Source: a virus (taxonomy: Duplodnaviria > Caudoviricetes). Taken from it: DNA of 64,000 nucleotides. The stretch covers positions 520 through 64,519 of IMG/VR virus record IMGVR_UViG_3300047171_000080; one strand, written 5' to 3'. The notes under the pieces are model-generated. The model worked only from the letters and a program-made list of their open reading frames with translations, had not been told where the DNA came from and made no database searches. The position numbers were made by a program, and so were the translations under genes. Of the stretch, positions 1 through 64,000 are shown piece after piece. Numbering within the stretch: position 1 is the stretch's first letter; every line of letters begins with the position of its first letter.

Positions 1-88
1 TGACGAGCGACTCGCCCGCGGTCTTTGCGGCGCCGAGTAGTGTGGTGCCGAGCGACTTCGCGTCGGCGACGAGTTGGGTCGTATCCAA
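1..88 (-). CDS. Partial hypothetical protein (runs off left edge)
   Basis: AGGAGA SD then TTG start, MDTTQLVADAKSLG..., open to the window edge. Confidence 0.5.
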   Translation of the reverse strand, partial: MDTTQLVADAKSLGTTLLGAAKTAGESLV

Positions 89-241
89 GATGGTTCTCCT
101 GTGCGCGCACGCGGCGCGCGGTTGCATGCGATACCGCGCGCTGACGCGGCCGTGGGCTGCAGCCCAACGTCTTGTGGCGCTCTAGCCGAAGCGAGCGCGC
201 TACCGGTTTCGGCACATCAGATGATGTCGCAAAATCGGTAG

Positions 242-598
242 CTACGGGTTCGCCGCCTTCGCGGCTTTGAGCCCTTGGCGCGCACGATACGCCGCACCGA
301 TCGCGAGCGCGATCGCGCCGAGCGCGTGCGGGGATGCGAGATAAGATGCGAACGCATAGTACGACGCGATCGAGCGCCACGGATGGTCGGTGAAGTAGGC
401 CGACCCGAGCGTCCCGATCGCGGTGAGCGATCCGAAGAATGCGGACACCGCGAACGATTTGATCGGTTCGCGCATGGGCGCCGGTACAGACATCCACGCG
501 GCGTAGAGCGCGGCGAATGGAGACGTCGCCGGCGGCCGGACGTCGGTCGGCACGCCGTCGACGATTTCGTGCGACGGAGTTGGTGGAAGGCTACTCAT
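242..598 (-). CDS. Small membrane protein, holin-like
   Basis: Two hydrophobic segments and a basic C-terminus, downstream of the lysins. Confidence 0.5.
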   Translation of the reverse strand: MSSLPPTPSHEIVDGVPTDVRPPATSPFAALYAAWMSVPAPMREPIKSFAVSAFFGSLTAIGTLGSAYFTDHPWRSIASYYAFASYLASPHALGAIALAIGAAYRARQGLKAAKAANP

Positions 599-926
599 TC
601 GGGAACGGCCTTGTGTCGTCGAGAATCTGAAGCTGGCCCGCGCGCAAGAAAAGATGGCAGACCCACGTATTGCCTTTGGTCAAGAGCGATGGTTCAATGT
701 GCGGCGGATCCACGGACACCAGATCCCATGCTGGTTCGAACGCATACGGTTTAAGCGGGACCTCGTGCCGTCCGAATGCACACGCGCATCTGAAAAAGAT
801 GCGGCGTGAACCGTCGTCAACGCGAAAGATGACGACATCGCCGATCTGGAAATCGGCCGAAATCAGTTTACTCCAGTCGGGCTCCGTTTCGAGCAGAGCG
901 ACGAGGCGCGCGGGATACGTCTTCAC
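591..926 (-). CDS. DUF6527-like Cys/His protein
   Basis: CAC...WDL...PHIEPSL...CHLFLRAG pattern; GTG start overlaps the upstream stop. Confidence 0.55.
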   Translation of the reverse strand: MKTYPARLVALLETEPDWSKLISADFQIGDVVIFRVDDGSRRIFFRCACAFGRHEVPLKPYAFEPAWDLVSVDPPHIEPSLLTKGNTWVCHLFLRAGQLQILDDTRPFPNE

Positions 927-1081
927 GGTTCTTCTCCAAACTGGAAGAACCGGCCGTCGTATTCGGCCGGTTTGAACGAGTCCATGATCGCGATCCAAAC
1001 GACCAGCGCAATTCCGAATAGCGTCCACGCGAATACGAGAATCGAACCCGCGAACGCGATCGCCGAGAAGACGCGCTTCAT
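923..1081 (-). CDS. Small membrane protein
   Basis: MKRVFSAIAFAG... hydrophobic; coupled overlaps at both ends. Confidence 0.5.
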   Translation of the reverse strand: MKRVFSAIAFAGSILVFAWTLFGIALVVWIAIMDSFKPAEYDGRFFQFGEEP

Positions 1082-1803
1082 AGCGCGAGCTTGATTCTGT
1101 GCGCGGTCTCGCGCAGCGCATCGCCGCACTCCGTCGCAAACGCGAACGACATCTCCACGCCCGCCGGAAGCGGCGTGAAGATCGATAGATCTCCGCGCGT
1201 GTTTCCGTCCGACGGCGTGTCGGTCCAGAAGTACGGCTCGTACGCGGCCGGAGATCCGGGGTAGTGCGCCGCCTCAGCGTGCGTCAGCACATTCATTTCG
1301 CCGTAGAACGGGTTCTCATCGAGACGCGTGCCCGAGATGTCGATATCGTATTTCTTCGCGCACGCCGCGATCGCGGCGCACAGCCACGTAAGCCCCGTGA
1401 CCGTCACGGGATCGGGGCCGAAGTTTTGCGGCGTCGCGCCGTCCATGCCGGCGAGGCAGATCCCGATCGCGCCCGTGTTGCGATGATACGTGTGCGCCGC
1501 GTAGTTCGCGCTGAGCGTGCTGCGCGCGTTGTCGCGCACGTCGTGCGTCGTGACGATTTCGTAATGCCCGGCCTTTTCGAGAATCATCACGTTGTAGTCG
1601 GCGAACTCCGAGCACATGCCGGCGACGGACCAGTGCGCGTAGATGCGCGTAATATCCGGATCTTCGTACGTGCCCGAGTCCGTGCGATTGCCCGCGCTCA
1701 CGCTGGGCAACGTTTTCATGAACGCGCGCGCCGCGTCGACGATCGCCGGATCGATCGATTCGTCCAGTTTGAATGCGCCGAGCGGATTGAATGTTTCACT
1801 CAT
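1078..1803 (-). CDS. N-acetylmuramoyl-L-alanine amidase (Amidase_2-like endolysin)
   Basis: IYAHWS, AAHTYHRNTGAIGICLAG and THAE zinc-amidase motifs; start re-called at MSETF. Confidence 0.8.
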   Translation of the reverse strand: MSETFNPLGAFKLDESIDPAIVDAARAFMKTLPSVSAGNRTDSGTYEDPDITRIYAHWSVAGMCSEFADYNVMILEKAGHYEIVTTHDVRDNARSTLSANYAAHTYHRNTGAIGICLAGMDGATPQNFGPDPVTVTGLTWLCAAIAACAKKYDIDISGTRLDENPFYGEMNVLTHAEAAHYPGSPAAYEPYFWTDTPSDGNTRGDLSIFTPLPAGVEMSFAFATECGDALRETAHRIKLAL

Positions 1804-2524
1804 CGAGAAGTGCCGCCCATCCGTTCGCACGATCGACCGCGCCGACGCCGTACTTCCAGTTGCCCTTGACGCCGTCGCGCAGTGCGATCGCCATCGCGCC
1901 CTCGTAGCCCGTGTTATAGGCTTCGAAGCCGAGAATGTCGGGATCGCCGTTGGGTACGAGCTTCGCGAGCGCCGGGTTCGCCGCGAAATCTTTGCGCGCG
2001 CGCTCGAGATTATTCCGGAGAATGCTCGCCGCGAAGTCGACGCCGTACAGCGGATCAAGCAGCTTGTCGATAATCTGCGAGTCGGTGAGCTTTGCGAATT
2101 GCGGATCGCCCTTCGCCGTCGTGACGTCTTCTTGCTCGATGCCGACGTCTTCGTGATCGAGCGCTTGCGCGGCCGTCTCGCCCGGCTTGGCGTCTTGGCG
2201 ATTCGGGTTGATCGCCTTCGCATCGTCGCGTGACTCGCCGTCGAGTAACGACTGCAGTTGCGAAAGCCTCACGCGATTCTGCGCAGCCGATTTCACGATG
2301 ATGCCCGCGAGCGCAACGGCCTGCGATTTCGTCACTTGGTGAATCACGCCGCCGGTCGTCGGCAGCGGTCCGATCGCGATCGTGCGCGACTCGATCAGCT
2401 GCGCGAGAACGGTGATCTTGTCCGGTGCCGGCTTCGTCGGCGTCGCGACGATCGGAAGCGGCGGATGCGGCCGCGTAAGTATGATGAGCAGCGATTGAAA
2501 AAGGCTCTTGATGAACGTCAGCAC
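1796..2524 (-). CDS. Lytic transglycosylase-like (SLT/lysozyme fold) protein
   Basis: ES..D..A.N, GIEQ, LLDP..G...AA and AYNTG motifs. Confidence 0.65.
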   Translation of the reverse strand: MLTFIKSLFQSLLIILTRPHPPLPIVATPTKPAPDKITVLAQLIESRTIAIGPLPTTGGVIHQVTKSQAVALAGIIVKSAAQNRVRLSQLQSLLDGESRDDAKAINPNRQDAKPGETAAQALDHEDVGIEQEDVTTAKGDPQFAKLTDSQIIDKLLDPLYGVDFAASILRNNLERARKDFAANPALAKLVPNGDPDILGFEAYNTGYEGAMAIALRDGVKGNWKYGVGAVDRANGWAALLDE

Positions 2525-3069
2525 GCGAGCTCCAACGGGTCGCCGATGATCGTGTAGACGACCGTTTCCGAATCCAGCTGCGGCTTCAAGAACGCGACGA
2601 GGCGCGCGAGATCCGCGTTATGCAGCCGCGTGCAGCCTTCGGTCTTGCAAAGTTCTTGATAGGCCGCAAACGGGTCTGGAGCGTTGCTACCGCCGCCGTG
2701 GCACATGATGCCGCCGCGGCCGAAGACCGCGAGCTGCCCGATCTTGCCGACGATGCCACCGATCTCGACACCGTTCGCATTTTCGCCCGACGCATGATGG
2801 CTCGCAACGAGCTTCGCGAGTAGCGCTTCGTCGATGTCGCTGACGTCGATTTGCGCGGAGCCCTCGCTCGCGATCGGCGCAAACTGTTCGATGCTCGTGA
2901 GTACGAAATGACCCGGTGGACACCATCCGTCGTGACCGTAGCCCGGGCCGCCCCAGGCGTCGCCGCCCGCTTCGAACTCGAGATCTCCGAACGAGTCGGT
3001 CGCGATCGCACCATTGGGATCAAATACTTTGTATTTTGCGTTGGGACGATCGAAAATTACGTGCAGCAT
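2518..3069 (-). CDS. L,D-transpeptidase (YkuD/Tlde1)-like protein
   Basis: PPGHF, IMCHGG...TEGCTRL catalytic His/Cys motif. Confidence 0.7.
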   Translation of the reverse strand: MLHVIFDRPNAKYKVFDPNGAIATDSFGDLEFEAGGDAWGGPGYGHDGWCPPGHFVLTSIEQFAPIASEGSAQIDVSDIDEALLAKLVASHHASGENANGVEIGGIVGKIGQLAVFGRGGIMCHGGGSNAPDPFAAYQELCKTEGCTRLHNADLARLVAFLKPQLDSETVVYTIIGDPLELAC

Positions 3070-3088
3070 CGCATCTCCTCATGGGCAA

Positions 3089-3114
3089 GAAAAAAAGCCC
3101 TCGCGAGCGAGAGC
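3089..3114 (-). terminator. Intrinsic terminator before the lysin cassette
   Basis: Minus strand GCTCTCGCTCGCGAGGGC followed by T7. Confidence 0.55.
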
Positions 3115-3138
3115 CTGTAGGTGTTTGGGTCGACGGCT

Positions 3139-3600
3139 TTAGCGGGTGACGATCGGTCGAGGCGTCGGCGTCGGACCGCACGACTTGTTGTAATCCGCCT
3201 CGAGCTCGCCGATGTAGTCGCGAATGCCCGTCGCCTTACTCGAGTCGGCGTCGGCGAGATGCGTCCACGTGCCCGAGACGCCGGCGATGTCCCGGGCAAG
3301 ATACGGATCGGTGATTTTCGCGCGCGCGAAGTCTCCAACAATTCTCGCCCACAGAAGCGATGCACGATTCTCGTCGTCGGCGTGCGAATCGTCGAGGCTA
3401 GCGGTGCGCGTGTAGTACGTGAGGACGTCGGCTGAGCGCGCGCGCAGCGAGTCGCAATCGCGGGCGTGAACGTATTGCTCGTCGTCGTAGATGCTGCGCA
3501 CGTTCCACCATGCGGATATCGATGCAAGCGCGAGCGCGATGATCACGAGCGGCGCATTGTTGCGCATCCACGAATCGAATGCGGCGTACGCTTTGTTCAT
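3139..3600 (-). CDS. Membrane-anchored/secreted hypothetical protein
   Basis: N-terminal TM segment, two Cys residues. Confidence 0.6.
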   Translation of the reverse strand: MNKAYAAFDSWMRNNAPLVIIALALASISAWWNVRSIYDDEQYVHARDCDSLRARSADVLTYYTRTASLDDSHADDENRASLLWARIVGDFARAKITDPYLARDIAGVSGTWTHLADADSSKATGIRDYIGELEADYNKSCGPTPTPRPIVTR

Positions 3601-3836
3601 ATTGCCACCTCATCGACTAGTACAGCAGCGTCTTCGGGAATTTCGACGGTGCGATGAGCCTTGGCGAGCGATCGCAGTATGAGCGCACGCGCAACTGGGC
3701 CGATCGCCCATCCGCCAGCAGCGGTGAGAATTGTGTGAAACCAAAAGCGATCGGCGAGCCCGATCGCGCCGCCCGCCTGCGCGTATACGATGACGATGAT
3801 CCCGTAGACGGCGAGAAATATCGACGAGATCGTCAC
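3597..3836 (-). CDS. Two-TM small protein (holin/antiholin candidate)
   Basis: GTGA overlap start, MTISSIFLAVYGII..., two hydrophobic helices. Confidence 0.5.
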   Translation of the reverse strand: MTISSIFLAVYGIIVIVYAQAGGAIGLADRFWFHTILTAAGGWAIGPVARALILRSLAKAHRTVEIPEDAAVLVDEVAI

Positions 3837-4231
3837 GGGGATTGCGGCGACGTCATATCCGATGCGTTCAACGATGTGGTCGACGAGTGGTCGGTCGGAG
3901 ACGGTGTAGTACGAGTACCGTCCAGTGATGGGGGTAAGTACGCCGTCGGAATTTTGATCGTGTCGACGATCGGCGCCGTCTCCACGCGCAGCGGCCCCAG
4001 TTGAATCGCGATCTTGTTCGACGCGAGCACTCGTTCGAGGATCGATTTCCCGGTCTCGAAGACTCCGAGTGCGGTCATCGCGATCGGAATGAGCGAACTG
4101 TGCTGCAGATGATCGAAACCGAACTCGTAGACCAACAGAAACGTCCCGATCAACGTCGCGAGGCGATATCGCGATACTGAGCCCAAGCGCGGCGGCGGAT
4201 TGGAAGATGAGCCCGGCGACTGATTTTGCAC
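3833..4231 (-). CDS. Membrane protein (holin candidate)
   Basis: Two hydrophobic segments; first gene after the tail fibre. Confidence 0.45.
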   Translation of the reverse strand: MQNQSPGSSSNPPPRLGSVSRYRLATLIGTFLLVYEFGFDHLQHSSLIPIAMTALGVFETGKSILERVLASNKIAIQLGPLRVETAPIVDTIKIPTAYLPPSLDGTRTTPSPTDHSSTTSLNASDMTSPQSP

Positions 4232-4335
4232 TCAAAGCCCTCAACTCCCGAAACGATGATGACTTTTTGGCAACTCGCGCGCAGCCATCATCGAACGTCG
4301 CCCGCGAGGATATCTTTGTAGTGATGACCACGGCG

Positions 4336-5448
4336 CTACGCAATGCGCGTCGCCGTGATAACGAGTAGCCCCGCGGTGCCTTCTTGCGACATACTCCCCG
4401 AGTTGACGAACGTGACCGTCGCTTCTGGTGTGTCGCCGCTCGCCGCCTCACCCGTGATGTCGATATATTGCACCTGCGAAGCGGCACCGTTGGTGATCGT
4501 GCCCTCTTGGTTTATCGAACATCCGGTAAGCGCGATGCGAATGTTGCCGTTGAGCACACCGCACGATGCATAGGCGATGACGCGCCACGTTCCGGTTCCG
4601 AGCGGCCCCAGCTGCACGCTCGTCGATGTGAGGGACCCGATGCGCACGACCCCTGGCACGGCTGAGCTTCCGACTCCTCCGGCGGGCCCAGGGGGCCCTG
4701 GCTCGCCCTGCAAGCCCATACTGCCTTGCTGGCCCTGCGGGCCCGTCTCGCCAGGGGGCCCGACCGTTCCGCTGACCGCGATCGTAATGCGGCCTTCGCT
4801 ATCGCGCCCGATCGTAACGTTTGATCCAGCGCCGATGATCGTCTGCGCACCGGTGCCGCCGTTGAGCGATGAGACCGTCTCGCCAATGAAGTCTTCAAGT
4901 ACCGTCGCAAGATTCGGAAACAGATAAGTAATCGTGCATTGCGTGCCTTCCGTCGCGCCGGGCGGCACCGAAATCGTCGCGAACGCGCTATAACCTGTCG
5001 GCGCGGCAGGAGCGTTCGTCGCCGACGACCCTTGCGTGTACTCGTACTCGAGGCTATCGACGTAGGAATAACCGTTGCCGGGCGTCGGTCCACTGCCGCT
5101 GTTGAATTCGACAGCGTGCTCGTTCGTCGTGATCTGCACTGGCGCAATCGAAATGAGATCGATGCGCGGCGTGCTACCGGTGTTCGGCGGGATCGTGTAC
5201 GTTCGCGCGGGAGCGTCCGAGCAATAGAGCCCCTTGACGAAAGCGACCCCGCTGCCTCCGATCGAAAGCGAAAGCGCACTCGACGACGGCGTGACGACGA
5301 TGTTGTTTGCGGCGAGAAAGATATTCTGCTGCGCGAACAGCATCGCGAGCACGTTTCCCACGAAGAACCGATGGTTATAGCTGTCGTCGTTGAGCATCGC
5401 TACGGTGACGATCTCTTGGTTTTGATACTGCTCAAACTGGATGCCCAT
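4336..5448 (-). CDS. Tail fibre protein with collagen-like segment
   Basis: PRIDLISI baseplate-fibre motif, GxY repeats, position after baseplate genes. Confidence 0.75.
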   Translation of the reverse strand: MGIQFEQYQNQEIVTVAMLNDDSYNHRFFVGNVLAMLFAQQNIFLAANNIVVTPSSSALSLSIGGSGVAFVKGLYCSDAPARTYTIPPNTGSTPRIDLISIAPVQITTNEHAVEFNSGSGPTPGNGYSYVDSLEYEYTQGSSATNAPAAPTGYSAFATISVPPGATEGTQCTITYLFPNLATVLEDFIGETVSSLNGGTGAQTIIGAGSNVTIGRDSEGRITIAVSGTVGPPGETGPQGQQGSMGLQGEPGPPGPAGGVGSSAVPGVVRIGSLTSTSVQLGPLGTGTWRVIAYASCGVLNGNIRIALTGCSINQEGTITNGAASQVQYIDITGEAASGDTPEATVTFVNSGSMSQEGTAGLLVITATRIA

Positions 5449-6353
5449 TACGATACGACTCCCGATGTGGCGTAGACCGGCTTCGTGCCGATCGCTTTGA
5501 TGCTGCGCACGAGCGCGTCGAATTGGGCCGAGAGCGGATTTTCAAACGTGTACGTCGATCCGCCGAGAATGGTCGTGGTGCCGAGATACGACGTGCCGAG
5601 TGTCCACGCGGGCTTATTGCTTGGGTAAGCAAACAGGATGCAGAATTGCGGCGGCGCAATCCCGACGGCCGCGGCGAGCTGCGGATTCGTCTGCTGATCG
5701 AAGACGGTGATCGTCGCGGCCGTGAAGCCGATCGCGGTCACGTAATCAGTGACCACGCCTTGCACGCAATCGTACGTCGTGAGGAGCAGCGTGAGACGCC
5801 GCACGATGCGATAGATATACGACGCGTCGCTCTCGACGACGCCCGTATTCATGTTGACGACGCGTGGAAAGGACGATCCGAGAAAGTCTTCGACCCACGA
5901 GTCGATCTCGGTGCCCGAAGACGTGAACAGCCGCATTGCAGCGAGCGTGCTGTCGATTTGCGAGTCGAGTGCCGCAAGAGTGGCCGCGAGCCCCGTCGCG
6001 AGTGCGTAGGCGACACCGCCCGGGCTGCGCGCTGCATCGCTAAACCATCCGCGCGGCCAGAGCTCGATCTGTGCGCCGATGTATCCGGCTTGCGAAAGCG
6101 CAGGCGATCGATAGCCGGCTACGGTTACCGCGGTCGTCGAGCCGTCAACGTTCGCGGTGAAGATCTGCGGCTCGGGCGGCGCCTGCTGACCAAAAAACGC
6201 CGCAGTGCAGCTCGCGCCGGCATCGGGCGACACGGCGACGTAACCGCCAGGTGTCGTATAGGCTTGCGAGGTGCCTTCGACCGTACCGACGATGGTCACG
6301 AGAATGCCCGACGGCAGCGCGTTGACGCCCGTTTCGTCGAAGAATTGCAGCAT
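5448..6353 (-). CDS. Baseplate wedge protein (gpI/gp7-like)
   Basis: LWPRGW, DSWVEDFLG...PR...ESDASY motifs; follows baseplate J. Confidence 0.65.
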   Translation of the reverse strand: MLQFFDETGVNALPSGILVTIVGTVEGTSQAYTTPGGYVAVSPDAGASCTAAFFGQQAPPEPQIFTANVDGSTTAVTVAGYRSPALSQAGYIGAQIELWPRGWFSDAARSPGGVAYALATGLAATLAALDSQIDSTLAAMRLFTSSGTEIDSWVEDFLGSSFPRVVNMNTGVVESDASYIYRIVRRLTLLLTTYDCVQGVVTDYVTAIGFTAATITVFDQQTNPQLAAAVGIAPPQFCILFAYPSNKPAWTLGTSYLGTTTILGGSTYTFENPLSAQFDALVRSIKAIGTKPVYATSGVVS

Positions 6354-6355
6354 CG

Positions 6356-7531
6356 CTACGTCGACGCCGTGATTGTGCCCGCGACGATCTGCGTTGCGAA
6401 TGGTGCGACGATATCGGTCCCGCTTTCGCCGTTGAGCACAAGATTATCGATGTTGGTCACGCCCGCGACGCCGAAAAGCACGGCGTAGCAGCGGCCGTAG
6501 GAAAGCGTCGTGGTGCCACCCGCAGCGTTGAGGCCGATCGCATCAATGAATGCACCGAGCGCGGCTTCTGTCGCGGCGACCCATTGCGCTTGCGTCTGCC
6601 CTGCCGGCGGAGTGCCGCTGAGCGTGTAGGTCGCGTTGATCGTAAGCAACGTAGGTGCGATCACATCGTACGAAATGCCGATTGGGCGCACTTTCGCAAT
6701 TGCGGCGCTAACGTTTTGGATTAAGACGCTGCCCGGCCCACTCGACTGGCCTTGCACGTTGACGACGACTGTGAAGAATCCATCGGGATTCTCAGAGCCG
6801 TTGGGGTTGATTCCGTCGCCGACCGAAAACGTGAGATTGTCCTGTACGCTCTGGATCGCACCGACGATCGAAGCCGGAGCGCCGGAGCGCTGGCCTGAGA
6901 ACGTCGACGCGAACCGCGCCTTCATCGCTGCGTCGGTTTCGGTATCGCTGCCGTTCGTAAACGCAACGGGGTTCGTGAACGTGAACGATGCGGTAAGCGG
7001 TTGCGATCCCGGACCGCTGTAGATCAGAAAGACCGAGTTCGCCGGCGTATTCGAGATCGATCCCGCCGTCTGGCTCACAACGGAGATGGCGATCGATGAC
7101 TGACCGACCGCGAGCACGTACGCGTTGAGGGTCGCGTTATAGGCGGCTTGCGTCGTATCCGCGATGACGAGGAACGGAATGCTATCCGGATTGAGCAGCG
7201 TCGATCCGACGGGAATGTAGACGGCCGTCGTGACAGGCGATTGCGTCGATGCTTCGACGGATCCCGACGACGACACCGCGCCGAGCCTGACCAAGGAAAA
7301 CGGTGCGCAGAACGAGTCGACGTCGGCGCCGAAACACGTCGCGAGCCGCGCAACCGAAGCGACGTACGCCGTCTGCTGCTCTTGCTGCACGCCGAGTAGC
7401 GCGACGGCGTTAAAAATCGCGCCTAGCGGCTCGCCCGGCGCCGTTCCGGCGGGAAGCGTTGCCTGCGAGCTATACTGCTCCGACTCGAGCTGCTGGAGTT
7501 CGCTAAACGTTTGCTGCGTGAGAAACGCCAT
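6356..7531 (-). CDS. Baseplate J/gp47 family protein
   Basis: FTNPVAFTNGSDTETDAAMKAR and VRPIGI motifs. Confidence 0.88.
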   Translation of the reverse strand: MAFLTQQTFSELQQLESEQYSSQATLPAGTAPGEPLGAIFNAVALLGVQQEQQTAYVASVARLATCFGADVDSFCAPFSLVRLGAVSSSGSVEASTQSPVTTAVYIPVGSTLLNPDSIPFLVIADTTQAAYNATLNAYVLAVGQSSIAISVVSQTAGSISNTPANSVFLIYSGPGSQPLTASFTFTNPVAFTNGSDTETDAAMKARFASTFSGQRSGAPASIVGAIQSVQDNLTFSVGDGINPNGSENPDGFFTVVVNVQGQSSGPGSVLIQNVSAAIAKVRPIGISYDVIAPTLLTINATYTLSGTPPAGQTQAQWVAATEAALGAFIDAIGLNAAGGTTTLSYGRCYAVLFGVAGVTNIDNLVLNGESGTDIVAPFATQIVAGTITAST

Positions 7532-7539
7532 GCGACCCC

Positions 7540-9024
7540 CTAAAAGCCGTTCGTGAGCGGAAGCGATGGAATCGTTACGATCACACCCGACACCGTCTTT
7601 ACGGAAACGAAGAGCGTGAGTACGGAGCCGACGGTTGGGACCTTGACGATTGAGACCTTGACGATCGGCGCCGGGTCTTTCGCAAACCCCGCGTCTTGCG
7701 CGATCGCGTTTTGCACGCGCGCAACGATGCCCGCGATGATCGCGGGCACGAGCACGCCGTTTCCCGGCTTGCTAATTGTAGCGCGCACTCCGCTGCCGTA
7801 TTCCGGATTAAAGAGATCGTCTGCGCGCCCGATCGCATTCTGCTGCGCGTCGCGTGCGGTTGGATTCGTGAGAATGAGCCGCTGCAATCGCTGATAGGAT
7901 GCGACGGGATCGTCGAGCGTGTCTTGCGCGAGAAGCAGATTACCCTGTGGCGTGATCGTGAAGTCGCCGTTGTACGGACAATCGAGCGAGATCGAGCCGA
8001 TGATTCCTTGCGCGGCAAGGTTCGTCGGCAAGAGTTGCATCGTCGCAGTGATCGTGACGACCGCGATCGCGGAGTACGTCTCGTAAAGCGCGGTGATCTG
8101 GACTGCGCTCGACGGGTTGGGGCCCGCGGTGAAGAGCCCCAACGGGCTGATCGTTCCGCCCGACGTCGCAGACCACGTGATGCCACTCGTTACGGGCGTC
8201 GACGAGCCGTCGGTTCCGTTGAGCGTCGCCGCGATCTGGATCTGCGAGTTCGTCGGGATCGAGATAGCGCGCGGCGCGAGCACGAGCGTGTACTCGACGA
8301 TATCGGTGACGGTCGCCGTCCCGATGACGCCGTTGACCTCGGCCGAGATCGTGTCGTTGCCAGCGCGGCTCGCGGGCGCGGTGTAGAGCCCCAATGACGA
8401 TACCGTGCCGTACGTCGCGCTCCACGTCGCTACCGTCGTGACGTCGATTACTTCGCCGTTGTCGTACGTCGCCGTTGCGGTAAACTGCTGCGTTTGCCCG
8501 TCGGGAACTTGCGCGGTCGCGGGCGTTACGGCGATAGAAACGATCTCGGGAACAACTGTGACGAGCGCGGAAACCGCGACTTGGCTTACGCGCGCGTTCG
8601 CGAGCGAATTGGCGAGAGTCGTGACCGCGACTTGGCTTACGCGCGCGTTTGGCGATGAAGTGACAAGAGCTTCTAGCGAAACTTGAGTAACGCGCGCGTG
8701 CGTAATCGTGTAGGTCGCGACCGTGACGATCGTCGACGTTCCCGTCGATGCTACGAGCGTATTGCCGCTTTCATCGGCGAGTTCGTTGCCTGATTCGGTA
8801 GCAATCCGTTTTTGGTTCGAGCCGCCGATGAACGATTGCGTGCCCGTCGGGGCATTTGTGCCGCTGAACGACGCGACGTAGGCGAAACCTTGCGCAACGG
8901 TGATAGCGACAACGCCCGATGCATTCGTCGTCGCGGTGCCGACTGTGGTCGAGCCCTCCGTGACGGTGACGACGATACCCGCAGGTAATGGGGCCGACGT
9001 CGAGTCGACAAATTGGATCGACAA
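7540..9024 (-). CDS. Ig-like (Big_2) domains fused to a C-terminal gp25/DUF2634-like baseplate domain
   Basis: SIAVTPATA...QQFTATATY..G...DVT..ATWS; C-terminal GDF...GNL...NPEYGSG. Confidence 0.65.
   Translation of the reverse strand: MSIQFVDSTSAPLPAGIVVTVTEGSTTVGTATTNASGVVAITVAQGFAYVASFSGTNAPTGTQSFIGGSNQKRIATESGNELADESGNTLVASTGTSTIVTVATYTITHARVTQVSLEALVTSSPNARVSQVAVTTLANSLANARVSQVAVSALVTVVPEIVSIAVTPATAQVPDGQTQQFTATATYDNGEVIDVTTVATWSATYGTVSSLGLYTAPASRAGNDTISAEVNGVIGTATVTDIVEYTLVLAPRAISIPTNSQIQIAATLNGTDGSSTPVTSGITWSATSGGTISPLGLFTAGPNPSSAVQITALYETYSAIAVVTITATMQLLPTNLAAQGIIGSISLDCPYNGDFTITPQGNLLLAQDTLDDPVASYQRLQRLILTNPTARDAQQNAIGRADDLFNPEYGSGVRATISKPGNGVLVPAIIAGIVARVQNAIAQDAGFAKDPAPIVKVSIVKVPTVGSVLTLFVSVKTVSGVIVTIPSLPLTNGF
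8573..8649. repeat. Two identical 26-bp direct repeats (ACCGCGACTTGGCTTACGCGCGCGTT), 51-bp period, coding
   Basis: Seen at 8573 and 8624 with a degenerate third copy near 8681; encodes NARVSQVAV repeats. Confidence 0.8.
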
Positions 9025-9033
9025 GGGACCCCC

Positions 9034-9807
9034 TTACAGTCCGGCTGCCGTTACCTGAGCGAGAATGTGGGCAAACGAAATCGCGGAATCCCAATAGGCA
9101 AGTTTTGCTACACGGCAGACGAGCGCGCCGAGTATACCTGAGGTTATACCTGCGGCTTGTGCAGCGTTGACGTTGGCGATTTTCATGCCGTTCAGATACA
9201 AGGTCGTACCCATGCCGGAGACCTGTTGCAAGGTGAGATGAACTGCTCGCCCAGCCGAGACGGACGAAGTCGTCGAGCTTCCGCCGCCATTGACGACTAC
9301 GCGATACCCGCCGCTCAACGTTTGCAGGTATGAATTATTGCCCGTCGTGCCTAGCGCGAGAATGTTGTTATTATTTGCCATTTCTCCAGGCATAAAGAGT
9401 AGCGTCGCGGTGTAGTCGGCTACTTGAAGCGCCGCGCCGGGGATGATGAAATAATTCGAGTCATCGCAATACGCGGAGGGTTCTCCGTCTTTGCCTAGCG
9501 GCGGAAACCCAAACGTCGGCGTCCCGTTGAACGTGAGCGGATTCGAACCTACGGTATCAGCGGCCGATGTCGAGCCAGCGGCATCGTTGAGCGGCCAATA
9601 ATGGGCAGGGCTTTGCGCGAGAATGACGCTATCGTACGGCGTCGTCGAACCGCCCGAACTACCGCCCCCACCCGCTGTAACGAGTTCGGCGATGGTCGTT
9701 TGAGAGAGAGCATAGGGGCCGCCACTCGGCCCGTGTTCGATCGGTACGAGATCAGTCGCGTTCGGTGAGGCAACGCTCGGAAGCGAGGATACGAGTTCGT
9801 CGGCCAT
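9034..9807 (-). CDS. LamG/concanavalin-like virion protein
   Basis: ILAQSPAHYWPLND...AAD motif, TLYLNG. Confidence 0.7.
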   Translation of the reverse strand: MADELVSSLPSVASPNATDLVPIEHGPSGGPYALSQTTIAELVTAGGGGSSGGSTTPYDSVILAQSPAHYWPLNDAAGSTSAADTVGSNPLTFNGTPTFGFPPLGKDGEPSAYCDDSNYFIIPGAALQVADYTATLLFMPGEMANNNNILALGTTGNNSYLQTLSGGYRVVVNGGGSSTTSSVSAGRAVHLTLQQVSGMGTTLYLNGMKIANVNAAQAAGITSGILGALVCRVAKLAYWDSAISFAHILAQVTAAGL

Positions 9808-9809
9808 CG

Positions 9810-10793
9810 TTAGGTCGTCACTTGAATGGCAGCTTGTAATGAGGCGAGATCACCGGGCGCAAAAGGCGCCGACGTGAACGGATTTTCGGCAAAGAACGAC
9901 GGGTATGACACGTAGGACCCCGACAAGCCGACGGCATTTCCGTAGCTTTCGCTCGTGCCATTGCCGATTCCAGATTCAAGCGTTCGACTGCCGGCGTTGT
10001 CGATTCGTGCGACGCTCGTCACTTTCACTCCGGCGATTGCCCCCGTCGGCGCCGTTTGCCCCGAGATAAGCGCAAGATCGTAACAGTCAACGTTTCCGGG
10101 GGTTTGGCTTTGCACGTACGTCGTATCTCCGTCGGACGGAATTTCATCGACGCATTCATAATTCGCCGACTCGCCTTCGGGCGTGAATTGCGTTACGCGC
10201 CCGGCCGCGCTAGGCATATATGTGACGACTTTTTGATTTCCGAGAAAGGTGTTATTGGTCGTACCCGAGCCGTCGCAAATATAGTAGTCGTCGATCTCTA
10301 AGCCGCTGCTAACCGTTTCGTAGATCGTAACGAGCGAAATGGATGCGCTCGAAGATATTGAGCCCGACGCGGCCAACGCGCCATTAAGACGAATTGTGAA
10401 CGTTCCCGGTGAACCGAAGGTGATACCGAGTTCGACGTACGTCCACGCCGCAATAACAGCAGGGTTTGCGGGAATGGAACCGATGAGCGTCCCACCCGGC
10501 TCGTAAAGCGAAAACGCTCCGTATTTTTCATCGACCTTGAGCATCGTTCCATCGGAAAAACCGAGAAGTTCGGTCACGGCCGCATACCCACTTACGGGCA
10601 AGTAGAGCGCAAAACCGACATAAATCGACGAGCCCGACGGTGAAATCGGGAGTCCAATGCTACAGTTGCTTAGGTTTATAGCATGGCCGCCGAACCTCCC
10701 CGGAACGCCCGTCGCATTACTAGGCACACTTACGAAATACGAATCAGACGGCAAGCCCGCCGTTTCGTCGAAGCCGTCGAACCACAGTAGCAT
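9810..10793 (-). CDS. Concanavalin-like structural protein
   Basis: MLLWFDGFD, WTYVEL, IDDYYICDG..G..NNTFLG; tail module context. Confidence 0.6.
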   Translation of the reverse strand: MLLWFDGFDETAGLPSDSYFVSVPSNATGVPGRFGGHAINLSNCSIGLPISPSGSSIYVGFALYLPVSGYAAVTELLGFSDGTMLKVDEKYGAFSLYEPGGTLIGSIPANPAVIAAWTYVELGITFGSPGTFTIRLNGALAASGSISSSASISLVTIYETVSSGLEIDDYYICDGSGTTNNTFLGNQKVVTYMPSAAGRVTQFTPEGESANYECVDEIPSDGDTTYVQSQTPGNVDCYDLALISGQTAPTGAIAGVKVTSVARIDNAGSRTLESGIGNGTSESYGNAVGLSGSYVSYPSFFAENPFTSAPFAPGDLASLQAAIQVTT

Positions 10794-10806
10794 AGCAGCA
10801 GTCCCC

Positions 10807-11586
10807 TTATTCCTCGGATTCGGTAATAGACGAGCCCGTCGCGGTGACGGGGCCGACCGTCGGCGGCGGCACGCCGCTCCCGCTCTGCACGGTCGCGGCG
10901 AACGTGTTGAAGGCGGTCTGCACGCTTTCGATGATTGCATTCGCAAGCGTTTGCGCGTCGGATTGCGTCATAACGGAATCGGGCGCACCGAGGCCGCCCT
11001 TACCAATAAGAATTTTACCGAGCGTGTCGTCAAGAATAAGCGCGAGCCCGCCCGGCGTGCCAAGTCGAATCGCTTTCGCGACGTCGTCGATGATGACGGT
11101 GAAGCCCGACGCCGTCTCAAGTACGAACCGCGATCCCGTGAGCATCGAAAGGCCGCCGAGTGCGTCACCCGCGTCGCCGTCGTTTGTGAGCTTGATGTAC
11201 GCGTCGATTTGGCCCGCAGCATTGTAGTGGCATCGCCACAGCTCGCCTGCGGGCGCGCCCGGCGAATCGTCTGGACCATGATGGAAGATCTTGATCCAGC
11301 CGCTTTGCGTCGGCAACAGCACCGCGCGCTCACCGCCGCGCGGACCATACTGGTCGCCGATCGCCGTCGTGCCGACGGAAATGTGCGCATGCGAGATCGG
11401 CGCGTCACCATCGTCGCCGAGTACCGACGCCGTATCGCCCTGTAGCGTCTCTGCGGTGCCGGCGAACTCTCCCGTCGGCTGCCACGAGCCGTTGATCACG
11501 ACGCCTTCGCGACCGATGAGCGGCGATACGAGTTCTTGCGCCTTAGCCAGTAACGAAGAGGCGAAATCGTTGACGAAATGGTTCAT
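10807..11586 (-). CDS. Baseplate spike (gpV/gp45-like)
   Basis: Position after hub; GPRGGERAV OB-fold-like segment and beta-rich C-terminus. Confidence 0.55.
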   Translation of the reverse strand: MNHFVNDFASSLLAKAQELVSPLIGREGVVINGSWQPTGEFAGTAETLQGDTASVLGDDGDAPISHAHISVGTTAIGDQYGPRGGERAVLLPTQSGWIKIFHHGPDDSPGAPAGELWRCHYNAAGQIDAYIKLTNDGDAGDALGGLSMLTGSRFVLETASGFTVIIDDVAKAIRLGTPGGLALILDDTLGKILIGKGGLGAPDSVMTQSDAQTLANAIIESVQTAFNTFAATVQSGSGVPPPTVGPVTATGSSITESEE

Positions 11587-12953
11587 ACGCCGCCCATTGG
11601 TGCCTGCGTGTTGGCCGCGTGAATGGCCCACGACCATCCGCCTTCGGAAGGGTCGAACGTCTCGTCGATGCGACGCGGCCAATACTTGTCGTTAAACGCC
11701 GTATATGGCAAGCCCGACACCTGAAAGAGCGACGTAATATCGACCTGAGCTAGCAGTTTTTCGGTAACGGCCATACTGAAATCAATCGAATACTGCTTCA
11801 TCGACAGCTGCCGCCAGTACGAGAGCGCAAGCGCGTTACACTTCGCGGGCGTCAGATTTGGGAGATAGTAGATGTACCGTTCGAGACCGCTCTCGCTCGC
11901 TGGCTGGTTGAGGCCTTTGAAACTGCCGCCGCTCGAGCTACTCACCGTCGTCGACGTGATCCCAGCCGCGTTCGTCGTCGTAGACACGTTTTGGTTCGTG
12001 CCGAAGAGCGGCGACGACGACGTGATCTTCGAAGACGACGTCTGCGTCACGCCGCCTGCGGATCCGAGGTTCGAATCGACGCGCCACGTCGTCGACGTCT
12101 TCGTGCGCGTCTGGTACGTGCGCACTTCGACGCGGATATTCTTGTTGAATTGGACGCTGTGATCGCCAACGGGCATCGAGATGTTGTGGCCATAGGTTGC
12201 CGCGATCGTCTTGCGAGTGATCACGTCGGGCGCGACGTAGTTGAGCGTCGCGTTGCTGACCCAAACGTCGACGTCGTCGAAGAGCGCGCACTGCAAGAGA
12301 ATTTGCCAGTAGGTTTTGTTGAAGATCCCCGCGGTGAGATTGGTCCCGCCGACCAGTTCCTTGCCGAGCACTTCCGCGATCGTGAACGACTGCTGTCGCG
12401 ATCGCAGACCGAGGTTGAACGTCAGTCCTAGCATCGCCGCGATTGCGGCGCCGAACTGCGCGCCCGTCATGTTGATCGGGGAGAACGTGACCTTGTTGTC
12501 GACGAGCGGTGCCGCGAGGCTGCGGCACGGAAAGGTGACCGAGTCATCGGAAAACCGCGCCTCGTAGCGATCGACGACGCCGAGGAAGCGTTGCGAAAGC
12601 TGCGAGATGTCGGTCGAGCCGACGGCGGGCGACGATGGGAAGCCCGCGTAGATCTCCGCGTAGATCGGCTCGCTCGACGTGTCGTCTGAATTCGCGAGCG
12701 CTGCGGTGAAGTCGGGGTTCGACGAGATCGGGAGTTCGATCGACGCTTCGTCCGTGGCGCCGTGCGCGTTGAACGTGATGCTGTACTTCACCGGGACGTA
12801 CCGCGAGCCGTTGAGCGCGACGACCGCGCGCGGCGCCGACCTATCGTAGAACGGGTTGAACGTCGTCGGCGAAAGCGCGATGAAGTCGCTCTCGGTGTAG
12901 GATCCGCCCGGAACAGCCTTTGGGATATTCCCGTCGGGAATCGTTACGCTCAC
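11583..12953 (-). CDS. Baseplate hub (gpD/gp44-like)
   Basis: Size, position, FLGVVD...CRSLAAPLVD. Confidence 0.6.
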   Translation of the reverse strand: MSVTIPDGNIPKAVPGGSYTESDFIALSPTTFNPFYDRSAPRAVVALNGSRYVPVKYSITFNAHGATDEASIELPISSNPDFTAALANSDDTSSEPIYAEIYAGFPSSPAVGSTDISQLSQRFLGVVDRYEARFSDDSVTFPCRSLAAPLVDNKVTFSPINMTGAQFGAAIAAMLGLTFNLGLRSRQQSFTIAEVLGKELVGGTNLTAGIFNKTYWQILLQCALFDDVDVWVSNATLNYVAPDVITRKTIAATYGHNISMPVGDHSVQFNKNIRVEVRTYQTRTKTSTTWRVDSNLGSAGGVTQTSSSKITSSSPLFGTNQNVSTTTNAAGITSTTVSSSSGGSFKGLNQPASESGLERYIYYLPNLTPAKCNALALSYWRQLSMKQYSIDFSMAVTEKLLAQVDITSLFQVSGLPYTAFNDKYWPRRIDETFDPSEGGWSWAIHAANTQAPMGGV

Positions 12954-13876
12954 TTTGCACTACCGAGCGGTGGCAAAAGCACAGTCACGACTCGCGTCGA
13001 CGGTAGCCGCGGCGTCGGCACGCCAAGGATAGATGCGAGCGTGAATGCTTTCGTGACGTCACCATAGGTTTGCGACGCGATCTCGTAGAGCGACTGATTC
13101 TGCACGCGCACGCTGCTCGGGCTCTGCCCCTGCTGCACGTTGCGCTCGATGAGCGTCAGTGCCGAGATGAGCCGCGTCGCTTGAAAGAAGCGCGGATCTA
13201 CTTCCGGGAGTGCGGCTGCGTATGTATTTGCCTGCGCTAGAGCCGTCTGAGCGGCCGCGAGAACGCTCGCCGTATTGGAGCCCTGCGCCGCAAGCGGGCC
13301 CGCATTATTGATCGACTGCTGCAGCATCGGAAGCGACGACGGATCGATCGTATCGGTAACGTCCGGGTCGATTGATACGAGCGTATTGTACGACGACGTC
13401 GCCGTCGTCGAGAGCGCGCTGACCTGAGCGTCGAGGCTGACTGGTGCAGTGGTCGAAAACGCGCCGTTTGCATCGCGCGTGATCTCGATCGTGATATCGT
13501 AGCCGGCGCGCGCTTTGTGGCGATAGGTCGGCACGAACGCCGTCACTTTGCAGAAATACTTCTCGCTCAAATACGAGACGAGCACTTCGGTCCCGGACAC
13601 CATGTACGAGCGCAGTGTCTTGATCTTCGTGTCGACGTTGGCCGTGACGTAAAAAGCGCCGATCCAAGTTACCGGATCGGGCTGCGGGCCGTGGCTCTGG
13701 ACCGCGCGGCCGCCGCCGTCGAACTCCTTGACCGTCGTGCGCTGTTTGCCAGCGCCGATCTTAAGCTCGGAGGGGCACTCTTCGCTACCGAAGGTGACCG
13801 CCCCGATCGTCAGCGGCGTCTCGCCCGGAGACGCGGGCGTCACCATCGCGGCCGTCAGCGTCGGAACTTGCGCCAC
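12950..13876 (-). CDS. Tail tube initiator/gpU-like protein with C-terminal LysM/gpX-like domain
   Basis: N-terminal gpU-like region; C-terminal SLYEIASQTYGD. Confidence 0.6.
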   Translation of the reverse strand: MAQVPTLTAAMVTPASPGETPLTIGAVTFGSEECPSELKIGAGKQRTTVKEFDGGGRAVQSHGPQPDPVTWIGAFYVTANVDTKIKTLRSYMVSGTEVLVSYLSEKYFCKVTAFVPTYRHKARAGYDITIEITRDANGAFSTTAPVSLDAQVSALSTTATSSYNTLVSIDPDVTDTIDPSSLPMLQQSINNAGPLAAQGSNTASVLAAAQTALAQANTYAAALPEVDPRFFQATRLISALTLIERNVQQGQSPSSVRVQNQSLYEIASQTYGDVTKAFTLASILGVPTPRLPSTRVVTVLLPPLGSAK

Positions 13877-13906
13877 GGACGACCCTCCTGTGGTAGGTTC
13901 TTAGCG

Positions 13907-14224
13907 ATGGCCAGCAATTGGGCAAAGCGCTTCGTCCAGGACGATGACGGCGAGCCGGAGCTCGTCGACGTCACCCCACCTCCGAACGCGAGCGCGTGGT
14001 TTCTCGCCGAAATGGCAAAGCATCGAGCCGAGGCACACGTGCGGCGCGTGAGAACCGTGCGCTATGCGACGCGCGCGCTCGCGTGGTGGCTTGCGATGTT
14101 GCTGCCGCTGCCGTCGTGGGTCAACGCGATCGCGTTTTGCGTGACCGTTGCCCTCGCGCTCGCAACGCTGCTTGAGGCGGAGCGATGGCTCACCGCGCAT
14201 CTCTCGGCACGCGCGGCGATCTAG
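13907..14224 (+). CDS. Small membrane protein on the opposite strand within the tail operon
   Basis: Fills the gap between tape measure and the next gene; two C-terminal TM segments. Confidence 0.5.
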   Translation: MASNWAKRFVQDDDGEPELVDVTPPPNASAWFLAEMAKHRAEAHVRRVRTVRYATRALAWWLAMLLPLPSWVNAIAFCVTVALALATLLEAERWLTAHLSARAAI

Positions 14225-16287
14225 CGGAAGAGCCCGGCCCCGACCGTCTGGGGATTGGCGAGCGTCGGCGTCGTGACGAGTGAGCCGATGCCTTGAAGGC
14301 CGCCCTTCACTTTTTTCGCGAAGTCCGCACCGTCTTTGACGACCATGTTTGGGAAGTGCAGATGCACCGACTGAATCACTTTATCCTGATCGCGAATCTG
14401 CTGCGCGTCGGAGTCGCTGATCGAGCCGAGGCCACCGTGCTTTTTCGCGTAGTCGCGTCGGCTTTGCAGATACTTCGCGCGCAGAACAGACGCTTCGTCT
14501 TGCGATACGCCGCCGTCGGTTAGGAGCAGGCCGAGCGACGCAACGCCACCGAGCCGACCGATGATCGACAGGATGCCGGCGAACGCCCCCTCGACGGTCG
14601 CCGCGCCTGCGCCGATATCCGTCGCCGCAGCGAGAATCTTCGTCCCGATGCTTCCAAAGTTGTTCGCGAACCCGAGCAACGGTAGAACGATACGGAGATT
14701 AAGCATCGAGGCGAACTTCGCACCGCCGGTGACGAGCGCGCTACCGAGACCGCCAAAGATGATGTTGTCGATCATGCCCCAGAGGCCGCCCGTGGCTTTC
14801 GCCGCGCCCGCGCCTCCGGCTGCACCGGCACCGGTGGCCAGCGCCGCGAGATCCGCTTTGGCCGCGAACGACTCCATCGCGCCGGAGAAGCGATTGAGCG
14901 CACCGATCGCGCCCGCGATTCCCAGCACGAAACGAAGGCCGAATGCACCGGTGATCGCAACGCCCGTTTCGAAGATCCGCTTCGCAACGTCCGGATTCGC
15001 CGCGAGGAAGCCGACGAGATTGGTCAGCCGGGTGTTGAGATCTGTTAGCCACGCTGTGAGATGCGGAAGTTCCGGAAGTGCGATGACCGCCGCGACGTTG
15101 CGAAGATTGGTCGTGAAGGCGTTCCACTGATAGAAGAAGTCCTTTGCATACGCTTCCCACTGGCCTTCGACGCCCGGGATGCGGTTGAACGCGGCCTGAT
15201 TTCGCGTCATCTGCTCTTGCGTCGTCTTGTCCGCGACGATCGACACGAGCCGCTGCGCTTCTTTTGCGAAGACGGCCTGAATGTCGTGGAGCCAGTTCGC
15301 ACCGCCGTTGCGGCGATCGGCCTTCTCCATCAACTCGCGCATCGTGCGCAGATGCTCGATCATCGGAATGAGCGAGAGCTGCCCGTCTTTCGTGAGGTAC
15401 TTAAACGACCCGTCTTTGTCGCGCAGATCGAGATCGCGTAGACCCTGGCGCTTCGCAGTCGCAAGCTCTGCCGAAGGCGTGACGGCCATCGCGTTGAGAA
15501 CGAGATTGTTCATGGCCGTACCGCCCTTGCCTTGCAAGAAGCCGTTCTGCGCCATGACCGCGAGGTATTGGAAGATCGTGTTCTCGTCGACGCCCATCTT
15601 CACGGCGTTCGGGATGAAGTATTTGCCCTGCGTCACGAGTTGGTTGAGCTGCGCGTTCGTCGTGAATTGCAGACGCGCCGTGTCGTCGAGCATCTTCTTC
15701 ATCTTCTCGGGCGTGTAGGCCTGAAAGAAGTGCGCGAATTGCGACATCTGCTCGATCGTCTCGGTCGGATCGGTCTTGCCGCCCGAGGCCATGTATCGCA
15801 CGTCGGCGTAGCGCGCCATCTGCGGGAACATCGCTTTGAGCTGGTTCGGATCTTTGAACGCGACCGTCGCCGCCTTCTGCAGCTCGTTCGCGATCGTGAC
15901 CGCGCTCTGCGCCGTCGCGCCGGAAGTCTCGAGCACCATCGCCTGCAGCATCTTGCGCTGCGCGTCGTTTGCGCCCGTCGCAAGGGTCACGCCCGTCATC
16001 GCACGCTGCAGCTTCGCCGCTTCATCGACGGAGAACGCGAGTGCCGCGCCGCCGACGAGCGCGCCGCCGCCGGCGAACATCGTGCCCATGCGCGCCTGCT
16101 TCGCGCGGATCTCCTCGATACGGCGCTGATAGCGCATCATCGCGGCCGTGTTACGATCGATGAGACCTTGCTGGCGCGCGAGCTGCTCGTTTGCGGCGCC
16201 GGTCGCCGATGCGAGCCGCTGCATGGTGACGAGACCGTTGGATTCGAACTTCAGCGCGATGCCGACGATCCAGTTGCCCATCGCCAT
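14221..16287 (-). CDS. Tape measure protein
   Basis: Long Ala/Gly-rich helical protein with TP901-like GKGGTAMNN motif. Confidence 0.85.
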   Translation of the reverse strand: MAMGNWIVGIALKFESNGLVTMQRLASATGAANEQLARQQGLIDRNTAAMMRYQRRIEEIRAKQARMGTMFAGGGALVGGAALAFSVDEAAKLQRAMTGVTLATGANDAQRKMLQAMVLETSGATAQSAVTIANELQKAATVAFKDPNQLKAMFPQMARYADVRYMASGGKTDPTETIEQMSQFAHFFQAYTPEKMKKMLDDTARLQFTTNAQLNQLVTQGKYFIPNAVKMGVDENTIFQYLAVMAQNGFLQGKGGTAMNNLVLNAMAVTPSAELATAKRQGLRDLDLRDKDGSFKYLTKDGQLSLIPMIEHLRTMRELMEKADRRNGGANWLHDIQAVFAKEAQRLVSIVADKTTQEQMTRNQAAFNRIPGVEGQWEAYAKDFFYQWNAFTTNLRNVAAVIALPELPHLTAWLTDLNTRLTNLVGFLAANPDVAKRIFETGVAITGAFGLRFVLGIAGAIGALNRFSGAMESFAAKADLAALATGAGAAGGAGAAKATGGLWGMIDNIIFGGLGSALVTGGAKFASMLNLRIVLPLLGFANNFGSIGTKILAAATDIGAGAATVEGAFAGILSIIGRLGGVASLGLLLTDGGVSQDEASVLRAKYLQSRRDYAKKHGGLGSISDSDAQQIRDQDKVIQSVHLHFPNMVVKDGADFAKKVKGGLQGIGSLVTTPTLANPQTVGAGLFR

Positions 16288-16290
16288 GCG

Positions 16291-16773
16291 TTACGTGTCC
16301 TCTCCCGGATTGAGCCGCACGATCGGCCGCATGCCGACCGCGGCGCCCGCCGCGAGCTCCGCGATCGCGACGACTTCTTCTTCGCTTTCGTTCATGCCGA
16401 TTTCGAAAGCGGGTCTCGCCGGCACGGGGTTGCCCGTGCGATGGTTGATGTAACCGAATTCGTGATAGCCCATGATCGGATCTGCGGACGCGATCACGGC
16501 TTCGTTCTCGAAGACGTCGCGTTTGACCGATTCCATGAGCTCGCCCGTGCGCTTGAGCGGTTCGTCGGGCGAGAAACCAAGACGTTCGCGTTCGGCCATC
16601 GTCGACGGCGCGAGCGGCGCGAGCTTGCTCTGATCGCCGAAAACGTTCTTCACGTTGGTCTGCACGACGACCGACGCGGTTTCTGCTGCTTCGTGCAGCA
16701 CTTCGTCTTGCAGCGCGGCGAGTTTTTCGAAGTGTTCGGCCAGCTGACCGAGACCATCGAAGAACATGCTCAT
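16291..16773 (-). CDS. HK97 gp10/virion morphogenesis-like protein
   Basis: APLAPST, PLKRTGELMES, YHEFG...PARP motifs. Confidence 0.7.
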   Translation of the reverse strand: MSMFFDGLGQLAEHFEKLAALQDEVLHEAAETASVVVQTNVKNVFGDQSKLAPLAPSTMAERERLGFSPDEPLKRTGELMESVKRDVFENEAVIASADPIMGYHEFGYINHRTGNPVPARPAFEIGMNESEEEVVAIAELAAGAAVGMRPIVRLNPGEDT

Positions 16774-16946
16774 GCGTTACTTCTCCGACGTCTTCGGTGG
16801 ATCGCGCCATTCGCCGCGTTCGAAATCATAATCTTCACCGGCGTTGAGGCCGAAGATGATTATCCACTCGCTGAGCTCGCGCCGCGACATTTCAAGCGCT
16901 TCGGAAAGCGTGATGCCGCCGCGCGAGGCATAGAGCAGCGCCGCGA

Positions 16947-17279
16947 CTAGTCTTCGGTCGAGGCGCTCGGTTCGTTTTTTAGGTCTTCCGCCGCGGGCGG
17001 TGAGTAGAGATCGCTGTACCGATCGGCGAGCGTGAACGCGTCGGTAGCCGTTAGCCGCTTTGCGACTTTCATAAACTCGAGCTCGTTCTTAAACGGCACG
17101 ACCGGCTCGCCGTCGAGTGTTCGGATCGATGCGATCGCATACGTCTTCATCGCACGCATTGGCGATCGCGAATTACCGACCATATCATCGGCTTGCAACG
17201 ATTCCGACGCGGTCAGCTCCGCGATCTCGACCTTTACGCCGCTCGGAAGTTCGACGAGTGTTCTTTCGCGTTCGCTCAC
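16947..17279 (-). CDS. Tail assembly chaperone (gpG-like), with a -1 frameshift extension ending at 16777
   Basis: Follows the tube gene; A AAA AAC heptamer at 16980-16974; open -1 frame to TAA at 16777. Confidence 0.75.
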   Translation of the reverse strand: MSERERTLVELPSGVKVEIAELTASESLQADDMVGNSRSPMRAMKTYAIASIRTLDGEPVVPFKNELEFMKVAKRLTATDAFTLADRYSDLYSPPAAEDLKNEPSASTED

Positions 17280-17740
17280 GATACGTTGATCCGCTCGGTG
17301 CCTTCGAACTCGACGGTCGCCTTGAGGATCTCTTTGCGCGACCACGTGCCCGGCTTGTAGTTGTTGAACACGCAATACGTGTGCTGGAATTCCGAAATGT
17401 CGGTTTTGTCGGCCGACGGCTCGGTCGTCGTGATCGTGCAATAGATGTCTTGCTCGCCCGCATAGTAATTCGCGTCGAGGAAGGCCATGAACGTCGCGAA
17501 ATCAGCCGAGCCGCGCTCGACTTCGATCGAGCCTTTGATTCCGTCGGGGATACGCTTGTTGACGACGCGGCCGCCGTTGTCGATCACGTCGCTTTTAAGC
17601 ATCGTGTCGACGTTCTCGACGTTGAACCGCGTGCGGAAGCCGTCGAGCACGATCGTGTCGCCGGTATCGTTCCGCGTGATCTGCGTCGAGAGCGCGGTGC
17701 CGGTAAGGTAGAGCCCCGGAGGTGACGGGGTCGTCGCCAT
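17276..17740 (-). CDS. Tail tube protein
   Basis: 154-aa beta-rich protein directly after the sheath. Confidence 0.75.
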   Translation of the reverse strand: MATTPSPPGLYLTGTALSTQITRNDTGDTIVLDGFRTRFNVENVDTMLKSDVIDNGGRVVNKRIPDGIKGSIEVERGSADFATFMAFLDANYYAGEQDIYCTITTTEPSADKTDISEFQHTYCVFNNYKPGTWSRKEILKATVEFEGTERINVS

Positions 17741-17761
17741 AGTGAGTCCTCGCAGAATGCG

Positions 17762-17790
17762 AAAAAGGACGGCTTGCGCCGCCCTCTCTC
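17762..17790 (-). terminator. Terminator-like hairpin between sheath and tube
   Basis: AGGGCGGC GCAA GCCGTCCT followed by TTTT. Confidence 0.5.
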
Positions 17791-17809
17791 AGGTGTTGGT
17801 TTCGGTGGT

Positions 17810-19381
17810 CTACGCCGCCGTGCTGGCGGGAGTCGAGTTGACCGTCGTGCCGACTTGGATATTGCCGAGCACGATTTTGATGTTCGAATTCGTCGTCACG
17901 TAGTCGTTCGAGGTGAGCAGCCCTTGCGAGATCGCGGTCGGCGTGTTGTTCGTCAGATCCGCGACGACGTTATATGCTGCGATCTGACCCGTGCTGAGCA
18001 ACCCTTGAAGAGCCGTCTTCAGATCCTTGCGATAGCCCGATCGCTGCTTATCGCTCGCGAGAGCCGTTTGATTCTTGCCGACGTACTTACCGCCGATTTG
18101 GCGTACGAGTAGCCCGATGAGATTGTCCATGCGGACGTCGCTGATGTTCGCGCCGCTCGAAGTGAGGCCGTGATTGAGGCCCCACGCGGTTCCGCCGTCG
18201 AGCGGGTTCGTCGCATATTGCAGACCGTAGAGTTGGCGTTGGCCTCGCTCGGCATCGCTGAGCGGGCCTTCGATCGTTCTCTCCGTCGCGAGAATGCCGA
18301 GAATGGACTGAGCGTACTGATTTTCCGGATCGACGTACGCGGGGAGCGAAGCGATGAGCCCCACTATGCTGCCGATCGGCGAGACGAGGCGTTGCGTGCG
18401 CGTGACGACGTCGAGGATGTAGTCCCAGTCCATCGCGAGGACGACGTGCTCATACTGAGCCGTCGCTGCGGTTTCGAGCGCGATCGCTTCCGCCGTGTCG
18501 GTGCCGGCTGGTCCGACCGCAAGCCCCGCGATGCATCGTTCGCTCTGGCAGAACGCTTCGAGCGTCGTTGCGACCGAAAGATCGTAGCAAGCAGCGAGCA
18601 TCACCTGCCCGCCTTGGCACGCGCCGCGCAGCGCGTAGAGACCGGTGCGCGTCGCCGCGGTCGTGCCGTCGGTTCCGAGTAGCACGGCCGTCGTGACGGT
18701 TGTCGCGCCGTCGGTCCCACCGGACGCCGTTGCCGTTCCGGTTACCGGGGCAGCGGTTCCGGTTCCGGCCGACGCCATCACCTGACCGTTGGGCACCGAG
18801 TTGGGTGCCGTGCCGTTGACGGCGGCCAGGACGTTTGCTTTGAACGTCGGCGCATCGAACGCGGGCGCAGATGCGGAAGCGTATGCGACGATATTGTTAT
18901 ACGTTACCGGGTTTTGATACGGGAACGTGAACGTCAGCGAGTAAACCGGCTTCGCCGTCGCTGTCCCGCTTTGAAGCGAAAGAGATCGCGTTGCGCGATT
19001 CGCAAGCGAGCCCGTGCAGAGATACGTGAAGAGCACGAGCTCGGCACTCGTCGTGTCCAAGATCTCACTCGTTGCGGCCGTGTCGGTGCCGTCCGTGACG
19101 CGCACGCCGACAAACAAAGAGCAACCAGCGCCGTATGCGTCGATCGCTTCGCTCATAAGCGAATTCGGTAGCGTCGTGCCATCGCCCAACGCCTGATATC
19201 CGTCTTGGTCCGGAACGCTAAACGCCAGCGCCGTTCCGGGCTTGCCCCAGTTCGCCGCACCGGAGATGCCGAGTACGCTAGTATTCGCGCCCTTTGGTGA
19301 TACCGACGGCGCCGGGCTATCGCTGACGTACGATCCGTCGTGCGGAAACGAACCGATCTGCGTATTGGTGACGAATCCCAT
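17810..19381 (-). CDS. Tail sheath protein
   Basis: GISGAANWG, VRVTDGTD, SGGTDG, TGLYAL, NNTP..I..G motifs. Confidence 0.9.
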   Translation of the reverse strand: MGFVTNTQIGSFPHDGSYVSDSPAPSVSPKGANTSVLGISGAANWGKPGTALAFSVPDQDGYQALGDGTTLPNSLMSEAIDAYGAGCSLFVGVRVTDGTDTAATSEILDTTSAELVLFTYLCTGSLANRATRSLSLQSGTATAKPVYSLTFTFPYQNPVTYNNIVAYASASAPAFDAPTFKANVLAAVNGTAPNSVPNGQVMASAGTGTAAPVTGTATASGGTDGATTVTTAVLLGTDGTTAATRTGLYALRGACQGGQVMLAACYDLSVATTLEAFCQSERCIAGLAVGPAGTDTAEAIALETAATAQYEHVVLAMDWDYILDVVTRTQRLVSPIGSIVGLIASLPAYVDPENQYAQSILGILATERTIEGPLSDAERGQRQLYGLQYATNPLDGGTAWGLNHGLTSSGANISDVRMDNLIGLLVRQIGGKYVGKNQTALASDKQRSGYRKDLKTALQGLLSTGQIAAYNVVADLTNNTPTAISQGLLTSNDYVTTNSNIKIVLGNIQVGTTVNSTPASTAA

Positions 19382-19384
19382 TGC

Positions 19385-19585
19385 CTACTCCTTCGATTCC
19401 GCTGCGGCCGCAAGCGGCGTCGTGACGGTCGGCGTCGATTGCGCGGGCGCCTTATCCGCGACGGCCACGCAGCGCTTGCGCAGACTCGGTTTATCGGAAA
19501 CAGCCTCGACGTCAGCGTCGGCGATCGTATCGCCACGTTTGTAGTCGCGGCCGTTGAGATGGAATTCGTTGACTACTCGCAGCAC
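19385..19585 (-). CDS. Small structural-region protein
   Basis: VLRVVNEFHLNGRDYKRGD; typical short gene before a sheath gene. Confidence 0.55.
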   Translation of the reverse strand: MLRVVNEFHLNGRDYKRGDTIADADVEAVSDKPSLRKRCVAVADKAPAQSTPTVTTPLAAAAESKE

Positions 19586-19586
19586 G

Positions 19587-20441
19587 TTAGGGTCCTCCGG
19601 TGACGTCGGTAATGGGAACGGCGCCGTCGATGGACGTCGCGCTGGATACGGCAAGAATCTTTGTCGCGGGGGTCGTTTTGAGCACGCCGTACTCGACGGC
19701 GAGGATGATGTGATGCTCCCAGAGCGAGTACGACGACTGAGCCGAGTCGATGTGCCCGTCCATGAGCTGCTCGACTTCGAGCGGCGTGCCGTCGGAGAGA
19801 AAGAAGTAGCGGCTGTCTTCCGTGCCGATGGCTTCCGTGAGAATGTCGGCGAGATCGAAACGCTGCTGCGGGCTCGATGCCCACACGATGAGATCGAGGG
19901 AACGCGCAACGCGTTGAACTTCTCGCGCGACGGATCCGTTCGAAGCGCCGACGTTGCATTGCAGTTGCGGCGAACCGGTCACCGAAAGACCATCGCCGCT
20001 CGCCGTCGCAACAACGCCCGCGATCGCGAGCTCGTTGATCGCCGCGGCGGCGTTCGTCGCGATCGTCTCAAGCGTATCGGTCGCGCCGGGAGAGAGATAT
20101 GCCGCACGCACCGGCGTCCCGAAGAAAAGCAGGACGTTGATGCCCGCGCCGCTCGTGCCGGCGAACGTGATGACCCCGTCATCGACCGAAGCCGAGAGCG
20201 GACACGCCGGTTCTGGTAGATCAAAGGTGTCGTTCTTCGGATAGCGCGATACGTTGCGCGACGTTCCGCGGTCGGAGATTGAGACGATCGTCTGCTTCTG
20301 GTTGAGGATCTTCACGAGTTCGGTCGACGCGGGAAGACCGACGACTACTTGGTTCGGCGTCGCCCATCCGGCAGCATTGATCGCGTTATTCGCCGCGTTT
20401 TGAAGCGTCTCCATGACGTCTTGCAGTCGCGCGATGCTCAC
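19587..20441 (-). CDS. Tail terminator/completion protein
   Basis: Position; LIVWASSPQQRFDLAD. Confidence 0.55.
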   Translation of the reverse strand: MSIARLQDVMETLQNAANNAINAAGWATPNQVVVGLPASTELVKILNQKQTIVSISDRGTSRNVSRYPKNDTFDLPEPACPLSASVDDGVITFAGTSGAGINVLLFFGTPVRAAYLSPGATDTLETIATNAAAAINELAIAGVVATASGDGLSVTGSPQLQCNVGASNGSVAREVQRVARSLDLIVWASSPQQRFDLADILTEAIGTEDSRYFFLSDGTPLEVEQLMDGHIDSAQSSYSLWEHHIILAVEYGVLKTTPATKILAVSSATSIDGAVPITDVTGGP

Positions 20442-20794
20442 GACTTCAAGACCTCGTTGAGCGCTGCGAGAAACTGATGTTTGTTATACGGCTTCGATAC
20501 GAAGCGCACGCCGATCGCCGCGAGTTTTTGGATGACCGAGTCCATGCCGGCGGACGAAACGACGATCACGTGTCGCGCGGTTTTCTGCGCGACGATCATC
20601 TTCGCAGCCTCATCGCCGTTGAGGACTGGCATCGATACGTCGAGCACCGCGGCGTCGGGTTTGAATTTGCGACACGCTTCAACCGCAAGCGCGCCGTTTT
20701 CGACTGCGGCGACAACGGTATGGCCCGCGTTCGTGAGCACTTGGCGAAGAATGTCGCGCGGGAGCGATGAGTCGTCGGCGACTACAAACTTCAT
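20438..20794 (-). CDS. Single-domain response regulator (CheY-like receiver)
   Basis: VADD acidic pocket, LDVSMP phospho-Asp, SS and KP motifs. Confidence 0.9.
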   Translation of the reverse strand: MKFVVADDSSLPRDILRQVLTNAGHTVVAAVENGALAVEACRKFKPDAAVLDVSMPVLNGDEAAKMIVAQKTARHVIVVSSAGMDSVIQKLAAIGVRFVSKPYNKHQFLAALNEVLKS

Positions 20795-22827
20795 CGCACC
20801 GCCTCAATCGTGGCGAGGTAGATCGTCGGCAACGTCGTCGTTGCGGACGTTTTCACGGTGAACTCGATGATGTTCGCAACCGTCGTGTTCACCGTTGCGG
20901 CGACGGGCGCGGTGCCGCTCGGCGCAGTGCCGCCGTTCGTCGTCGCGATGCCCGTTGTGCCGTTGTTCGTTTGCGTCAGGAAACCGACCGCGGTACCAGT
21001 TGCGCCGATGCTCTTGATCGTCACGAGCACGGTGAAGCTAAATGCGATAGCCGTTCCGACCGCGCTCGTCGCGTCGGCGATCGAAACGACCGCCGCTCCC
21101 GTGAGCGATGCCGTTCCGATGCGACACGTCCACGTCGTCGTACCATTCGCAGTCGTGACGGTTGCCTGGCCGAAGACCGTGATTCGGTACGTCGAGCCGA
21201 CTTGCAGCGCGTACGCCGGAATATTCGCCGCGATGATTTGCGCTTCGGTCGTCGTCGCTGCTTGCGAAGTCGCCGTGAAGGATGCAAGGCCGCCGGCCAC
21301 GATCGCGCCCGGGTTGTCCTTGATGACTTTTTGGTACGTCACCGACGTCGAGCCGTCGACGATCGCGGCGCCGGTGTTGCCGACGAGGTTGACGCCCTGA
21401 ATCAGAATCGAGGCGTACGCACCCGCACCGAGGTTGATGCCCGTCGTGTTGCCGCTGTAGCCGCCGCACGTGCCAACGGTGCCGCTTTGGATTTGGATCG
21501 CGGTGACGCCGGAGAGCGGCGTGACGGCGATGCCCGTCGTCCAGCCCGCGACGCGGCAGTCGAGTAGCGTGACGTCGGCCGCACCCGAGATGAAGTTGAA
21601 GCCGTAGCTCGTGCCCGACGTGCCGAACGTGTTGAGCACGTTGCAGTTGACGAAATCGAGTCCCGCCGCGCCGCCTGCGTACGTCGTCGAGACTTCGACG
21701 GCTGCGAAGCCCGTAGCCGTCGACGCAAGCGTGAAGCTACAGGAGCTAAACTTCGTGCGTACGGTCGCGCCCGCGCCCGTGATCTTGATGCACGAGCCGC
21801 TCGCGTTGTCGAAGTACGTGTTCGTCGCGAATACCGACGAGACGACGTTGCCCGACGTCGGCGCGAGAAGCAGGTTGTTCGTCGAGCCGAGGATGTCGCA
21901 GTTGTCGAGCTGCAAAGCACCGGCTTCGATCGTGCAGATGCCGGCGGCCGCGACCTGCGACGTCGTACCGTAGATGCCCTGGATGACCGTGTTGATTGCG
22001 ACGAGGCTCGCGCCCGCGCTATTGAGATAGATGCCGTAGTGCGTGAAGCCGCCGAGTTGGCAATCCTCGACGATCGTCGAGTTCGCGGAATTCGCACCGA
22101 CATAGTCGATCGCGTCGTACCACGTCGCCGTCGCTGACTGGCCTTGGAACTGGCAGCGGTAGAAATTCGTGCCGACGTTATTGTTGACGTTGACCGCGGC
22201 GCCGGACGTCTGCGCGATCGCGGCCGAAAACGTGATGTCGCGATACTGCGAGTACCACTGGCCAGCGGTATGCGTGAAGAGGCCGCCGACGTTTGCGGTC
22301 TGCACGAGGATCGTGTAGCCGCCTGAGTAGTTTGTGCCCTGACCTTGGAAGACGAACTGGTCGCCGACCGTGATCAGCGCGTTAAACGAATACGTGCCGC
22401 CGGGAAAATAGATCGTTGATCCGGCTGGTGCCGCACCGCTGCCGCTGCCCGCCAAAAGCGCGGCGAGCGCGGTCGAGTTCATCGTCGCGGAATTGGTCGG
22501 CGAGACGCCATACTTTGTGACGTCGTACCAGCCGTTGAGCGGCCCCGAAAGCGCGCTGTTGGGGATCGACTTTGCCGTGATGTTCGCGCCCGAAATCGAC
22601 GGCGCCGTCGTTCCGGCGATGTTGTTTCCGGTCGCGTCCGCGAAGATGGCGACTTCGCCCGCCGTGACGGCGCCTTCGGTGACGACGGTTCCGGCGCCGG
22701 CAATGTGATTGGTCCCGGTGTCGTCAACCCATTCGAGGTTCAAGCCGTCGGGCGTCCAAACCGCGATGCCTGACGATGGCGCCGCAGGCGTCGCCGTCGA
22801 TGGCGCGATTTGGAGCGTTGCGGCCAC
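20791..22827 (-). CDS. Beta-helix tailspike/neck-appendage-like protein (pectate-lyase-like fold)
   Basis: WYDVTKYGV...TIYFPGGTY signature followed by PbH-like repeats. Confidence 0.7.
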   Translation of the reverse strand: MAATLQIAPSTATPAAPSSGIAVWTPDGLNLEWVDDTGTNHIAGAGTVVTEGAVTAGEVAIFADATGNNIAGTTAPSISGANITAKSIPNSALSGPLNGWYDVTKYGVSPTNSATMNSTALAALLAGSGSGAAPAGSTIYFPGGTYSFNALITVGDQFVFQGQGTNYSGGYTILVQTANVGGLFTHTAGQWYSQYRDITFSAAIAQTSGAAVNVNNNVGTNFYRCQFQGQSATATWYDAIDYVGANSANSTIVEDCQLGGFTHYGIYLNSAGASLVAINTVIQGIYGTTSQVAAAGICTIEAGALQLDNCDILGSTNNLLLAPTSGNVVSSVFATNTYFDNASGSCIKITGAGATVRTKFSSCSFTLASTATGFAAVEVSTTYAGGAAGLDFVNCNVLNTFGTSGTSYGFNFISGAADVTLLDCRVAGWTTGIAVTPLSGVTAIQIQSGTVGTCGGYSGNTTGINLGAGAYASILIQGVNLVGNTGAAIVDGSTSVTYQKVIKDNPGAIVAGGLASFTATSQAATTTEAQIIAANIPAYALQVGSTYRITVFGQATVTTANGTTTWTCRIGTASLTGAAVVSIADATSAVGTAIAFSFTVLVTIKSIGATGTAVGFLTQTNNGTTGIATTNGGTAPSGTAPVAATVNTTVANIIEFTVKTSATTTLPTIYLATIEAVR

Positions 22828-23058
22828 CTAGACGACCCTCAAGTTTCCGGCGACGACGATCGTCCCCTCAATGGTGATAGGCCCCGTCGCGACCTGTTGC
22901 GTGCCCGCCGCGACGGTGTACGTCGAACCCGACGCAACGTCGGACGGTAAGCTCGACGAGCCCGACGTTGGCAGAATCGACGAGTCGATCGTGTCGGGCG
23001 ACGTGATCGTCATACGACGACCGCTCGCGTCGAGGTAGAGCGGCTTGCGCGAGGCCAC
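22828..23058 (-). CDS. Small virion accessory protein
   Basis: TYTVAAG..V.TGPITIEGT beta motif; tight coupling to neighbours. Confidence 0.55.
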   Translation of the reverse strand: MASRKPLYLDASGRRMTITSPDTIDSSILPTSGSSSLPSDVASGSTYTVAAGTQQVATGPITIEGTIVVAGNLRVV

Positions 23059-23061
23059 GCG

Positions 23062-23583
23062 CTACGCCGTTATGTCGCCTTCGTTATACGTGAAATTGAA
23101 CGCCGTCGCCGACGTCGCGATACCGACACGCTGCACAAGATAGCCCGCCGTGAGCGCCGGCGTTGCGACCGCCGCGCCGACGGTCCCGAGATAGACGGGC
23201 GCGCCAACGGTGAGGCCGGTGAGACCCGACACGTTGCCGTTGAAGTACACGGTCAACGTCGTGCCGCTCGAGCCACCAACGAGCACGAATCCGTTCGCTT
23301 CTTTCGCGGCGCTCGCAGCCGATGCGTCGGCATTGCGAACGTTCAGCGTGCCAGCGTTCGAGTAGACGTTTACGAGCGCGCCGCTCGCAATCGTTTCCGA
23401 TGCGAGAACGGAAAGCGTATCGGGACCGATGCCCGTAGGCAACATCGTGTTATCGAGTTGACCTGCTGCATTGAGCGCAATGATCGAACCCGCACTCCCA
23501 GCGCCGGCCGACGCCTGGAGCGCGCGAACTTGTGTGCGTCGGCCCGTCGTCGGGTCAAGCGTAAGATATGCGTTACCGGCCAT
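23062..23583 (-). CDS. Decoration/DUF2190-like virion protein
   Basis: ASETIASGALV, GLTGLTVGAPVYL, QRVGIA. Confidence 0.6.
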   Translation of the reverse strand: MAGNAYLTLDPTTGRRTQVRALQASAGAGSAGSIIALNAAGQLDNTMLPTGIGPDTLSVLASETIASGALVNVYSNAGTLNVRNADASAASAAKEANGFVLVGGSSGTTLTVYFNGNVSGLTGLTVGAPVYLGTVGAAVATPALTAGYLVQRVGIATSATAFNFTYNEGDITA

Positions 23584-23595
23584 TTGACGATCTCC

Positions 23596-24258
23596 CTAAG
23601 CGAGCACGATAGAGGGCTGCGGATCCCAAAAGATCATCGTCGGAGTCTCAGCGACGCCAACTTGCAGCAAGAAAACAGCATTGGGAAGTGCGGGAACGCT
23701 TTGCGTAAGCGTGCCGTTTAAGCCGAGGAAGATTGGCGCGCCTGGCGTCCAGTTCCAGAAACTCGCGCTCACCGGTCCGTACGTGATGAGGCTGATTTCC
23801 GAGCCCGCGATACCAGCGGAGACCGTGATAAACGCCGCGGCTTCGGAGAGTGCGAGGTTCGTCGGATCGTCGTAGATGAGCGTGCCATCGGCTTGCGAGA
23901 TGACGATGCGTTCGCCGGAGATATCGATCGCCGCGATCGCGGTGAGTGTCGAAGACGCCGCAGGCCCTGGCGGACCTTGCGCGCCAGGGTCGCCTTTGGG
24001 GCCCTGGATCGCGGCTTGCGTGATCGGCACGGGCGTTACTCCGGGAATCTCGACATCGACGTCGCTCGTCGGCACGATCGCGACGGTGTTCTTGGCGGCT
24101 GGCGCGATCGCGATCGATCGCGCGGAGCTCGCGCTGCGCGAAACGGAGACCCCGCGCGATCCGCTGCGGTTGATCGTCGTCGACACGCGCGGCGCAGCGA
24201 CCACGGTCGCGGACGGTGTGGGCGCAACGGTGACGACGACGTCGACGTCATCGCTCAC
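23596..24258 (-). CDS. Collagen-linked decoration-like virion protein
   Basis: QGPKGDPGAQGPPG followed by WNWTPGAPIFLGLNG. Confidence 0.6.
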   Translation of the reverse strand: MSDDVDVVVTVAPTPSATVVAAPRVSTTINRSGSRGVSVSRSASSARSIAIAPAAKNTVAIVPTSDVDVEIPGVTPVPITQAAIQGPKGDPGAQGPPGPAASSTLTAIAAIDISGERIVISQADGTLIYDDPTNLALSEAAAFITVSAGIAGSEISLITYGPVSASFWNWTPGAPIFLGLNGTLTQSVPALPNAVFLLQVGVAETPTMIFWDPQPSIVLA

Positions 24259-24680
24259 GAATGCGTGACGCTCGCAGTGATCACGAAGTCGCCGTAGCAG
24301 ATGCGTTCGGAATCGCCGCTCGGATACGTGACGTAGAGATCGTACACGTATGTATTTTCCGGCGGCGTTTCGGAACCGACGGCCGCGGCAGTCTGCGCCA
24401 GCGGCACGTAGATGCTCTGCGTTGCGCTTGCGGCGAGGAAGAGATCGATCGTCCCGGCCGTACCGCCGAGCACGATGCTCGCGGTCGCCGTTGGCGTCGA
24501 CGAGAGCGTGGCGACTGGCGTCGGCGAATTGTAGGCCGTGCGGATCATCATGAGCGCCGAGCAGCCCGTGAGATCTTGAGCAACCGGCGGATCGCCGCTT
24601 ACGAGCGTTAGCTGTTGCCGAAACGTAGAGCCCTGCTCGGCCGCCGTATCGCCCGTGAAATCGAGCCGTTGCGCAGCCAT
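24255..24680 (-). CDS. Ig-like virion adaptor protein
   Basis: EQGSTF...DLTG.SA.MMIR...YVYDL...G motif common in phage structural modules. Confidence 0.6.
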   Translation of the reverse strand: MAAQRLDFTGDTAAEQGSTFRQQLTLVSGDPPVAQDLTGCSALMMIRTAYNSPTPVATLSSTPTATASIVLGGTAGTIDLFLAASATQSIYVPLAQTAAAVGSETPPENTYVYDLYVTYPSGDSERICYGDFVITASVTHS

Positions 24681-24689
24681 CGGGCCTCC

Positions 24690-25466
24690 CTAGTTTGAAA
24701 GCTTTTCCGCGATGACGATGTTGCCGCTCACACCCGTGAGGTCGCTCGAGAAGATCGACGCGCACTCGTAGCGATCGGAGTTCGGAAAGTTGATGCGGTC
24801 GAGTTCGACGAGCTGCTCACCCGGAATGAGCGGCACGTAGATCAAGAAGCGCTCGCGGTAGAGCACGGTCGGGATCTTGGGATCGCGCGCGTCGCTAACT
24901 TTGTTCAGCTGCTGCAATCCGACGTAAAGCGATGCGGGCGTCGTGCCCGACGATTCGAACGAGTAGAGCCCGTTCGAAAGCGTGAGCACTTCCTCGGTCG
25001 CTTTCGTGAAGCCGGAATAGCCGGGAGTCGCGGCCGATCCGCTCAACGGTTGTTGCGACGCGGCGCCAGCACCGGGGAACGGCCGCGAGATGAACACGTT
25101 CTCGTCCGTGCGGATCCATAGCGTATCGCGCGTCGGTCTTTTCTGCACGACGGTGAAGACGCTGCCGTCGTTTCCGTAGCCCGTTTGCGTACAGACGTCC
25201 TGAAGTTGCAGCGATTCGTTGTTGCACAGCGCCGTGTAGACCAAAAGATCGAAGGTCTGGTTCTCGATCTTCGCGCGCGACGTCGTGCGCGCGACACGCG
25301 CCTGTAAGCCGGAGATGACCGGCGTGTTGGCCGAGATCGAGTTATTCGTCGTCGACGACAGACGGCGCACGTCGTACGTCTGTCCGAGCACCGAAGCCGC
25401 GGCGCCGCGGCCTTGCTGGATCGCGTAGTCGATCTGCGCGATATCGGTCGGTCCGAAGAACGACAC
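24690..25466 (-). CDS. Head closure/neck protein (putative)
   Basis: Position and size in the head-tail joining block. Confidence 0.45.
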   Translation of the reverse strand: MSFFGPTDIAQIDYAIQQGRGAAASVLGQTYDVRRLSSTTNNSISANTPVISGLQARVARTTSRAKIENQTFDLLVYTALCNNESLQLQDVCTQTGYGNDGSVFTVVQKRPTRDTLWIRTDENVFISRPFPGAGAASQQPLSGSAATPGYSGFTKATEEVLTLSNGLYSFESSGTTPASLYVGLQQLNKVSDARDPKIPTVLYRERFLIYVPLIPGEQLVELDRINFPNSDRYECASIFSSDLTGVSGNIVIAEKLSN

Positions 25467-25475
25467 GGCGCCTCC

Positions 25476-25685
25476 CTACGGCTCTTTAAGTAGCCGATCG
25501 CAAACGGAGTCGATGATCTCGTCTGCAGTCACAACCATCGCGGTGCCCAGCCGTCGCGCTGCCTCGGGCTGAAGCTGCCAGCACACGAGATGCTCACCAT
25601 CTTCTTCGACTGAGATCTGCACGAGTGGCGAGTTTTCGACGCGCGTGATATTGAACTCGACGTTCGCCTTTCGCATCTCGCTCAT
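25476..25685 (-). CDS. Hypothetical protein
   Basis: ORF with coding-like composition. Confidence 0.5.
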   Translation of the reverse strand: MSEMRKANVEFNITRVENSPLVQISVEEDGEHLVCWQLQPEAARRLGTAMVVTADEIIDSVCDRLLKEP

Positions 25686-25909
25686 GAAGTTGCGCGATAG
25701 ATCACGCTGTAATACGCGCGCGACACGACCACGAAGAACGTGTTGCGCTTGTCGTACACGCCGCGAACATAGATGGCAACGGCGCGGCGCTGCGGATGCG
25801 TTTGACGACGGCGATTATCCGAATGCATCGGCACGAGAGCGTGTCGTGCATTCGGATGCAACGATTGCCGCCGCGTTGCCGACGAACCGGATGCGGTCGA
25901 TCGCCCGCG

Positions 25910-26257
25910 TCATCTTGAGCAAACATCAACTCTCTCCGGTTCATCGATCACGCGCACGTGCTCGCGATATTGCGATGCAATACGTTTGAGTGCGAGCGTT
26001 GCTGTCGCCACGATCGCGTGGACATGCGCGTCATCGCGACCAAACGTCGGCAACGCGATCTCGAGCAAACCCGGCGCGTCCGTGACATCGACGTTGATCT
26101 TCGCGACCTCTTCGAGTCCGAGCCACATCGATTGAAGAACCGTCGAGACGGCTGCGCAGACGACATCGTTTCCGTGCTGCGCCCAGCCGGCGTGCCCCGC
26201 GGCAGCGATCGATGCGATGCGCCCCGCGCCATCTCGTCGGACGCAGACCTCAATCAT
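25910..26257 (-). CDS. prp: Ribosomal-processing cysteine protease Prp family (YsxB-like)
   Basis: GHAG...G.DVVCAAVS catalytic His/Cys motif; C-terminal IASQY. Confidence 0.9.
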   Translation of the reverse strand: MIEVCVRRDGAGRIASIAAAGHAGWAQHGNDVVCAAVSTVLQSMWLGLEEVAKINVDVTDAPGLLEIALPTFGRDDAHVHAIVATATLALKRIASQYREHVRVIDEPERVDVCSR

Positions 26258-26476
26258 CTACCGCCCGGGCTTGCGATCGACGACCTTCGGCGCGCCGCCC
26301 TTTTCCCAGTCGTACTGGATGTCTTTGCCTTTGACGCGGATCTGCGCTGCGACAAGATCGGCTTTCGCGCTCGCGGTTGCGGCAACGGATTGCGCGGCGA
26401 GCAGCTTCTTCGTTAGTGCCGCGTTACTTTCGGTTTTGCCCTTGGGCGCGGCGGCTTTGCTGTTGAGCTTTGCCAT
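26258..26476 (-). CDS. Small basic protein
   Basis: Lys/Ala-rich ORF with AGGAG SD. Confidence 0.5.
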   Translation of the reverse strand: MAKLNSKAAAPKGKTESNAALTKKLLAAQSVAATASAKADLVAAQIRVKGKDIQYDWEKGGAPKVVDRKPGR

Positions 26477-26744
26477 TGTGCGGCTCCTTTGTCTCAAGCG
26501 GAAGCGTCGGCTCCGGAAGTTCTTGCGGCTGCGCGATACCGGTTACGGTCGCAGCGCGAACGCTTGAATAGGCGATCGCATTACTCACGCGCAGCTGGCG
26601 TGCGATCTCGGCCAAGAGTTCGACCGCAGCGATCGCGACCGTCATGCCGAGCGCCGCGACGGACATCGGCGTCTCGATCGACATGAGCTGCTGCCGCGCG
26701 TTTTTGGCGCTAGCGACTTGCTGATCGATCTCTTCGTTACGCAA
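26424..26744 (-). CDS. Hypothetical protein
   Basis: TTG start overlapping the upstream stop. Confidence 0.4.
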   Translation of the reverse strand: MRNEEIDQQVASAKNARQQLMSIETPMSVAALGMTVAIAAVELLAEIARQLRVSNAIAYSSVRAATVTGIAQPQELPEPTLPLETKEPHNGKAQQQSRRAQGQNRK

Positions 26745-27567
26745 CGGCCCCGCCTCCGCCGCCCTTACCGCCGATGGAACGCACGTAGTTCTCGCCGCCG
26801 AGAGCTTCTTCAAGCTGCTCGCAATAGAGTTTGTATTGTGCGTAGCGCGCGCGCACTTCGTCCGGACGAAACGTCGTGACGTCCGCTTTTTGAAACTGGA
26901 GCGAAAGATTCGCCGATGCCATCTGATTTGCGAGATAATCGCAAAAGGCGATAAGCCCGTAGAGCGTCTGCGATCCGGCAGCTGAGTTGATCGTAATCTG
27001 CACCGGGCAGACCGTGCCGGAGTTCACGACGACGATGTTGGTCGTGCCGACGACCGACGCCGCGATCGTAAACGGCTCGACCGACGAGCTCGCGATCTGC
27101 AGCTCGGAATAGTACGGCGAAAGATACTGCGGTGAAAAGAGATCCGCCGGCATGACGCCGACGCCCGCGTAGCCGAACTGTCCGGCTGCGTTGTTCACCG
27201 CGAGCGCCGAGTTGAGTGCGATCGCGTAAAGCGGCGACGATTCCGATGGATTGACCTGATTTGCCGGAAGCGCGAAGTCCGACTCTTGCACGGTATAGGT
27301 TGCCGTGACGAGATTGCCGCTCGCGGGCGTGATCATGTACGTGAGCACGTCGCCCACGGCCGGGCGACCAGCGAGGCGAAACGACGACAGCGCGTTACCG
27401 GTGAGCAGCTGCTCTTCGCTCGGCGCCATGTTGTTGAGCCGATACTCGAGATCTTCGCGGTACCACGTGAAGCGCCAGCCGAAGAGTCGGCCAGCTTGCG
27501 CGGTGCCGGCGAACGGTACGCCGAGGTGACGTCGGACCGCGACTTTTTGGGTCTCCGTAAGGCTCAC
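26737..27567 (-). CDS. Head-tail adaptor (putative)
   Basis: LTETQKVAVRRHLG N-terminus; first gene after the capsid gene. Confidence 0.6.
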   Translation of the reverse strand: MSLTETQKVAVRRHLGVPFAGTAQAGRLFGWRFTWYREDLEYRLNNMAPSEEQLLTGNALSSFRLAGRPAVGDVLTYMITPASGNLVTATYTVQESDFALPANQVNPSESSPLYAIALNSALAVNNAAGQFGYAGVGVMPADLFSPQYLSPYYSELQIASSSVEPFTIAASVVGTTNIVVVNSGTVCPVQITINSAAGSQTLYGLIAFCDYLANQMASANLSLQFQKADVTTFRPDEVRARYAQYKLYCEQLEEALGGENYVRSIGGKGGGGGAVA

Positions 27568-27603
27568 GCGCTTGCCTCCGACCCGTTATGCAGATGTGTA
27601 AGA

Positions 27604-27641
27604 GACCGAGAGCCGGACGCCGGAGCATCCGACCCTCGGTC
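27604..27641 (-). terminator. 17-bp hairpin after the capsid gene (terminator or mRNA stabiliser)
   Basis: GACCGAGGGTCGGATGC TCCG GCGTCCGGCTCTCGGTC. Confidence 0.55.
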
Positions 27642-27652
27642 GAGGCGATCGC

Positions 27653-29176
27653 CTAGTACGGCGAAGCGGCTTGGAGGATCACGCCGCGCTTGTAGCGCTG
27701 CCAATCCGAGGACAGCACGATCGGCGGCTGCGACGCTTTGTCGGTGCGGGGCACGAAGTCGCCGACGTAGTCGTAGGCGCACTTGATGACCTGGCCGAGC
27801 GTGTCGATCGCGGCGAGCGAGCGGAACTTGATCCGATTCACCCACCGTTCGTCTGCGACGTCGCCGACGCGCGCAACGATGTTCGCCGCGTCTTTGGCGC
27901 CGCGGAACGGATGCTCCGCGATCACGTCTTTGCCGAAGACGAACGCGTGCCGCAGCGCGAACCCGCCTGCGGGAGCGTTGTACGCCGGAAGCTGCGTCGC
28001 TTCCGTGAACTCGATGCCCCAGCCGGCGGCGATGACGCCGTCCTTGAAGTAGCGGCCGCGATCCCAGTTGGTCGCCGTCGCACGCTGAAAGCCCTGATCG
28101 CCGTAGAACGACGCGAGCAACGTCGAGTCGATCGCGCAGCCGTACAGGCCGTTGGGCAGCTTCGGAATACCGCGCCGCTTGAGGATCGACACGGCGTACG
28201 GCAGCATGACCGACGGATTCATCACGTTGGTGATCGCCATTGCTTCCGCCGTGGTGATCATCACGTTGTTCGCGTTGGTCGGACGGACGACGTACGAACC
28301 GTCTTTCTTACGCGGATCGAGCGGCGCGCCCACCGCGAGGCTTGCGAACTGCCCTGCGTCGATCGCGACCATGCGATCGCCGATGTTCAGCGGGCCGATT
28401 GCAGCGTCGAGCGATGCGATACCGCTCGTTCCGAAGGTTTGCGAACCCGTCTGCATATACGACCCGTTCGTGGCGTCCGGCGTGCCGGCGACCACGTTGG
28501 CCAGATCCTTGATCAGCCCCGTCGCCGCGTCGATGAATGCCACCGGCATTTTGTTCGTCGACGATACCGCCGTCGGTGCTGGATACGACGGCAGCGCCGT
28601 CGTGGAGAACTGCGTCAGAAACCCGCTGAGGTTGTCGACTTCGATCGATGCGCTCGTACCGGCCACGGCCGTCTTGACGAACGTATCGCCCGAGTCATAC
28701 GCCTGAAACGCGCGGTTGACGGTGATGAGCTCGAGCGAGTTGCCCGACTTCTGCGCCAGCTTCTCCATGTTATCGATGTAGAGGTCGGCGATGAACGCTT
28801 CTTGCCCGAGAATGTTCGTCGGGATGAAGCCGGGCCATTCGTTGAGCGTTGCGACCCACTGTTCGAACGCACGGACGTCGGCCGTCATGCCGTTGTCGAG
28901 GCCCGTGTTGTTCGCGGGATTGAGCGGCGTCGTGTTCGGCGTGATCAGCGCGGACGACGTGAACGTCTTGGTTTCGCCGATGCGCGCATCGAACCAATCT
29001 TCGGCCTTGATGTCGCGCGGTCGCAGAACGAGCGTCGGCTCGAGCGAGTCGCGAAGCAGTCGCTCGAGGAACCCGAGCTGCTCGATGACCTGTTGGACAT
29101 TGGGCGGGAAGCCGTTCCCGCCGTTGCCGTTGATGGCGAACTGCTGGATATCGAAATAGAAGGGCTTCTTGCCCAT
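27653..29176 (-). CDS. Major capsid protein
   Basis: Position after scaffold, strong AAGGAG SD, RIGETKTF motif, Prp-type N-terminal motif. Confidence 0.85.
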   Translation of the reverse strand: MGKKPFYFDIQQFAINGNGGNGFPPNVQQVIEQLGFLERLLRDSLEPTLVLRPRDIKAEDWFDARIGETKTFTSSALITPNTTPLNPANNTGLDNGMTADVRAFEQWVATLNEWPGFIPTNILGQEAFIADLYIDNMEKLAQKSGNSLELITVNRAFQAYDSGDTFVKTAVAGTSASIEVDNLSGFLTQFSTTALPSYPAPTAVSSTNKMPVAFIDAATGLIKDLANVVAGTPDATNGSYMQTGSQTFGTSGIASLDAAIGPLNIGDRMVAIDAGQFASLAVGAPLDPRKKDGSYVVRPTNANNVMITTAEAMAITNVMNPSVMLPYAVSILKRRGIPKLPNGLYGCAIDSTLLASFYGDQGFQRATATNWDRGRYFKDGVIAAGWGIEFTEATQLPAYNAPAGGFALRHAFVFGKDVIAEHPFRGAKDAANIVARVGDVADERWVNRIKFRSLAAIDTLGQVIKCAYDYVGDFVPRTDKASQPPIVLSSDWQRYKRGVILQAASPY

Positions 29177-29312
29177 GCGTTTCTCCTTAACGAGTGAAGT
29201 AAGTAAGAATGTGGCTTCCGCTCATCCAAGCGGGGCCGCAACCGACTCACCGCATCCGCAGGCGCATCGGGAGATCACGAGCGCGCGCGGGCGCTCGCAG
29301 GTTAGTGGACGC

Positions 29313-30038
29313 TTACGCGCGCGACGTCGTGAGACGCGCACGCGCGGCGGCAAATTCCGCCTCGCTCATCTCGAGCGCGTTCTTGTCCTTCACGTCTTTG
29401 TTCGGCGTCGGCCGCGTGAAGCGACCTTGCGGATCGCGTGCGCGCTCGTCGGCCTCTTTGCGTTCGCGTTCGGCCTTCTGCTCCGGCGTTTCGGTCTCGA
29501 CCGTTTTGAACTTCGCAGGCTTCGTCTCGCGCATCTTTTCGACGACGTCGTCCGCGCCGATAACGCGGCCGTTCTCGACCTTTGCCAGCTTCATCGCATC
29601 CGCGAACACCGGTAGATCGATATCGTCCTCGTCGGTGATGCCCGCCTTGGCCGCAGCGCGCGCGATCGCCTCACGTACGATCGCTTTGTCGCGCGTTGCG
29701 ATATCGGACGCATACTGCGCCTCGAGCGCCTTCTTCTCGGCATCGAGTCGGTCGGCGAGCTCTTTGAATTTCTGGCTATCCGCCAGATCCGCTTTCTCGC
29801 GATCGTCGATCTTCTTCTTGGCATCCGCGAGCTCGCGTTCGACTTTCTCTTTGGCCTCGCGATTGGCTCTGGCTTCATCGTTGAGGCGCTTGATCACCGA
29901 CTTCGCGTGATCGTCGAGCTTGGGATCGGGCTCGGGCGTCGGCGGATCGACTGGCAGCTTCGGCGGATCTGCAGGCGGATCTCCGGCCGGGGGGTCGGTG
30001 AATTGTTGCAAATCGAATCGAAACGAGGGCTTGCGCAT
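29313..30038 (-). CDS. Capsid scaffolding protein
   Basis: Pro-rich linker and coiled coil (RLNDEARANR); AAGGAG SD; start MRKPSFRFDLQQF. Confidence 0.8.
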   Translation of the reverse strand: MRKPSFRFDLQQFTDPPAGDPPADPPKLPVDPPTPEPDPKLDDHAKSVIKRLNDEARANREAKEKVERELADAKKKIDDREKADLADSQKFKELADRLDAEKKALEAQYASDIATRDKAIVREAIARAAAKAGITDEDDIDLPVFADAMKLAKVENGRVIGADDVVEKMRETKPAKFKTVETETPEQKAERERKEADERARDPQGRFTRPTPNKDVKDKNALEMSEAEFAAARARLTTSRA

Positions 30039-30096
30039 GTAACTCCTTGAGTCCATCCGGAACTCGGAAGGATGAGTAATCGTCGGCATCCGCCGA

Positions 30097-31740
30097 CTAC
30101 GAACCGCCGGGTGTTGGTTTGGGATCGGGCGCGGGATCTTCAGGATCGGCTTCCGGCTCGGGGTCGGCCGTTGGCTCGCCCGTGCCCGCGATCGTCTCGT
30201 AGGGCTGGTGCATGCCGGCATCCGCTGCTGCTTTTGCACCAATCGCTTCGGGCTTGATCAGCTGCACGGGCGTCATCGCCGAGCCGCCGGCAAGAAGCTG
30301 AAGGCCGAGCGCGTGCGCTTGAAGATCTGTGCCTTGCAGCGTCTCGTCGTTCGGCCACTCGAGATGACGCTTACAGGTCATAGCCGTCTCGAGATTGCCA
30401 TCGGTATCGATCTCGAAGAGACCCTTTTTGATTCCGAGCAACGTGAGCGACACGAGACCGAGAAGTAAGCCGTCGCCGTAGGGACGACGCTGCCGACGTA
30501 CGACGCGGCGCAGCGGCTTCGACTGCTTGTCGATCGCTTTGCCCGACGCCGCGCCTTTGACGTGCTCGGCGCGCGCCTTCATGCCGCCGATGACCTCGAG
30601 CGCCATCTCGCGGATGTCTTTGGCGAACTCGCGCTCTTCGCGCAAACCCTGGCCCGAGATCTCAAGCAGCTTCGCGTCCGCATCTTTGCCCTGACCGACG
30701 AGCGTCTGCGTTGCGCCGCGCACCATCGTGCCGTCTGCGCCGGTTTGCGTCGCCATGCCGCCCGCAGGCTTTTCGTAGCCAGCTGGAAGCGAGGCGCCAG
30801 CGAAGTCGAGACCGCCCTTGCGAACGAAGAGCATCGGATCGGCGGAGAAACGTAGACCGCGATCGAGCTGCGAAAGACTGTAGTCGAGCCCGACGCACAT
30901 ATCGACCGCAGGCCACCATAGCGCCATGCCATCGACGTCGCGCCGGCGTCCGCCGAGATTCTTCACGTAGATCGCTGGCGTCACGCCATCGAAGCCGTGT
31001 TTTAGCGGCTCGCCGAATTCGACGAACTCGATCGTTGAGCCGTTCTTGCGCTTCTCGCCGAGATGCGCGAAGTCGCCGTCGGCGAGCGGCTCATATTGGA
31101 TCGTGACGCTCGGCCCAACGACGAAGCGATACCAAAACGTGTCAACGCCTTTGTGCTCTTCGCGCGCCGTAATGCCGTGCACTATCGCCTCTGCAGCATC
31201 CGCGTTGATCGGATACGTTACGACGAGGGCGAGAAGATCTTCGCTTGCGGCATTGGTCGACGTGCCTGCACCACGGTAAATCGGCTCGCACCACTTCGCC
31301 GGCAAAACTTCGTAGTGCGGCGCGCGTTGCTCGGAGACTTCCACAAGGACCGCAACGCCGCCGCACGCCCCGTCGAGATACGCATCATTGACGACGTCGT
31401 CAATGTGCGTTTGCTCGATGAGATCGCCAATCGCGGTCGTCGCGTCTTCGTCAGACTTGCCTTTGATCGTCGAGCATCGGATCGTCGGGAACTGCTCGTC
31501 GCCGAAGAGTTCGCCTTGTGTATCGGACACGATCTCGTACGCCAGATTGAACTGCATCGACGGGCGCCGGTTGCGCATCGGGATGTAGCTGCCGTCCGAG
31601 CCTTTTTCCGTATCGAACGAGTAAGGGAGTTCGTCGTAAAACGTGCCCGCGAGCATGCGCTCAAGGCCTTCGAGCTTTCGGTAGCGATCGTTCGCGCCTT
31701 GCGGGAGTTTGAGGCCTTCGAGGATCTCCCGAAACGCCAC
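30097..31740 (-). CDS. Portal protein (SPP1 gp6-like)
   Basis: 547 aa directly after TerL; AASGKA motif. Confidence 0.8.
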   Translation of the reverse strand: MAFREILEGLKLPQGANDRYRKLEGLERMLAGTFYDELPYSFDTEKGSDGSYIPMRNRRPSMQFNLAYEIVSDTQGELFGDEQFPTIRCSTIKGKSDEDATTAIGDLIEQTHIDDVVNDAYLDGACGGVAVLVEVSEQRAPHYEVLPAKWCEPIYRGAGTSTNAASEDLLALVVTYPINADAAEAIVHGITAREEHKGVDTFWYRFVVGPSVTIQYEPLADGDFAHLGEKRKNGSTIEFVEFGEPLKHGFDGVTPAIYVKNLGGRRRDVDGMALWWPAVDMCVGLDYSLSQLDRGLRFSADPMLFVRKGGLDFAGASLPAGYEKPAGGMATQTGADGTMVRGATQTLVGQGKDADAKLLEISGQGLREEREFAKDIREMALEVIGGMKARAEHVKGAASGKAIDKQSKPLRRVVRRQRRPYGDGLLLGLVSLTLLGIKKGLFEIDTDGNLETAMTCKRHLEWPNDETLQGTDLQAHALGLQLLAGGSAMTPVQLIKPEAIGAKAAADAGMHQPYETIAGTGEPTADPEPEADPEDPAPDPKPTPGGS

Positions 31741-31752
31741 GTTGCCCCCTTG

Positions 31753-33225
31753 TTACCGCACCATCTGGAACTCGATGGACGCCGGACCCAACTTCTCGAT
31801 TCGTCGCTCGACGTAGACCATGTAGCCGGCGGCGTCGCTCATGTGCGTGCGCTTCGCAAGTTCGGGCGTCGACGTGCTCTTAACGATCTCGTCGTTCGTA
31901 CCGGCCTTGGTTTTCACGCTGCGCCAGTCGGCTACGAGTTCGGGACACTTGAGCGGATCAACGATGAGCCCGAAGCCTTCTCCACTCGTGCGAAACTGCT
32001 GGTTCATTTCGCTGAGGCGATCGCCGACACTCGGGTTGGCCGTCGGCACGCGAAACATTACGCGAATACCGTGGCGCCGAAGACCGTTTACGATCGATTC
32101 CCAGTTCGTGCGAATCGCCGACTGCGACGACATCAGCTGTGATCGCGCGCCGCCCGATGCATCGCCATAGATGATCACGCCCCATCGCCGTGCGTGCTCA
32201 AGGTAGCGTTTCAGAAACTCTGCGAGTACGTCTTCGGTGCCGGCGTCTGGGATCGCGATCTCGTCGATGAAGTAGAAGTACCGACGCTGCCACTCGGCCA
32301 TCGGAAACTGCGATTGCAAACGACCGTCTTTGTACTCGACTACCGGCTGCTGCACGTGAGCTTGCGCAATCGCGCTGCACTGATAGCCGACGTTGAAGTC
32401 GAGCATCCACAGCAGCTCTTTTTGCGCTAGCCCCATCGGCGGAAGACCGGGCGGCGGCGCTCCCGCGTTCACCGCCCAGTTGAACGATCGATAGGCGCCG
32501 CCGCCCGATGTCGCATACTCGCCGTCGATCTCGACCGGATGCCGGTCTTCCGACATCGACGCTTCGAGATTTTTGACGTAGCCCGGATCGACTTTAAGCA
32601 GTAGCCAGTTATCGCGAGTGGACAACTGCCAGCACTTCCAGCCGGGAACTGCCCACTGCCGCTCGACGAGCTCGTATAGCCAGTGTCCGGGCGCCACGCC
32701 CGTCGGATTGAACGACAGGCGGCCTTGCGGCTCAAGGCCCGGAATCTGCCCGGTGCGCACGTTGTGACGAAGACGCGTGCTGATCGACGTCCACATCTCT
32801 TCGCCGCGAGGTCCCCACGTTTGCGGTTCCTCAAGGATCATCGTCTGGACGTTCGCGCCTTTGACGCGCAACGCGGCCTCGGCCGACCACGCGTGCAGCT
32901 TCGCGCCGTTGGTAAGCTGCAGCCACGGCACGTTGCGCCGATAGGTGAAGTCGACGTTTTCTTTGAGGCCTTGATCAACAAGCACGTCGCGGTAGGTGTC
33001 GAAGAGCCCCTCGCGTAGCTGACGATACGTCGCGCCGATAGCGACGTGATTCGCGTCGGGAAACGCCTCCATGCGTTCGAGCCACAGCCACCACACCCAC
33101 GACGTGGTTTTGCCCGATCCGTTGCCGCCGCGGCTGCCGCCCCATTTCTTGTCGTAATAGACCATCTCGATCTGCAACGGCAAGAAGTCGACCTTTTGGT
33201 CGACGTATTCTACGTCATCGCTCAC
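31753..33225 (-). CDS. terL: Terminase large subunit
   Basis: Walker A GGNGSGKT, Walker B MILEE, FNP coupling motif, LDFN, YGDASG and HMSDAAGY nuclease motifs. Confidence 0.92.
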   Translation of the reverse strand: MSDDVEYVDQKVDFLPLQIEMVYYDKKWGGSRGGNGSGKTTSWVWWLWLERMEAFPDANHVAIGATYRQLREGLFDTYRDVLVDQGLKENVDFTYRRNVPWLQLTNGAKLHAWSAEAALRVKGANVQTMILEEPQTWGPRGEEMWTSISTRLRHNVRTGQIPGLEPQGRLSFNPTGVAPGHWLYELVERQWAVPGWKCWQLSTRDNWLLLKVDPGYVKNLEASMSEDRHPVEIDGEYATSGGGAYRSFNWAVNAGAPPPGLPPMGLAQKELLWMLDFNVGYQCSAIAQAHVQQPVVEYKDGRLQSQFPMAEWQRRYFYFIDEIAIPDAGTEDVLAEFLKRYLEHARRWGVIIYGDASGGARSQLMSSQSAIRTNWESIVNGLRRHGIRVMFRVPTANPSVGDRLSEMNQQFRTSGEGFGLIVDPLKCPELVADWRSVKTKAGTNDEIVKSTSTPELAKRTHMSDAAGYMVYVERRIEKLGPASIEFQMVR

Positions 33226-33872
33226 GCGGTCTCAGCGACGTCGAGGTCAGCCGGCTTCTCCGCTGGCATGAGCACGAAGCGGCGCACCTGCTTCGACTTC
33301 CGTTCCTCGTCTGCGTTCGGGGTACTTGGCTCGCCCGGCTTCTTCCCATTGATCGCGCGCGTGAGCTCGACGCCGCCGCGGATGCTTGTGACGAGTTTCT
33401 GATACGTCTCGACGCGACCCTCACGCGTGATGATGTCGCGACCGCTCTGCTCGCGCGTTGTCGCCAGATCGCCGTCTTTCTGCTCGACGAACTTCGTCAG
33501 CAGATCGTCCGCTGCCATCATCAGGCCTGCGGCGATGCGCGCGTGGTAGAGGAGATCTTTACCGACTTCGGCCGCGATCGCGTCGAGCGTGCCATCTGCC
33601 TGCAGCGTCTCGATCGCTTTGCCGGTCGCGATGTCCACGACTTTGGCTTGCGCGCGCTGCTGAATGACCTTCGCCTCAGCTCGCCCCACATGGGGTGAGA
33701 CCTGGGGCGTCCAGTGCTCAGCTATGCGACGCTTCCGGATCGTCTTCCGATCGATTCCAAGACGCCGTCCGATCGACGCTTCGGACTCGCCGCCTTCGTA
33801 GGCTTTGCGAATCTGTTGCCATTCTTCCGGTGTCCGCGTTCGATCGTTAGCGCGGCGAGGTTCATCGCCCAT
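33222..33872 (-). CDS. terS: Terminase small subunit (HTH)
   Basis: WQQIRKAYEGG...IGRRLGI...IRKR...W HTH; directly upstream of TerL. Confidence 0.75.
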   Translation of the reverse strand: MGDEPRRANDRTRTPEEWQQIRKAYEGGESEASIGRRLGIDRKTIRKRRIAEHWTPQVSPHVGRAEAKVIQQRAQAKVVDIATGKAIETLQADGTLDAIAAEVGKDLLYHARIAAGLMMAADDLLTKFVEQKDGDLATTREQSGRDIITREGRVETYQKLVTSIRGGVELTRAINGKKPGEPSTPNADEERKSKQVRRFVLMPAEKPADLDVAETA

Positions 33873-34124
33873 GTAGCCCTCAAGCCATCCGGCCCGTAGA
33901 GATCGACGCATCCGCGTCGCGTCGCGCGCCTAGCGCGTGATCCAGAGAAAGACGGCCGTCGCGGCGACCGGGACCAGACTCAGCGCGATCGCGGCGCCCG
34001 TACTGATGCAGATAATCGCCGACCTTTCGTGCGATCTTGAGCGAGCATCTTCTGCGCTTGATCGGCGGCGATCCGAAGCGCGCGCTGCGACGAGCTCGGT
34101 GCTTCGAGTGTCGCGGCCTTCTCG

Positions 34125-34463
34125 TTAGTCACACGTAGGGCGTGGCAATTCGTAGTCTACCCACGCCTCGAGTGCGGCGCGCTTCGATGCGTATTCTTTG
34201 AATTGCCGAGGCGGAAGATACGAGCCCGGCTCTTCGGCTCGCACGCTATACGAGCGGCTGTACGTGAAGAGCCCGGGGTTCTTCGTCGACGGAGCGATGA
34301 CGTCGTGCACGACGAGTACGAACGCGCACTCGTGCTCCACGTATCCGCGAACGGGCATGTCCGTGTGCGCTTCGACCGGATTTTGATCCGGATCCGGCAG
34401 CGTCTGCGCACTCGCGACCGCGGTAAGCGCGGCAAGTGCTGCGACGAACGCGAGCTGTTTCAT
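34125..34463 (-). CDS. Secreted hypothetical protein
   Basis: Signal peptide MKQLAFVAALAALTAVASA. Confidence 0.6.
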   Translation of the reverse strand: MKQLAFVAALAALTAVASAQTLPDPDQNPVEAHTDMPVRGYVEHECAFVLVVHDVIAPSTKNPGLFTYSRSYSVRAEEPGSYLPPRQFKEYASKRAALEAWVDYELPRPTCD

Positions 34464-34565
34464 GCGTCACGACTCCGTTTCGGTTTTCTTTCGCTCGCCG
34501 AGGTTCGAGCGGTTGGCACGCGCGAGCTCGACCTTTCGTGTGATCGACATCATGGGCGCACGTAG

Positions 34566-34609
34566 TTGACGGTTACAGTAACATGATGTATTCTTTGGTT
34601 ACAGTAACA
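34566..34609 (+). promoter_or_regulatory. Sigma70 promoter with two GGTTACAGTAACA operators
   Basis: TTGACG-17-TATTCT; identical 13-mers with palindromic core at 34571 and 34597. Confidence 0.75.
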
Positions 34610-34634
34610 ACGCGCAAACGAAAGCGAGCCCGAC

Positions 34635-34835
34635 ATGACCATCCAAATCGAGATCCGCAACGTATACGGCAACGAGACGATCTACCCGGCGAACGAGACC
34701 GCGGCGACGTTCGCTCGCATCGCCGGCACGAAGACGCTTAAGCCCGAGACGCTGCGGCTGGCGAAGTCGCTCGGCTACACGATCGACGTCGTGCCGTGCG
34801 CGGCGCAAGTCGCCGCGATGGCGGGTGCATTCTGA
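34635..34835 (+). CDS. Small phage protein
   Basis: IRNVYGNETIYPANETA...GTKTL motif; follows the promoter. Confidence 0.65.
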   Translation: MTIQIEIRNVYGNETIYPANETAATFARIAGTKTLKPETLRLAKSLGYTIDVVPCAAQVAAMAGAF

Positions 34836-34941
34836 TGGCCGCTCGCAAGTTACCGCCCGTTGGCGCGAAGTGCGACGGTTGCGGCATTCTGCTCGCATCG
34901 ACGCTGCACTACAAGTGCGAGTTCTGCGTGGCGCGCGCCTA

Positions 34942-35178
34942 ATGGGTTTCTACGTTGAAGGCGGCGGCACGCGCGAGAGCATCGTGGAGTACGTGCGTCG
35001 TAATCCCGGATCGTCGCGCTACGTGTTACCGAAAGTCGTGTCGCATTACTATCGCTTCGGCTCCGATCGTTTTCTCGCGATCGTCGACGCGCTCGTATCT
35101 GAAGGGCAGCTGGTCGAAGTCGTCCGCCCGCAGGTCGGCAACTTTGCCGCGAGCACGACGTATTACGCGGCCGAGTAG
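34942..35178 (+). CDS. wHTH-like small protein
   Basis: IVEYVRRNPG...LVSEGQL pattern. Confidence 0.5.
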   Translation: MGFYVEGGGTRESIVEYVRRNPGSSRYVLPKVVSHYYRFGSDRFLAIVDALVSEGQLVEVVRPQVGNFAASTTYYAAE

Positions 35179-35226
35179 CCCTCCGTGTTGAAGGACGATA
35201 CTGTAACCGCGTGCCATTCGACTGGG

Positions 35227-35451
35227 ATGGCGATGACGAGCGCTGAGAAAGTGCGAGCGTTCCGTGAGCGCGCGCGCTCGGCGGGCAAGTGCGCCGTGTG
35301 CGGCAAGGCGCCGCCGGCGACCGACAAGACGATCTGCGATGAGTGCAACGAGGCGGCGAAGGTGCGCGTCGCAGACGGCCGTGCGAAAGCGAAGAAGCCG
35401 AAACGTAAGAAAGCGTCGGCGAAAAAGAAATCGGCGAAGGCGAAGCGCTAG
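35227..35451 (+). CDS. Basic-helix and Cys4 zinc-finger protein
   Basis: TSAEKVRAFRER, CAVC...CDEC, Lys-rich tail. Confidence 0.65.
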   Translation: MAMTSAEKVRAFRERARSAGKCAVCGKAPPATDKTICDECNEAAKVRVADGRAKAKKPKRKKASAKKKSAKAKR

Positions 35452-35950
35452 GCGTTCGACTCGTAGTACTCGCGCTCGACCGCGTCGGTGCGAGCCTTCA
35501 TGTCAGCTTCGATCGCTTCGCGCACGGGCGCGATCGCCATCTCGATGATCGCATCGCCGATCCCGCCCGAGTAGCGCGCTGCGCGCCGCGCCGGATACAT
35601 GAGGCGAAAGCGCGCGCGCGCCGCGATCAGTTCCGCGTTGCAGTCGGCCTCGATCGCGAGGATCTTTGCGCGGTACTCCTCATCGGTGATGAGCGTTCCT
35701 CGCTACACGGCTGCGTGACGCATCGCCACGACTTCGTATCCGAAGAGCCACGTGCCGATCGCGAGAACACGTTCGGTGCAGCCGACCGAATCCGCGCAGC
35801 GCCCGATGGCGGCGGCGAGATAGCTCGACGTATCGACTCGAGAGAGTTCGATCGGGGCGAAGCAGAGATCGCATCGATATGCGACCGGGGGCATCGGTTT
35901 CTTGCATCCCGACGCCCCGTGACAAGACTGGCAGTCGTCTCCGCGCACCG

Positions 35951-36262
35951 CTACGAGGCGGGCTCCGTCTGCCAGATTGCAACCTGAATGCTGTCGTTCG
36001 CATAGCCGGCCACGGGCGCGTGATTCGGGTTCGAGTGCCCGGAGAGCGAAATCGAGAGCGGCACGCCTTGTCCGACAGCGCCGGATTTCACGATCGCGAT
36101 CGCGGCTTCTTTGCCGGCGGCGATCTGCGCTTTGCTCTCGTCGGTGAGCGTGTAGTCGCTCTCCGCATATTGCACTTCGAGCGCGGCAACGGCTTTATCG
36201 ATCGCGTCGCCGACGAGGACGTCATCGGTACCCGCGACGGTCGCGTTTAGGGTCCAGCTCAT
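35951..36262 (-). CDS. Hypothetical protein
   Basis: MSW...SLSGHSNP; coding-like composition. Confidence 0.6.
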   Translation of the reverse strand: MSWTLNATVAGTDDVLVGDAIDKAVAALEVQYAESDYTLTDESKAQIAAGKEAAIAIVKSGAVGQGVPLSISLSGHSNPNHAPVAGYANDSIQVAIWQTEPAS

Positions 36263-36301
36263 GGTCAATCGTTTCTGCGATCGTACGACCGCGGACGTGT
36301 G

Positions 36302-36676
36302 TTAGGCAGCGCCGCAGTAACGGCGGCGGTGTTCTTGAGCGAGCGCGGCTTCGAGCGATTCGAGCGTATCGAACTCGCCGTTTTCGGCGCGATCGCGCAG
36401 CGACGGGTTCATCTTGAGCAGCGGGGCGACGCGACGGAAGCGCCAGCCTTTGAACCGCGCGATCAGCTCGAGCTTGTCGGCGATCGAAAGATAGGCCCAG
36501 AGATCGCCGCGGCATTCGGGCGGCACGTTTTCAGCCGAAAGATCGACCTTTGGCTCTTCGGGCTCTTCCCACGGGATGATCGGTTCGATTTTCGACGGGC
36601 CCGCCGCCGCGAGGATACGGTCATACGAACGCGCGCCCTTCCGACGCATCACCGTGTCGCCGCGGGGTCGCGCCAT
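36302..36676 (-). CDS. Hypothetical protein
   Basis: AGGAG SD, coding-like composition. Confidence 0.5.
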   Translation of the reverse strand: MARPRGDTVMRRKGARSYDRILAAAGPSKIEPIIPWEEPEEPKVDLSAENVPPECRGDLWAYLSIADKLELIARFKGWRFRRVAPLLKMNPSLRDRAENGEFDTLESLEAALAQEHRRRYCGAA

Positions 36677-36922
36677 CGTCACTCCTATTTGGGCGGCAGG
36701 TGCGTCGAGCCGATGTGAAAGCCGTCGCCCGATGCGCACGGGTACACGTTCTGATATTTCTTCGCGGCTTTTTTCGCCGCGGCGCGCGTGAGATAGAGCT
36801 GCTTCTGTCGGCCGTCGGCATTGAAGCATCCGCGGCCGCGTCGCGACGAGCAGAGCGTCGGCGCGATGAGTTCGCGCGAGCTCGCGGTGCCGGGCAGATG
36901 AGACTTCATCCGATCACCACGC

Positions 36923-37038
36923 AAAAAAAGCGCTGCTCTTGGCAACGCTTCCGAATCCGCTAGCCGAATTTTGTGACACAAAACTCGGGGATGACTATCG
37001 ACGCGGCTACAGTATCACGCGGTTTGCGCCGCCGTCAA
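36923..37038 (-). promoter_or_regulatory. Putative late promoter with operator palindrome and attenuating terminator
   Basis: TTGACG-16-GATACT; palindrome 36964-36988; terminator 36923-36950. Confidence 0.55.
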
Positions 37039-37052
37039 CTTTTGCTCGTAAA

Positions 37053-37736
37053 TTATGCGTTGCGCCAGTCGTACGGGCGGCCTTCGATGATTGCGCGGCC
37101 GAGCTCGTACATGATCGTCGCCGTCGACTTTCCCGTCGTTTCGATCGCGGCTGCGGTGCGCTCGGAAATGCGCCCAGTGACATGGATGTTACGCGGAACG
37201 CCCGGCTCGATCCGCGGCCGGCCCGCGCCCGAATCACCGCGGCACTCCGCGCACGAGTGTGTGTTATGGGGACCGGTGATGCGACACGGAAGTCCACCGC
37301 CGCAATCGCATGGCTCGCCGCAGATGAGCGGTCTCTTCGTCGAGCGCGATCGGCCCTTGCTTCCGCCGCCGCCTTGTGTATCGGGCCCGCGCATGAGCCA
37401 CTCAGTAGACGGCTCTTTTTCGACTTGGCGCGCCACGGCCGCATTGATTTCGGCCATACCAATTGGCACGGCGTCGGAATCGTATGCGCCCGCGTTTGCC
37501 GGCGGATCGTCGCCTCGCTCCGCACGCGCGACGTCGTGTTCGGCTGCGAGCGCGTCGACGAACTGGGCCACGCGCGAGTTGGGATAGAGGCGAACGACGC
37601 GTGTCGGCTCTTCAGGATCGCACTCCAGCTGCTCGAGCTCGATCGTCGAGGCTTGCGCTTCGTCCGGCGTCTGCATACACGCGATGCAACGACCGTCTGA
37701 CCCGATCGCATAGCCGTCGTTGGGACAGGTGCTCAT
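37053..37736 (-). CDS. Cys-rich protein with C-terminal GRP/RHH-like DNA-binding segment
   Basis: CxxC clusters; GAGRPR...RISERTAAAI; start re-called at MSTCP. Confidence 0.5.
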   Translation of the reverse strand: MSTCPNDGYAIGSDGRCIACMQTPDEAQASTIELEQLECDPEEPTRVVRLYPNSRVAQFVDALAAEHDVARAERGDDPPANAGAYDSDAVPIGMAEINAAVARQVEKEPSTEWLMRGPDTQGGGGSKGRSRSTKRPLICGEPCDCGGGLPCRITGPHNTHSCAECRGDSGAGRPRIEPGVPRNIHVTGRISERTAAAIETTGKSTATIMYELGRAIIEGRPYDWRNA

Positions 37737-37831
37737 CTCGTCGATCAAGTGAAAAGCCCTCCGCGCACCGATGTGCTCGGAACGAGAGATTCCGCACGCG
37801 GTGGGGCGTTGCTTCGAGAGCACGACCGCCC

Positions 37832-37870
37832 CAAAAAAGAACGGGGACGCGAATTGCTTCACATCCCCGG
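37832..37870 (-). terminator. Intrinsic terminator closing the ncRNA unit
   Basis: CGGGGATGTGAA GCAA TTCGCGTCCCCG TTCTTTTTT. Confidence 0.8.
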
Positions 37871-37942
37871 ACGGTCAGGCTTGATACCCCTAGACCGAAT
37901 TCTATCACGACGGCCCCTCGACGTCGAGGATTCCTCTCGTGT

Positions 37943-38014
37943 TGGAGGGCCCGGGGATCGAACCCGGAGCGGATAGGGGTATCAAGCCTTCCGTCGACAC
38001 CATCGAAGCCCCCC
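37943..38014 (-). ncRNA. 72-nt tRNA-like RNA resembling the tmRNA tRNA-like domain (Ala identity)
   Basis: Acceptor GGGGGGC/GCCCTCC with G3.U70 and A73; T arm CCGGG-TTCGATC-CCCGG; tmRNA-like D region GG..TCGAC. Confidence 0.7.
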
Positions 38015-38023
38015 AACACCGAT

Positions 38024-38093
38024 ATCGTACCATATAAACCTAGCGAGGTCAATAGGTTTGACTTCGCTCGATTAAATAATTATTATTTAATCG
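38024..38093. promoter_or_regulatory. Back-to-back sigma70 promoters with operator palindromes
   Basis: Minus: TTGACC(38052-47)-17-TACGAT with TGn; plus: TTGACT(38058-63)-17-TATTAT; palindrome CGATTAAATAAT-T-ATTATTTAATCG at 38069-38093. Confidence 0.75.
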
Positions 38094-38590
38094 TGGAAGA
38101 GCAAAGCGAGTCGAAGCGAGTCAAGCGCGGCAAGGGAAGACCGGCTCTCGGAGACGATGTGCGCCGGCGTGCCGTGGGCATTTCGCTCGATCCGAAAATT
38201 GCGGACGAGCTGCGCGATCGCGCGGCCGCGCTCGGCATATCTCAGGGCAATCTGATCGCTCGCCTTCTTCGCGAATCGTCTACGGACTTAACCGATAGCA
38301 CGACCGCGCCCGAATTGCTCGAACGGCTCTCGACGTTCTTGCCCAAGGTGAGCGGCGTCTCGATGAACTTCGTCGATAAAGATCATCGCGCGGGGCAGAT
38401 CGTCTTCGGCAATCACATGGCCGTCGTCTGGATCTTTTACGATCCCGAGCTCGGCGCGCGACTCGCATTTCGGTGGGCCCAGCGGGTGATCGACGGCAAG
38501 GTATCGTTCGAACCGTCAGAGGTCGTCGACATCACCCGCTGGACCGAGTCGCAGATCGTATCGCACATTCTGACCGAGCCCGCGAACTAG
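38093..38590 (+). CDS. RHH/CopG-like regulator with C-terminal domain (leaderless)
   Basis: GRPALG...VGISLD...LRDRAAALGISQGNLIARLL; GTG 6 nt after the -10 box. Confidence 0.65.
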   Translation: MEEQSESKRVKRGKGRPALGDDVRRRAVGISLDPKIADELRDRAAALGISQGNLIARLLRESSTDLTDSTTAPELLERLSTFLPKVSGVSMNFVDKDHRAGQIVFGNHMAVVWIFYDPELGARLAFRWAQRVIDGKVSFEPSEVVDITRWTESQIVSHILTEPAN

Positions 38591-38937
38591 GTGGCGGTCT
38601 CCAATATCGACGCCTCGTCGACGAAGCGTCGCACGAGCTTGTTGAGCTCACGCAGCTCGTCGACGAGATCGGCGATCGAGTCGCGCGTTCCGATCGCGAC
38701 TTCGAACTCGACGCGCTTTACCGCAATCTCAGCTCGGCCGACTTCGGAGAAGTCCGAGCCGTCGTCGCCCTCGACGCTTTCGATCGCCTGATCGAAGTCT
38801 GCGAGTAATTCGTTGCGCTCGCGCCACAGGCTTTCGGGCTCGACGTCGACGCAGTCTGCGCAGTTATTGCACGGCCCATTGCCTTCGTCGCATTCGAAGA
38901 CGTTCGCATTCTTGGGAGATTCGATCTCGGCGCTCAC
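38587..38937 (-). CDS. Hypothetical protein
   Basis: Cys cluster and acidic coiled coil. Confidence 0.5.
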   Translation of the reverse strand: MSAEIESPKNANVFECDEGNGPCNNCADCVDVEPESLWRERNELLADFDQAIESVEGDDGSDFSEVGRAEIAVKRVEFEVAIGTRDSIADLVDELRELNKLVRRFVDEASILETAT

Positions 38938-39179
38938 TGTTCGTCCTCTGCTTTCGCGTCGGCATCGTACGAAATAGTCAACCAGCCGCCTTCGCCCGGC
39001 TCGAAATTCGATTCGACTTGAATCTGCGCGCCGCGAAAGACGAGCCCAGATATGGAGTCGATGACTTCCACGTCGCAGCTGTCGCCGAGATCCGCCATCG
39101 CTTCTTTGAGATCTCCGATAGTCATAGTTCCAAATTTCTTTCTGCGCTTTCGCGCGTTAAGATGCATGTGTGGGCCCAC
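38934..39179 (-). CDS. Hypothetical protein
   Basis: MTIGDLKEAMADL..DVEV motif common in small phage ORFs. Confidence 0.5.
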   Translation of the reverse strand: MGPHMHLNARKRRKKFGTMTIGDLKEAMADLGDSCDVEVIDSISGLVFRGAQIQVESNFEPGEGGWLTISYDADAKAEDEQ

Positions 39180-39688
39180 GAAAATTCTTCACGCATGACC
39201 GCACGGTCGACGCTTGCGCCGCATCGGCCGCAACTCGCGATGTTGTAGCTCAGATAGACGTCGCCGTATGTGCGCGGCAAGGGCGTGGTTGACGCGATCG
39301 GCGGCGGCACGGCCTCGCCGCACTTGTGCATGATGACGATCCCGAACGATGGGCGTGACGGCGCCGGGCGAAACGACGCGCCGCAATCGGGACACGCCTC
39401 GACGCCGACCGGGAAGATACGCGGCGGACCGGCCATGCGCTTCGCGCGCGCCTGCGCTTCGAGTTCTTCGCGCGTGTATTTGCCGACCGGCGGCGGTGCG
39501 TCGAATAGCGATGCGACGAAGTCGAGGACTGGAGCGACTGCATCTTTTCGTATCTCTAAGGGCCCCGCGGCTTCGCTGCCGCGGTGCAACGGACCAAAGG
39601 CAGCGAACGGCACGCAATCTTCACACAGCGCCGCACCATGCCAAATGGTGCGGTGGCCATCGCTTGAGTGCTTCATCATGCTAGGCAT
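39122..39688 (-). CDS. Zn-ribbon hypothetical protein
   Basis: Several CxxC pairs. Confidence 0.45.
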   Translation of the reverse strand: MPSMMKHSSDGHRTIWHGAALCEDCVPFAAFGPLHRGSEAAGPLEIRKDAVAPVLDFVASLFDAPPPVGKYTREELEAQARAKRMAGPPRIFPVGVEACPDCGASFRPAPSRPSFGIVIMHKCGEAVPPPIASTTPLPRTYGDVYLSYNIASCGRCGASVDRAVMREEFSWAHTCILTRESAERNLEL

Positions 39689-39896
39689 TACGCGTTACGT
39701 GGCGGCTCGATCGCCATGCTCGCGAAATCGCGTTGAACGCCGGCTTCCTCGACGCGTGCGGCGGACCTCGACATTCGAATCTCCGCGTCGAGGCGTTTCC
39801 ATTTGCCGTGAAGATCGCGGAACATCACGCCGAAGAAGACGAAGCCGATCGTCGCGATCGCGAGCCCGAGCGAAAGGCCCATCTCGAACTGAGCGC

Positions 39897-40454
39897 TCAC
39901 GCTGCCCCCGATTGCAGAGCCGCATTCTTCGTGCGCAGCCAGTGAAAGAGATCGCGCACGTGCTGCGCATCTGCAAGGGCGTCGTGCGGCCGCGCGTTCG
40001 TGACGCCGGTCAGCTTCTCGAGCTCTCCGAGCTTCGGCGGAACTTCTAAGCCGAAGGCACCCATGATGAGCACCTCGATGCAGATGAGGTGATGGTGCCA
40101 CTGCGGCGTGACGATCTTGCGGATCTTCTGATCGTCGAACGACGGAACTGCACCGACGAGATAGACATCTTTGCTCGGTATCAGCCCGCGATCGCGGACG
40201 AGCTTTCGCAGAAATGTCATCTCGGCGAGGAGCGTCGACGGCGACCACTGCTCCGTCTTCGAGCACACGTCGACGTACGCGGTGTTCTGCAATACCCAGG
40301 GCGACGGGTTGCGGCTATGCGCGATCATGCGATTGCGGCGCGAGATCTCGTTACCGTGCGCGTCCTCGAGGATCCAGGCGAGTTGCCAGATCTGATCACC
40401 GTCTTCGAGTCCGGTCGTTTCCGTGTCGAGAAAGAGATAGAGCGTTGTGCTCAT
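39897..40454 (-). CDS. 3'-5' exonuclease (DEDDh)
   Basis: FLDTETTGL, SFD and HDALADA motifs. Confidence 0.85.
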   Translation of the reverse strand: MSTTLYLFLDTETTGLEDGDQIWQLAWILEDAHGNEISRRNRMIAHSRNPSPWVLQNTAYVDVCSKTEQWSPSTLLAEMTFLRKLVRDRGLIPSKDVYLVGAVPSFDDQKIRKIVTPQWHHHLICIEVLIMGAFGLEVPPKLGELEKLTGVTNARPHDALADAQHVRDLFHWLRTKNAALQSGAA

Positions 40455-40668
40455 TCCTTGTCCCCCAAAAGCGCCTGCACGGCCTCTACGCCGGGCTTCG
40501 GCTTGTGAATACACGCGTAGCAATAGCAGTCATTCTTGCTCGCGCGCCGTTCGCTGTGGCGCTCGAAGTTACACTTTCGCGTCGCGTGATCGTCGGCGTT
40601 ACAAAACACGCACTTTGAATCGAGACGAATACTCGGCGCGGCTTTTGCGTCTTCGGCTCCTGCGCTCA

Positions 40669-41118
40669 TCACTCGCCCTCCAAAGGCGCTTGCAATTCTA
40701 AAACAGTCGTATGCACATAATTTTTATCTTCGAATTGTTGGGCGAACCGGGCGCTTTCGATTAAATCGAAAGGGCCGTGTGCTTGTAGCAAATCGTGGTC
40801 GTCTTGCGTCCATTCGACCATTATGTATTTTTTAGCGCCGCGTAAAACTTCAACGGCGCGTAGTGCGGAAGTGAGGCGCTCATACTGCATGCGCGACGTG
40901 CGTTCGGCCGCGTCCCGTTCGCGCGTCACCGCCGCGAGTTTGGCTTCGAGGTCGTCGATGCGCTCCGCCATCTTTTCCATGTGTTCGCAATGTAGACTGA
41001 GCAAAGCCGCGTCCGAGTGTTCGTGTTCTCGGCGGAGATTGCATAAAGAAAAGCCGCAAGAGTAAGCCGTGGCGATTAGTCGCGCCTCGCCAACTGCGTC
41101 CGTTGGGTCGTGGTTCAT
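40669..41118 (-). CDS. Coiled-coil phage protein
   Basis: Coupled ORF; DAVGEA...DLEAKLA. Confidence 0.55.
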   Translation of the reverse strand: MNHDPTDAVGEARLIATAYSCGFSLCNLRREHEHSDAALLSLHCEHMEKMAERIDDLEAKLAAVTRERDAAERTSRMQYERLTSALRAVEVLRGAKKYIMVEWTQDDHDLLQAHGPFDLIESARFAQQFEDKNYVHTTVLELQAPLEGE

Positions 41119-41387
41119 GGTCGCACCACGAAGATGGCTAGTAGCTCAAGGCGACTCGACACGCCGAACGTACGCATGATGGCGATGATCTGGTTGCGGA
41201 TCGTCGACCTCGAAAGCCGAAGCGTCGCGGCGATCTCGCGCGCGTCCCTACCGGAGAGCACGTGGTCGAATACGACGCGCAGCGCCGGCGAAAGATCGTT
41301 ATCAGCGATACGGCAGCCGCTATGGCGCGACATGAGAGGTTTGGGCGCACGAGGGCGCGGTTCTATTGAAAGCGTGGTCATTCGCAT
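41115..41387 (-). CDS. LuxR-type HTH protein
   Basis: LSP...G...REIAATLRLSRSTIRNQ...FGVSSRLEL. Confidence 0.8.
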   Translation of the reverse strand: MRMTTLSIEPRPRAPKPLMSRHSGCRIADNDLSPALRVVFDHVLSGRDAREIAATLRLSRSTIRNQIIAIMRTFGVSSRLELLAIFVVRP

Positions 41388-41914
41388 GCCCGCAGTGCAG
41401 CTTTACGCGATTCCTTGGCCACGTCTTCCGACGCAATCTCTGCGAGGCGAGTCTCGAGACGTCTTTCCGCTCGACGAATAATCGCTTTCGCAGGCTCGAC
41501 ATCTGTCCGATGAAACGTGGATTTCAACATATCGTCAACTTCCGCAGCAATTGCGAGCGCGCGTTCGGAACGGTTTCGTTCTTGCGTCATCACCTCAAGC
41601 TTCTGCTTAAGTTGCGCCTCACGTAACCCGATCTCAGCCGCCGCACTCTGAAACTTCTCAAGTGACTCTTGCGACGTCGCGAGCTTTTCAACTAACTGCC
41701 AAGCCGTGACCCGCGCTTTGTGCAACGCAGTTTCGGACGTCGCAAGCTTGGCTTCTAGGTCTTCAATGAGCGCGACGAGCGCGCGTCGGTTGCGATCGTA
41801 CGCCTCGTCTCTGCGCTCCGTCTGACCTTCGTACCGCGTGCGGCCATTGGCGATGATCTCAAAATCAGCAATCATTCGCTTCGCTTCTCCTACTGCATCA
41901 TACGGTTGATTCAT
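41378..41914 (-). CDS. Coiled-coil phage protein
   Basis: DAVGEA...DLEAKLA; coupled ORF. Confidence 0.55.
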   Translation of the reverse strand: MNQPYDAVGEAKRMIADFEIIANGRTRYEGQTERRDEAYDRNRRALVALIEDLEAKLATSETALHKARVTAWQLVEKLATSQESLEKFQSAAAEIGLREAQLKQKLEVMTQERNRSERALAIAAEVDDMLKSTFHRTDVEPAKAIIRRAERRLETRLAEIASEDVAKESRKAALRACE

Positions 41915-42146
41915 CGTCGCATTGCATCCCAAAAGAAGAGGAGCGCTCGATGAAGTAGGAAGTGATTAGACGTTACCCACTGACTCAGTAGATGATCTGC
42001 TGCACGCATACGCGCTGCCGCGTCTTCAGACGGACTCGGATCCTCGTCCGCGCGCAGCGCGTCGATGACAAGACTGTCGAGTTCCTTAACGGCCGTCGTT
42101 ACGTCTGCTATCGTGAAAGGCGGGTGAAACGTGTGGAAGTTGCTGC

Positions 42147-42458
42147 TCATGCGTTGCTCCCATTCGCATCGCGGCACGCCTGTAGAAAGCGCGCCGCATC
42201 GTCTTCAGCCATCCCGAGATTGCGTGCCACCCGATAGAAGGTCTCGTCGCGGATCGCGGCTGCAGATGCTTCAAGAAGGTAGATGCCTTGCTGACGCGCC
42301 TCGTCCGCATCGAGAAACACTTCGAGTCGGTTTCCGTCGTCGTCAGCGATGGCCATCCGAACACGCCCTTTTTTGCCGAAAAGCCCAAAGAGCGACTCGA
42401 TCTCGATGTGCATCTCGTGAGCGGGGATCCGCTCGCGCTCTGGACCGATGTCACTCAT
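42147..42458 (-). CDS. Hypothetical protein
   Basis: EARQQGIYLLEASAAAIRDE; coupled ORF. Confidence 0.55.
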   Translation of the reverse strand: MSDIGPERERIPAHEMHIEIESLFGLFGKKGRVRMAIADDDGNRLEVFLDADEARQQGIYLLEASAAAIRDETFYRVARNLGMAEDDAARFLQACRDANGSNA

Positions 42459-43131
42459 CGTTGCGGTACCCATGCGTTAAGCAGTCGCCTTCATCCGTCG
42501 GCACGCACACAGGTTGCTCGTCGAAGCGCTTCTCAATTGCCTCGTACTCTGCTTGGTTTCGCTCCGAGGACGCATAGTATGCGTCCATCGCTTCTCGAAA
42601 TCCCGACGCCGGGCAATAATCACGAACAGTGACCTTGATGACGTTTGAGCTGTCTTCTTCGATCATGCTTTCACCCTCCCCGATCGCGACCGGAATACGC
42701 TCGTAGGACAGAGCGTGATGTATTTGAGGACCTTAATTTTTGCTGGTCCATCGCCGATCTCAAAAAATACCGCAACGCGGTCGTGATCTTTGTATTTTGC
42801 GCGGCAGACGCATTGCTCGTTTTCGTTCATCCCTTCCACCCCACGTAAGCGCCTTCAAAGAATGTATGGCGATGATCGGTGTCCGGGAAGTGCCCCGCGA
42901 CAAGTTCGCAGCGGTATCGCTTATCGATCCAAAATTCGTAGGTGCATGCCGAAGCCGGTTCGTAATTGCGCGCGGCTTCCCAGATGCACGCTAAGTCGTA
43001 GCCCGTATACGACACGTCGCTCTCATCGCGAGCACCTATCGCTTTGATCGCCGCGTCCATCGCTGCGCGTTCATGCTCGGTCATTGCGCGTCGATTCCGG
43101 GAGCCGCGCTCGATCGTGTCGCTGAATTGCA

Positions 43132-45009
43132 TCATCGTTTGCCTTTCGAATTGGGAAAGAGTGCGTCGACGGCGCGCACGCCGCCATCGCTTGTGTACTC
43201 AATGAGTCCAAGGCTGCGCAGCTTGCCGAGATAATTGCGAAAGCCGCCGCCAGTGGTCGACATGCCGAGCCATGACGCGAGATCCGATCGCGTCACCGTT
43301 TTCGGATATGCGCCGACGAGCTCGTGAAGAACGCGCGACTCGGATTTGAGTTTGGACATCCACATCGACACGATCGCGGCGCTCGTGCGCGGCGCCGCCG
43401 CGATCGCGTCGCGCATCATCTCAACGCCCGCATCAGTCAGCGCGACGAGATCGTTGCCCGGATAGTGAATGAGGCCGCCCGTGCGCAGCGAGCCCAGGTA
43501 GTTGCGAAAGCCGCCGCCCGATGCGGAGTAGCCAGCCATGACGGAGACTTGCGTGCGCGACGCCGGCGTCGGGTGAAGCGCGGCGAGCGCATCGAGGATC
43601 TTGGCACCGCCGCCGGAGACGCCGGGCAAATTGAGAGATCGTGGAAGGGTAGACAAGGCAACAGCCGCTGACGATGCGCGCGCTACCCGTTCTGCTCGCA
43701 CCGTCCGGTTCTGTGTTTTCGCGGTCGTCTTTGGAGCCGCACCCTCCGCCGGAGCGACCGGCGAGACGTCGACGCGTACCCGATTCATCTTCTCAAATAT
43801 CTCGTTGAAGACGTCGTTGACGCGGCGCGTTGCGACGCTGAATTCCTTGTCTAATTCCGCGACTAAATGGGTCAATGGCGGCATCACAGCATCTCGTGCC
43901 GACGTAAACGCATCGGCAAGTTTGCGCAACTCGACAACGTCAACGATCGGAACTTTCGTCTCGATCGTTACGACGTCGCAAGAGTGAGCTTCGAGTTCGG
44001 ACACCCGTGCGCGCAGCTTCGCGACAATGTCGGGAGTAGCGGTCGCAATGTCCGGACTTTCGCTCTCGCTCTCGACGTCGTCGGCCGCCATCGCGTCACG
44101 CAGCCGCTCGAGATCGACCGCCGCGAACTGCTTGGGCTCCGCGATCGTTTCGCCGACTTCCGGCGCACGAGACGAATCGAACGTCTCGCGCAGCGCGAAC
44201 CGGTGCTGCTCGATCATGCCGAGCCAGTGGGGCGAGATGAACCACGCCTCGCCGTCGCGCAGTCGCGCGAGCGACGCGAGTACTTCACGTGCGCGATCGG
44301 GCGTCGTCGCGGATCCGAGATACGCCTTGATCTGCTTCTGATCCAGCGGTGAGAACGTCCGCATCGCGATCACGAGCTCGGCCTGCTTAAGCGTACGCTT
44401 CGACTGCTCGGCGGCGCTCTGCGTCGCCGTCTTCAGTCCAATGCCGACGCCGCGGCCGCCGGTGTGTATGTCGGCCAGCGCGATCTCGCAGCGGTTCTCC
44501 GCTTTGGACTGCGACGTTTCGGGTGCGAGTAGATGGACTTCGTCGACGAAAAACGCGAGTGGTTTCTTGCGGCGCGCGTGCAGCTTCATCTTCTCGCGCG
44601 CGAAGTCGGCAACGAACGTGCACCGCTCGTCGCCTTCGAAGGCGGAGAGATCAATGAGCGCGCTTACATTCGCCTCGTAGAGTTCGCGCGCGAGAAGCGC
44701 GCCGCGCGATGCGGAGATCTCGACGTCGGCATGGTGGCCACCGAAGATTGGTATCGGTAGACCCGGGCCGACGCCGTCCGCTGCGGCGCGTAGTCCCCAA
44801 AGGGTGCCTAGCGGGTCGAACGCGTTGAAAACGCCGCCGCACTTTTGCGTCTGCTCGATCATCACGGCGAACGCATTGCTCTTGCCGGCACCGCTCATCC
44901 CAAGCGCGGCGACGCGGCGAGTGACGAAGTCGATCGGGATGTCGAGATCGGACGAAAGGTGCAGAGTTCGGATCGCGGTCGAAGCGCTACTCAACAGCGT
45001 CGCCCGCAT
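43132..45009 (-). CDS. HerA/FtsK-like P-loop ATPase with two C-terminal wHTH-like repeats
   Basis: GMSGAGKS, FDPLG, FFVDEVH, GRGVGIG..ATQ; GGGFRNYLG.LR..GLI occurs twice. Confidence 0.8.
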   Translation of the reverse strand: MRATLLSSASTAIRTLHLSSDLDIPIDFVTRRVAALGMSGAGKSNAFAVMIEQTQKCGGVFNAFDPLGTLWGLRAAADGVGPGLPIPIFGGHHADVEISASRGALLARELYEANVSALIDLSAFEGDERCTFVADFAREKMKLHARRKKPLAFFVDEVHLLAPETSQSKAENRCEIALADIHTGGRGVGIGLKTATQSAAEQSKRTLKQAELVIAMRTFSPLDQKQIKAYLGSATTPDRAREVLASLARLRDGEAWFISPHWLGMIEQHRFALRETFDSSRAPEVGETIAEPKQFAAVDLERLRDAMAADDVESESESPDIATATPDIVAKLRARVSELEAHSCDVVTIETKVPIVDVVELRKLADAFTSARDAVMPPLTHLVAELDKEFSVATRRVNDVFNEIFEKMNRVRVDVSPVAPAEGAAPKTTAKTQNRTVRAERVARASSAAVALSTLPRSLNLPGVSGGGAKILDALAALHPTPASRTQVSVMAGYSASGGGFRNYLGSLRTGGLIHYPGNDLVALTDAGVEMMRDAIAAAPRTSAAIVSMWMSKLKSESRVLHELVGAYPKTVTRSDLASWLGMSTTGGGFRNYLGKLRSLGLIEYTSDGGVRAVDALFPNSKGKR

Positions 45010-45060
45010 CTTGACGGAGCATCTCTGCGACCGCGTTTGGCGGCCATGTTTCCGATTTCT

Positions 45061-45312
45061 TCATGGTAGCTGTGACTCGCGTGGTTTGCACGTTTCGCAA
45101 CCTATCTCGCACCGTTCACACGTGCGAGCCAGAAGATTGTTTTTGATTAGATAGGTGATCGCAGCGTCCCAGCCGCGCATAAAAGCCTCCGGAGCATAGA
45201 AGCCCGGTTCACCGACAACGGAATAATTAGCCGAAATCTCGTTGCGCTCTCTATCGGCGCTTATTTTCTCGACATCATCCCACACGGGTGACGTTTCAAA
45301 TCGGAAACCCAT
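45061..45312 (-). CDS. Hypothetical protein
   Basis: AFMRGWDAA; C-terminal Cys cluster. Confidence 0.45.
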   Translation of the reverse strand: MGFRFETSPVWDDVEKISADRERNEISANYSVVGEPGFYAPEAFMRGWDAAITYLIKNNLLARTCERCEIGCETCKPRESQLP

Positions 45313-45869
45313 CAGGCGATGAACCTCGGCTTCCGTTGCTTCGTGTGACGTTTTTGAGGACGCGCGGACGCGCGCTTCGATGAATTGGCGCGACGCTTGA
45401 GCACCGCGAGCTGTAACGCGCGGATCGTCTCCTCGTCGAAGATCGCGTGAAGCTCGAGTCGGATCTCGATGCGGCGTCCGCGACCGTCTTTAATTGGCGG
45501 CGGTAAGGTGCCGACGGTGACGATCCGATCGTTCCGATACGCGACATTCTCCAGCGCATCGCATACGCTCTTGATGCACGATTGGCCGTCGAATCCGCAG
45601 TCGTAGAGCTGGTACGAAACGGTGACCGCGGCCGATTGCCACGGATCGTGCGGCCAGAGCGGATCCGATACGATCGCGAACCACGCTTCGGACGTCACAC
45701 GATCCTCGAACGCTTTCACGGCCGGATTCGTGAACATCGCTTTGACGCCGTTGCGGAGAACGCCGCGACCGTACTTGCGATTGATGCTTTCGGGATCGCG
45801 AACAGAGAACGTAACGACGATCGGCTCCGGAAGCGCGATCGCGCGCTCTTTCGCTTTCGCATACGTCAT
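45312..45869 (-). CDS. RusA-like Holliday junction resolvase
   Basis: PESIN, D...IKSVCDAL..VAYRND..V motif. Confidence 0.6.
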   Translation of the reverse strand: MTYAKAKERAIALPEPIVVTFSVRDPESINRKYGRGVLRNGVKAMFTNPAVKAFEDRVTSEAWFAIVSDPLWPHDPWQSAAVTVSYQLYDCGFDGQSCIKSVCDALENVAYRNDRIVTVGTLPPPIKDGRGRRIEIRLELHAIFDEETIRALQLAVLKRRANSSKRASARPQKRHTKQRKPRFIA

Positions 45870-46789
45870 CGCGGCATCTCCGAGTACTCGCGTCCGGAAA
45901 GTAATCGTCCGGCTTCGGTTTTTCCAAAACGCCGAACGCGCTCCCATCCCGGATGATAGCGATCGATCAGATCTTCTTCGAGCACCGTGCCGTTGTCGCG
46001 CCGGATCCGCGTTGTCGCGCCCGCGCGATCGACGAACCGGCCATCAGCATGAAGCAAGTGGGTCGCACGGTCGCGATCGCAGACACGCCACGCGCCCCAC
46101 TGTTTGAAAAAGAACGGTATGCCGTGCGCCTCGCAACGATTGCGAACGTCGAGAGCCCACCGCGAATGCATCGGTCGCGCGCCCGGACCGCTCTCGCCAC
46201 CGACGATCACCCAGTCGATGCCGGCGAGATCGACCTTGTCGATCGGACCGAGCATGGGCTCGACGCTCAAAAAGCGCACGGCCGCCGGGGTCTCGCGCAG
46301 CATGTCCGCACGCCACGCATACTCGTTCGATTCGATCGAAACGCCGAGCCAGATGTGCTTTTCGACTCGGTCTTCAAACGCAATCTTTTCGTCGAAATGG
46401 ATCTGCGTAAAGCCGTTCTCATAGATCTTGCGCACGATGCGCCGCATGCGCTCCGGGCGTTTCGTAAGCACCTGATAGGTGTGCCCGTACGGCGTCAGCA
46501 TCTCAAGAAACACGCGCGCAATGAAATCGTCCGGCACGTCTTTGTGAAACAAATCGGACATCGAATTCACGAAAACGACCGACGGCTTGCGCCACGATCT
46601 CGGCTGCGCCAATCGCTCGGGCCGCAGCGTCAAGTCGAAACCGTTTTGGAATGCGTGTCCCGCCACGCCGCGCCACCGTTCTGCAAACGTCTTCGCATAG
46701 CAGTGATCGCAACCGGGCGAAACCTCATGGCACCCCGTTACCACATTCCATGTGCGCTCGGTCCACTCGATCTTCGACTTCGCGCTCAT
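45866..46789 (-). CDS. Phage Gp37/Gp68 (DUF5131) radical-SAM-like protein
   Basis: IEWTERTWN.VTGC..VSPGCDHCYA, FVNSMSDLFH, WVIVGGESG, FFFKQWG. Confidence 0.92.
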   Translation of the reverse strand: MSAKSKIEWTERTWNVVTGCHEVSPGCDHCYAKTFAERWRGVAGHAFQNGFDLTLRPERLAQPRSWRKPSVVFVNSMSDLFHKDVPDDFIARVFLEMLTPYGHTYQVLTKRPERMRRIVRKIYENGFTQIHFDEKIAFEDRVEKHIWLGVSIESNEYAWRADMLRETPAAVRFLSVEPMLGPIDKVDLAGIDWVIVGGESGPGARPMHSRWALDVRNRCEAHGIPFFFKQWGAWRVCDRDRATHLLHADGRFVDRAGATTRIRRDNGTVLEEDLIDRYHPGWERVRRFGKTEAGRLLSGREYSEMPR

Positions 46790-47493
46790 ACGAGCGCCTT
46801 CGATTGCATGAGAGCGTCGAATGCCTGAACTTGTTCGGCGACATGCGCGCGCTCGTACGGCGTCTTCGCAAGTGCGTAGAGAGACGGTAGACCCGCGTCG
46901 ATCGCCTCCCTGATCTCCACTGACTCAGCGTTGCGGCCGCGGCAGTACCACTCGAGCGCGCGCGGCTCGCCCATCTCGACGAGCTTCCCGCCTTTGCCGA
47001 GTCCGTCGTCGAAGACAAAGAAGCTCGACGTGTGCCAGAGCAGCGTGACGCCAGGATTGCGCTCGATCGCGATGCCAGCCGCGTCCCTCGCCCCCGGCAA
47101 CTCCTCTACCACGCTTCCCCGCCTGCGTTTCTCGCGCAAATTGAGAAACGGGCAATTTATCGCGCTCCACCGCGCGCAGTCGACGTGCGACGGCGGCTCC
47201 GACGAAATCCGATTGACGCCGCACATCGGGCCGACGACGAATACGAACTTCTTGCCAAGCTGGTGCCCGCAGACCCAGCAGATCTTTTCACGGATTGCGC
47301 GCGCCCACTTTTTGGGATCCATTGCGCGAAATTCCGGCTTCATCACGACCTGCTGATGGCCGATCGTCGTCGGCACCCACGCGACGAACCAGGGAACCGG
47401 ATAGCCGCGATCGTCGAGGTGCAGCGAGCGCATCATCGGCGGCAGCGGCGTAAGTTCTGACCGCATCTCGCGCGGGCAAACGGCTTCGCGCAC
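46786..47493 (-). CDS. Conserved phage protein with Cys motifs
   Basis: RGYPVPWFV, CWVCG, EPPSHVDCA...CPFL. Confidence 0.65.
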   Translation of the reverse strand: MREAVCPREMRSELTPLPPMMRSLHLDDRGYPVPWFVAWVPTTIGHQQVVMKPEFRAMDPKKWARAIREKICWVCGHQLGKKFVFVVGPMCGVNRISSEPPSHVDCARWSAINCPFLNLREKRRRGSVVEELPGARDAAGIAIERNPGVTLLWHTSSFFVFDDGLGKGGKLVEMGEPRALEWYCRGRNAESVEIREAIDAGLPSLYALAKTPYERAHVAEQVQAFDALMQSKALV

Positions 47494-48224
47494 TACTTGT
47501 CACCCGCCTCATCAAAGATCGACATCTGCCGATCTTTGAGCTCGCCCATGATTCGTAAAGCCATGTGCGAGATGCACTGGATCTTAAGGACTTTCTTTTT
47601 CGTGTGCTTACACTCGCCGCACGTATCGAGGCGTTCGAAGTCGAACATCGCGAGGGCGTTGCACCCAACGCTCTGATCGCTTTCGGGATCAAACCATTCT
47701 TCGTCGCAAAGCTTGAACGTCGTCAACGCCTGCTTTACGCCAAAGATGACCTTCGTGTTCACCGCATACTGCAACGCTTCGAACAGTGCGGGATCCGTGA
47801 TCGTCGGGGGTGCGAGTCGCTTCAGACCTTTGGGTTCGTCATCGCCTTCGGGATCCGCAGCAGCGGCTTTCTTCTTCGAGCGATTCGGTTTGGGTTTTGG
47901 CGAGGTGTCGATCACGGCATCTCTGCCGTCGACCGTCGTCTCGAGCACCGCGCCGGTTTTACCGTCGAGCACATAATTCGGGTGATACGAGCACGTCAGC
48001 ATATGCCCGAGCGTGCTCTTGCATTCGATGCAGTGGCCGTTCGGGCACTCGGCTCCGTGCGGGACACCTTTGGTAGCTCCGCATTGATCGCATTTCTTTG
48101 CGGCGATCGATCGTGACGTGGCGTTAATCGTAAGCGATCGTGACGCGTTGGTTCGCGTCGACGTACTTTTCTTCGCTCGCGGCGGTCTAGCCGAAGTTTT
48201 CCTGCGGGTAGGGCCTTTAGCCAT
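47493..48224 (-). CDS. Basic Zn-finger-rich hypothetical protein
   Basis: Multiple CxxC pairs; GAGGGAG SD. Confidence 0.55.
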   Translation of the reverse strand: MAKGPTRRKTSARPPRAKKSTSTRTNASRSLTINATSRSIAAKKCDQCGATKGVPHGAECPNGHCIECKSTLGHMLTCSYHPNYVLDGKTGAVLETTVDGRDAVIDTSPKPKPNRSKKKAAAADPEGDDEPKGLKRLAPPTITDPALFEALQYAVNTKVIFGVKQALTTFKLCDEEWFDPESDQSVGCNALAMFDFERLDTCGECKHTKKKVLKIQCISHMALRIMGELKDRQMSIFDEAGDK

Positions 48225-48393
48225 TCGTTCTCCCTCGCTGATTGAGATCAGCCACTAACACGTAGATCGCGACGTCTCGGTCGTCGCTCGAAATTCTTGG
48301 AATCGCGACGGTAATGCCGCGGGTGATCAAGGCGGACGCGATCGCGATCGCGTCGGGCATCGAATACCCACCCCCCCCCCCCCCCCCCGTCAT
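48217..48393 (-). CDS. 58-aa ORF with N-terminal poly-Gly encoded by a G18 tract
   Basis: ATGA overlap start; reads in frame through G18 to a TAA overlapping the next gene. Confidence 0.45.
   Translation of the reverse strand: MTGGGGGGGYSMPDAIAIASALITRGITVAIPRISSDDRDVAIYVLVADLNQRGRTNG
48371..48388. repeat. C18 homopolymer (G18 on the coding strand)
   Basis: Seen directly. Confidence 0.9.
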
Positions 48394-48635
48394 AGGATCG
48401 TAAACCCGCGTTTTTCAAACGCCTCGATTATGTCAATGACGATCTCCGGCGCATCGGCTGGAGCAACGCCCACGGTCCGTGCAATCAACAGCACGTCGAT
48501 ACGGCTGAATCTCGCAAGGGCGACACATGAAGAACAGAGCGTGTGCGCGTCGTCCGCCCAGGTGCATCCGCCATCGCACGCTCGGCGATCGGTGCATCTG
48601 CAGATACGGCACTTCCCAGAGGGCGGCGTTCTCAC
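48390..48635 (-). CDS. Cys-rich small protein
   Basis: CRICRCTD..AC.GGC.W...LCS.C motif. Confidence 0.65.
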   Translation of the reverse strand: MRTPPSGKCRICRCTDRRACDGGCTWADDAHTLCSSCVALARFSRIDVLLIARTVGVAPADAPEIVIDIIEAFEKRGFTIL

Positions 48636-49261
48636 GACATCACCGCCTTGACGTCGTCGCCAGCGCACGCTGCCGTCGCGTCGAATAAAGTGATCGCATC
48701 AACCGCACGATCGCTGACCACATGCGCCTTGAGAGGGTCGAACACCGCAAAGTCCTCGATAAATTTACCGACAGTAGCCGGATCAAAGCCGCCGGCGCCG
48801 ACGCGCCGCCGTGTGTAGACCAGCTGACGCGTCTTGAACTCAATCAGCATCGCGACTTTGTTGCCGCGCGCCGGGCGCCTTAGCGTCTCAACATGGATCC
48901 ATGCGATGAGCTTGCGATCGAGAGCAACTAACGCGAGCATATCCGCTCCGTCTAGCGTGATCGCACGATCGCCAGTTCGCGATCGCCGCAGAGCGAAGCG
49001 ATAAACCGGAAAGCAACCGGCTCGTTCGTACATCCGCGTCGTGCATTTCACTTGAACACGGCTAAAACGTCCGTCGCCGAGATCAACGACGATGTCGTAC
49101 GGCTGACCCGCGTCGGCGATCATCGCATTCCAGCCTTGCAAAATAAGATCTGCGCAGACGAGATGCTCCGCAGCCTTGGCGACCTGGAGCGTCGACGATA
49201 AACCGTCCGCACGCTTTGCCTGCGATCTACGAATGCGGATGTCGGCAGGTTCTGGCATCAT
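48632..49261 (-). CDS. PD-(D/E)XK endonuclease (intron-associated type)
   Basis: AEHLV...L...G, PYDIVVD, RVQVK. Confidence 0.75.
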   Translation of the reverse strand: MMPEPADIRIRRSQAKRADGLSSTLQVAKAAEHLVCADLILQGWNAMIADAGQPYDIVVDLGDGRFSRVQVKCTTRMYERAGCFPVYRFALRRSRTGDRAITLDGADMLALVALDRKLIAWIHVETLRRPARGNKVAMLIEFKTRQLVYTRRRVGAGGFDPATVGKFIEDFAVFDPLKAHVVSDRAVDAITLFDATAACAGDDVKAVMS

Positions 49262-50150
49262 GCGACTTCCTTTTGGCCGCGGAGCGGCCGCGATTCGGCG
49301 TAGCGCGCTAGCATGATCAACAGCGACGAAAGGATCGTATTGCCATCGGATCTCTCTATGTCGGCGTAGCGATAAAGCGCCGTGACGAGAATCTCGTGCT
49401 CGCGGCGCGTGAGCGGCTCCAACGCTAACCCCATGACGTCAGACTCGCGATCCGTTCGCGCGCCGCCATCGCGAGATGAAAGCACGACTCGCAGCGGCAC
49501 GCTTCGACCGTCGCGCACAGTGTTTCGAGCGCCGCGACGCGCGCGCCGATCGACCCGGGCGCACTTTCCTTTGCGCGCGGTATATTCGTTCGCAGCAACA
49601 CGTCCGATGGGACGCTTTGCGTCGCCGTCGATTGGATCTCGGCAGTCTTCTTGCGACTCACGATGGCGGCACCGCGAGGCGGTATTTTACGAGCTCGCAA
49701 AACTGTTCCGGCGACACGACGAGTTCGCCGCGCTCGAACCGATACGTGGCTTCGGTATCCGTCGCGACAACCGAAAGCAATGAACCGAGCTTCGAGATGT
49801 CGATGGTCGAGCGCGGTACTTCGCTCGCGCTTTCGAAGAGCGGGCCGTTCATGCGACGCCTTCCACATCGGCGTTACGCCGTACGAGCGCACAAAGGCGT
49901 TCACAAAGCGTATCGTACGGCAGCGCCGCGATCGCGGCGCGCACGAGCTCGCGATCGCAAACTACAGCTGGCTGATGAGTCGGACGGAAATACCTCGCGC
50001 GACGAAGCGCTGCTGCAGTCGATTTCCGGTCACGATCGGGAAAGGCCGCGATCGCCGCGGCGACGCCGCCTTCGCGATACCGCTCAAGTAATGTCGCTTC
50101 ATCGCGCGTGCTCCAAACCAGTCGCGTCGTACGCGTTCGCCCGCTGCCCA

Positions 50151-51533
50151 TCAGACGAACTCCATCTGCGGCTCTTCGACCGGCTCTGGCTGTGGCTCGA
50201 ACCACGGCGGATTTCCGCCCTCGAGCCACATGGATCGCGCCCCGACAAACTCCATGTTGTCGACGACGCCGCTCTCGCCCTCACGCGCGCCGAGCACGAT
50301 GAATTTGCCCTCGCGGCGTTCGTCCGGCGTGCCGTTGGGTCTGGGACGATAGGGCGCGACGATCGCGTGTGCATGGCCTTCGGGGTTGCCCCCATCGCGT
50401 ATATCGCGCATCGTCGGCGGCCCGTTCATGCCTTCGCGGTTCACGTGCTGGACCGCGTGCACAACGAGTCCAAATTCTTTCGCGAGTCGCAGCAGCGATC
50501 GATAGACGAAATCCATGCGGTCGTTTTTGGTCGATCGATCGCCCTTGGCCGCATCGACGTCGCCTAGAAAGTTGATGCCGTCGATGCAGAGCGCACGGAT
50601 CCGCTGCGTGCGCGAGAGCACGCGTAGCTCGCGACGCAGATCCGAGAGCCGCATAACGCTCCGCAGATCGTAGAGATAGAGCGGCCGCTCCGCCATCTTC
50701 TCGATACCGAGTGCGATCTTGGTGAACTCGTATTCGGACAAATCGCCTTCGCGCTGCCGGCGAACCGAAACACCGCCGTAAAGCGCGCCGTAGCGCATCG
50801 AGATCTCCGCTTCTTGCATTTCAAGCGATGCGAGCGCGACGGCGCCGTAGTGCGCGGCGATGAAATCGCAGAGTTGAAACAGATTCGCGCTCTTGCCCGA
50901 CTTTGCGGCCGCTGGCCAGAGCACCATTTCGCCCGGCATGACGGCGCCGATAAGCTTGTTGAGGCGAGGGTACGGCGTCAGGATCGCGTCGCTATCAACG
51001 GTGCCGGTCGAGCGCTCGAGCAAACGCATATAATTCGCTTTAAGCGCGGCGTAGATGTGAACGCCGCCGGTCTTTGGAGCTCCGCGATCGACAGCAGCGG
51101 AGAACGCAGTTTCTGCTTCCGCGATCGCGGCGTCTACGTCCATCTCGCCGTCGAATCCGATCGACGAAATCCGCTGGCCGGCTGCGATGAGATCGCGGAG
51201 TCGAGACTTCTCGCGCACGATGTTGGCGAAATACTCGGCCGTACTCGCATCGCCAAGCGACTCGGCACAGAGCGACGACAGATACGCAAGGCCACCGACG
51301 TGCTCGAGCTTCTGGCGATCGCGCAGTCTTTCCGCGACGCTAATCTTATCGACCGGTTTACTCGCCGTTGCGAGTTCCGTGATCGTGCTCCAAATAGTTT
51401 CATGCACGACGGAATAGAAATCGCGCGGCGCAACGATGTCGACCGCGGCGTCCACTGCTTCACGTGAAACAAGTGCGGCACCAATCGTTGCCATTTCCGA
51501 CTCAAGCGACGACGGCGGAATACGATCGCTCAT
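50151..51533 (-). CDS. dnaB: DnaB-like replicative helicase
   Basis: PPSSLESE N-terminus, SGKS Walker A, SLEM, LAKE, Q.NR, RDGGNPE. Confidence 0.85.
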   Translation of the reverse strand: MSDRIPPSSLESEMATIGAALVSREAVDAAVDIVAPRDFYSVVHETIWSTITELATASKPVDKISVAERLRDRQKLEHVGGLAYLSSLCAESLGDASTAEYFANIVREKSRLRDLIAAGQRISSIGFDGEMDVDAAIAEAETAFSAAVDRGAPKTGGVHIYAALKANYMRLLERSTGTVDSDAILTPYPRLNKLIGAVMPGEMVLWPAAAKSGKSANLFQLCDFIAAHYGAVALASLEMQEAEISMRYGALYGGVSVRRQREGDLSEYEFTKIALGIEKMAERPLYLYDLRSVMRLSDLRRELRVLSRTQRIRALCIDGINFLGDVDAAKGDRSTKNDRMDFVYRSLLRLAKEFGLVVHAVQHVNREGMNGPPTMRDIRDGGNPEGHAHAIVAPYRPRPNGTPDERREGKFIVLGAREGESGVVDNMEFVGARSMWLEGGNPPWFEPQPEPVEEPQMEFV

Positions 51534-51765
51534 GCGATCACTCCGAGCGCGCGTAGATGCTCCACGAGAGCGTCGGCAGCGCGCGCGCGCACGCCCGGGA
51601 TCTGCACGCATGTTCCGCGCGCCTTGTGCGTCCCGATCGCGTTACGGCTCAAAAGTTCCGCGTTGCAATCCGGGCAGTGGACCGCACCAAACTCCGACAG
51701 GCGTTTTTCACGAGCGGCATGATATTGCTGGTGCGCACTACCCGTGCGTCGCATCGCGAGTACGC

Positions 51766-52521
51766 TCATTTCGTCGCGGCCTTCGCGAGCTGCTCGATGC
51801 ACGCGTACACCGCGGGCCCTGCGACTCGCAGATCTCGCACGAGTTGCGGCACGACGAAATTCGTGAGCCGCTTGCGCACGATGTCCGTGTCGCCTTTGTC
51901 GATCGTCGCCTTGAGCGGGCCGCCCGGCATTGCGATCGGATCGGGTTCTTTGGCCGCATGCGTGCCGTTCGCAAGCGTCGGGCCCACGTAGTCCGCCTTG
52001 ATCGTGCAAATTTGCATGCGCAGATCCTCGGCGCGCTTAACGGCCGCCGCGTGCAGCTTTTCGAGCCGTTTCGTCTTGCGATTTTTCGCGGCGGCTTCGC
52101 GCTCTTGGGCGCGTCGGAGTTGCTGCGCCGCGGCGTAGTCGCGTTCGGCCGCAAGCTGCGCGAGCTTGGCTTGCGTCGCCGCGATCCGCGCGTCGTATTT
52201 TTCCTGGATCGTAAGCTTTTGGGCCGCAGTTTTCTTCCCGGAAGTTCCGGGGTTGCGGGCGACGACGACGTCGTTTCCGTGTCCCGCGCTCTTGCCGGCG
52301 AGCGAGATGCCATTCACGGCACACGCCTGTCGGATGCCGCCTTCGGAGCGATCGGAGAAGTGCGCGGCCGCAGCGGAAAAACCGCCCGAGTCTACCAGCT
52401 CGCGGAGTTTCGAAACGCGCTCGTCGTCCCAAAATTTACTCACCGATACCCCCCCCCCCCCGGTGTGGATAAAGTGCGGGAACCATGCGACGATCGCCGC
52501 AAGCAAGACGCCTCGGATCAT
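51766..52521 (-). CDS. Hypothetical protein (Myb/HTH-like region and coiled coil) with a G13 tract near the 5' end
   Basis: FWDDERVSKLREL...DRSEGGIRQ; an alternative GTG start follows the tract. Confidence 0.55.
   Translation of the reverse strand: MIRGVLLAAIVAWFPHFIHTGGGGVSVSKFWDDERVSKLRELVDSGGFSAAAAHFSDRSEGGIRQACAVNGISLAGKSAGHGNDVVVARNPGTSGKKTAAQKLTIQEKYDARIAATQAKLAQLAAERDYAAAQQLRRAQEREAAAKNRKTKRLEKLHAAAVKRAEDLRMQICTIKADYVGPTLANGTHAAKEPDPIAMPGGPLKATIDKGDTDIVRKRLTNFVVPQLVRDLRVAGPAVYACIEQLAKAATK
52449..52461. repeat. C13 homopolymer (G13 on the coding strand)
   Basis: Seen directly. Confidence 0.85.
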
Positions 52522-53447
52522 GCGCGCTGATCCTCGGGCACCGTGTAGGGCAGCCCGTCGATCGAACCGTCGTCCACGCCGCGACGTGCGCCGATGATCG
52601 GCTTCGAATCGCGCGGCGGAAGAAAAGCGACGGCGGTCTTCGCCGACGCCCCGAAAAGCGGTTTGCCGTTTTGCGATAGCCATGCGTCGCAGAATGCTCG
52701 CCACGTATCGGCGACAGAGGCGCCACGAGAGCGAAAGATCGCGAGCGCAGCCACGTAATCAGGCCCATGTTTTTTTTGCGCGTCTGGCGATTTCGCGTTG
52801 CCGAAAGCCGCGAGAAACTTTTGGGCCACGCGCTTGAGCGGCTCGATTTCCTCGGGCAGCATGGCCGGAAGCGACTCTGGCAACAGAGGCGGTTCGAGGC
52901 TTTTTTCCGTTCCGAGCGCGGTAGTTACGCTAGTAACTACCGAAGTAGCGTCAGCTACTTCTCTGTTCTTACTTCTCTGTTCTACCGGGTTACATTGCGT
53001 TACCGTAACGTTACGCCGCGTTACACGTAACGCTTGTGTAACGCCATTCTCGCCGTTACTTGGCGCGTTACCCGATGCGTTACGCTGTAACGCTTTTTGC
53101 TCGCGATGTTTGCGAACGCGTTCTGCGCTGGACGACCTTCTAGGCGTCGTTTGCTCTTCAAAACGGGCCACCATTATGCAGCCGTCCTCACGAATGACCC
53201 AGAGCCCGATGTCGACGAGCTCTTCCAAAATCGATCGCATTCGGGAGCGCTCGACGTACAGATCGTCGGCCAATTCGTCGATCGTAAAGAAGCCGACGCT
53301 GCTCTGAAATGTTCCGACTTCGAAGCCGTCGTCGGCGCATTCTTGGGCCAAAGTGAGCCCTTTGAAGTAGACGAAACCAGCCCGATCGGATACGCGCCTG
53401 AGCCGCTTTGAATGGCGAACGCTAGTCTCGACTTTAACGAACGGCAT
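52518..53447 (-). CDS. Replication initiator/replisome organizer
   Basis: N-terminal wHTH, SAERVRKHR basic helix, internal iterons; upstream of DnaB. Confidence 0.75.
   Translation of the reverse strand: MPFVKVETSVRHSKRLRRVSDRAGFVYFKGLTLAQECADDGFEVGTFQSSVGFFTIDELADDLYVERSRMRSILEELVDIGLWVIREDGCIMVARFEEQTTPRRSSSAERVRKHREQKALQRNASGNAPSNGENGVTQALRVTRRNVTVTQCNPVEQRSKNREVADATSVVTSVTTALGTEKSLEPPLLPESLPAMLPEEIEPLKRVAQKFLAAFGNAKSPDAQKKHGPDYVAALAIFRSRGASVADTWRAFCDAWLSQNGKPLFGASAKTAVAFLPPRDSKPIIGARRGVDDGSIDGLPYTVPEDQRA
52921..53092. repeat. Cluster of GTTAC/GTAAC iterons: putative phage replication origin
   Basis: More than 10 GTTAC/GTAAC half-sites, including palindrome GTAGTTACGCTAGTAACTAC. Confidence 0.7.
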
Positions 53448-54021
53448 GAAAACTGAAAACCATCCTCGGTCATAAGAAGCGAGCTCGCGGCACCGAAATT
53501 TGAAGCATCAGGGCGTCACCGCCGCGCGTATGATCTGCGCGACGAAATAGAGCCCGCAGAGCCCCAGAATCGTCCACTGGATGGCATCGCCGCGAGACAT
53601 CTTGCGCGGCAGACGCGCGGGATGTTCAGACTCGCGCCAGCCCGATCGCCATGTCGCCGGCTGCGGCAACGCGCCGTCCTGGCCACGCTCGTACCGTCGA
53701 CGTTGACCGGCTGCGATCGTCGCGTACGGATGCGCCTTCATCGACCTGATCCTCGCGCTGCGCGGCGCGCCCTATAGAAATCGAGCAACTCGCATAGCGA
53801 GCCGATCATCGGCGTTTCGCCTGCGTTCGCGATAGCGACGAGCCGCGAGCGAAAGCATTCCGGACAGACCGGCCACATCGATATCTCGTCTCGGACCTGT
53901 GAACCCACGGTTTGCGTAGGCACGAAAAGGCATTCGGGCTCGCCGGGCATCGACAGATTCGGTCCCGAGCAAAGAACCGTTCCGCTGCGTATATTTTGCC
54001 GCTGCTCATCTACTAAGATCT

Positions 54022-54297
54022 TCACGCCTCGGCCGCCGCCGTCTCACGCGGCTCAAGCACGATCTGACCGAGCAACGTGCACGTGACACTCGGATTGTTT
54101 TTGACCAAAACGCCAAATGCGACTCCGAACGACTCGGCACTTTCGATCTCCGCCATCGTTTCTGGCGTGACGGGCGTATACGAATAGAGCCCGCTTTCGC
54201 CGGATTTTTTGGGCGGGAACGCGACCTCCATCGTCTGGGTCGCGGCGTCGTATCCGTACTCCGCGATCGCGCGGGAGTTTGCGGGCTTTCTATCCAT
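54022..54297 (-). CDS. KTSC domain protein
   Basis: S.AIAEYGYD.....EVAF...GLYSY..V....AESFG. Confidence 0.8.
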   Translation of the reverse strand: MDRKPANSRAIAEYGYDAATQTMEVAFPPKKSGESGLYSYTPVTPETMAEIESAESFGVAFGVLVKNNPSVTCTLLGQIVLEPRETAAAEA

Positions 54298-55303
54298 GCG
54301 TCCGTCCTTTCAGCCGCTGAAGAAATACGTTGACCGAGCGCATCGATAACCGCCGTAGCTCGTATGTGGTCTCGCCGTCGATCTCAAGCGAGACCGACGC
54401 GATGAGATCCGATGCCTCGGTTTCGGAGAGCTTCGCGCGCTCGATCGCGCGCTCAAGATTGGTCACGACGCCATCTGCGAGCAATCCACCGGAACCGTGA
54501 AGTGCCGCATTATGCGTTGCTGGCGGCCGCTCTTGATCAGCGGGGTACGCCGAAGGTAACGGCAACGCGTTGAGCGCGGCGATGAGCGTTTCGGCTTCGC
54601 GAGCATCGAGCGACTCGAGCTTTGTACTGCCGGTCGCACTGACGGACCGTACGAGCTCTTTCATGCGATCGGACTCGAGCGCGATTTCGCGAGCAAGTGC
54701 GCTCGTTCGGATCTGCGCGCGCTGCCGATCGCTGGGTGGCCCGACCTCTTCGCGGTTTTCTGCGCCGCGCTGCGTCGGCAACGCCTGACCCGAATTATGC
54801 TCGGGACGGCACAGCGACGTTATCGCTTTACCGCCGCCGACGAATGTGATGAGCGTAACGTACCCGAACTTGATCGTGTCGTTCGCGCCTTCGCACATCG
54901 TCGGATCGTCGGTCGGCTGACCGCCGCGCGAGTACTTCACTTTCGGCGGCATCGTCTTGCCGTGTTTTTTCTCTTCGCCGAAGTCCCGGCGCTTGTACAA
55001 GTCGCCGCGGTAGTAGACGCCTTCGCCTTCGCCATCGCGAAACGTCACGTGCTTCGCACCGATCAAAGACCAATCGAACGTCTCGTGCATCGCGTACGGC
55101 AGCGTGTAGCCGCCGCGCGGGATCTCCGCGCCCGACGACCACCCGCGCGCGCCGAACTGCCGCATCGCAGCGTACGCATCGTCGATGCTCGCTACTTCAA
55201 CGAACAGCTCCATGCCGATCTGATTGACCACGCGCAGCGTCGCGCGGCGCGCATTCGCGTTGCGCAGATCGCGGACGTTGTCCGCAACTTCCGGCGCGCT
55301 CAC
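54290..55303 (-). CDS. ddrB: DdrB-like ssDNA-binding/annealing protein with C-terminal extension
   Basis: GW.SG.IP.GGY.LP....FDWSLIGA, Y.RR, P..VKYSRG, YVTL..F.GG match Deinococcus DdrB as recalled. Confidence 0.8.
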   Translation of the reverse strand: MSAPEVADNVRDLRNANARRATLRVVNQIGMELFVEVASIDDAYAAMRQFGARGWSSGAEIPRGGYTLPYAMHETFDWSLIGAKHVTFRDGEGEGVYYRGDLYKRRDFGEEKKHGKTMPPKVKYSRGGQPTDDPTMCEGANDTIKFGYVTLITFVGGGKAITSLCRPEHNSGQALPTQRGAENREEVGPPSDRQRAQIRTSALAREIALESDRMKELVRSVSATGSTKLESLDAREAETLIAALNALPLPSAYPADQERPPATHNAALHGSGGLLADGVVTNLERAIERAKLSETEASDLIASVSLEIDGETTYELRRLSMRSVNVFLQRLKGRTHG

Positions 55304-56082
55304 GCCGACGCCTCGACGGTTTTCATCGGAGCGGACACGGCGTGTGGCTTGATCGTCAGCTTGTCGCGGCCGCGCGCACGTGGCATCGCGGCTTTGATCG
55401 CGGTCTCCACGGCGGTTCCGGTATGCTTCTTCGCGATCCCCATGATCGCGACCGAAGATCCCGGCGTGATTACTTCCGGACGTCGATGCGCCGCGACCGT
55501 AATGGTCACGGACGTGTCGCCGGGGGCGCCGGCGAGCGCGCGCGCAAGCTCCTTGACCGTCGTCGTGAACGTGCGTTCCTCGACGTCGGCAGCGGGCGCG
55601 ACCGTGACAAGTTTCGCGGCCTCGTCCGGCGACAGATCGCGAGCGATCAGCTGCAGCGAATGGACGTCCGGCCGATACGCCTCGAACGTGCTTTCCAATT
55701 CGAAGAGAACGGTCGGATCTGGGATCGAGACCTTCGTAACGTCCGCGGCGTCGCGACGTTTCTGCAGGCGGCGCATGACGCCATCCTCGCCGATGCGGTT
55801 GACCCAGTCGATCGGTGCGATGTACTTCGCCAGTCGGTCCTCTCTGACCGCACGAGCTTCTTTTACGATGCTCTTGAGGCGATCGTCATCGATCGAGTCG
55901 ATGAGCGCGTCGAACTGCTCGCGGCTAGCGAGAAGCGCGTCGCGTTCGGCTGGCGACGCGTTCGAGACGCGGAACAGCCACATGAGGTTGGCGACGTCTA
56001 CCTTGAGCGGATCCGCCGCCAATTTGGCGACGATGCGCGCGGTGTCGGTAAGGACGACCGGTGCGAGCGTGCTATCGGACAT
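55300..56082 (-). CDS. Hypothetical recombination-module protein
   Basis: Coupled directly upstream of the DdrB-like gene. Confidence 0.55.
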   Translation of the reverse strand: MSDSTLAPVVLTDTARIVAKLAADPLKVDVANLMWLFRVSNASPAERDALLASREQFDALIDSIDDDRLKSIVKEARAVREDRLAKYIAPIDWVNRIGEDGVMRRLQKRRDAADVTKVSIPDPTVLFELESTFEAYRPDVHSLQLIARDLSPDEAAKLVTVAPAADVEERTFTTTVKELARALAGAPGDTSVTITVAAHRRPEVITPGSSVAIMGIAKKHTGTAVETAIKAAMPRARGRDKLTIKPHAVSAPMKTVEASA

Positions 56083-56366
56083 TGCGGTCGCTCACGATCG
56101 CGCGCAACACCACATAGGTGCCGATGCAGACGAGAAGTATGGTCACGACGCCGATAACAATCGCGGCGTTGACGTCGGAAGCGTTGCTGAGGTCGCTCAT
56201 ACGTTCGACTCCAAACGTAGTTCGTCGCTGGCATCGGTGGTAAGCCGATAGAGCTGGACCACAAGGATCTTTGCAGCCACGGCGTTGGGAGCGTCGGTTT
56301 CTGCGAACTCAAGCATCGCCGACGCGCGACGCAGTTCGGACGCGATGTCTTTACGTGTTCTCGCGG

Positions 56367-56627
56367 TCATGCGACCACCCGGGGAGAGGTCTCTTCGGCC
56401 AGCGTTCCGAGGTCGTCTGCGAGTTTTTGGATGAGCGGTCGTAATAGGCTCGCCGGCGACACGCCTTCAGAAATGCGGCAGAGCGATGCGCGGGCTTGAG
56501 CGACGAGTCGATCGTACTCTTCGATCGCGTAGCACGATGCGCAGTACGGGCGCTGCAGAGGCAACCCGCGGCGATCGTAGACGGTGAAAAGTTTTAGGGC
56601 CGGAGCAGCGCAGTCGATGCATTCCAT
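56367..56627 (-). CDS. Small Zn-finger protein
   Basis: CIDC...YCASC. Confidence 0.5.
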   Translation of the reverse strand: MECIDCAAPALKLFTVYDRRGLPLQRPYCASCYAIEEYDRLVAQARASLCRISEGVSPASLLRPLIQKLADDLGTLAEETSPRVVA

Positions 56628-57095
56628 TAACGCGTCACCATCGTGAAAACGAGGGATAGCACGTCGTGGCCATGCGTGATAACGTTCAAACTCGGACCGC
56701 TCGGGCTAAATCGCGCTAACGGGCTATTTGACGTGGACTTTGCGGTGCGCGATACACAGCTTGCAGGATGTGCGGATACGCTCACGGCGTCACGCTCTCC
56801 CAAAACGAGTCGGCGATCTTCGCCGGGCGGACCGGCTCGACGCCGATCGACGGTGACGGAACCGGCTTGCCGATCGCGGCATAGTCACCGTCCTCGACGA
56901 CGATAACAAACTCTTGCGTAAGCGGTCCATCGGATGAACCCAAACGAAACGGCTTCGAGAGCGACGCCTGCACGACCGAGAGCATGGCGTCACGGTCCTT
57001 ACCGACGGTATCGACCAGACTATCGTCAATGTATACGTCGACGTGATCGGGAACGCCGACGAGAGCGGCACGCAGATCCCCGGCGCAAAAACGGT

Positions 57096-57596
57096 TCACG
57101 CGAACGCACCCGACGCGAGCTTTGCGAAATAGTTTTTGTCGATAACGGGCAGAGGCGCTTCGGTGAGCTCGTAATCGTAGCTGCAATGAAAGCAACGCGC
57201 GACGTCGTCGGCACCGATCGCGACGGCAGCGCGATCAGAATGCGATGCGCAGGCAGTCTCGTACCAGGATTTGCCGCGACCGAGGCGCGCCGTAGGCGTG
57301 TGCCGCGCGTGCAGGCCGCAGAGATTTTGCTCGGTCTTTGGGTCATAATGGCCGGCGCGAGCGTTGCACAGGCGCGTCGCATTGCGTCCGCGTTTGAGTG
57401 CGCGATCGCACGTAGCGATCTCCGCGCGAACGATTCGCCGCGTGCCGTTCGCGCGCGAAATCAGCTTGACGGGGGTGGCCCAGTCGGGTAACGTGGACAT
57501 CGGTACAGTCCCTATGCGGCCGCGATGGTGAGACATCGCGGCCGCGGTCGTTTCCGCGATCGTCGCGGAGCCGCCGGCGCAGAGCGCCGAAATCAT
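57096..57596 (-). CDS. Cys/His-rich hypothetical protein
   Basis: C...CNARA...LCGLH, CASH, CFHC. Confidence 0.45.
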   Translation of the reverse strand: MISALCAGGSATIAETTAAAMSHHRGRIGTVPMSTLPDWATPVKLISRANGTRRIVRAEIATCDRALKRGRNATRLCNARAGHYDPKTEQNLCGLHARHTPTARLGRGKSWYETACASHSDRAAVAIGADDVARCFHCSYDYELTEAPLPVIDKNYFAKLASGAFA

Positions 57597-57829
57597 TTGC
57601 CGCCTGCTGCGGCTGCGGGCCGACCAGTCGCGAGGTAGGACAGCCAGTCGACCTCCGCAACGCGATCGATCTTGCCGACGCGCGTCGGCAAGAGCGCGCC
57701 CGTTTCGATGAGGCGCGTGACGGTTTCGCTCGAGACGCCGTAGGTGCGCTCGATCTCGGCCTTCGTGAGGAGCTTCTGCCCGGTGAGGGCGCGAGCGCGC
57801 AGCGTCGCGGCGCCGCGGAAGCCGCTCAC
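57593..57829 (-). CDS. Excisionase-like HTH_17 protein
   Basis: LLTKAEI...GVS.ETV.RLI.TG.L...RVG. Confidence 0.75.
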   Translation of the reverse strand: MSGFRGAATLRARALTGQKLLTKAEIERTYGVSSETVTRLIETGALLPTRVGKIDRVAEVDWLSYLATGRPAAAAGGK

Positions 57830-58012
57830 GCGACCATCCCTGGGCGAGATCCGCTCGCGAGCATAGCCGTCTCGACGCGGAGTCGGTTTCGTAGCGCGAG
57901 CGCTTCGCGGGCGTGGCGATCAAGCATAGCTTGTGCCTCGACGGCCATCTCCTCGGCGCGCGCGATCTCCCGCGCAGTGCCGGGGCGTGATATGGTTTCG
58001 CGAGCCATGACG

Positions 58013-58267
58013 CTATGCAACCGCCGCGGCGTTTTTGCTCTGCTCGATTTCGCTTTCGAGCGGAGCTGCGATGATTATCGCCAGATCAGCGACGTCAACA
58101 CGCAAGAGTTCGGCCAGGGTGGGAATAGCTCGAGCTGGCGGACGAGTTTTGCCGTGCGCCCAGCTATTGACCGTGCCGCGCGACGTCTTAATGCCACGTT
58201 CTGTCAATGCAGTCGCAATAAACGTCTGCGAGATACCGCGGAACAAGTCCGAAAGTGTACGGCTCAC
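58013..58267 (-). CDS. Cro-like XRE HTH (leaderless)
   Basis: SQTFIA...SRGTVNSW..G...P...LAELLRV; TTGACA-18-TACAGT promoter ends 6 nt before the GTG. Confidence 0.75.
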   Translation of the reverse strand: MSRTLSDLFRGISQTFIATALTERGIKTSRGTVNSWAHGKTRPPARAIPTLAELLRVDVADLAIIIAAPLESEIEQSKNAAAVA

Positions 58268-58325
58268 AGGACGACTGTACGTCCTAGCGGGCCATAATGT
58301 CAAGTATGTCGGACGAATTCGTCCG
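58268..58325. promoter_or_regulatory. Immunity region: leftward promoter and GGACG-n-CGTCC operators
   Basis: AGGACGACTGTACGTCCT (58268-85) and CGGACGAATTCGTCCG (58310-25). Confidence 0.6.
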
Positions 58326-58347
58326 GCGGCCACGTCACAGTTACGTC

Positions 58348-58767
58348 ATGGACGAGACAGATGCGATTCGCGCGCGTGTTGCGGCGTCGTTATCGGCCTG
58401 GATGGCCCATGCTCGACTTAGTCCGACCGATCTCAACAAACGAACGAGTATTTCGCGCGATACCATCTACGCAATTAAGGACGGTAAGCGGCTGCCCGAA
58501 ATCGAAAATTTGGCGCTGCTTGCAAAAGAACTCGGGACTTCCGCCGGTGCGATCCTCGATGGTGTTATGCCTTCAGCTAACTTGCCTCTTGGCGCCGTCC
58601 CGTCGGCTTCGGAACTTCGACTAGCCGTAGCCCGGGCCGGAGAAGTGAAGGGGCTGTCGGACGATCTTGATGGCCTAATTCTAGCGCTTCAAGACGTTCT
58701 AAACGATCTCGGCGTGCAGCGCAACTTACGTGAATTGATTCGAGCGAAGCGGCTAATCGCTGGATAG
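58348..58767 (+). CDS. CI-like XRE repressor (no peptidase domain)
   Basis: LSPTDL...ISRDTIYAIKDGKRLPEIENL..LAKELG; divergent from the Cro-like gene. Confidence 0.8.
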   Translation: MDETDAIRARVAASLSAWMAHARLSPTDLNKRTSISRDTIYAIKDGKRLPEIENLALLAKELGTSAGAILDGVMPSANLPLGAVPSASELRLAVARAGEVKGLSDDLDGLILALQDVLNDLGVQRNLRELIRAKRLIAG

Positions 58768-59198
58768 GGTGTTGATGAGTCACGTGCTCACGCGCCCAAT
58801 CGAAGAGTGGAGTCTTGGAGTGCGCCACGATGGGCCTCACGCCGGATATCGACGCTCCACGATCGGGGCGCCCCGCTCGGCGTCCGGCCCGCCGAGGGCA
58901 GTATCGTAATCGAACATCTGTTCGCTCGCAAGTCTTGACTTACTTGGATCTGCACGGTCGGCTCCTGGACGGCAAATGCGGGCTGTGGATAGTCGAGGGT
59001 GGTGTGTAAATCGTCCGGTTTCGGTTCCTGGTCAGAATCCAACGCGCTGAACGCCAACTCCCTAGCGAAAAAATAAACTTCGTCGCGCGGAGCGTGAGCG
59101 GCGCCCCAATCTGTTAAGAGACGGCTAACCCGCTTCAGCGACGTTGGGTGCATTGCCGATAGTCGTGGCATGAACACGCTAGATATCGCTATCGCCTA

Positions 59199-60041
59199 GT
59201 GGGCAAAGTTGCGGGCATCGGCTGCCTTGGAATCATCGCCATTTTTGCGCTCATTTGGACCGTTGTCGGCGTCATGATGATTTTCGCACCAACCCCAGAA
59301 GCGCCACGATATCTAGGATTTTTCGCGCTAGCGCTAGAGGTCGCGGTTTTCGCTGGCATCCTGGCCGCTGCGACACAAGACCCAGTTATTCGAAGCCGAT
59401 CGATCGGCACGATCGTGGGCGCAGTCGTCACGATTTTCGTGTGCGTCGGAATGAACATGAATTCAAAACCGGCGTCGCAAGTTGCTCAGGCCGCGTCCAC
59501 CGATGCGCCCGTCGTCGCAGATGCGCCAACCGATCCGCCGGTGACCGCCGAGCCAACACCGAACGAGCACGACGCGCGCGAAAAGGTCCACGAGTACTGG
59601 GAACCCGTCATGACCGGGTTCGCATCGGCGAACGTCTTGCTGCAAGGCGCGGCGTATAGCGTTAGTCAAGGCGACAGCGTTCAGGCGCAGCAATATCTCA
59701 AAGAGGCATCGGAGTGGCTCGATCGCGTCAACGGAGCGGTGTCGTCCAACGTACCCGATGGCGACGACTGGTCGGCAATCTCCATGCATCTTGGCGAAGC
59801 CGCGCAACAAGAACGCAACGGAGTAAACGAAGCCGAGGACGCGCTCGATCAAGGGTCGTCGAAAAAATGGGCTGACGCGATCGATGATGCGAAAGAGGCT
59901 GGCGATCAGCTCGCAGATCAAACGCATCTAGCGCGCGTCTGGTACATTACGCACGGCGGCAGCGGTGCAGATCTAGACGACGAGCAGACAGCGACGAAGG
60001 CCGTCGACTCCATGCTCTCTGCGCTCGCCGGTTCCAAATGA
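59199..60041 (+). CDS. Membrane protein with extracytoplasmic helical domain
   Basis: Three TM segments, Pro/Thr/Ala linker, helical domain. Confidence 0.7.
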   Translation: MGKVAGIGCLGIIAIFALIWTVVGVMMIFAPTPEAPRYLGFFALALEVAVFAGILAAATQDPVIRSRSIGTIVGAVVTIFVCVGMNMNSKPASQVAQAASTDAPVVADAPTDPPVTAEPTPNEHDAREKVHEYWEPVMTGFASANVLLQGAAYSVSQGDSVQAQQYLKEASEWLDRVNGAVSSNVPDGDDWSAISMHLGEAAQQERNGVNEAEDALDQGSSKKWADAIDDAKEAGDQLADQTHLARVWYITHGGSGADLDDEQTATKAVDSMLSALAGSK

Positions 60042-60322
60042 TCGCGCGCGCTCTGTTCGGCGTCGCACTTGCGCTGGCGATCGCAGTATCGCCCGCGATC
60101 GCGAGTCGTCACCCGGTCGCGTCGGGGAGTCTGCAACTCTTCGCGACCGAGTCCGCCGCGCAGTCGCACTGTCCGAAAGACGAAGTCGTGTGGCTCAACA
60201 CGAACACCGGAATCTACCACGAAAAAGGCATGCGCTGGTACGGGCGCACGCACAACGGCGCCTACGTTTGCCGGGCGGAAGCCGACGCTGCGGGCGATCG
60301 CGATACGCGAAACGGACAATAG
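60038..60322 (+). CDS. Secreted small protein
   Basis: Signal peptide; CP.D.VVWLNT.TGIYH...WYG.T..GAY.C..EA. Confidence 0.7.
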   Translation: MIARALFGVALALAIAVSPAIASRHPVASGSLQLFATESAAQSHCPKDEVVWLNTNTGIYHEKGMRWYGRTHNGAYVCRAEADAAGDRDTRNGQ

Positions 60323-60440
60323 CATCCCGCGCATCGTACAAGCGCCGCACGGCGTCTGTCATTGGACGACGTAAATCGAAAGTAACCAGAAAATCTAAGA
60401 CCTCTGTTACTGTTTTACTAAAGTAACGAAATTTTTCGCC

Positions 60441-60668
60441 GTGGTGTCGGCTTTAATGGCAATAGGACAAATGGATAATACGTCCGGAGCGGATGATCTG
60501 CGCAAGCAGCCCGTCGACCTCGCGAAGATCCGCGAGATGAAAGCGGTCATCGCGCGCAAGATCGCGGACGGCGAAATGTCGCCTGAGGAAGGCGATCGCA
60601 TCTTCAAGGCGCTGACGTCGGACGCGCCGATCGCGGCGACAGAAGCGCGCCCGCTAAACGAATATTAG
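60441..60668 (+). CDS. Small hypothetical protein
   Basis: IADGEMSPEEG motif. Confidence 0.45.
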   Translation: MVSALMAIGQMDNTSGADDLRKQPVDLAKIREMKAVIARKIADGEMSPEEGDRIFKALTSDAPIAATEARPLNEY

Positions 60669-60680
60669 TCAGCCTCGAAG

Positions 60681-60723
60681 TGTTGACATGACACGCGCGC
60701 GGGTGTATAATGTTGACATGACA
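60681..60723 (+). promoter_or_regulatory. Perfect-consensus sigma70 promoter with two TGTTGACATGACA repeats
   Basis: TTGACA-17-TATAAT; ATG 6 nt downstream. Confidence 0.85.
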
Positions 60724-60954
60724 ACGAAGGCGCCGGACGGATTCATCGACATGATGCACCTCGTTTTGCGCCTCGTTCAGCGTCGCGTAACCTGGAGCGA
60801 AATCGACGCCGTCGTCGCAAATCCGCAGAAAACCGTCGCCGCCAAATTCGGCCGCACGAATTACTTCGGCGTCGTGAACGGCCGCCGACTCCGCGTCACG
60901 GTCGATTCCGAAGGCTTCGTGTGGACCGTCGCCATCGCAGAAAGAACAGTATGA
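60718..60954 (+). CDS. DUF4258-like (RelE-fold) toxin
   Basis: H...RLVQRRVT..EI..VV.NP...GRRLRV...TV. Confidence 0.7.
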   Translation: MTTKAPDGFIDMMHLVLRLVQRRVTWSEIDAVVANPQKTVAAKFGRTNYFGVVNGRRLRVTVDSEGFVWTVAIAERTV

Positions 60955-61211
60955 TCGTTGAACTTTCCCCGCGGGGATCAGCCTACATTCGATACCGCAC
61001 CGATCCCGTTGCCGAGCCCACCATGTTCGTAGGCGGCGAAGACTCTGAGGTCCTGGCCGACGTGAACGATCGCGGCGACATCATCGGCATCGAGATCGTT
61101 GACGTGAACGTGCCGGAGAGCGTGCAGCAAGCTCGTACGTTCGCCGCAGAGCGCGGCCTCGAGTTTCCGATTGATCTTCTCTCGGCGTCTAAGAGCATTC
61201 GTGTCGCTTGA
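60951..61211 (+). CDS. DUF2283-like antitoxin
   Basis: AYIR...ADVN.RGDIIGIEIVD. Confidence 0.75.
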   Translation: MIVELSPRGSAYIRYRTDPVAEPTMFVGGEDSEVLADVNDRGDIIGIEIVDVNVPESVQQARTFAAERGLEFPIDLLSASKSIRVA

Positions 61212-61469
61212 CGCCCGAACGTCGCGCCCAATTGACCGATGCGAAGCGGCGTCAACGCGCGCGCGCACGAGCGGCCGGTCTATGCATCACATGCGCTAAA
61301 GAGAAGCCTCCGAGCGGACACGTCACCTGTGCTACCTGCATCGAGGCGCGCGTCGCCGCACGTCGCGATTCTTGAAGAGGCAGCCGACGAAGATCGACCG
61401 CGCACCGATCCGCCGACGCCGGATCTCTACGAGTACTAGGGCTCGACCCAACGGCCGCGTGTGGGAAAA

Positions 61470-61760
61470 CTATGGTCGGTAGACGTCGTGCGTGCCGACG
61501 CGACGCCAGATGACATGCTTTTCGCCCGGCAAGATCTCTGCACCAAATTGGAACGTGGCGCGACCATCACCCTCGAAGTGGAACTCGAATAGATCCGGAT
61601 CCGAGCGCAGCCGTTCAATCCCTAGCGAAGCCCGCGGCGGACGCCCTGCCTTTAAGTCCTCAATGAACTTTTCGACGGCAGCTTTGAAGCGAGTGCGCTG
61701 CGTTTCAGTGAGGCCCTTAAGATCCTTTTTGAAACGATCGGTCTGATCGTATGTGGGCAA
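61470..61760 (-). CDS. RelE/YafQ-fold toxin
   Basis: T.RFKKDLK.L, GDGRATF, WRRVGTHD. Confidence 0.8.
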   Translation of the reverse strand: MPTYDQTDRFKKDLKGLTETQRTRFKAAVEKFIEDLKAGRPPRASLGIERLRSDPDLFEFHFEGDGRATFQFGAEILPGEKHVIWRRVGTHDVYRP

Positions 61761-61771
61761 AACGCACGCGC

Positions 61772-62032
61772 CTAGAGCGAATCCAGGAACTCTTCTGAGG
61801 ATTCATAGCGAGTAACGCGCCCGGCTGCGATGTCGTCATCTGCTTCGCGTTCACCGGCCTGCCATTCCGCAGTCCAAAACCAACGCTGTGGATCGGCAAT
61901 CATAACGATTACGGAATCGTCCGGATCTTGAGCGTACCCCTCGGGAAGCGACACACAAAATGCTGTACATCCCGCCGACGTACTCGGGCGCTCAGACTCC
62001 GTGAATCGGATCTCAGCCGGTGCAGTTATCAC
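61772..62032 (-). CDS. Antitoxin-like protein
   Basis: QRWFWTAEWQAGEREADDDIAAGRV....EEFL C-terminus; GTGA overlap start. Confidence 0.65.
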   Translation of the reverse strand: MITAPAEIRFTESERPSTSAGCTAFCVSLPEGYAQDPDDSVIVMIADPQRWFWTAEWQAGEREADDDIAAGRVTRYESSEEFLDSL

Positions 62033-62472
62033 GTCGCGCTCGCCGCGGATCCGGGTAGTGGAATCTGCGCGAGGCGCAAGATAAACGACGCGATCACTTT
62101 TCCTCGACTCAAAAAACGCACGGAATAATTCCCCGCCTTTGGCCATTGTGTGTTACCGAAGCCTACTACTGATTTGGCGTTGAAGTCGTCTGGCTTGAAG
62201 ACGACGTCTGGCACGGGTTGGACATTGATAGGATCGCCGTTCTCCGGCACGATGTCGACAACGCATTGCATCAAAAAACCCGAGAACTGTCGTTGAAACC
62301 CAAAAACGGCAAAGAAAGATGGTGTAGTCGCGGGAAACGAAAACGCGTTGATCTGATCCATCACCGTATGAAAATAAAGCCGCCGTTGCGGATCCTGACT
62401 GAAGTTTTCGCACGCAAAAGCCATCGTGATGTTGACATCCTGCGTGATAACAATCGGCTTTTCTTCACCCAT
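62029..62472 (-). CDS. DUF6941-like beta-sandwich protein
   Basis: ACE...D, FPAT, P.AGNY.V.F pattern. Confidence 0.55.
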   Translation of the reverse strand: MGEEKPIVITQDVNITMAFACENFSQDPQRRLYFHTVMDQINAFSFPATTPSFFAVFGFQRQFSGFLMQCVVDIVPENGDPINVQPVPDVVFKPDDFNAKSVVGFGNTQWPKAGNYSVRFLSRGKVIASFILRLAQIPLPGSAASAT

Positions 62473-62568
62473 TAATTAACGCTAGCCATCGAACGCGTGT
62501 TCGTCATCACGGCAGACCAATTCAACTTCTAGGTCGGAGAACCTAGGTTCGACCCGCGGTGTGACGGC

Positions 62569-63720
62569 TCACGCCGCCTTCTTCGGCCGATTTTTCCCAC
62601 GCATACGCTTGGGTTGCGCGACGAAGTCGCGCGTGACGCCGAGTAGATCTCCCATGCGCGCGGCCGCGGCTTTCCCCATGCCAGGCATCGTGTGCGCATA
62701 CAGATCCAACGTGACTCGCACGCTCGAGTGCCCGAGCAGCTCGGAAACAACCTTCGGGTTCTCGCCGGCACCAAGTAGCAGCGTGGCGCACGTGTGCCGC
62801 AGATCGTGGAAGCGAACACGGCGGACGCCCGCGCGCTCGAGCGCCGGAAAGAAATGTCGGCGCTCGAAGTTCGATGCGTGCAGCGCGGTCCCGCGATCGG
62901 TGCAGAACACGAGGTTCGTCTTGGCTTCGAGCGCGCGCCAGCGATGCCGATGTGCCCGTAGCTCGTCGATAACGGTCGCTGGCACGTCGATCTTGCGCTT
63001 CGACGTCTTGGACTTCGGCCGCCCGAACGTCCGGTCGTCTTTGAGCGCTTGGCGCACAAGCATCGTGCCGGCGTCGAGGTTTACTTCGCGCCAGTGCAAT
63101 CCGGAGATCTCGCCGAGTCGAAGACCCGTCGCGATCGCGAGATGGAAGACGGCGCGGTAGCGATCGTCGGCGACAGCCGCGAGCAGCGCGCGCGCTTCGT
63201 CCGCCGTTAGGAAGTCGATCTCGCGTTCTTCTTTCGGCCGCGTGACTCCGACGATCGGACTCGCAACGAGGATGCGGTCTTGCTTGACCGCCCAGTTGAG
63301 GACGACGCGCAACGTGTCGTACGCGACGCGTACGGGTGACTCGCTCTTGCCGTCTGCACGAAGCCGATCGAGCGCCGCGATGATCTGGCGATGCGTGATG
63401 CTGTCGAGTCGGATGTGGCCGAGCGACGGTTCGACGAGCGCCATGCCGTATCGGTAGTTTCGAATCGTTTTCGCTTCACGCACGCGGGCGCGCTGCGCGA
63501 TCCACGACTCGAAGTACTCGGCAAGCTTCGGTGCGGCTTCCACGCCCTTGCGCTGGCCGTATTTCGCCTGCAGCTCGGCGAGTTTCTTACGCGCCTCGGG
63601 CATCGTGTCCGCGCGAGCGGTTACGCGACGTCGTTTGCCGTCGACGGACCCGAGCGAGATGCGAACTTCGTAGCGACCGTCGGAGCGCGGGCCGTGGATC
63701 GATCCCGATCCCCAAGGCAT
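62569..63720 (-). CDS. int: Tyrosine recombinase (phage integrase)
   Basis: TGLRLGEI, PKSK, FHDLRH, LGHS and YAH catalytic motifs; GSGSI arm-binding N-terminus. Confidence 0.95.
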   Translation of the reverse strand: MPWGSGSIHGPRSDGRYEVRISLGSVDGKRRRVTARADTMPEARKKLAELQAKYGQRKGVEAAPKLAEYFESWIAQRARVREAKTIRNYRYGMALVEPSLGHIRLDSITHRQIIAALDRLRADGKSESPVRVAYDTLRVVLNWAVKQDRILVASPIVGVTRPKEEREIDFLTADEARALLAAVADDRYRAVFHLAIATGLRLGEISGLHWREVNLDAGTMLVRQALKDDRTFGRPKSKTSKRKIDVPATVIDELRAHRHRWRALEAKTNLVFCTDRGTALHASNFERRHFFPALERAGVRRVRFHDLRHTCATLLLGAGENPKVVSELLGHSSVRVTLDLYAHTMPGMGKAAAARMGDLLGVTRDFVAQPKRMRGKNRPKKAA

Positions 63721-63761
63721 CTTTTTCACGCGCCCGTTTTGCGCCCAAGTTGGTCGTACGC

Positions 63762-63785
63762 CTGCGATTTCTGCGATTTCTGCGA
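63762..63785. repeat. Tandem 9-bp CTGCGATTT repeats in the att arm region
   Basis: Copies at 63762 and 63771, partial copy at 63780. Confidence 0.6.
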
Positions 63786-63840
63786 CATTTCGGAGCGCTC
63801 GAATTTCTGTGTTACAAAATCCCACAAACGCCCGTAGAAT

Positions 63841-63868
63841 AAGAAAAAGCCCGTGGTTACGGGCTTTT
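63841..63868 (-). terminator. Terminator downstream of the tRNA (bidirectional-type)
   Basis: AAAAGCCCGT-GGTT-ACGGGCTTTT. Confidence 0.8.
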
Positions 63869-63873
63869 AGAAT

Positions 63874-63949
63874 TGGCTCCCGAATCTGGACTCGAACCAG
63901 AGACCCGCTGATTAACAGTCAGCTGCTCTACCAACTGAGCTATTCGGGA
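63874..63949 (-). tRNA. tRNA-Asn (GTT), probable integration target
   Basis: 76-nt cloverleaf TCCCGAATAGCTCAGTTGGTAGAGC...CTGTTAA...GGTTCGAGTCC...GCCA. Confidence 0.96.
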
Positions 63950-64000
63950 ACGGCTGATAGGCCGACCAGCGCAATTCTGCATGGCCGTCGGCACCCCTCC

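What the first reader, a model, noticed from the sequence alone, without database searches (positions are those of the whole stretch)
37832..38052. Stand-alone phage ncRNA: minimal tmRNA/tRNA-Ala-like domain plus self-complementary trailer
Seen (minus strand): an extended -10 sigma70 promoter, then a 72-nt element with a 7-bp acceptor stem containing G3.U70 and A73, a canonical T arm, a non-canonical D region ending GG..TCGAC, and a short irregular arm with no proper anticodon loop. A ~110-nt trailer follows, whose TAGGGGTATCAAGCCT..CCGTC (about 37870-37892) is complementary over 16+5 nt to that irregular arm, and then a strong GNRA terminator. Established: G3.U70 is the AlaRS determinant, and the tmRNA tRNA-like domain has this architecture and binds SmpB. 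Inference: a phage RNA that mimics the tmRNA TLD without a recognisable tag ORF. It could be an SmpB/EF-Tu decoy, a tag-free ribosome rescuer, a decoy for anticodon nucleases, or a two-piece RNA held together or switched off by the trailer helix. Both ends, a promoter and a terminator are present, so it is not an att-site remnant.
Basis: partly seen in the sequence, partly recalled or inferred. Interest (0 to 1): 0.88.

Follow-up and report, generated by a model that had tools for sequence, protein, structure and literature searches.

The report
Alanine tRNA mimic with private antisense RNA
This phage carries two tiny neighbouring RNA genes, a look-alike of alanine tRNA and a short RNA built to pair with it; the same pair recurs and co-evolves in many uncultured bacteria, I found no published description, and its function is unknown.

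Summary
On the minus strand lie a promoter, a 72-nt tRNA-like RNA (38014-37943: G1-C72, G2-C71, G3.U70, G4-C69, A73, canonical T arm, tmRNA-like GG..UCGAC D region), a 16+5-nt complement of its anticodon-like arm (37892-37870) and a GNRA terminator.

It is not a stand-alone RNA with a trailer. The "trailer" has its own conserved extended -10 promoter (37927-37899), and the complement starts at that promoter's predicted start site. So there are two genes: a tRNA mimic and a roughly 60-nt antisense sRNA.

The pair belongs to a large family. A covariance model found 66 matches of at least 45 bits in 38 of 151 genomes of one phylum (Eremiobacterota by record titles), some in tandem arrays. A metagenome scan added 74 distinct units. 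Arm and sRNA seed differ between units but stay complementary, with many G.U pairs. The alanine identity set is kept and CCA is never encoded. Those hosts have normal tmRNA.

Best reading: the sRNA pairs with and unfolds its cognate alanine-type tRNA/TLD mimic, as an orthogonal, toxin-antitoxin-like RNA pair. The pairing is well supported; the function is inferred. No expression data were available. Earlier notes of this scan describe the same kind of module in CPR bacteria.

The parts
38024..38052 (-). Promoter P1 of the tRNA-like RNA (TTGACC, 17 nt, TG-n-TACGAT). Its -10 ends 9 nt before G1, so the leader is 0-3 nt.
   Evidence: promoter scan; sequence. The start site is inferred from spacing only.
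37943..38014 (-). 72-nt alanine-type tRNA/tmRNA-TLD-like RNA: acceptor stem with G3.U70 and A73, short D arm UCGA-UGGUG-UCGA, long irregular arm with a 9-nt loop CUUGAUACC, T arm. No CCA is encoded (ACA follows A73).
   Evidence: Model R1 scores it 90.3 bits, but it was one of the 7 seed sequences. Family covariation: 16 of 23 pairs change on both sides.
37974..37995 (-). Target site inside the tRNA-like RNA: the last bases of the D region, the 5' strand of the arm, its loop and the start of the 3' strand (GACGG + A + AGGCUUGAUACCCCUA).
   Evidence: In the cofold the ddG is -20 kcal/mol, against 0.2 +/- 2.8 for 200 shuffled seeds.
37916..37929 (-). Palindromic hairpin CCUCGACGUCGAGG in the spacer. 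It overlaps the -35 of P2. Its role is unknown.
   Evidence: I17. Comparable spacer hairpins can be read by eye in other units; I did not count them.
37899..37927 (-). Promoter P2 of the antisense sRNA (TCGACG, 17 nt, TG-a-TAGAAT).
   Evidence: TGnTAnnnT sits at the same place in 39 of 41 and 67 of 74 related units. TTG lies at the matching -35 spacing in 31 of those 39 (my count from the table).
37834..37893 (-). Antisense sRNA, about 60 nt. The 5' seed is UAGGGGUAUCAAGCCU-GA-CCGUC (37892-37870), followed directly by the intrinsic terminator (stem 37869-37842, GCAA loop, U run).
   Evidence: Both ends are predicted, not mapped. A weak Rfam BjrC68 match (29.8 bits, gathering score 39) lies on 37834-37906.
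38069..38093 (.). Context: a perfect 12+12 palindrome (operator-like) between the divergent promoters.
   Evidence: (I13).
38093..38590 (+). Context: divergent gene for a 165-aa protein with a weak ribbon-helix-helix match.
   Evidence: translation; RHH_1: E 0.0044, 17.4 bits, below the cut-off of 20.5.

Best explanation
The locus is a phage-borne copy of a two-gene, RNA-only module.

Gene 1 makes a 72-nt RNA that folds like a compact tRNA. It carries the complete alanine acceptor identity set, a tmRNA-TLD-like D region, and a long arm with a U-turn-type loop where the anticodon arm would be.

Gene 2 lies about 50 nt downstream on the same strand, with its own extended -10 promoter and the terminator. 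It makes a roughly 60-nt sRNA whose very 5' end is complementary to that arm.

Proposed mechanism:
1. The sRNA 5' end contacts the arm loop.
2. The helix then zips through the 5' strand of the arm into the D region (16+5 pairs here).
3. This breaks the L-shaped fold and so switches the tRNA mimic off, or marks the duplex for a double-strand RNase.
4. Transcripts from P1 that read through carry the same complement in cis and are predicted to fold into the inactive long-range helix.

Each unit has its own arm/seed sequence, so units are orthogonal, as paralogous toxin-antitoxin pairs are. I read the tRNA mimic as the effector (competing for AlaRS, EF-Tu, SmpB or the ribosome) and the sRNA as its private antidote or regulator.

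Shown: the anatomy, the family, the co-variation, and that pairing works on this strand only. Inferred: both transcripts and their ends, processing, charging, which RNA is the effector, and any benefit to the phage.
For: Anatomy in the window.

Relatives: 6 bacterial loci share the D region TTCGAYGGTGTCGACGG. Each has a different arm, matched by a different complement 41-51 nt after A73.

Spread: model R1 gave 66 matches of at least 45 bits in 38 of 151 genomes of one phylum, up to 5 per genome, some in tandem (my count from its table).

Set of 41 units:
- G2-C71, G3.U70 and A73 in 41 of 41; G1-C72 and G4-C69 in 38 of 41.
- TGnTAnnnT in 39 of 41.
- Longest cognate helix averages 14.5 pairs (at least 12 in 34 of 39), against 7.5 +/- 2.2 for non-cognate pairs.
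- 47 G.U pairs, which would be A-C mismatches on the other strand.
- Duplex energy -41.8 against -28.9 kcal/mol; the cognate sRNA is the best partner for 25 of 41 arms.

Second set from metagenomes, found with a family-specific pattern: 74 distinct units, P2 in 67, helix of at least 12 in 61 of 67 against 81 of 992 non-cognate, 74 G.U pairs.

Helix position: it starts a median of 6 nt (IQR 5-7) after the -10 and covers arm positions 23-36 (97 of 115 units used).

Cloverleaf: 90.9% of cells paired against 30-53% when slid, 16 of 23 pairs change on both sides, 0 of 500 shuffles reach this (the alignment is fitted to the model).

Window energetics: cofold ddG -20 kcal/mol against 0.2 +/- 2.8 for shuffled seeds. 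The full P1 transcript folds into the long-range helix, -96.1 kcal/mol, z -5.4.

Seeds differ even between orthologous sucC-acd loci. This argues against a conserved mRNA target and for self-specific co-evolution.

The hosts have ordinary tmRNA (4 of 5 genomes above the gathering score), so the family is not their tmRNA.
Against: - There are no expression data at all. No listed run that holds the stretch is on record as RNA, so both transcripts and all four ends are predictions.
- CCA is never encoded (0 of 41, 0 of 74), whereas 9 of 9 genuine tRNAs in the same host loci encode it. Charging therefore needs 3' cleavage plus CCA addition. A PolyA_pol-type nucleotidyltransferase domain is in 5 of 5 host genomes, but no RNase Z equivalog passes its cut-off in any of the 5.
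- 5 of 39 and 6 of 67 units have cognate helices shorter than 12. 2 of 41 and 7 of 74 units lack the P2 motif as I searched it.
- The window's P2 -35 (TCGACG) is poor.
- Nothing shows that the tRNA mimic is harmful or that the sRNA inhibits it. The opposite polarity (sRNA as effector, mimic as sponge) fits the pairing equally well.
- In the phage no promoter-like site was found between the terminator and the next gene at 37736. A leader or attenuator role there is not excluded.
Confidence: 0.6

Rival explanations
1. One reading: one transcript, a tag-less tmRNA-TLD mimic (SmpB/EF-Tu decoy or tag-free rescuer), whose own 3' trailer folds back as a cis switch or stays bound as a second piece after 3' processing.
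For: - P1 has no terminator before the shared one, so read-through RNA must exist if P1 fires.
- That RNA is predicted to form the long-range helix.
- Rfam's nearest family for a relative is tmRNA (30.2 bits, E 2.9e-10).
- A TLD-only RNA of phage DS6A is reported to inhibit tmRNA in E. coli, perhaps by titrating SmpB (passages of PMC4131195, and PMC11915505).
Against: - A second promoter is conserved in 39 of 41 and 67 of 74 units, and the complement starts at its predicted start site.
- The element fails the tmRNA gathering score.
- Eight TLD-only mini-tmRNA genes in IMG/VR, seven of which pass that score, have no such complement (0 of 8 with a helix of at least 12).
- The T loop differs from that of the hosts' own tmRNA.
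Confidence: 0.12
2. Reverse polarity: the sRNA is the regulator of other (mRNA) targets, and the stable tRNA-shaped RNA is its dedicated sponge or buffer. This would resemble the tRNA 3' external spacer that sponges RyhB/RybB in E. coli (recalled, not read here).
For: The pairing evidence is the same. A tRNA-like fold would make a long-lived sponge. The seed at the sRNA 5' end is typical of trans-acting sRNAs (established knowledge).
Against: - Seeds differ between orthologous loci of related genomes, so no conserved mRNA target is apparent.
- The seed has no other match in the 64-kb window at up to 3 mismatches in 16.
- A sponge would not need the alanine identity set, which is strictly kept (41 of 41 for G3.U70 and A73).
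Confidence: 0.12
3. Phage immunity or leader RNA in the manner of P4 CI RNA and P1/P7 c4 RNA (recalled). A tRNA-like RNA cut from the leader of an operon would pair with a site on the same transcript to set termination or read-through into the downstream genes (37736 onward).
For: The locus sits beside a divergent RHH-type regulator gene and an operator-like palindrome, upstream of a same-strand gene row with no promoter-like site of its own in the scan. The tRNA-like RNA pairs with a site next to the terminator.
Against: In bacterial genomes the same module stands alone, often with a convergent gene downstream (acyl-CoA dehydrogenase), so read-through control cannot be its general job. There is no Rfam C4 match.
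Confidence: 0.08
4. A decoding, deliberately mistranslating tRNA: charged with alanine but reading Ile, Val or Asp codons, with the antisense RNA masking its anticodon arm.
For: ARAGORN of 40 bacterial units tRNA-Asp, -Ile, -Val or -Ser. Many loops read YU-GAU/GAC/GUC-A, with U33-like and A37-like positions.
Against: - The window's own element is not called by ARAGORN or by Rfam tRNA.
- Its loop has 9 nt.
- The arm stem is 6-7 pairs with a bulge instead of 5, the D arm is much reduced, and the variable region is 2-3 nt. The codon-to-acceptor distance of a working tRNA is therefore unlikely (inference from geometry).
Confidence: 0.06
5. Chance resemblance, a decayed tRNA, or an att-site remnant.
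For: No standard tRNA or tmRNA detector calls it.
Against: There is a family of more than 100 units with covariation and conserved promoters. Both ends of the tRNA-like fold are present. The repeat is far above chance.
Confidence: 0.01

Closest known systems
tRNA-like domain of tmRNA, and tag-less 'TLD-only' tmRNA forms (mycobacteriophage DS6A; about 65-bp Mallomonadaceae plastid genes). Source: passages of PMC4131195 and PMC11915505.
   Same: GGGG.../...CUCC-A acceptor with G3.U70 and A73; D region with GG and UCGAC; canonical T arm; no tag ORF; carried by a phage. tmRNA is Rfam's nearest family for a relative (30.2 bits).
   Different: - Below the tmRNA gathering score (47).
- Lacks the CGGAC junction before the T arm that I saw in the hosts' tmRNAs and in the IMG/VR mini-tmRNAs.
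- No encoded CCA.
- A possible 4-bp D stem.
- It has a dedicated, co-evolving antisense sRNA gene, which 0 of 8 IMG/VR mini-tmRNA genes have and which the passages I read do not mention.
tRNA-Ala
   Same: Full alanine identity set in the acceptor stem, T arm, overall cloverleaf. Some relatives are called tRNAs by ARAGORN.
   Different: - No UGC/GGC anticodon.
- Arm of 6-7 pairs with a bulge and a 7-9-nt loop.
- Reduced D arm and short variable region.
- No encoded CCA, although 9 of 9 genuine tRNAs in the host loci have it.
- Not called by Rfam tRNA in the window.
RNase P-processed antisense immunity RNAs of phages P1/P7 (c4) and P4 (CI); Rfam C4 family. Recalled, not read here.
   Same: A small structured RNA of a temperate phage that pairs with complementary sites encoded next to it on the same strand. 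It lies in a regulatory region.
   Different: No sequence or structure match to the C4 family. The family here is mainly chromosomal and stands alone. The complementary partner is a separate sRNA, not an mRNA leader.
RNA-antitoxin systems: type I (hok/sok-like antisense control) and type VIII (RNA toxin with RNA antitoxin, for example SdsR/RyeA). Recalled.
   Same: A cis-linked pair in which one small RNA pairs with the other gene's RNA; U-turn-like (YUNR) loop in the target; many orthogonal paralogues per genome; presence on a mobile element.
   Different: No toxin peptide. The two genes lie in tandem on the same strand rather than overlapping antisense. Toxicity is not shown. The 'toxin' candidate is a tRNA mimic.

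Membership tests
tmRNA (Rfam RF00023) | Score at or above Rfam's gathering score (47 bits) | tested here: not met
   Window: no row at gathering scores. At E up to 10 only tRNA-Sec at 19.8 bits is shown for the clan. Relative L079: 30.2 bits.
tmRNA (Rfam RF00023) | Alanine-type acceptor stem (G1-C72, G2-C71, G3.U70, A73) and T arm | tested here: met
   Kept in 41 of 41 (G2-C71, G3.U70, A73) and 38 of 41 (G1-C72, G4-C69) family units.
tmRNA (Rfam RF00023) | mRNA-like domain with resume codon and tag reading frame | tested here: not met
   The element is 72 nt. ARAGORN finds no tmRNA or tag. By eye I saw no conserved frame in spacers or sRNAs of 7 units.
tmRNA (Rfam RF00023) | Binding of SmpB and charging by AlaRS | not testable with these tools
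   Needs in vitro binding and aminoacylation.
TLD-only / CDS-less tmRNA forms (DS6A type) | Recognisable as tmRNA ends joined by a short hairpin, as in the IMG/VR examples | tested here: not met
   7 of 8 distinct IMG/VR mini genes score 48.5-65.7 bits on RF00023 and carry CGGAC before the T arm. The window's element does neither.
tRNA (Rfam RF00005 / ARAGORN) | Called as a tRNA with a 7-nt anticodon loop | tested here: not met
   Not called in the window. 9 of 40 bacterial relatives are called by ARAGORN.
BjrC68 sRNA (Rfam RF02353) | Score at or above the gathering score (39 bits) | tested here: not met
   29.8 bits, E 7.2e-06, on 37834-37906. The best-aligned part is the terminator hairpin and U run.
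C4 / CI antisense RNA of P1, P7, P4 (Rfam C4 family) | Match to the family model | tested here: not met
   No such row at gathering scores or at E up to 10.
tRNA-like RNA + cognate antisense sRNA module (unpublished as far as I found; noted before by this scan) | Alanine-type tRNA-like RNA followed on the same strand by a separately promoted, terminated sRNA whose 5' end is complementary to the arm | tested here: met
   for the window. for 41 + 74 relatives.
RNA-only toxin-antitoxin pair (type VIII-like) | Growth inhibition by one RNA, relieved by the other | not testable with these tools
   Only the pairing, orthogonality and multi-copy pattern were shown.

The most novel reading that the evidence does not exclude
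The module is an RNA-only addiction or defence unit. The alanine-charged tRNA/TLD mimic would poison translation, either by blocking trans-translation through SmpB/EF-Tu capture, by entering ribosomes as a dead-end acceptor, or by mis-decoding. It would do so whenever its short-lived private antisense RNA stops being made. Bacteria keep several orthogonal copies. The phage carries its own copy, with its own specificity, to stabilise lysogeny or exclude rivals. Alternatively, because its arm shares 11-13 nt with some bacterial units, the phage copy could cross-talk with a host copy and disarm it.
Probability: 0.25. Interest if true: 0.92.

Novelty: categorically new. Interest (0 to 1): 0.8.

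Why it matters
Each half has known relatives: tag-less tmRNA-like RNAs, and antisense RNAs. I found no description of an alanine-identity tRNA mimic that comes with its own co-evolving antisense sRNA (searches; the passages read mention none).

The pair is short, needs no protein gene and occurs in orthogonal copies. It is abundant in at least one uncultured phylum, and this window shows that a phage can carry it.

If the mimic is charged or binds SmpB or EF-Tu, this would be a new way of regulating or sabotaging translation, and a new kind of RNA-only mobile module. Practically, it explains odd 'tRNA-Asp/Ile/Val with G3.U70' calls in genome annotation. It also offers a set of natural orthogonal RNA-RNA switches.

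The claim of novelty rests on searches of an open-access library only. Supplements were closed, and the 2009 paper on the DS6A TLD was not read.

Tried and rejected
- Rfam at gathering scores and at E up to 10 and ARAGORN gave no family for the element. The BjrC68 match is below threshold and lies mostly on the terminator. Papers naming BjrC68 gave only a figure legend.
- blastn of the 229-nt locus against 50,697 phage records: no match.
- Strict patterns in IMG/VR found nothing, or one chance hit inside a coding region. The family pattern in IMG/VR gave 0 stretches (the window's own record may be left out).
- The search for related loci with the RHH protein and with the 227-aa downstream protein in IMG/VR: no relatives. 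Pfam and PHROGs name almost none of the neighbours.
- Idea that the family is the hosts' own, split tmRNA: rejected. 4 of 5 genomes have a standard tmRNA of 113-131 bits with an ANN.YALAA-type tag.
- Host assignment through prophage relatives: the large terminase has only distant matches, in 3 of 401 genomes at 29-46% identity. The host phylum is therefore inferred from the RNA family alone.
- Expression: no RNA holder listed. Laying contigs of 4 DNA runs from one study showed 0 other letters across the RNA module in X3 (and in X5 where it is covered), with all listed differences at 38046 or higher. Depth is about 4 and these are contigs only, so this is at most a weak hint of conservation.
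- RNase Z equivalog: not over its cut-off in 0 of 5 host genomes. This does not show absence of a 3' endonuclease.
- Complex prediction, structure prediction and the large protein searches were not used, because no protein partner is implied.
Full report
WHAT IS IN THE WINDOW

Reading the minus strand gives, in order:
- A sigma-70-type promoter, TTGACC-17-TACGAT with a TG extension, at 38052-38024.
- Nine bases.
- A 72-nt element, 38014-37943.
- About 50 nt of spacer.
- A stretch, 37892-37870, complementary to the element's central arm.
- An intrinsic terminator: stem 37869-37842, GCAA loop, U run.

The element has these parts:
- A 7-bp acceptor stem, GGGGGGC/GCCCTCC, with G3.U70 and A73.
- The D region UUCGAUGGUGUCGAC.
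- A 6-bp arm with one bulged A and a 9-nt loop, GGAAGG-CUUGAUACC-CCU(A)UCC.
- A 5-bp T arm with the loop UUCGAUC.

On its own it folds as a cloverleaf at -31.6 kcal/mol. That energy is not unusual for its composition (z -0.45).

The 16-nt perfect inverted repeat is the only such pair in 64 kb, even with 3 mismatches allowed (0.05 expected). It continues with 5 more pairs after a small internal loop.

ARAGORN and Rfam at gathering scores see nothing here. With loose thresholds, the element gets tRNA-Sec at 19.8 bits. The 3' part gets BjrC68 at 29.8 bits (gathering score 39), aligned mainly on the terminator.

One feature was missed: a second promoter-like site, TCGACG-17-TAGAAT with TG, at 37927-37899. 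Its predicted start falls on the first bases of the complementary stretch.

CONTEXT

The window is almost a whole IMG/VR virus record of 64.5 kb. On the other strand, diverging from P1, lies a gene for a 165-aa protein with a weak ribbon-helix-helix match. A perfect 12+12 palindrome lies between the two promoters.

Downstream on the minus strand follows a row of small genes of unknown function, starting at 37736. The scan found no promoter-like site of their own.

RELATIVES

Nothing similar is in the phage collection. Strict patterns found nothing in IMG/VR.

A degenerate pattern (GGGG, 13 nt, TCGACGG, 8-38 nt, GGTTCGANNCC) found two different things.

1. In IMG/VR it gave 22 stretches. Nine of these, eight distinct, are 73-80-nt genes that look like the two ends of a tmRNA joined by a short hairpin. 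Seven of the eight pass Rfam's tmRNA gathering score at 48.5-65.7 bits, and three encode CCA. They match the 'TLD only' form reported for mycobacteriophage DS6A (passages of PMC4131195 and PMC11915505). None has a complement of its arm nearby (0 of 8 with a helix of at least 12 within 200 nt). They are a different class from the window's element.

After filtering for T-arm and acceptor pairing, 22 of 144 pattern matches in all loci then held passed. Six bacterial loci among them share the window's D region, TTCGAYGGTGTCGACGG, and its exact length. All six have a different arm. All six have, 41-51 nt after A73, a stretch complementary to their own arm, preceded by TGnTAGnnT and followed by a terminator.

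Two of these records are titled Eremiobacteria and Baltobacteraceae. The latter is Vulcanimicrobiota (Eremiobacterota) in the NCBI taxonomy.

THE FAMILY

A covariance model built from the 7 sequences (R1) was run on 151 genomes of that phylum. It gave 66 matches of at least 45 bits in 38 genomes. A further 45 genomes had only matches of 31-40 bits, which I take to be ordinary tRNAs without having checked each one.

Copies reach 5 per genome. Some stand in tandem about 310 nt apart.

Chromosomal neighbours are housekeeping genes. These are sucC on one side and a convergent acyl-CoA dehydrogenase on the other, or rlmN, as judged from translated ORFs that I recognised by eye.

Four of five host genomes have an ordinary 354-356-nt tmRNA with a normal tag. 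The family is therefore an extra RNA, not their tmRNA.

From 41 units I measured the following:
- G2-C71, G3.U70 and A73 in 41 of 41; G1-C72 and G4-C69 in 38 of 41.
- CCA after A73 in 0 of 41.
- TGnTAnnnT between +15 and +75 in 39 of 41, with TTG at the matching -35 position in 31 of those 39.
- Longest contiguous arm/sRNA helix of 14.5 pairs on average (at least 12 in 34 of 39), against 7.5 +/- 2.2 for non-cognate combinations.
- 47 G.U pairs inside the cognate helices.

With duplex energies, cognate pairs average -41.8 and non-cognate pairs -28.9 kcal/mol. The cognate sRNA is the best partner for 25 of 41 arms. The others are beaten by close paralogues or orthologues with similar arms.

A second set came from a metagenome scan with a family-specific pattern: 99 stretches, 80 listed, 83 units with enough flank, 74 distinct. 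It gave the same picture:
- P2 motif in 67 of 74.
- Helix of at least 12 in 61 of 67, against 81 of 992 non-cognate.
- 74 G.U pairs.
- CCA in 0 of 74.

Over both sets, the helix starts a median of 6 nt (IQR 5-7) after the -10. It covers positions 23-36 of the tRNA-like RNA, which is the 5' strand of the arm and its loop (97 of 115 units used, those with the P2 motif and a helix of at least 11).

The G.U pairs matter because they would be A-C mismatches on the opposite strand. The constraint therefore acts on RNA of this strand, not on a DNA palindrome.

The cloverleaf itself is supported:
- 90.9% of cells are paired, against 30-53% when partners are slid.
- 16 of 23 pairs change on both sides.
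- 0 of 500 shuffles reach this.
- The caveat is that this alignment was fitted to the model.

THE WINDOW'S COPY AS A PAIR

Co-folding the 72-nt RNA with the predicted 60-nt sRNA gains 20 kcal/mol over the separate folds. For 200 shuffled seeds the gain was 0.2 +/- 2.8 (best -12.2). In the predicted dimer the acceptor stem and D arm are lost.

The full P1 read-through RNA is predicted to adopt the same long-range helix in cis, at -96.1 kcal/mol, z -5.4.

The arm loop reads CUUGAUACC. Many relatives have YUGAUAM-type loops. These fit the YUNR U-turn motif known from the recognition loops of antisense systems (recalled).

WHAT IT MOST LIKELY IS

I conclude that the locus holds two genes forming one module: an alanine-type tRNA/TLD mimic and its private antisense sRNA.

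The most economical mechanism is that the sRNA 5' end seeds on the arm loop and zips toward the D region. This unfolds the mimic, or exposes the duplex to a double-strand RNase.

Four properties resemble toxin-antitoxin paralogues:
- orthogonal arm/seed sequences between units;
- several copies per genome;
- different seeds at orthologous loci;
- a copy on a phage.

Hence I read the mimic as the effector and the sRNA as its antidote or regulator. I cannot say what the effector does. Candidates are capture of AlaRS, EF-Tu or SmpB, entry into ribosomes, or even mis-decoding, since ARAGORN of 40 bacterial units tRNA-Asp, -Ile, -Val or -Ser.

Against easy charging, no unit encodes CCA, while 9 of 9 genuine tRNAs in the same loci do. 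A CCA-adding-type nucleotidyltransferase domain is present in 5 of 5 hosts. No RNase Z equivalog passes its cut-off in any of the 5.

RIVALS

- The sponge reading is weakened by the non-conserved seeds and by the strictly kept acceptor identity.
- A P4 CI / P1 c4-like leader role may apply to the phage copy in addition. It cannot be the family's general role, because bacterial units stand alone.
- Chance, a decayed tRNA and an att remnant are excluded by the family data.

EXPRESSION AND VARIATION

No run that holds the stretch is on record as RNA, so nothing here bears on expression.

Contigs from four DNA runs of one other study carry near-identical DNA. In X3 there are no differences across 37700-37974. 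There are 9 in 37975-38166, and all the listed ones lie at 38046 or beyond, outside the RNA genes. At a depth of about 4 this is only a hint.

KNOWN OR NEW

Tag-less TLD-only tmRNA-like genes are known. DS6A is one, and according to the passages read it inhibits tmRNA when expressed in E. coli.

The window's element fails the tmRNA membership test and differs from those genes. The dedicated antisense partner is not mentioned in the passages I read, and three full-text searches found nothing like it.

Earlier notes of this scan describe the same kind of two-RNA module in Patescibacteria, and in one case 'one phage'. I saw them after finding the family. They agree with my reading but are not independent evidence.

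This window adds two things: a clear phage-borne copy under a strong early-region promoter, and a second bacterial phylum with tandem arrays.

I rate the module as lying outside known kinds of system. I am confident about its anatomy and co-evolution, and much less so about its function.

LIMITS

- All transcript ends are predicted.
- Host assignment rests on the RNA family only. Terminase relatives are distant and were found in 3 of 401 genomes.
- Paper supplements were closed.
- The 2009 paper on the DS6A TLD was not read.

Noticed in passing
L004 (=L014), L006, L007, L010, L012, L015, L021, L023 (IMG/VR loci; positions): Eight distinct viral contigs carry 73-80-nt 'TLD-only' mini-tmRNA genes: tmRNA 5' and 3' ends joined by a short covarying hairpin. 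Seven pass Rfam tmRNA's gathering score and three encode CCA. They resemble the single published DS6A case and suggest the form is common in phages. None has an antisense partner.
   Followed up: partly
L010:13302-13377 (-) and L012:1621-1716 (+): Pistol ribozyme matches above the gathering score (69.6 and 54.8 bits) on the same viral contigs that carry mini-tmRNA genes.
   Followed up: no
window 38058-38093: A perfect 12+12 palindrome, CGATTAAATAAT-A-ATTATTTAATCG, overlaps the plus-strand promoter (TTGACT-17-TATTAT) and ends at the GTG of the RHH-like gene. That mRNA may therefore be leaderless, and the palindrome is probably the RHH protein's operator.
   Followed up: no
L156 (four units about 310 nt apart), L079 (three units), L164, L170, L160: Tandem arrays of tRNA-mimic/sRNA units in bacterial chromosomes. 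The terminator and the 'ACACAUCGAAACGC' linker are nearly identical between units, while arm and seed differ, as if only the specificity part diversifies.
   Followed up: partly
L079, L095, L133, L155, L156, L159, L171, L181: ARAGORN annotates members of this family as tRNA-Asp, -Ile, -Val or -Ser. Genome annotations of this phylum probably contain such false tRNAs with G3.U70.
   Followed up: partly
L145-L148 (host tmRNA genes): The ordinary tmRNAs of these bacteria have an unusual T loop (GGGCAGU or GGGCGGU instead of UUCGAAU-like) and the tag ANN(N/E/Q)YALAA.
   Followed up: no
upstream of G1 in most bacterial units: The promoter of the tRNA-mimic gene has a conserved, non-standard -10-like box, GYGAWKGA, about 8 nt before G1 (with CTTGYC as -35), unlike the textbook P2. 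The two genes may answer to different sigma factors or signals. The phage copy instead uses a standard extended -10.
   Followed up: no

Follow-up and report, generated by a model that had tools for sequence, protein, structure and literature searches.

A divergent DdrB-family protein encoded in the early replication operon of a myovirus-like prophage

We analyzed a stretch of 64,000 nt from the viral record IMGVR_UViG_3300047171_000080 (64.5 kb; the stretch is called the window below) and found that it encodes a true but divergent member of the DdrB family, as confirmed by sequence and by predicted fold. The gene, on the minus strand at positions 54290..55303, starts with GTG and its product has 337 aa. 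The DdrB of Deinococcus assembles into pentameric rings; these bind ssDNA, and two rings paired face to face anneal strands (PMC3834827, PMC13110880). By analogy, we consider it fairly probable that the product of the phage gene is an ssDNA-binding and strand-annealing protein, i.e., an SSAP-type recombination mediator. The gene also sits where phages keep their recombinase, so DdrB-type proteins may be one more type of recombinase in phages, as yet unstudied.

The protein matches the Pfam profile of DdrB (PF12747) with an E-value of 4.2e-26 and 91.8 bits, for a cut-off of 25, and its residues 24-156 cover positions 3-131 of the 132 in the profile. This is its sole Pfam match, and in a six-frame profile search of the record it scored 94.1 bits. 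Among the sequences of the PDB, phmmer retrieved DdrB only (4exw_A, E 4.1e-24; 4hqb_A, E 3.7e-18). The input of our AlphaFold model was an alignment of the family, with no templates, and residues ~21-170 had pLDDT values above 90. When this model was compared to the PDB with Foldseek, the 15 matches at E <= 0.001 were all DdrB chains, the best one being 4noe_E (E 9.7e-14, target TM 0.90, rmsd 2.0), and the next match had an E-value of 0.27. Across 4noe, 4hqb, and 4exw, the target TM was 0.87-0.93 and the rmsd 1.7-2.9, with 33-35% identity in the structural alignment. The DdrB fold seen in 4EXW and 4HQB has been described as a "new fold for ssDNA-binding proteins". The homology to DdrB proposed in the initial annotation on the basis of motifs is thus borne out by both the profile and the superposition. 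The motifs themselves are all found in the translation and in the same order, namely GWSSGAEIPRGGYTLP, FDWSLIGA, YKRR, VKYSRG, and YVTLITFVGG, then PPSDRQ...LESLDAREAETLI. Searches of PHROGs and NCBIfam gave no match for the protein, and a word-indexed homolog search with its whole length returned its own cluster only. The neighbors of its N-terminal part in the ESM Atlas were uninformative, the model of the Atlas itself being poor (pLDDT 0.46).

The start codon is preceded by GAGG, 7 nt upstream, and is part of a GTGA that overlaps the TGA of the preceding gene. Relatives with ~92% identity are present in other sequencing runs, where contigs 54 kb and 16.7 kb long span positions 54001-56100. 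They keep the reading frame, since the indels of the gene are confined to the linker (54751-54781) and amount to +1 and -1, i.e., a net of zero. Six of the seven substitutions inside the ORF, among the 40 of 327 differences that were listed, are at third codon positions. We also considered whether the ORF could be an artefact of high-GC DNA and rejected this: the family profile, the predicted fold, the GC3 (0.75), and the conservation of the frame in the relatives speak against it. The features of the gene and of its surroundings are given in Table 1.

Table 1. Features of the DdrB-like gene and of its genomic surroundings (positions in the window).
Feature	Position	Strand	Evidence
PD-(D/E)XK nuclease	48632..49261	-	Pfam PDDEXK_5, 29 bits (cut-off 26.1)
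Possible junction resolvase, weak RusA-like match	45312..45947	-	21 bits, below cut-off 22.8; E 5e-4
DnaB-type replicative helicase	50151..51611	-	Pfam DnaB and DnaB_C; PHROG 19, E 2.7e-56
Replication initiator / DnaD-like helicase loader	52518..53447	-	PHROGs 9474, 3926, 2447, 186
KTSC-domain gene, 91 aa, 3' neighbor	54022..54297	-	Pfam PF13619, E 2.5e-9
DdrB-like gene	54290..55303	-	337 aa; GTG; Pfam, phmmer, Foldseek
C-terminal helical module, residues ~191-337 (~145 aa)	54293..54733	-	Predicted structure
Disordered linker, residues ~171-190 (~20 aa)	54734..54793	-	pLDDT <50 at 172-176 and 178-188
N-terminal DdrB domain, residues ~21-170	54794..55243	-	Pfam residues 24-156; pLDDT >90; Foldseek TM
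260-aa gene, 5' neighbor, translationally coupled to the DdrB-like gene	55300..56082	-	ORF
XRE-type repressor, divergent from the early operon	58297..58767	+	PHROGs 4583, 8, 4
Tyrosine integrase, prophage end	62569..63825	-	PHROG 1, E 3.6e-78
tRNA-Asn (GTT) beside the integrase, attachment site	63874..63949	-	ARAGORN

The element is a myovirus-like prophage integrated at the tRNA-Asn of an uncultured bacterium. Its early genes follow the order divergent repressor, small early genes, 260-aa gene, DdrB-like gene, KTSC gene, initiator, DnaB, and PD-(D/E)XK nuclease, and the last 8 nt of the DdrB-like gene overlap the KTSC gene. The placement in the early module, before the initiator, had been rightly annotated, with three small genes separating the DdrB-like gene from the initiator-like one. 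The annotation had also seen no other recombinase or SSB, and six-frame searches of the whole 64.5-kb record agree with it: none of the profiles of SSB, RecT, ERF, Rad52_Rad22, AAA_24 (Sak4), or YqaJ had a match at E <= 0.1. The DdrB-like protein is the only recognisable ssDNA-binding protein in the early recombination and replication module. We found no adjacent 5'-3' exonuclease partner, as YqaJ had no match and the 260-aa neighbor has neither a family match nor a nuclease signature (the word-indexed search returned its own cluster only). Some phage SSAPs lack an exonuclease partner. The PD-(D/E)XK nuclease, 5 kb downstream, would be the sole candidate for an end-resection partner in the operon. 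Among isolated phages, the nearest TerL reaches no more than 27% identity and the nearest DnaB 31%, and the hosts of these phages are mixed. In a comparison of the tRNA-Asn region with 301 Deinococcota genomes, the matches were only partial and never exceeded 57 nt. Hence, the host is probably not Deinococcus and probably lies outside the sampled Deinococcota.

The initial annotation had placed the gene in the recombinase slot of the phage. The DdrB family, the early replication module, the lack of another SSAP or SSB, and the recurrence in other records (see below) argue for this reading, while the likeness of the tail to those of RecT, Redbeta, or Erf is not supported. Redbeta/RecT, Erf, Sak (of the Rad52 superfamily), and Sak4 occupy the same slot, lying in the early operon with regulatory genes on one side and replication genes on the other, and they have the same layout, i.e., an N-terminal DNA-binding oligomerising domain followed by a C-terminal module. 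By analogy, ATP-independent annealing is expected of the phage DdrB as well. In contrast, the profile searches with RecT, ERF, Rad52, and AAA_24 revealed no sequence relation to it. Its fold also differs from those of the Rad52-superfamily SSAPs and Sak4, since the model matches DdrB only in Foldseek, and it differs from them in having no adjacent exonuclease gene. If the protein behaves like the DdrB of Deinococcus, it would assemble into rings through its DdrB domain after induction or infection. These rings would cover ssDNA at resected ends or forks and pair complementary strands without ATP. With such pairing, the phage genome could be repaired, have its ends joined or be circularised, and undergo recombination-dependent replication. 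Redbeta and SSB use their C-terminal parts to dock partners, and the helical module that the phage protein carries on a flexible linker would most likely dock a phage- or host-specific one.

To place the gene in a broader context, we surveyed the neighborhoods of DdrB genes in IMG/VR. A scan with the single protein gave no relative, whereas alignment-based scans gave eight further contigs. In these, the DdrB-domain gene is again found among genes of DNA metabolism, which include Prim-Pol, helicases, initiator, DnaB, and DNA methylase. It adjoins Prim-Pol and a helicase in L002 and L028, precedes the initiator and DnaB in L003, L056, and L051, and adjoins the DNA methylase in L004. As phmmer queries against six-frame translations of the DdrB-bearing loci, we used the C-terminal module and eight proteins of the early operon; relatives were found for the initiator only, 3' of the DdrB genes of L003 and L056 (E 3e-15 and 2e-11). 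The eight other viral records have no match to RecT, none to Rad52, and none above the cut-off to AAA_24, and ERF occurs in one of them, a 114-kb record, at ~70 kb from the DdrB gene. This absence of SSAPs across nine records is weak evidence, because an SSAP is missing from many phages and the records are mostly incomplete (CheckV 43-97%).

The tail of the protein had been likened to the C-termini of phage annealing proteins. We found no support for this, as it has no match in Pfam, PHROGs, or NCBIfam, and the word-indexed search with region 186-337 returned the cluster of the query only. Its helices are predicted at residues 192-202, 212-221, 234-246, 275-290, 294-308, and 321-336. The module is common only to three other proteins, i.e., P0003, P0004 (partially), and P0031, the last of which carries it on a non-DdrB N-terminus. 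P0031 has no Pfam or PHROG match, and its single-sequence structure model is unusable (mean pLDDT 34). Its nearest neighbors by language model are viral clusters of ~140 aa; in one of them, 27% of the members carry DUF669. A prediction of the complex between the 260-aa neighbor and the C-terminal module gave a score of 0.00 (mark 0.32), which is evidence neither way.

These data also bear on a rather unlikely alternative, where the protein is the replication SSB of the phage instead of a recombinase, and the DdrB fold, the linker, and the docking C-terminus replace an OB-fold SSB at the fork. In its layout, the protein indeed mirrors SSB, with a domain followed by a disordered linker and a C-terminal module. 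The gene lies just 5' of the initiator and DnaB, and the title of the first description of DdrB, cited in PMC10140301, calls it an alternative SSB. Canonical SSB (PF00436) has no profile match in the protein itself, and it is missing from our record and from six of the eight other DdrB-bearing ones. The other two have both genes, so DdrB can coexist with a canonical SSB, as would be expected of an annealase more than of a substitute for SSB. Deinococcus likewise retains a separate ssb beside ddrB, as mentioned in PMC3739723, and annealing is the special activity documented for DdrB. The module of P0031 and its DUF669-linked neighbors would also speak for an SSB, but the link is a lead only given that P0031 matches no Pfam or PHROG family. 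If the protein were just a substitute for SSB, the result would be more modest, namely the replacement of a fold in a known role.

How the phage protein may contact ssDNA can be assessed from its alignment with the DdrBs of D. radiodurans and D. geothermalis (PF12747; 4HQB, 4NOE, 4EXW), which have the homologous N-terminal domain and a disordered region after it, but lack the ~145 extra residues of the phage protein and their helical module. We focused on the nine residues of D. radiodurans DdrB tested for ssDNA binding by mutagenesis (R64, W66, R83, R85, K94, K102, K108, R132, and K135), with the numbering mapped via the phmmer PDB alignment and checked at H80, A81, and G106. Four of them are retained as K or R (K84, K104, R106, and K123), and R106, which corresponds to R85, is invariant in the family (87/87 members). 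The other five are lost. The phage protein has V86 in place of W66, the main stacking residue of D. radiodurans DdrB, and it also has no equivalent of K94 (G115), K108 (Q129), or R132 (V155), while K135 is replaced by G158, next to K159. The residues that are invariant or nearly so in the family, i.e., G82, R106, FDW, KYSRG, and YVTL..F.G, are all retained. One might propose that the DdrB fold was recruited to another task on ssDNA, such as origin unwinding, helicase loading, or the protection of the ends of injected DNA against nucleases or defence systems of the host, with a specificity given by the C-terminal module. The loss of stacking and basic residues (W66, K108, and R132) is consistent with this, and so are the nearby initiator and helicase genes and the high variability of the tails in the DdrB family, where 50 of 102 members have a tail longer than 60 aa, in 22 unrelated clusters. 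Yet, the invariant residues at the core of the ssDNA face (R106, K123, and YSRG) are retained, and we find this explanation very improbable.

In contrast with chromosomal ddrB, the phage gene is part of an early replication operon and has no RDRM, the operator through which DdrO/IrrE control the radiation/desiccation-response regulon of Deinococcus. The operator was searched with a degenerate probe, because real RDRM sites are imperfect and the strict 17-nt palindrome finds nothing at any locus. The probe represents the RDRM consensus and was validated by recurring exactly 5' of chromosomal ddrB. Among loci of the chromosomal type, 12 have a perfect RDRM (0-1 of 200 shuffles being as good) and four have a site with one mismatch. 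In the 300 nt 5' of the phage gene, the best site has two mismatches and is equalled by 39 of 200 shuffles. The 3-kb early region gives nothing better (171 of 200 shuffles as good), and no operator was found 5' of the DdrB genes of the eight other IMG/VR contigs. The gene would thus be controlled by the phage and not by DdrO/RDRM as chromosomal ddrB is. It is very improbable that the phage took the gene from a host for lysogenic conversion, to raise the tolerance of the lysogen to desiccation or DNA damage: DdrB does aid recovery from radiation and desiccation in Deinococcus and the runs with full coverage are all labelled moss metagenome, a desiccation-prone habitat (probably the source sample, hence not independent), but the gene lies in an early lytic operon, coupled on both sides and co-oriented with replication genes, away from the accessory region by the integrase, and without an RDRM-like operator. 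Its PF12747 score (92 bits) is also far from that of typical chromosomal DdrB of Deinococcota (about 200 bits), which argues against a recent capture. The runs listed with this DNA include no RNA run.

DdrB is called Deinococcus-specific in PMC6300522. For cultured replicons this description holds: the 11 DdrB matches in a survey of 72,556 plasmids are all from Deinococcota, and 21 of the 23 species-genome loci with DdrB have titles that begin with Deinococc. In viral and metagenomic DNA from uncultured sources it fails, since DdrB genes occur there. A passage of PMC13110880 lists DdrB as one of four SSAP families and describes it as "found in bacteria", the RAD52 family alone being assigned to phages in that passage. 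The tree of the DdrB family is unrooted and weak, with 22 of 140 inner branches starred, and most of its 117 representatives have no taxonomy or context, so it speaks neither for nor against the phage origin of DdrB raised in the initial annotation. We tentatively propose, as a possibility that we regard as less likely than not, that DdrB ring annealases form a separate, unrecognised family of phage recombinases. They would be thinly distributed among uncultured temperate phages, including those of hosts other than Deinococcus, and would combine a constant domain for ssDNA annealing with swappable C-terminal docking modules. In that case, a mobile element would be the source of the chromosomal ddrB of Deinococcus, domesticated and placed under RDRM/DdrO control. 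If phages do carry a DdrB branch of distinct architecture, a structurally distinct annealase would join their recombination repertoire, and the extra RDRM-less copies of ddrB on plasmids and second chromosomes of Deinococcus would have a natural account. The origin of a hallmark gene of radiation resistance would become testable. The modular tails would help to show how different partners are connected to annealases, and the family would offer new candidates for recombineering in bacteria that are high in GC or hard to engineer.

Our literature search revealed no paper on a phage DdrB. Most matches to the name concern the "DdrB" of phage P1 (Dar system), an unrelated protein that we rejected as a relative. 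In BFVD, the sole entry at E <= 0.001 is A0A6J5MLY4 (E 1.1e-4, probability 0.98), from an uncultured Caudovirales phage, with a poor superposition (TM about 0.2, rmsd 22); we found no publication on it. With 293 aa, it is also longer than the DdrB of Deinococcus. Its UniProt label is "Single-stranded DNA binding protein DdrB-like", which shows that databases already label at least one phage protein automatically as DdrB-like.

The protein is, judging from its sequence and structural model, a homologue of DdrB. The initial annotation had recognised it by a series of DdrB motifs, all of which we found in the same order in the 337-aa translation. The Pfam DdrB profile (PF12747) matched residues 24-156 over positions 3-131 of its 132, scoring 91.8 bits (cut-off 25). 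DdrB was also the only protein among the phmmer matches to all PDB sequences (4exw_A, E 4.1e-24; 4hqb_A/4noe, E 3.7e-18), and there was no matching model in PHROGs or NCBIfam. An AlphaFold2 model, computed from an alignment of 87 family sequences, has pLDDT >90 across residues ~21-170. When this model was compared with the PDB using Foldseek, 15/15 matches at E <= 0.001 were DdrB chains (best E 9.7e-14, target TM 0.87-0.93, rmsd 1.7-2.9 Å), and the first non-significant match came at E 0.27.

Nine ssDNA-binding residues of D. radiodurans DdrB have been probed by mutagenesis (PMC3834827). We mapped them through the phmmer PDB alignment, verifying the offset on H80, A81, and G106, and compared them across the family alignment (n=87). 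Two are kept: R85 (R106 in the window protein), which is invariant (87/87), and K102 (K123), K in 69 of 87. Two are replaced conservatively, R83 by K104 (K in 53 of 87) and R64 by K84 (R or K in 60 of 87). Four are not kept, namely W66 (V86; aromatic in 41 of 87), K94 (G115), K108 (Q129; K or R in 67 of 87), and R132 (V155; R or K in 61 of 87), while K135 corresponds to G158, with K159 adjacent. Hence, the protein retains the core of its DNA face but not the full contact set.

In contrast with canonical DdrB, the window protein adds a linker, a helical region, and a second disordered stretch with helices. In the AlphaFold2 model, the linker (residues 172-188) has pLDDT <50 and is followed by helices at 192-202, 212-221, and 234-246 (pLDDT about 95 for residues 211-250), then by disorder at 257-275 and three further helices, the last ending at 336. 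Such a tail is rare: when 1.84 billion representatives were searched exhaustively with HMMER, it occurred only in the clusters P0003, P0004 (partly), and P0031. P0003 (330 aa) is 48% identical to the window protein across its full length. In P0031 (318 aa) the alignment is confined to window-protein residues 166-336 (E 7.5e-24), and its first 150 residues are unlike DdrB, with no match in Pfam or PHROG. Their single-sequence model (pLDDT 34) is too poor for a fold reading; their language-model neighbours are viral clusters of ~140 aa, one with DUF669 on 27% of its members, which is a lead only. Among the 102 family members with a domain complete at its C-terminal end, the tail is <=30 aa in 43 and >60 aa in 50. 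These 50 long tails split into 22 BLAST clusters, so tails are modular. One long-tailed member, P0009, ends in an acidic tip containing Pro-Phe, which resembles the partner-binding tip of bacterial SSB; this would fit the idea that some family members recruit partners in an SSB-like way. Separately, 21/102 members end in Ala-Ala (e.g., ...VAA, ...GAA, ...RAA), including P0005, P0006, P0011, P0012, P0015, P0018, and P0021 and excluding the window protein; such ends bring to mind C-terminal degrons of the ssrA-like type, or else a docking tip that has been conserved.

The reading frame is conserved in related contigs. The whole stretch occurs only in runs labelled moss metagenome, which are probably its source and so give no independent support. 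Our comparison covered four other runs, where contigs X3 (54,465 nt) and X5 (16,675 nt) span 54001-56100 at about 92% identity (168 and 169 differences, respectively, and 4 gaps in both); two further studies supplied shorter pieces with 90-97% identity. Indels within the gene are confined to 54751-54781 (linker residues ~174-184), and in each contig two 1-base insertions and two 1-base deletions cancel. The paired +1/-1 indels re-frame about 8-10 linker codons, a natural illustration of a linker sequence that is free to vary. Third codon positions account for 6/7 substitutions listed inside the ORF (40 of 327 rows, all towards the gene's 3' end).

Terminase, tail sheath, and tape measure are among the structural genes of the IMG/VR record (64.5 kb; CheckV completeness estimate 57). 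The gene lies in a long operon that runs from small early genes through a 260-aa gene, the DdrB-like gene, a KTSC-domain gene, and two small genes to the initiator, DnaB, a PD-(D/E)XK nuclease, DUF5131, a weak RusA-like match, and a HerA-like ATPase (see table). The last of these also shows a weak large-terminase PHROG match. The GTG start of the DdrB-like gene shares bases with the TGA that ends the preceding gene (GTGA), with GAGG 7 nt 5' of the GTG, and its final 8 nt overlap the KTSC gene start. For the 260-aa neighbour, Pfam, PHROG, and NCBIfam gave no family, a word-indexed search of 5.8 billion clusters gave no cluster but its own, and none of the fetched loci had a relative; it is, however, covered by the ~92% relatives from other runs.

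Positions of the DdrB-like gene and of surrounding features in the window
Feature	Position	Strand	Remark
Operon part downstream of DnaB	43132-49261	-	may be a recombination/processing toolkit
DUF5131 gene	within 43132-49261	-	PHROG 2045, E 3e-100
PD-(D/E)XK nuclease	48632-49261	-	
DnaB	50151-51611	-	
Initiator / DnaD-like gene	52518-53447	-	
DdrB-like gene	54290..55303	-	337 aa
260-aa gene	55300-56082	-	coupled to DdrB-like gene
XRE-type repressor	58297-58767	+	divergent from long minus-strand operon
Integrase	62569-63825		adjoins tRNA-Asn
tRNA-Asn	63874-63949		

We consider it somewhat probable that the window protein is a phage ssDNA-binding and annealing protein of the DdrB family, placed in the recombinase position and equipped with a partner-docking tail. 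Such a protein would assemble into a ring, bind and anneal ssDNA, and dock a partner through its C-terminal tail. The earlier impression that no other recombinase or SSB is present held up: when the entire record was searched in six frames for SSB, RecT, ERF, Rad52_Rad22, AAA_24, and YqaJ, all had 0 matches at E <= 0.1, and the same searches gave matches in control genomes. The main rival is that the protein serves as the SSB of the phage, which we regard as rather unlikely; an SSB match occurs in 2/8 other DdrB-bearing viral records. In these eight, RecT, Rad52, and AAA_24 over the cut-off are found in none and ERF in one, a 114-kb record where the ERF match and the DdrB gene are about 70 kb apart. 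We give lower probability to a host-benefit moron or to another ssDNA task.

We also compared the gene order around other viral and metagenomic copies. In L051, the order integrase, early genes, DdrB, DnaB is the same as in the window. The gene precedes an initiator and an intein-bearing DnaB in L003, is followed after about 1.2 kb by a relative of the initiator in L056, and is followed by Prim-Pol and a helicase in L002 (a 97% complete record) and the metagenome locus L028. In L004 and its three metagenome copies, it lies between a tail-fibre-like gene and an N6/N4 DNA methylase. The intein that splits the DnaB helicase gene of L003 (14253-16910) has a LAGLIDADG domain.

An exhaustive search gave 117 representative clusters of the family at E <= 0.001, including the query's own and P0031, and 89 at 1e-10. 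Two different DdrB queries had 0 matches among 50,697 isolated-phage records. Plasmids (72,556 records) had 11 matches (9 Deinococcus, 1 Oceanithermus, 1 Allomeiothermus), and a pattern-limited scan of species genomes gave 23 loci, 21 with Deinococc* titles, plus L006 and L021. PF12747 occurs in 121/301 sampled Deinococcota genomes, typically at about 200 bits and in up to 4 copies. The family recurs in viruses: five alignment scans of IMG/VR (about 2.9 million contigs) found 8 distinct contigs besides the window's. BFVD contains one uncultured-phage protein auto-named "DdrB-like", a database auto-annotation. DdrB is listed among SSAP families "found in bacteria" (PMC13110880) and called Deinococcus-specific (PMC6300522). 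Literature searches, covering listings and the starts of abstracts, found no paper on phage-borne Deinococcus-type DdrB, most matches being the unrelated P1 DdrB. By the features tested, the window protein belongs to the DdrB family; what is new is its architecture, regulation, and biological setting.

Regulation was assessed with a degenerate RDRM-like probe, whose consensus was validated in that it recurs exactly upstream of chromosomal ddrB. We scanned 37 loci and the window, with 200 shuffles as control. In 12 chromosomal-type loci a perfect site precedes the domain by 38-120 nt (0-1/200 shuffles as good), and 4 further loci have a 1-mismatch site. Upstream of the window gene, the best site has 2 mismatches and is at chance level (39/200 shuffles as good), and no viral locus among the 8 has a better-than-chance site. 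Therefore, the phage copies are outside the DdrO/IrrE regulon. The Deinococcus copies L016-L018, L023, and L025-L027 form a second group, likewise with no better-than-chance site upstream. Their common downstream neighbour is a different one (cluster c5), and some are on a second chromosome or plasmid; they have the look of mobile-element-type paralogues that exist alongside the regulon copy.

Among isolated phages, the best identity is <=27% for TerL and 31% for DnaB, from phages of mixed hosts. The tRNA-Asn region has matches in 300/301 sampled Deinococcota genomes, but over 51-57 nt only (best 95%), and none of the 301 matches the full 76-nt gene or flank. Thus, on this indirect evidence, the host is probably outside the sampled Deinococcota. 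From 146 domain sequences, after removal of 10 short rows, we built a quick unrooted tree by maximum likelihood, in which 22/140 inner branches were starred. The window protein groups with long-tailed metagenomic forms, P0003 among them, named Deinococcales rows are scattered over several places, and the near-complete phage L002 falls just outside the main chromosomal Deinococcus clade. As the tree is unrooted and no starred clade contains the window protein, it does not give the direction of transfer between phage and Deinococcus. One metagenome contig (L034:2-933) carries two tandem DdrB-domain genes, one of 152 aa and one of 125 aa that runs off the contig, which sit in different sub-branches of the Deinococcus-type clade.
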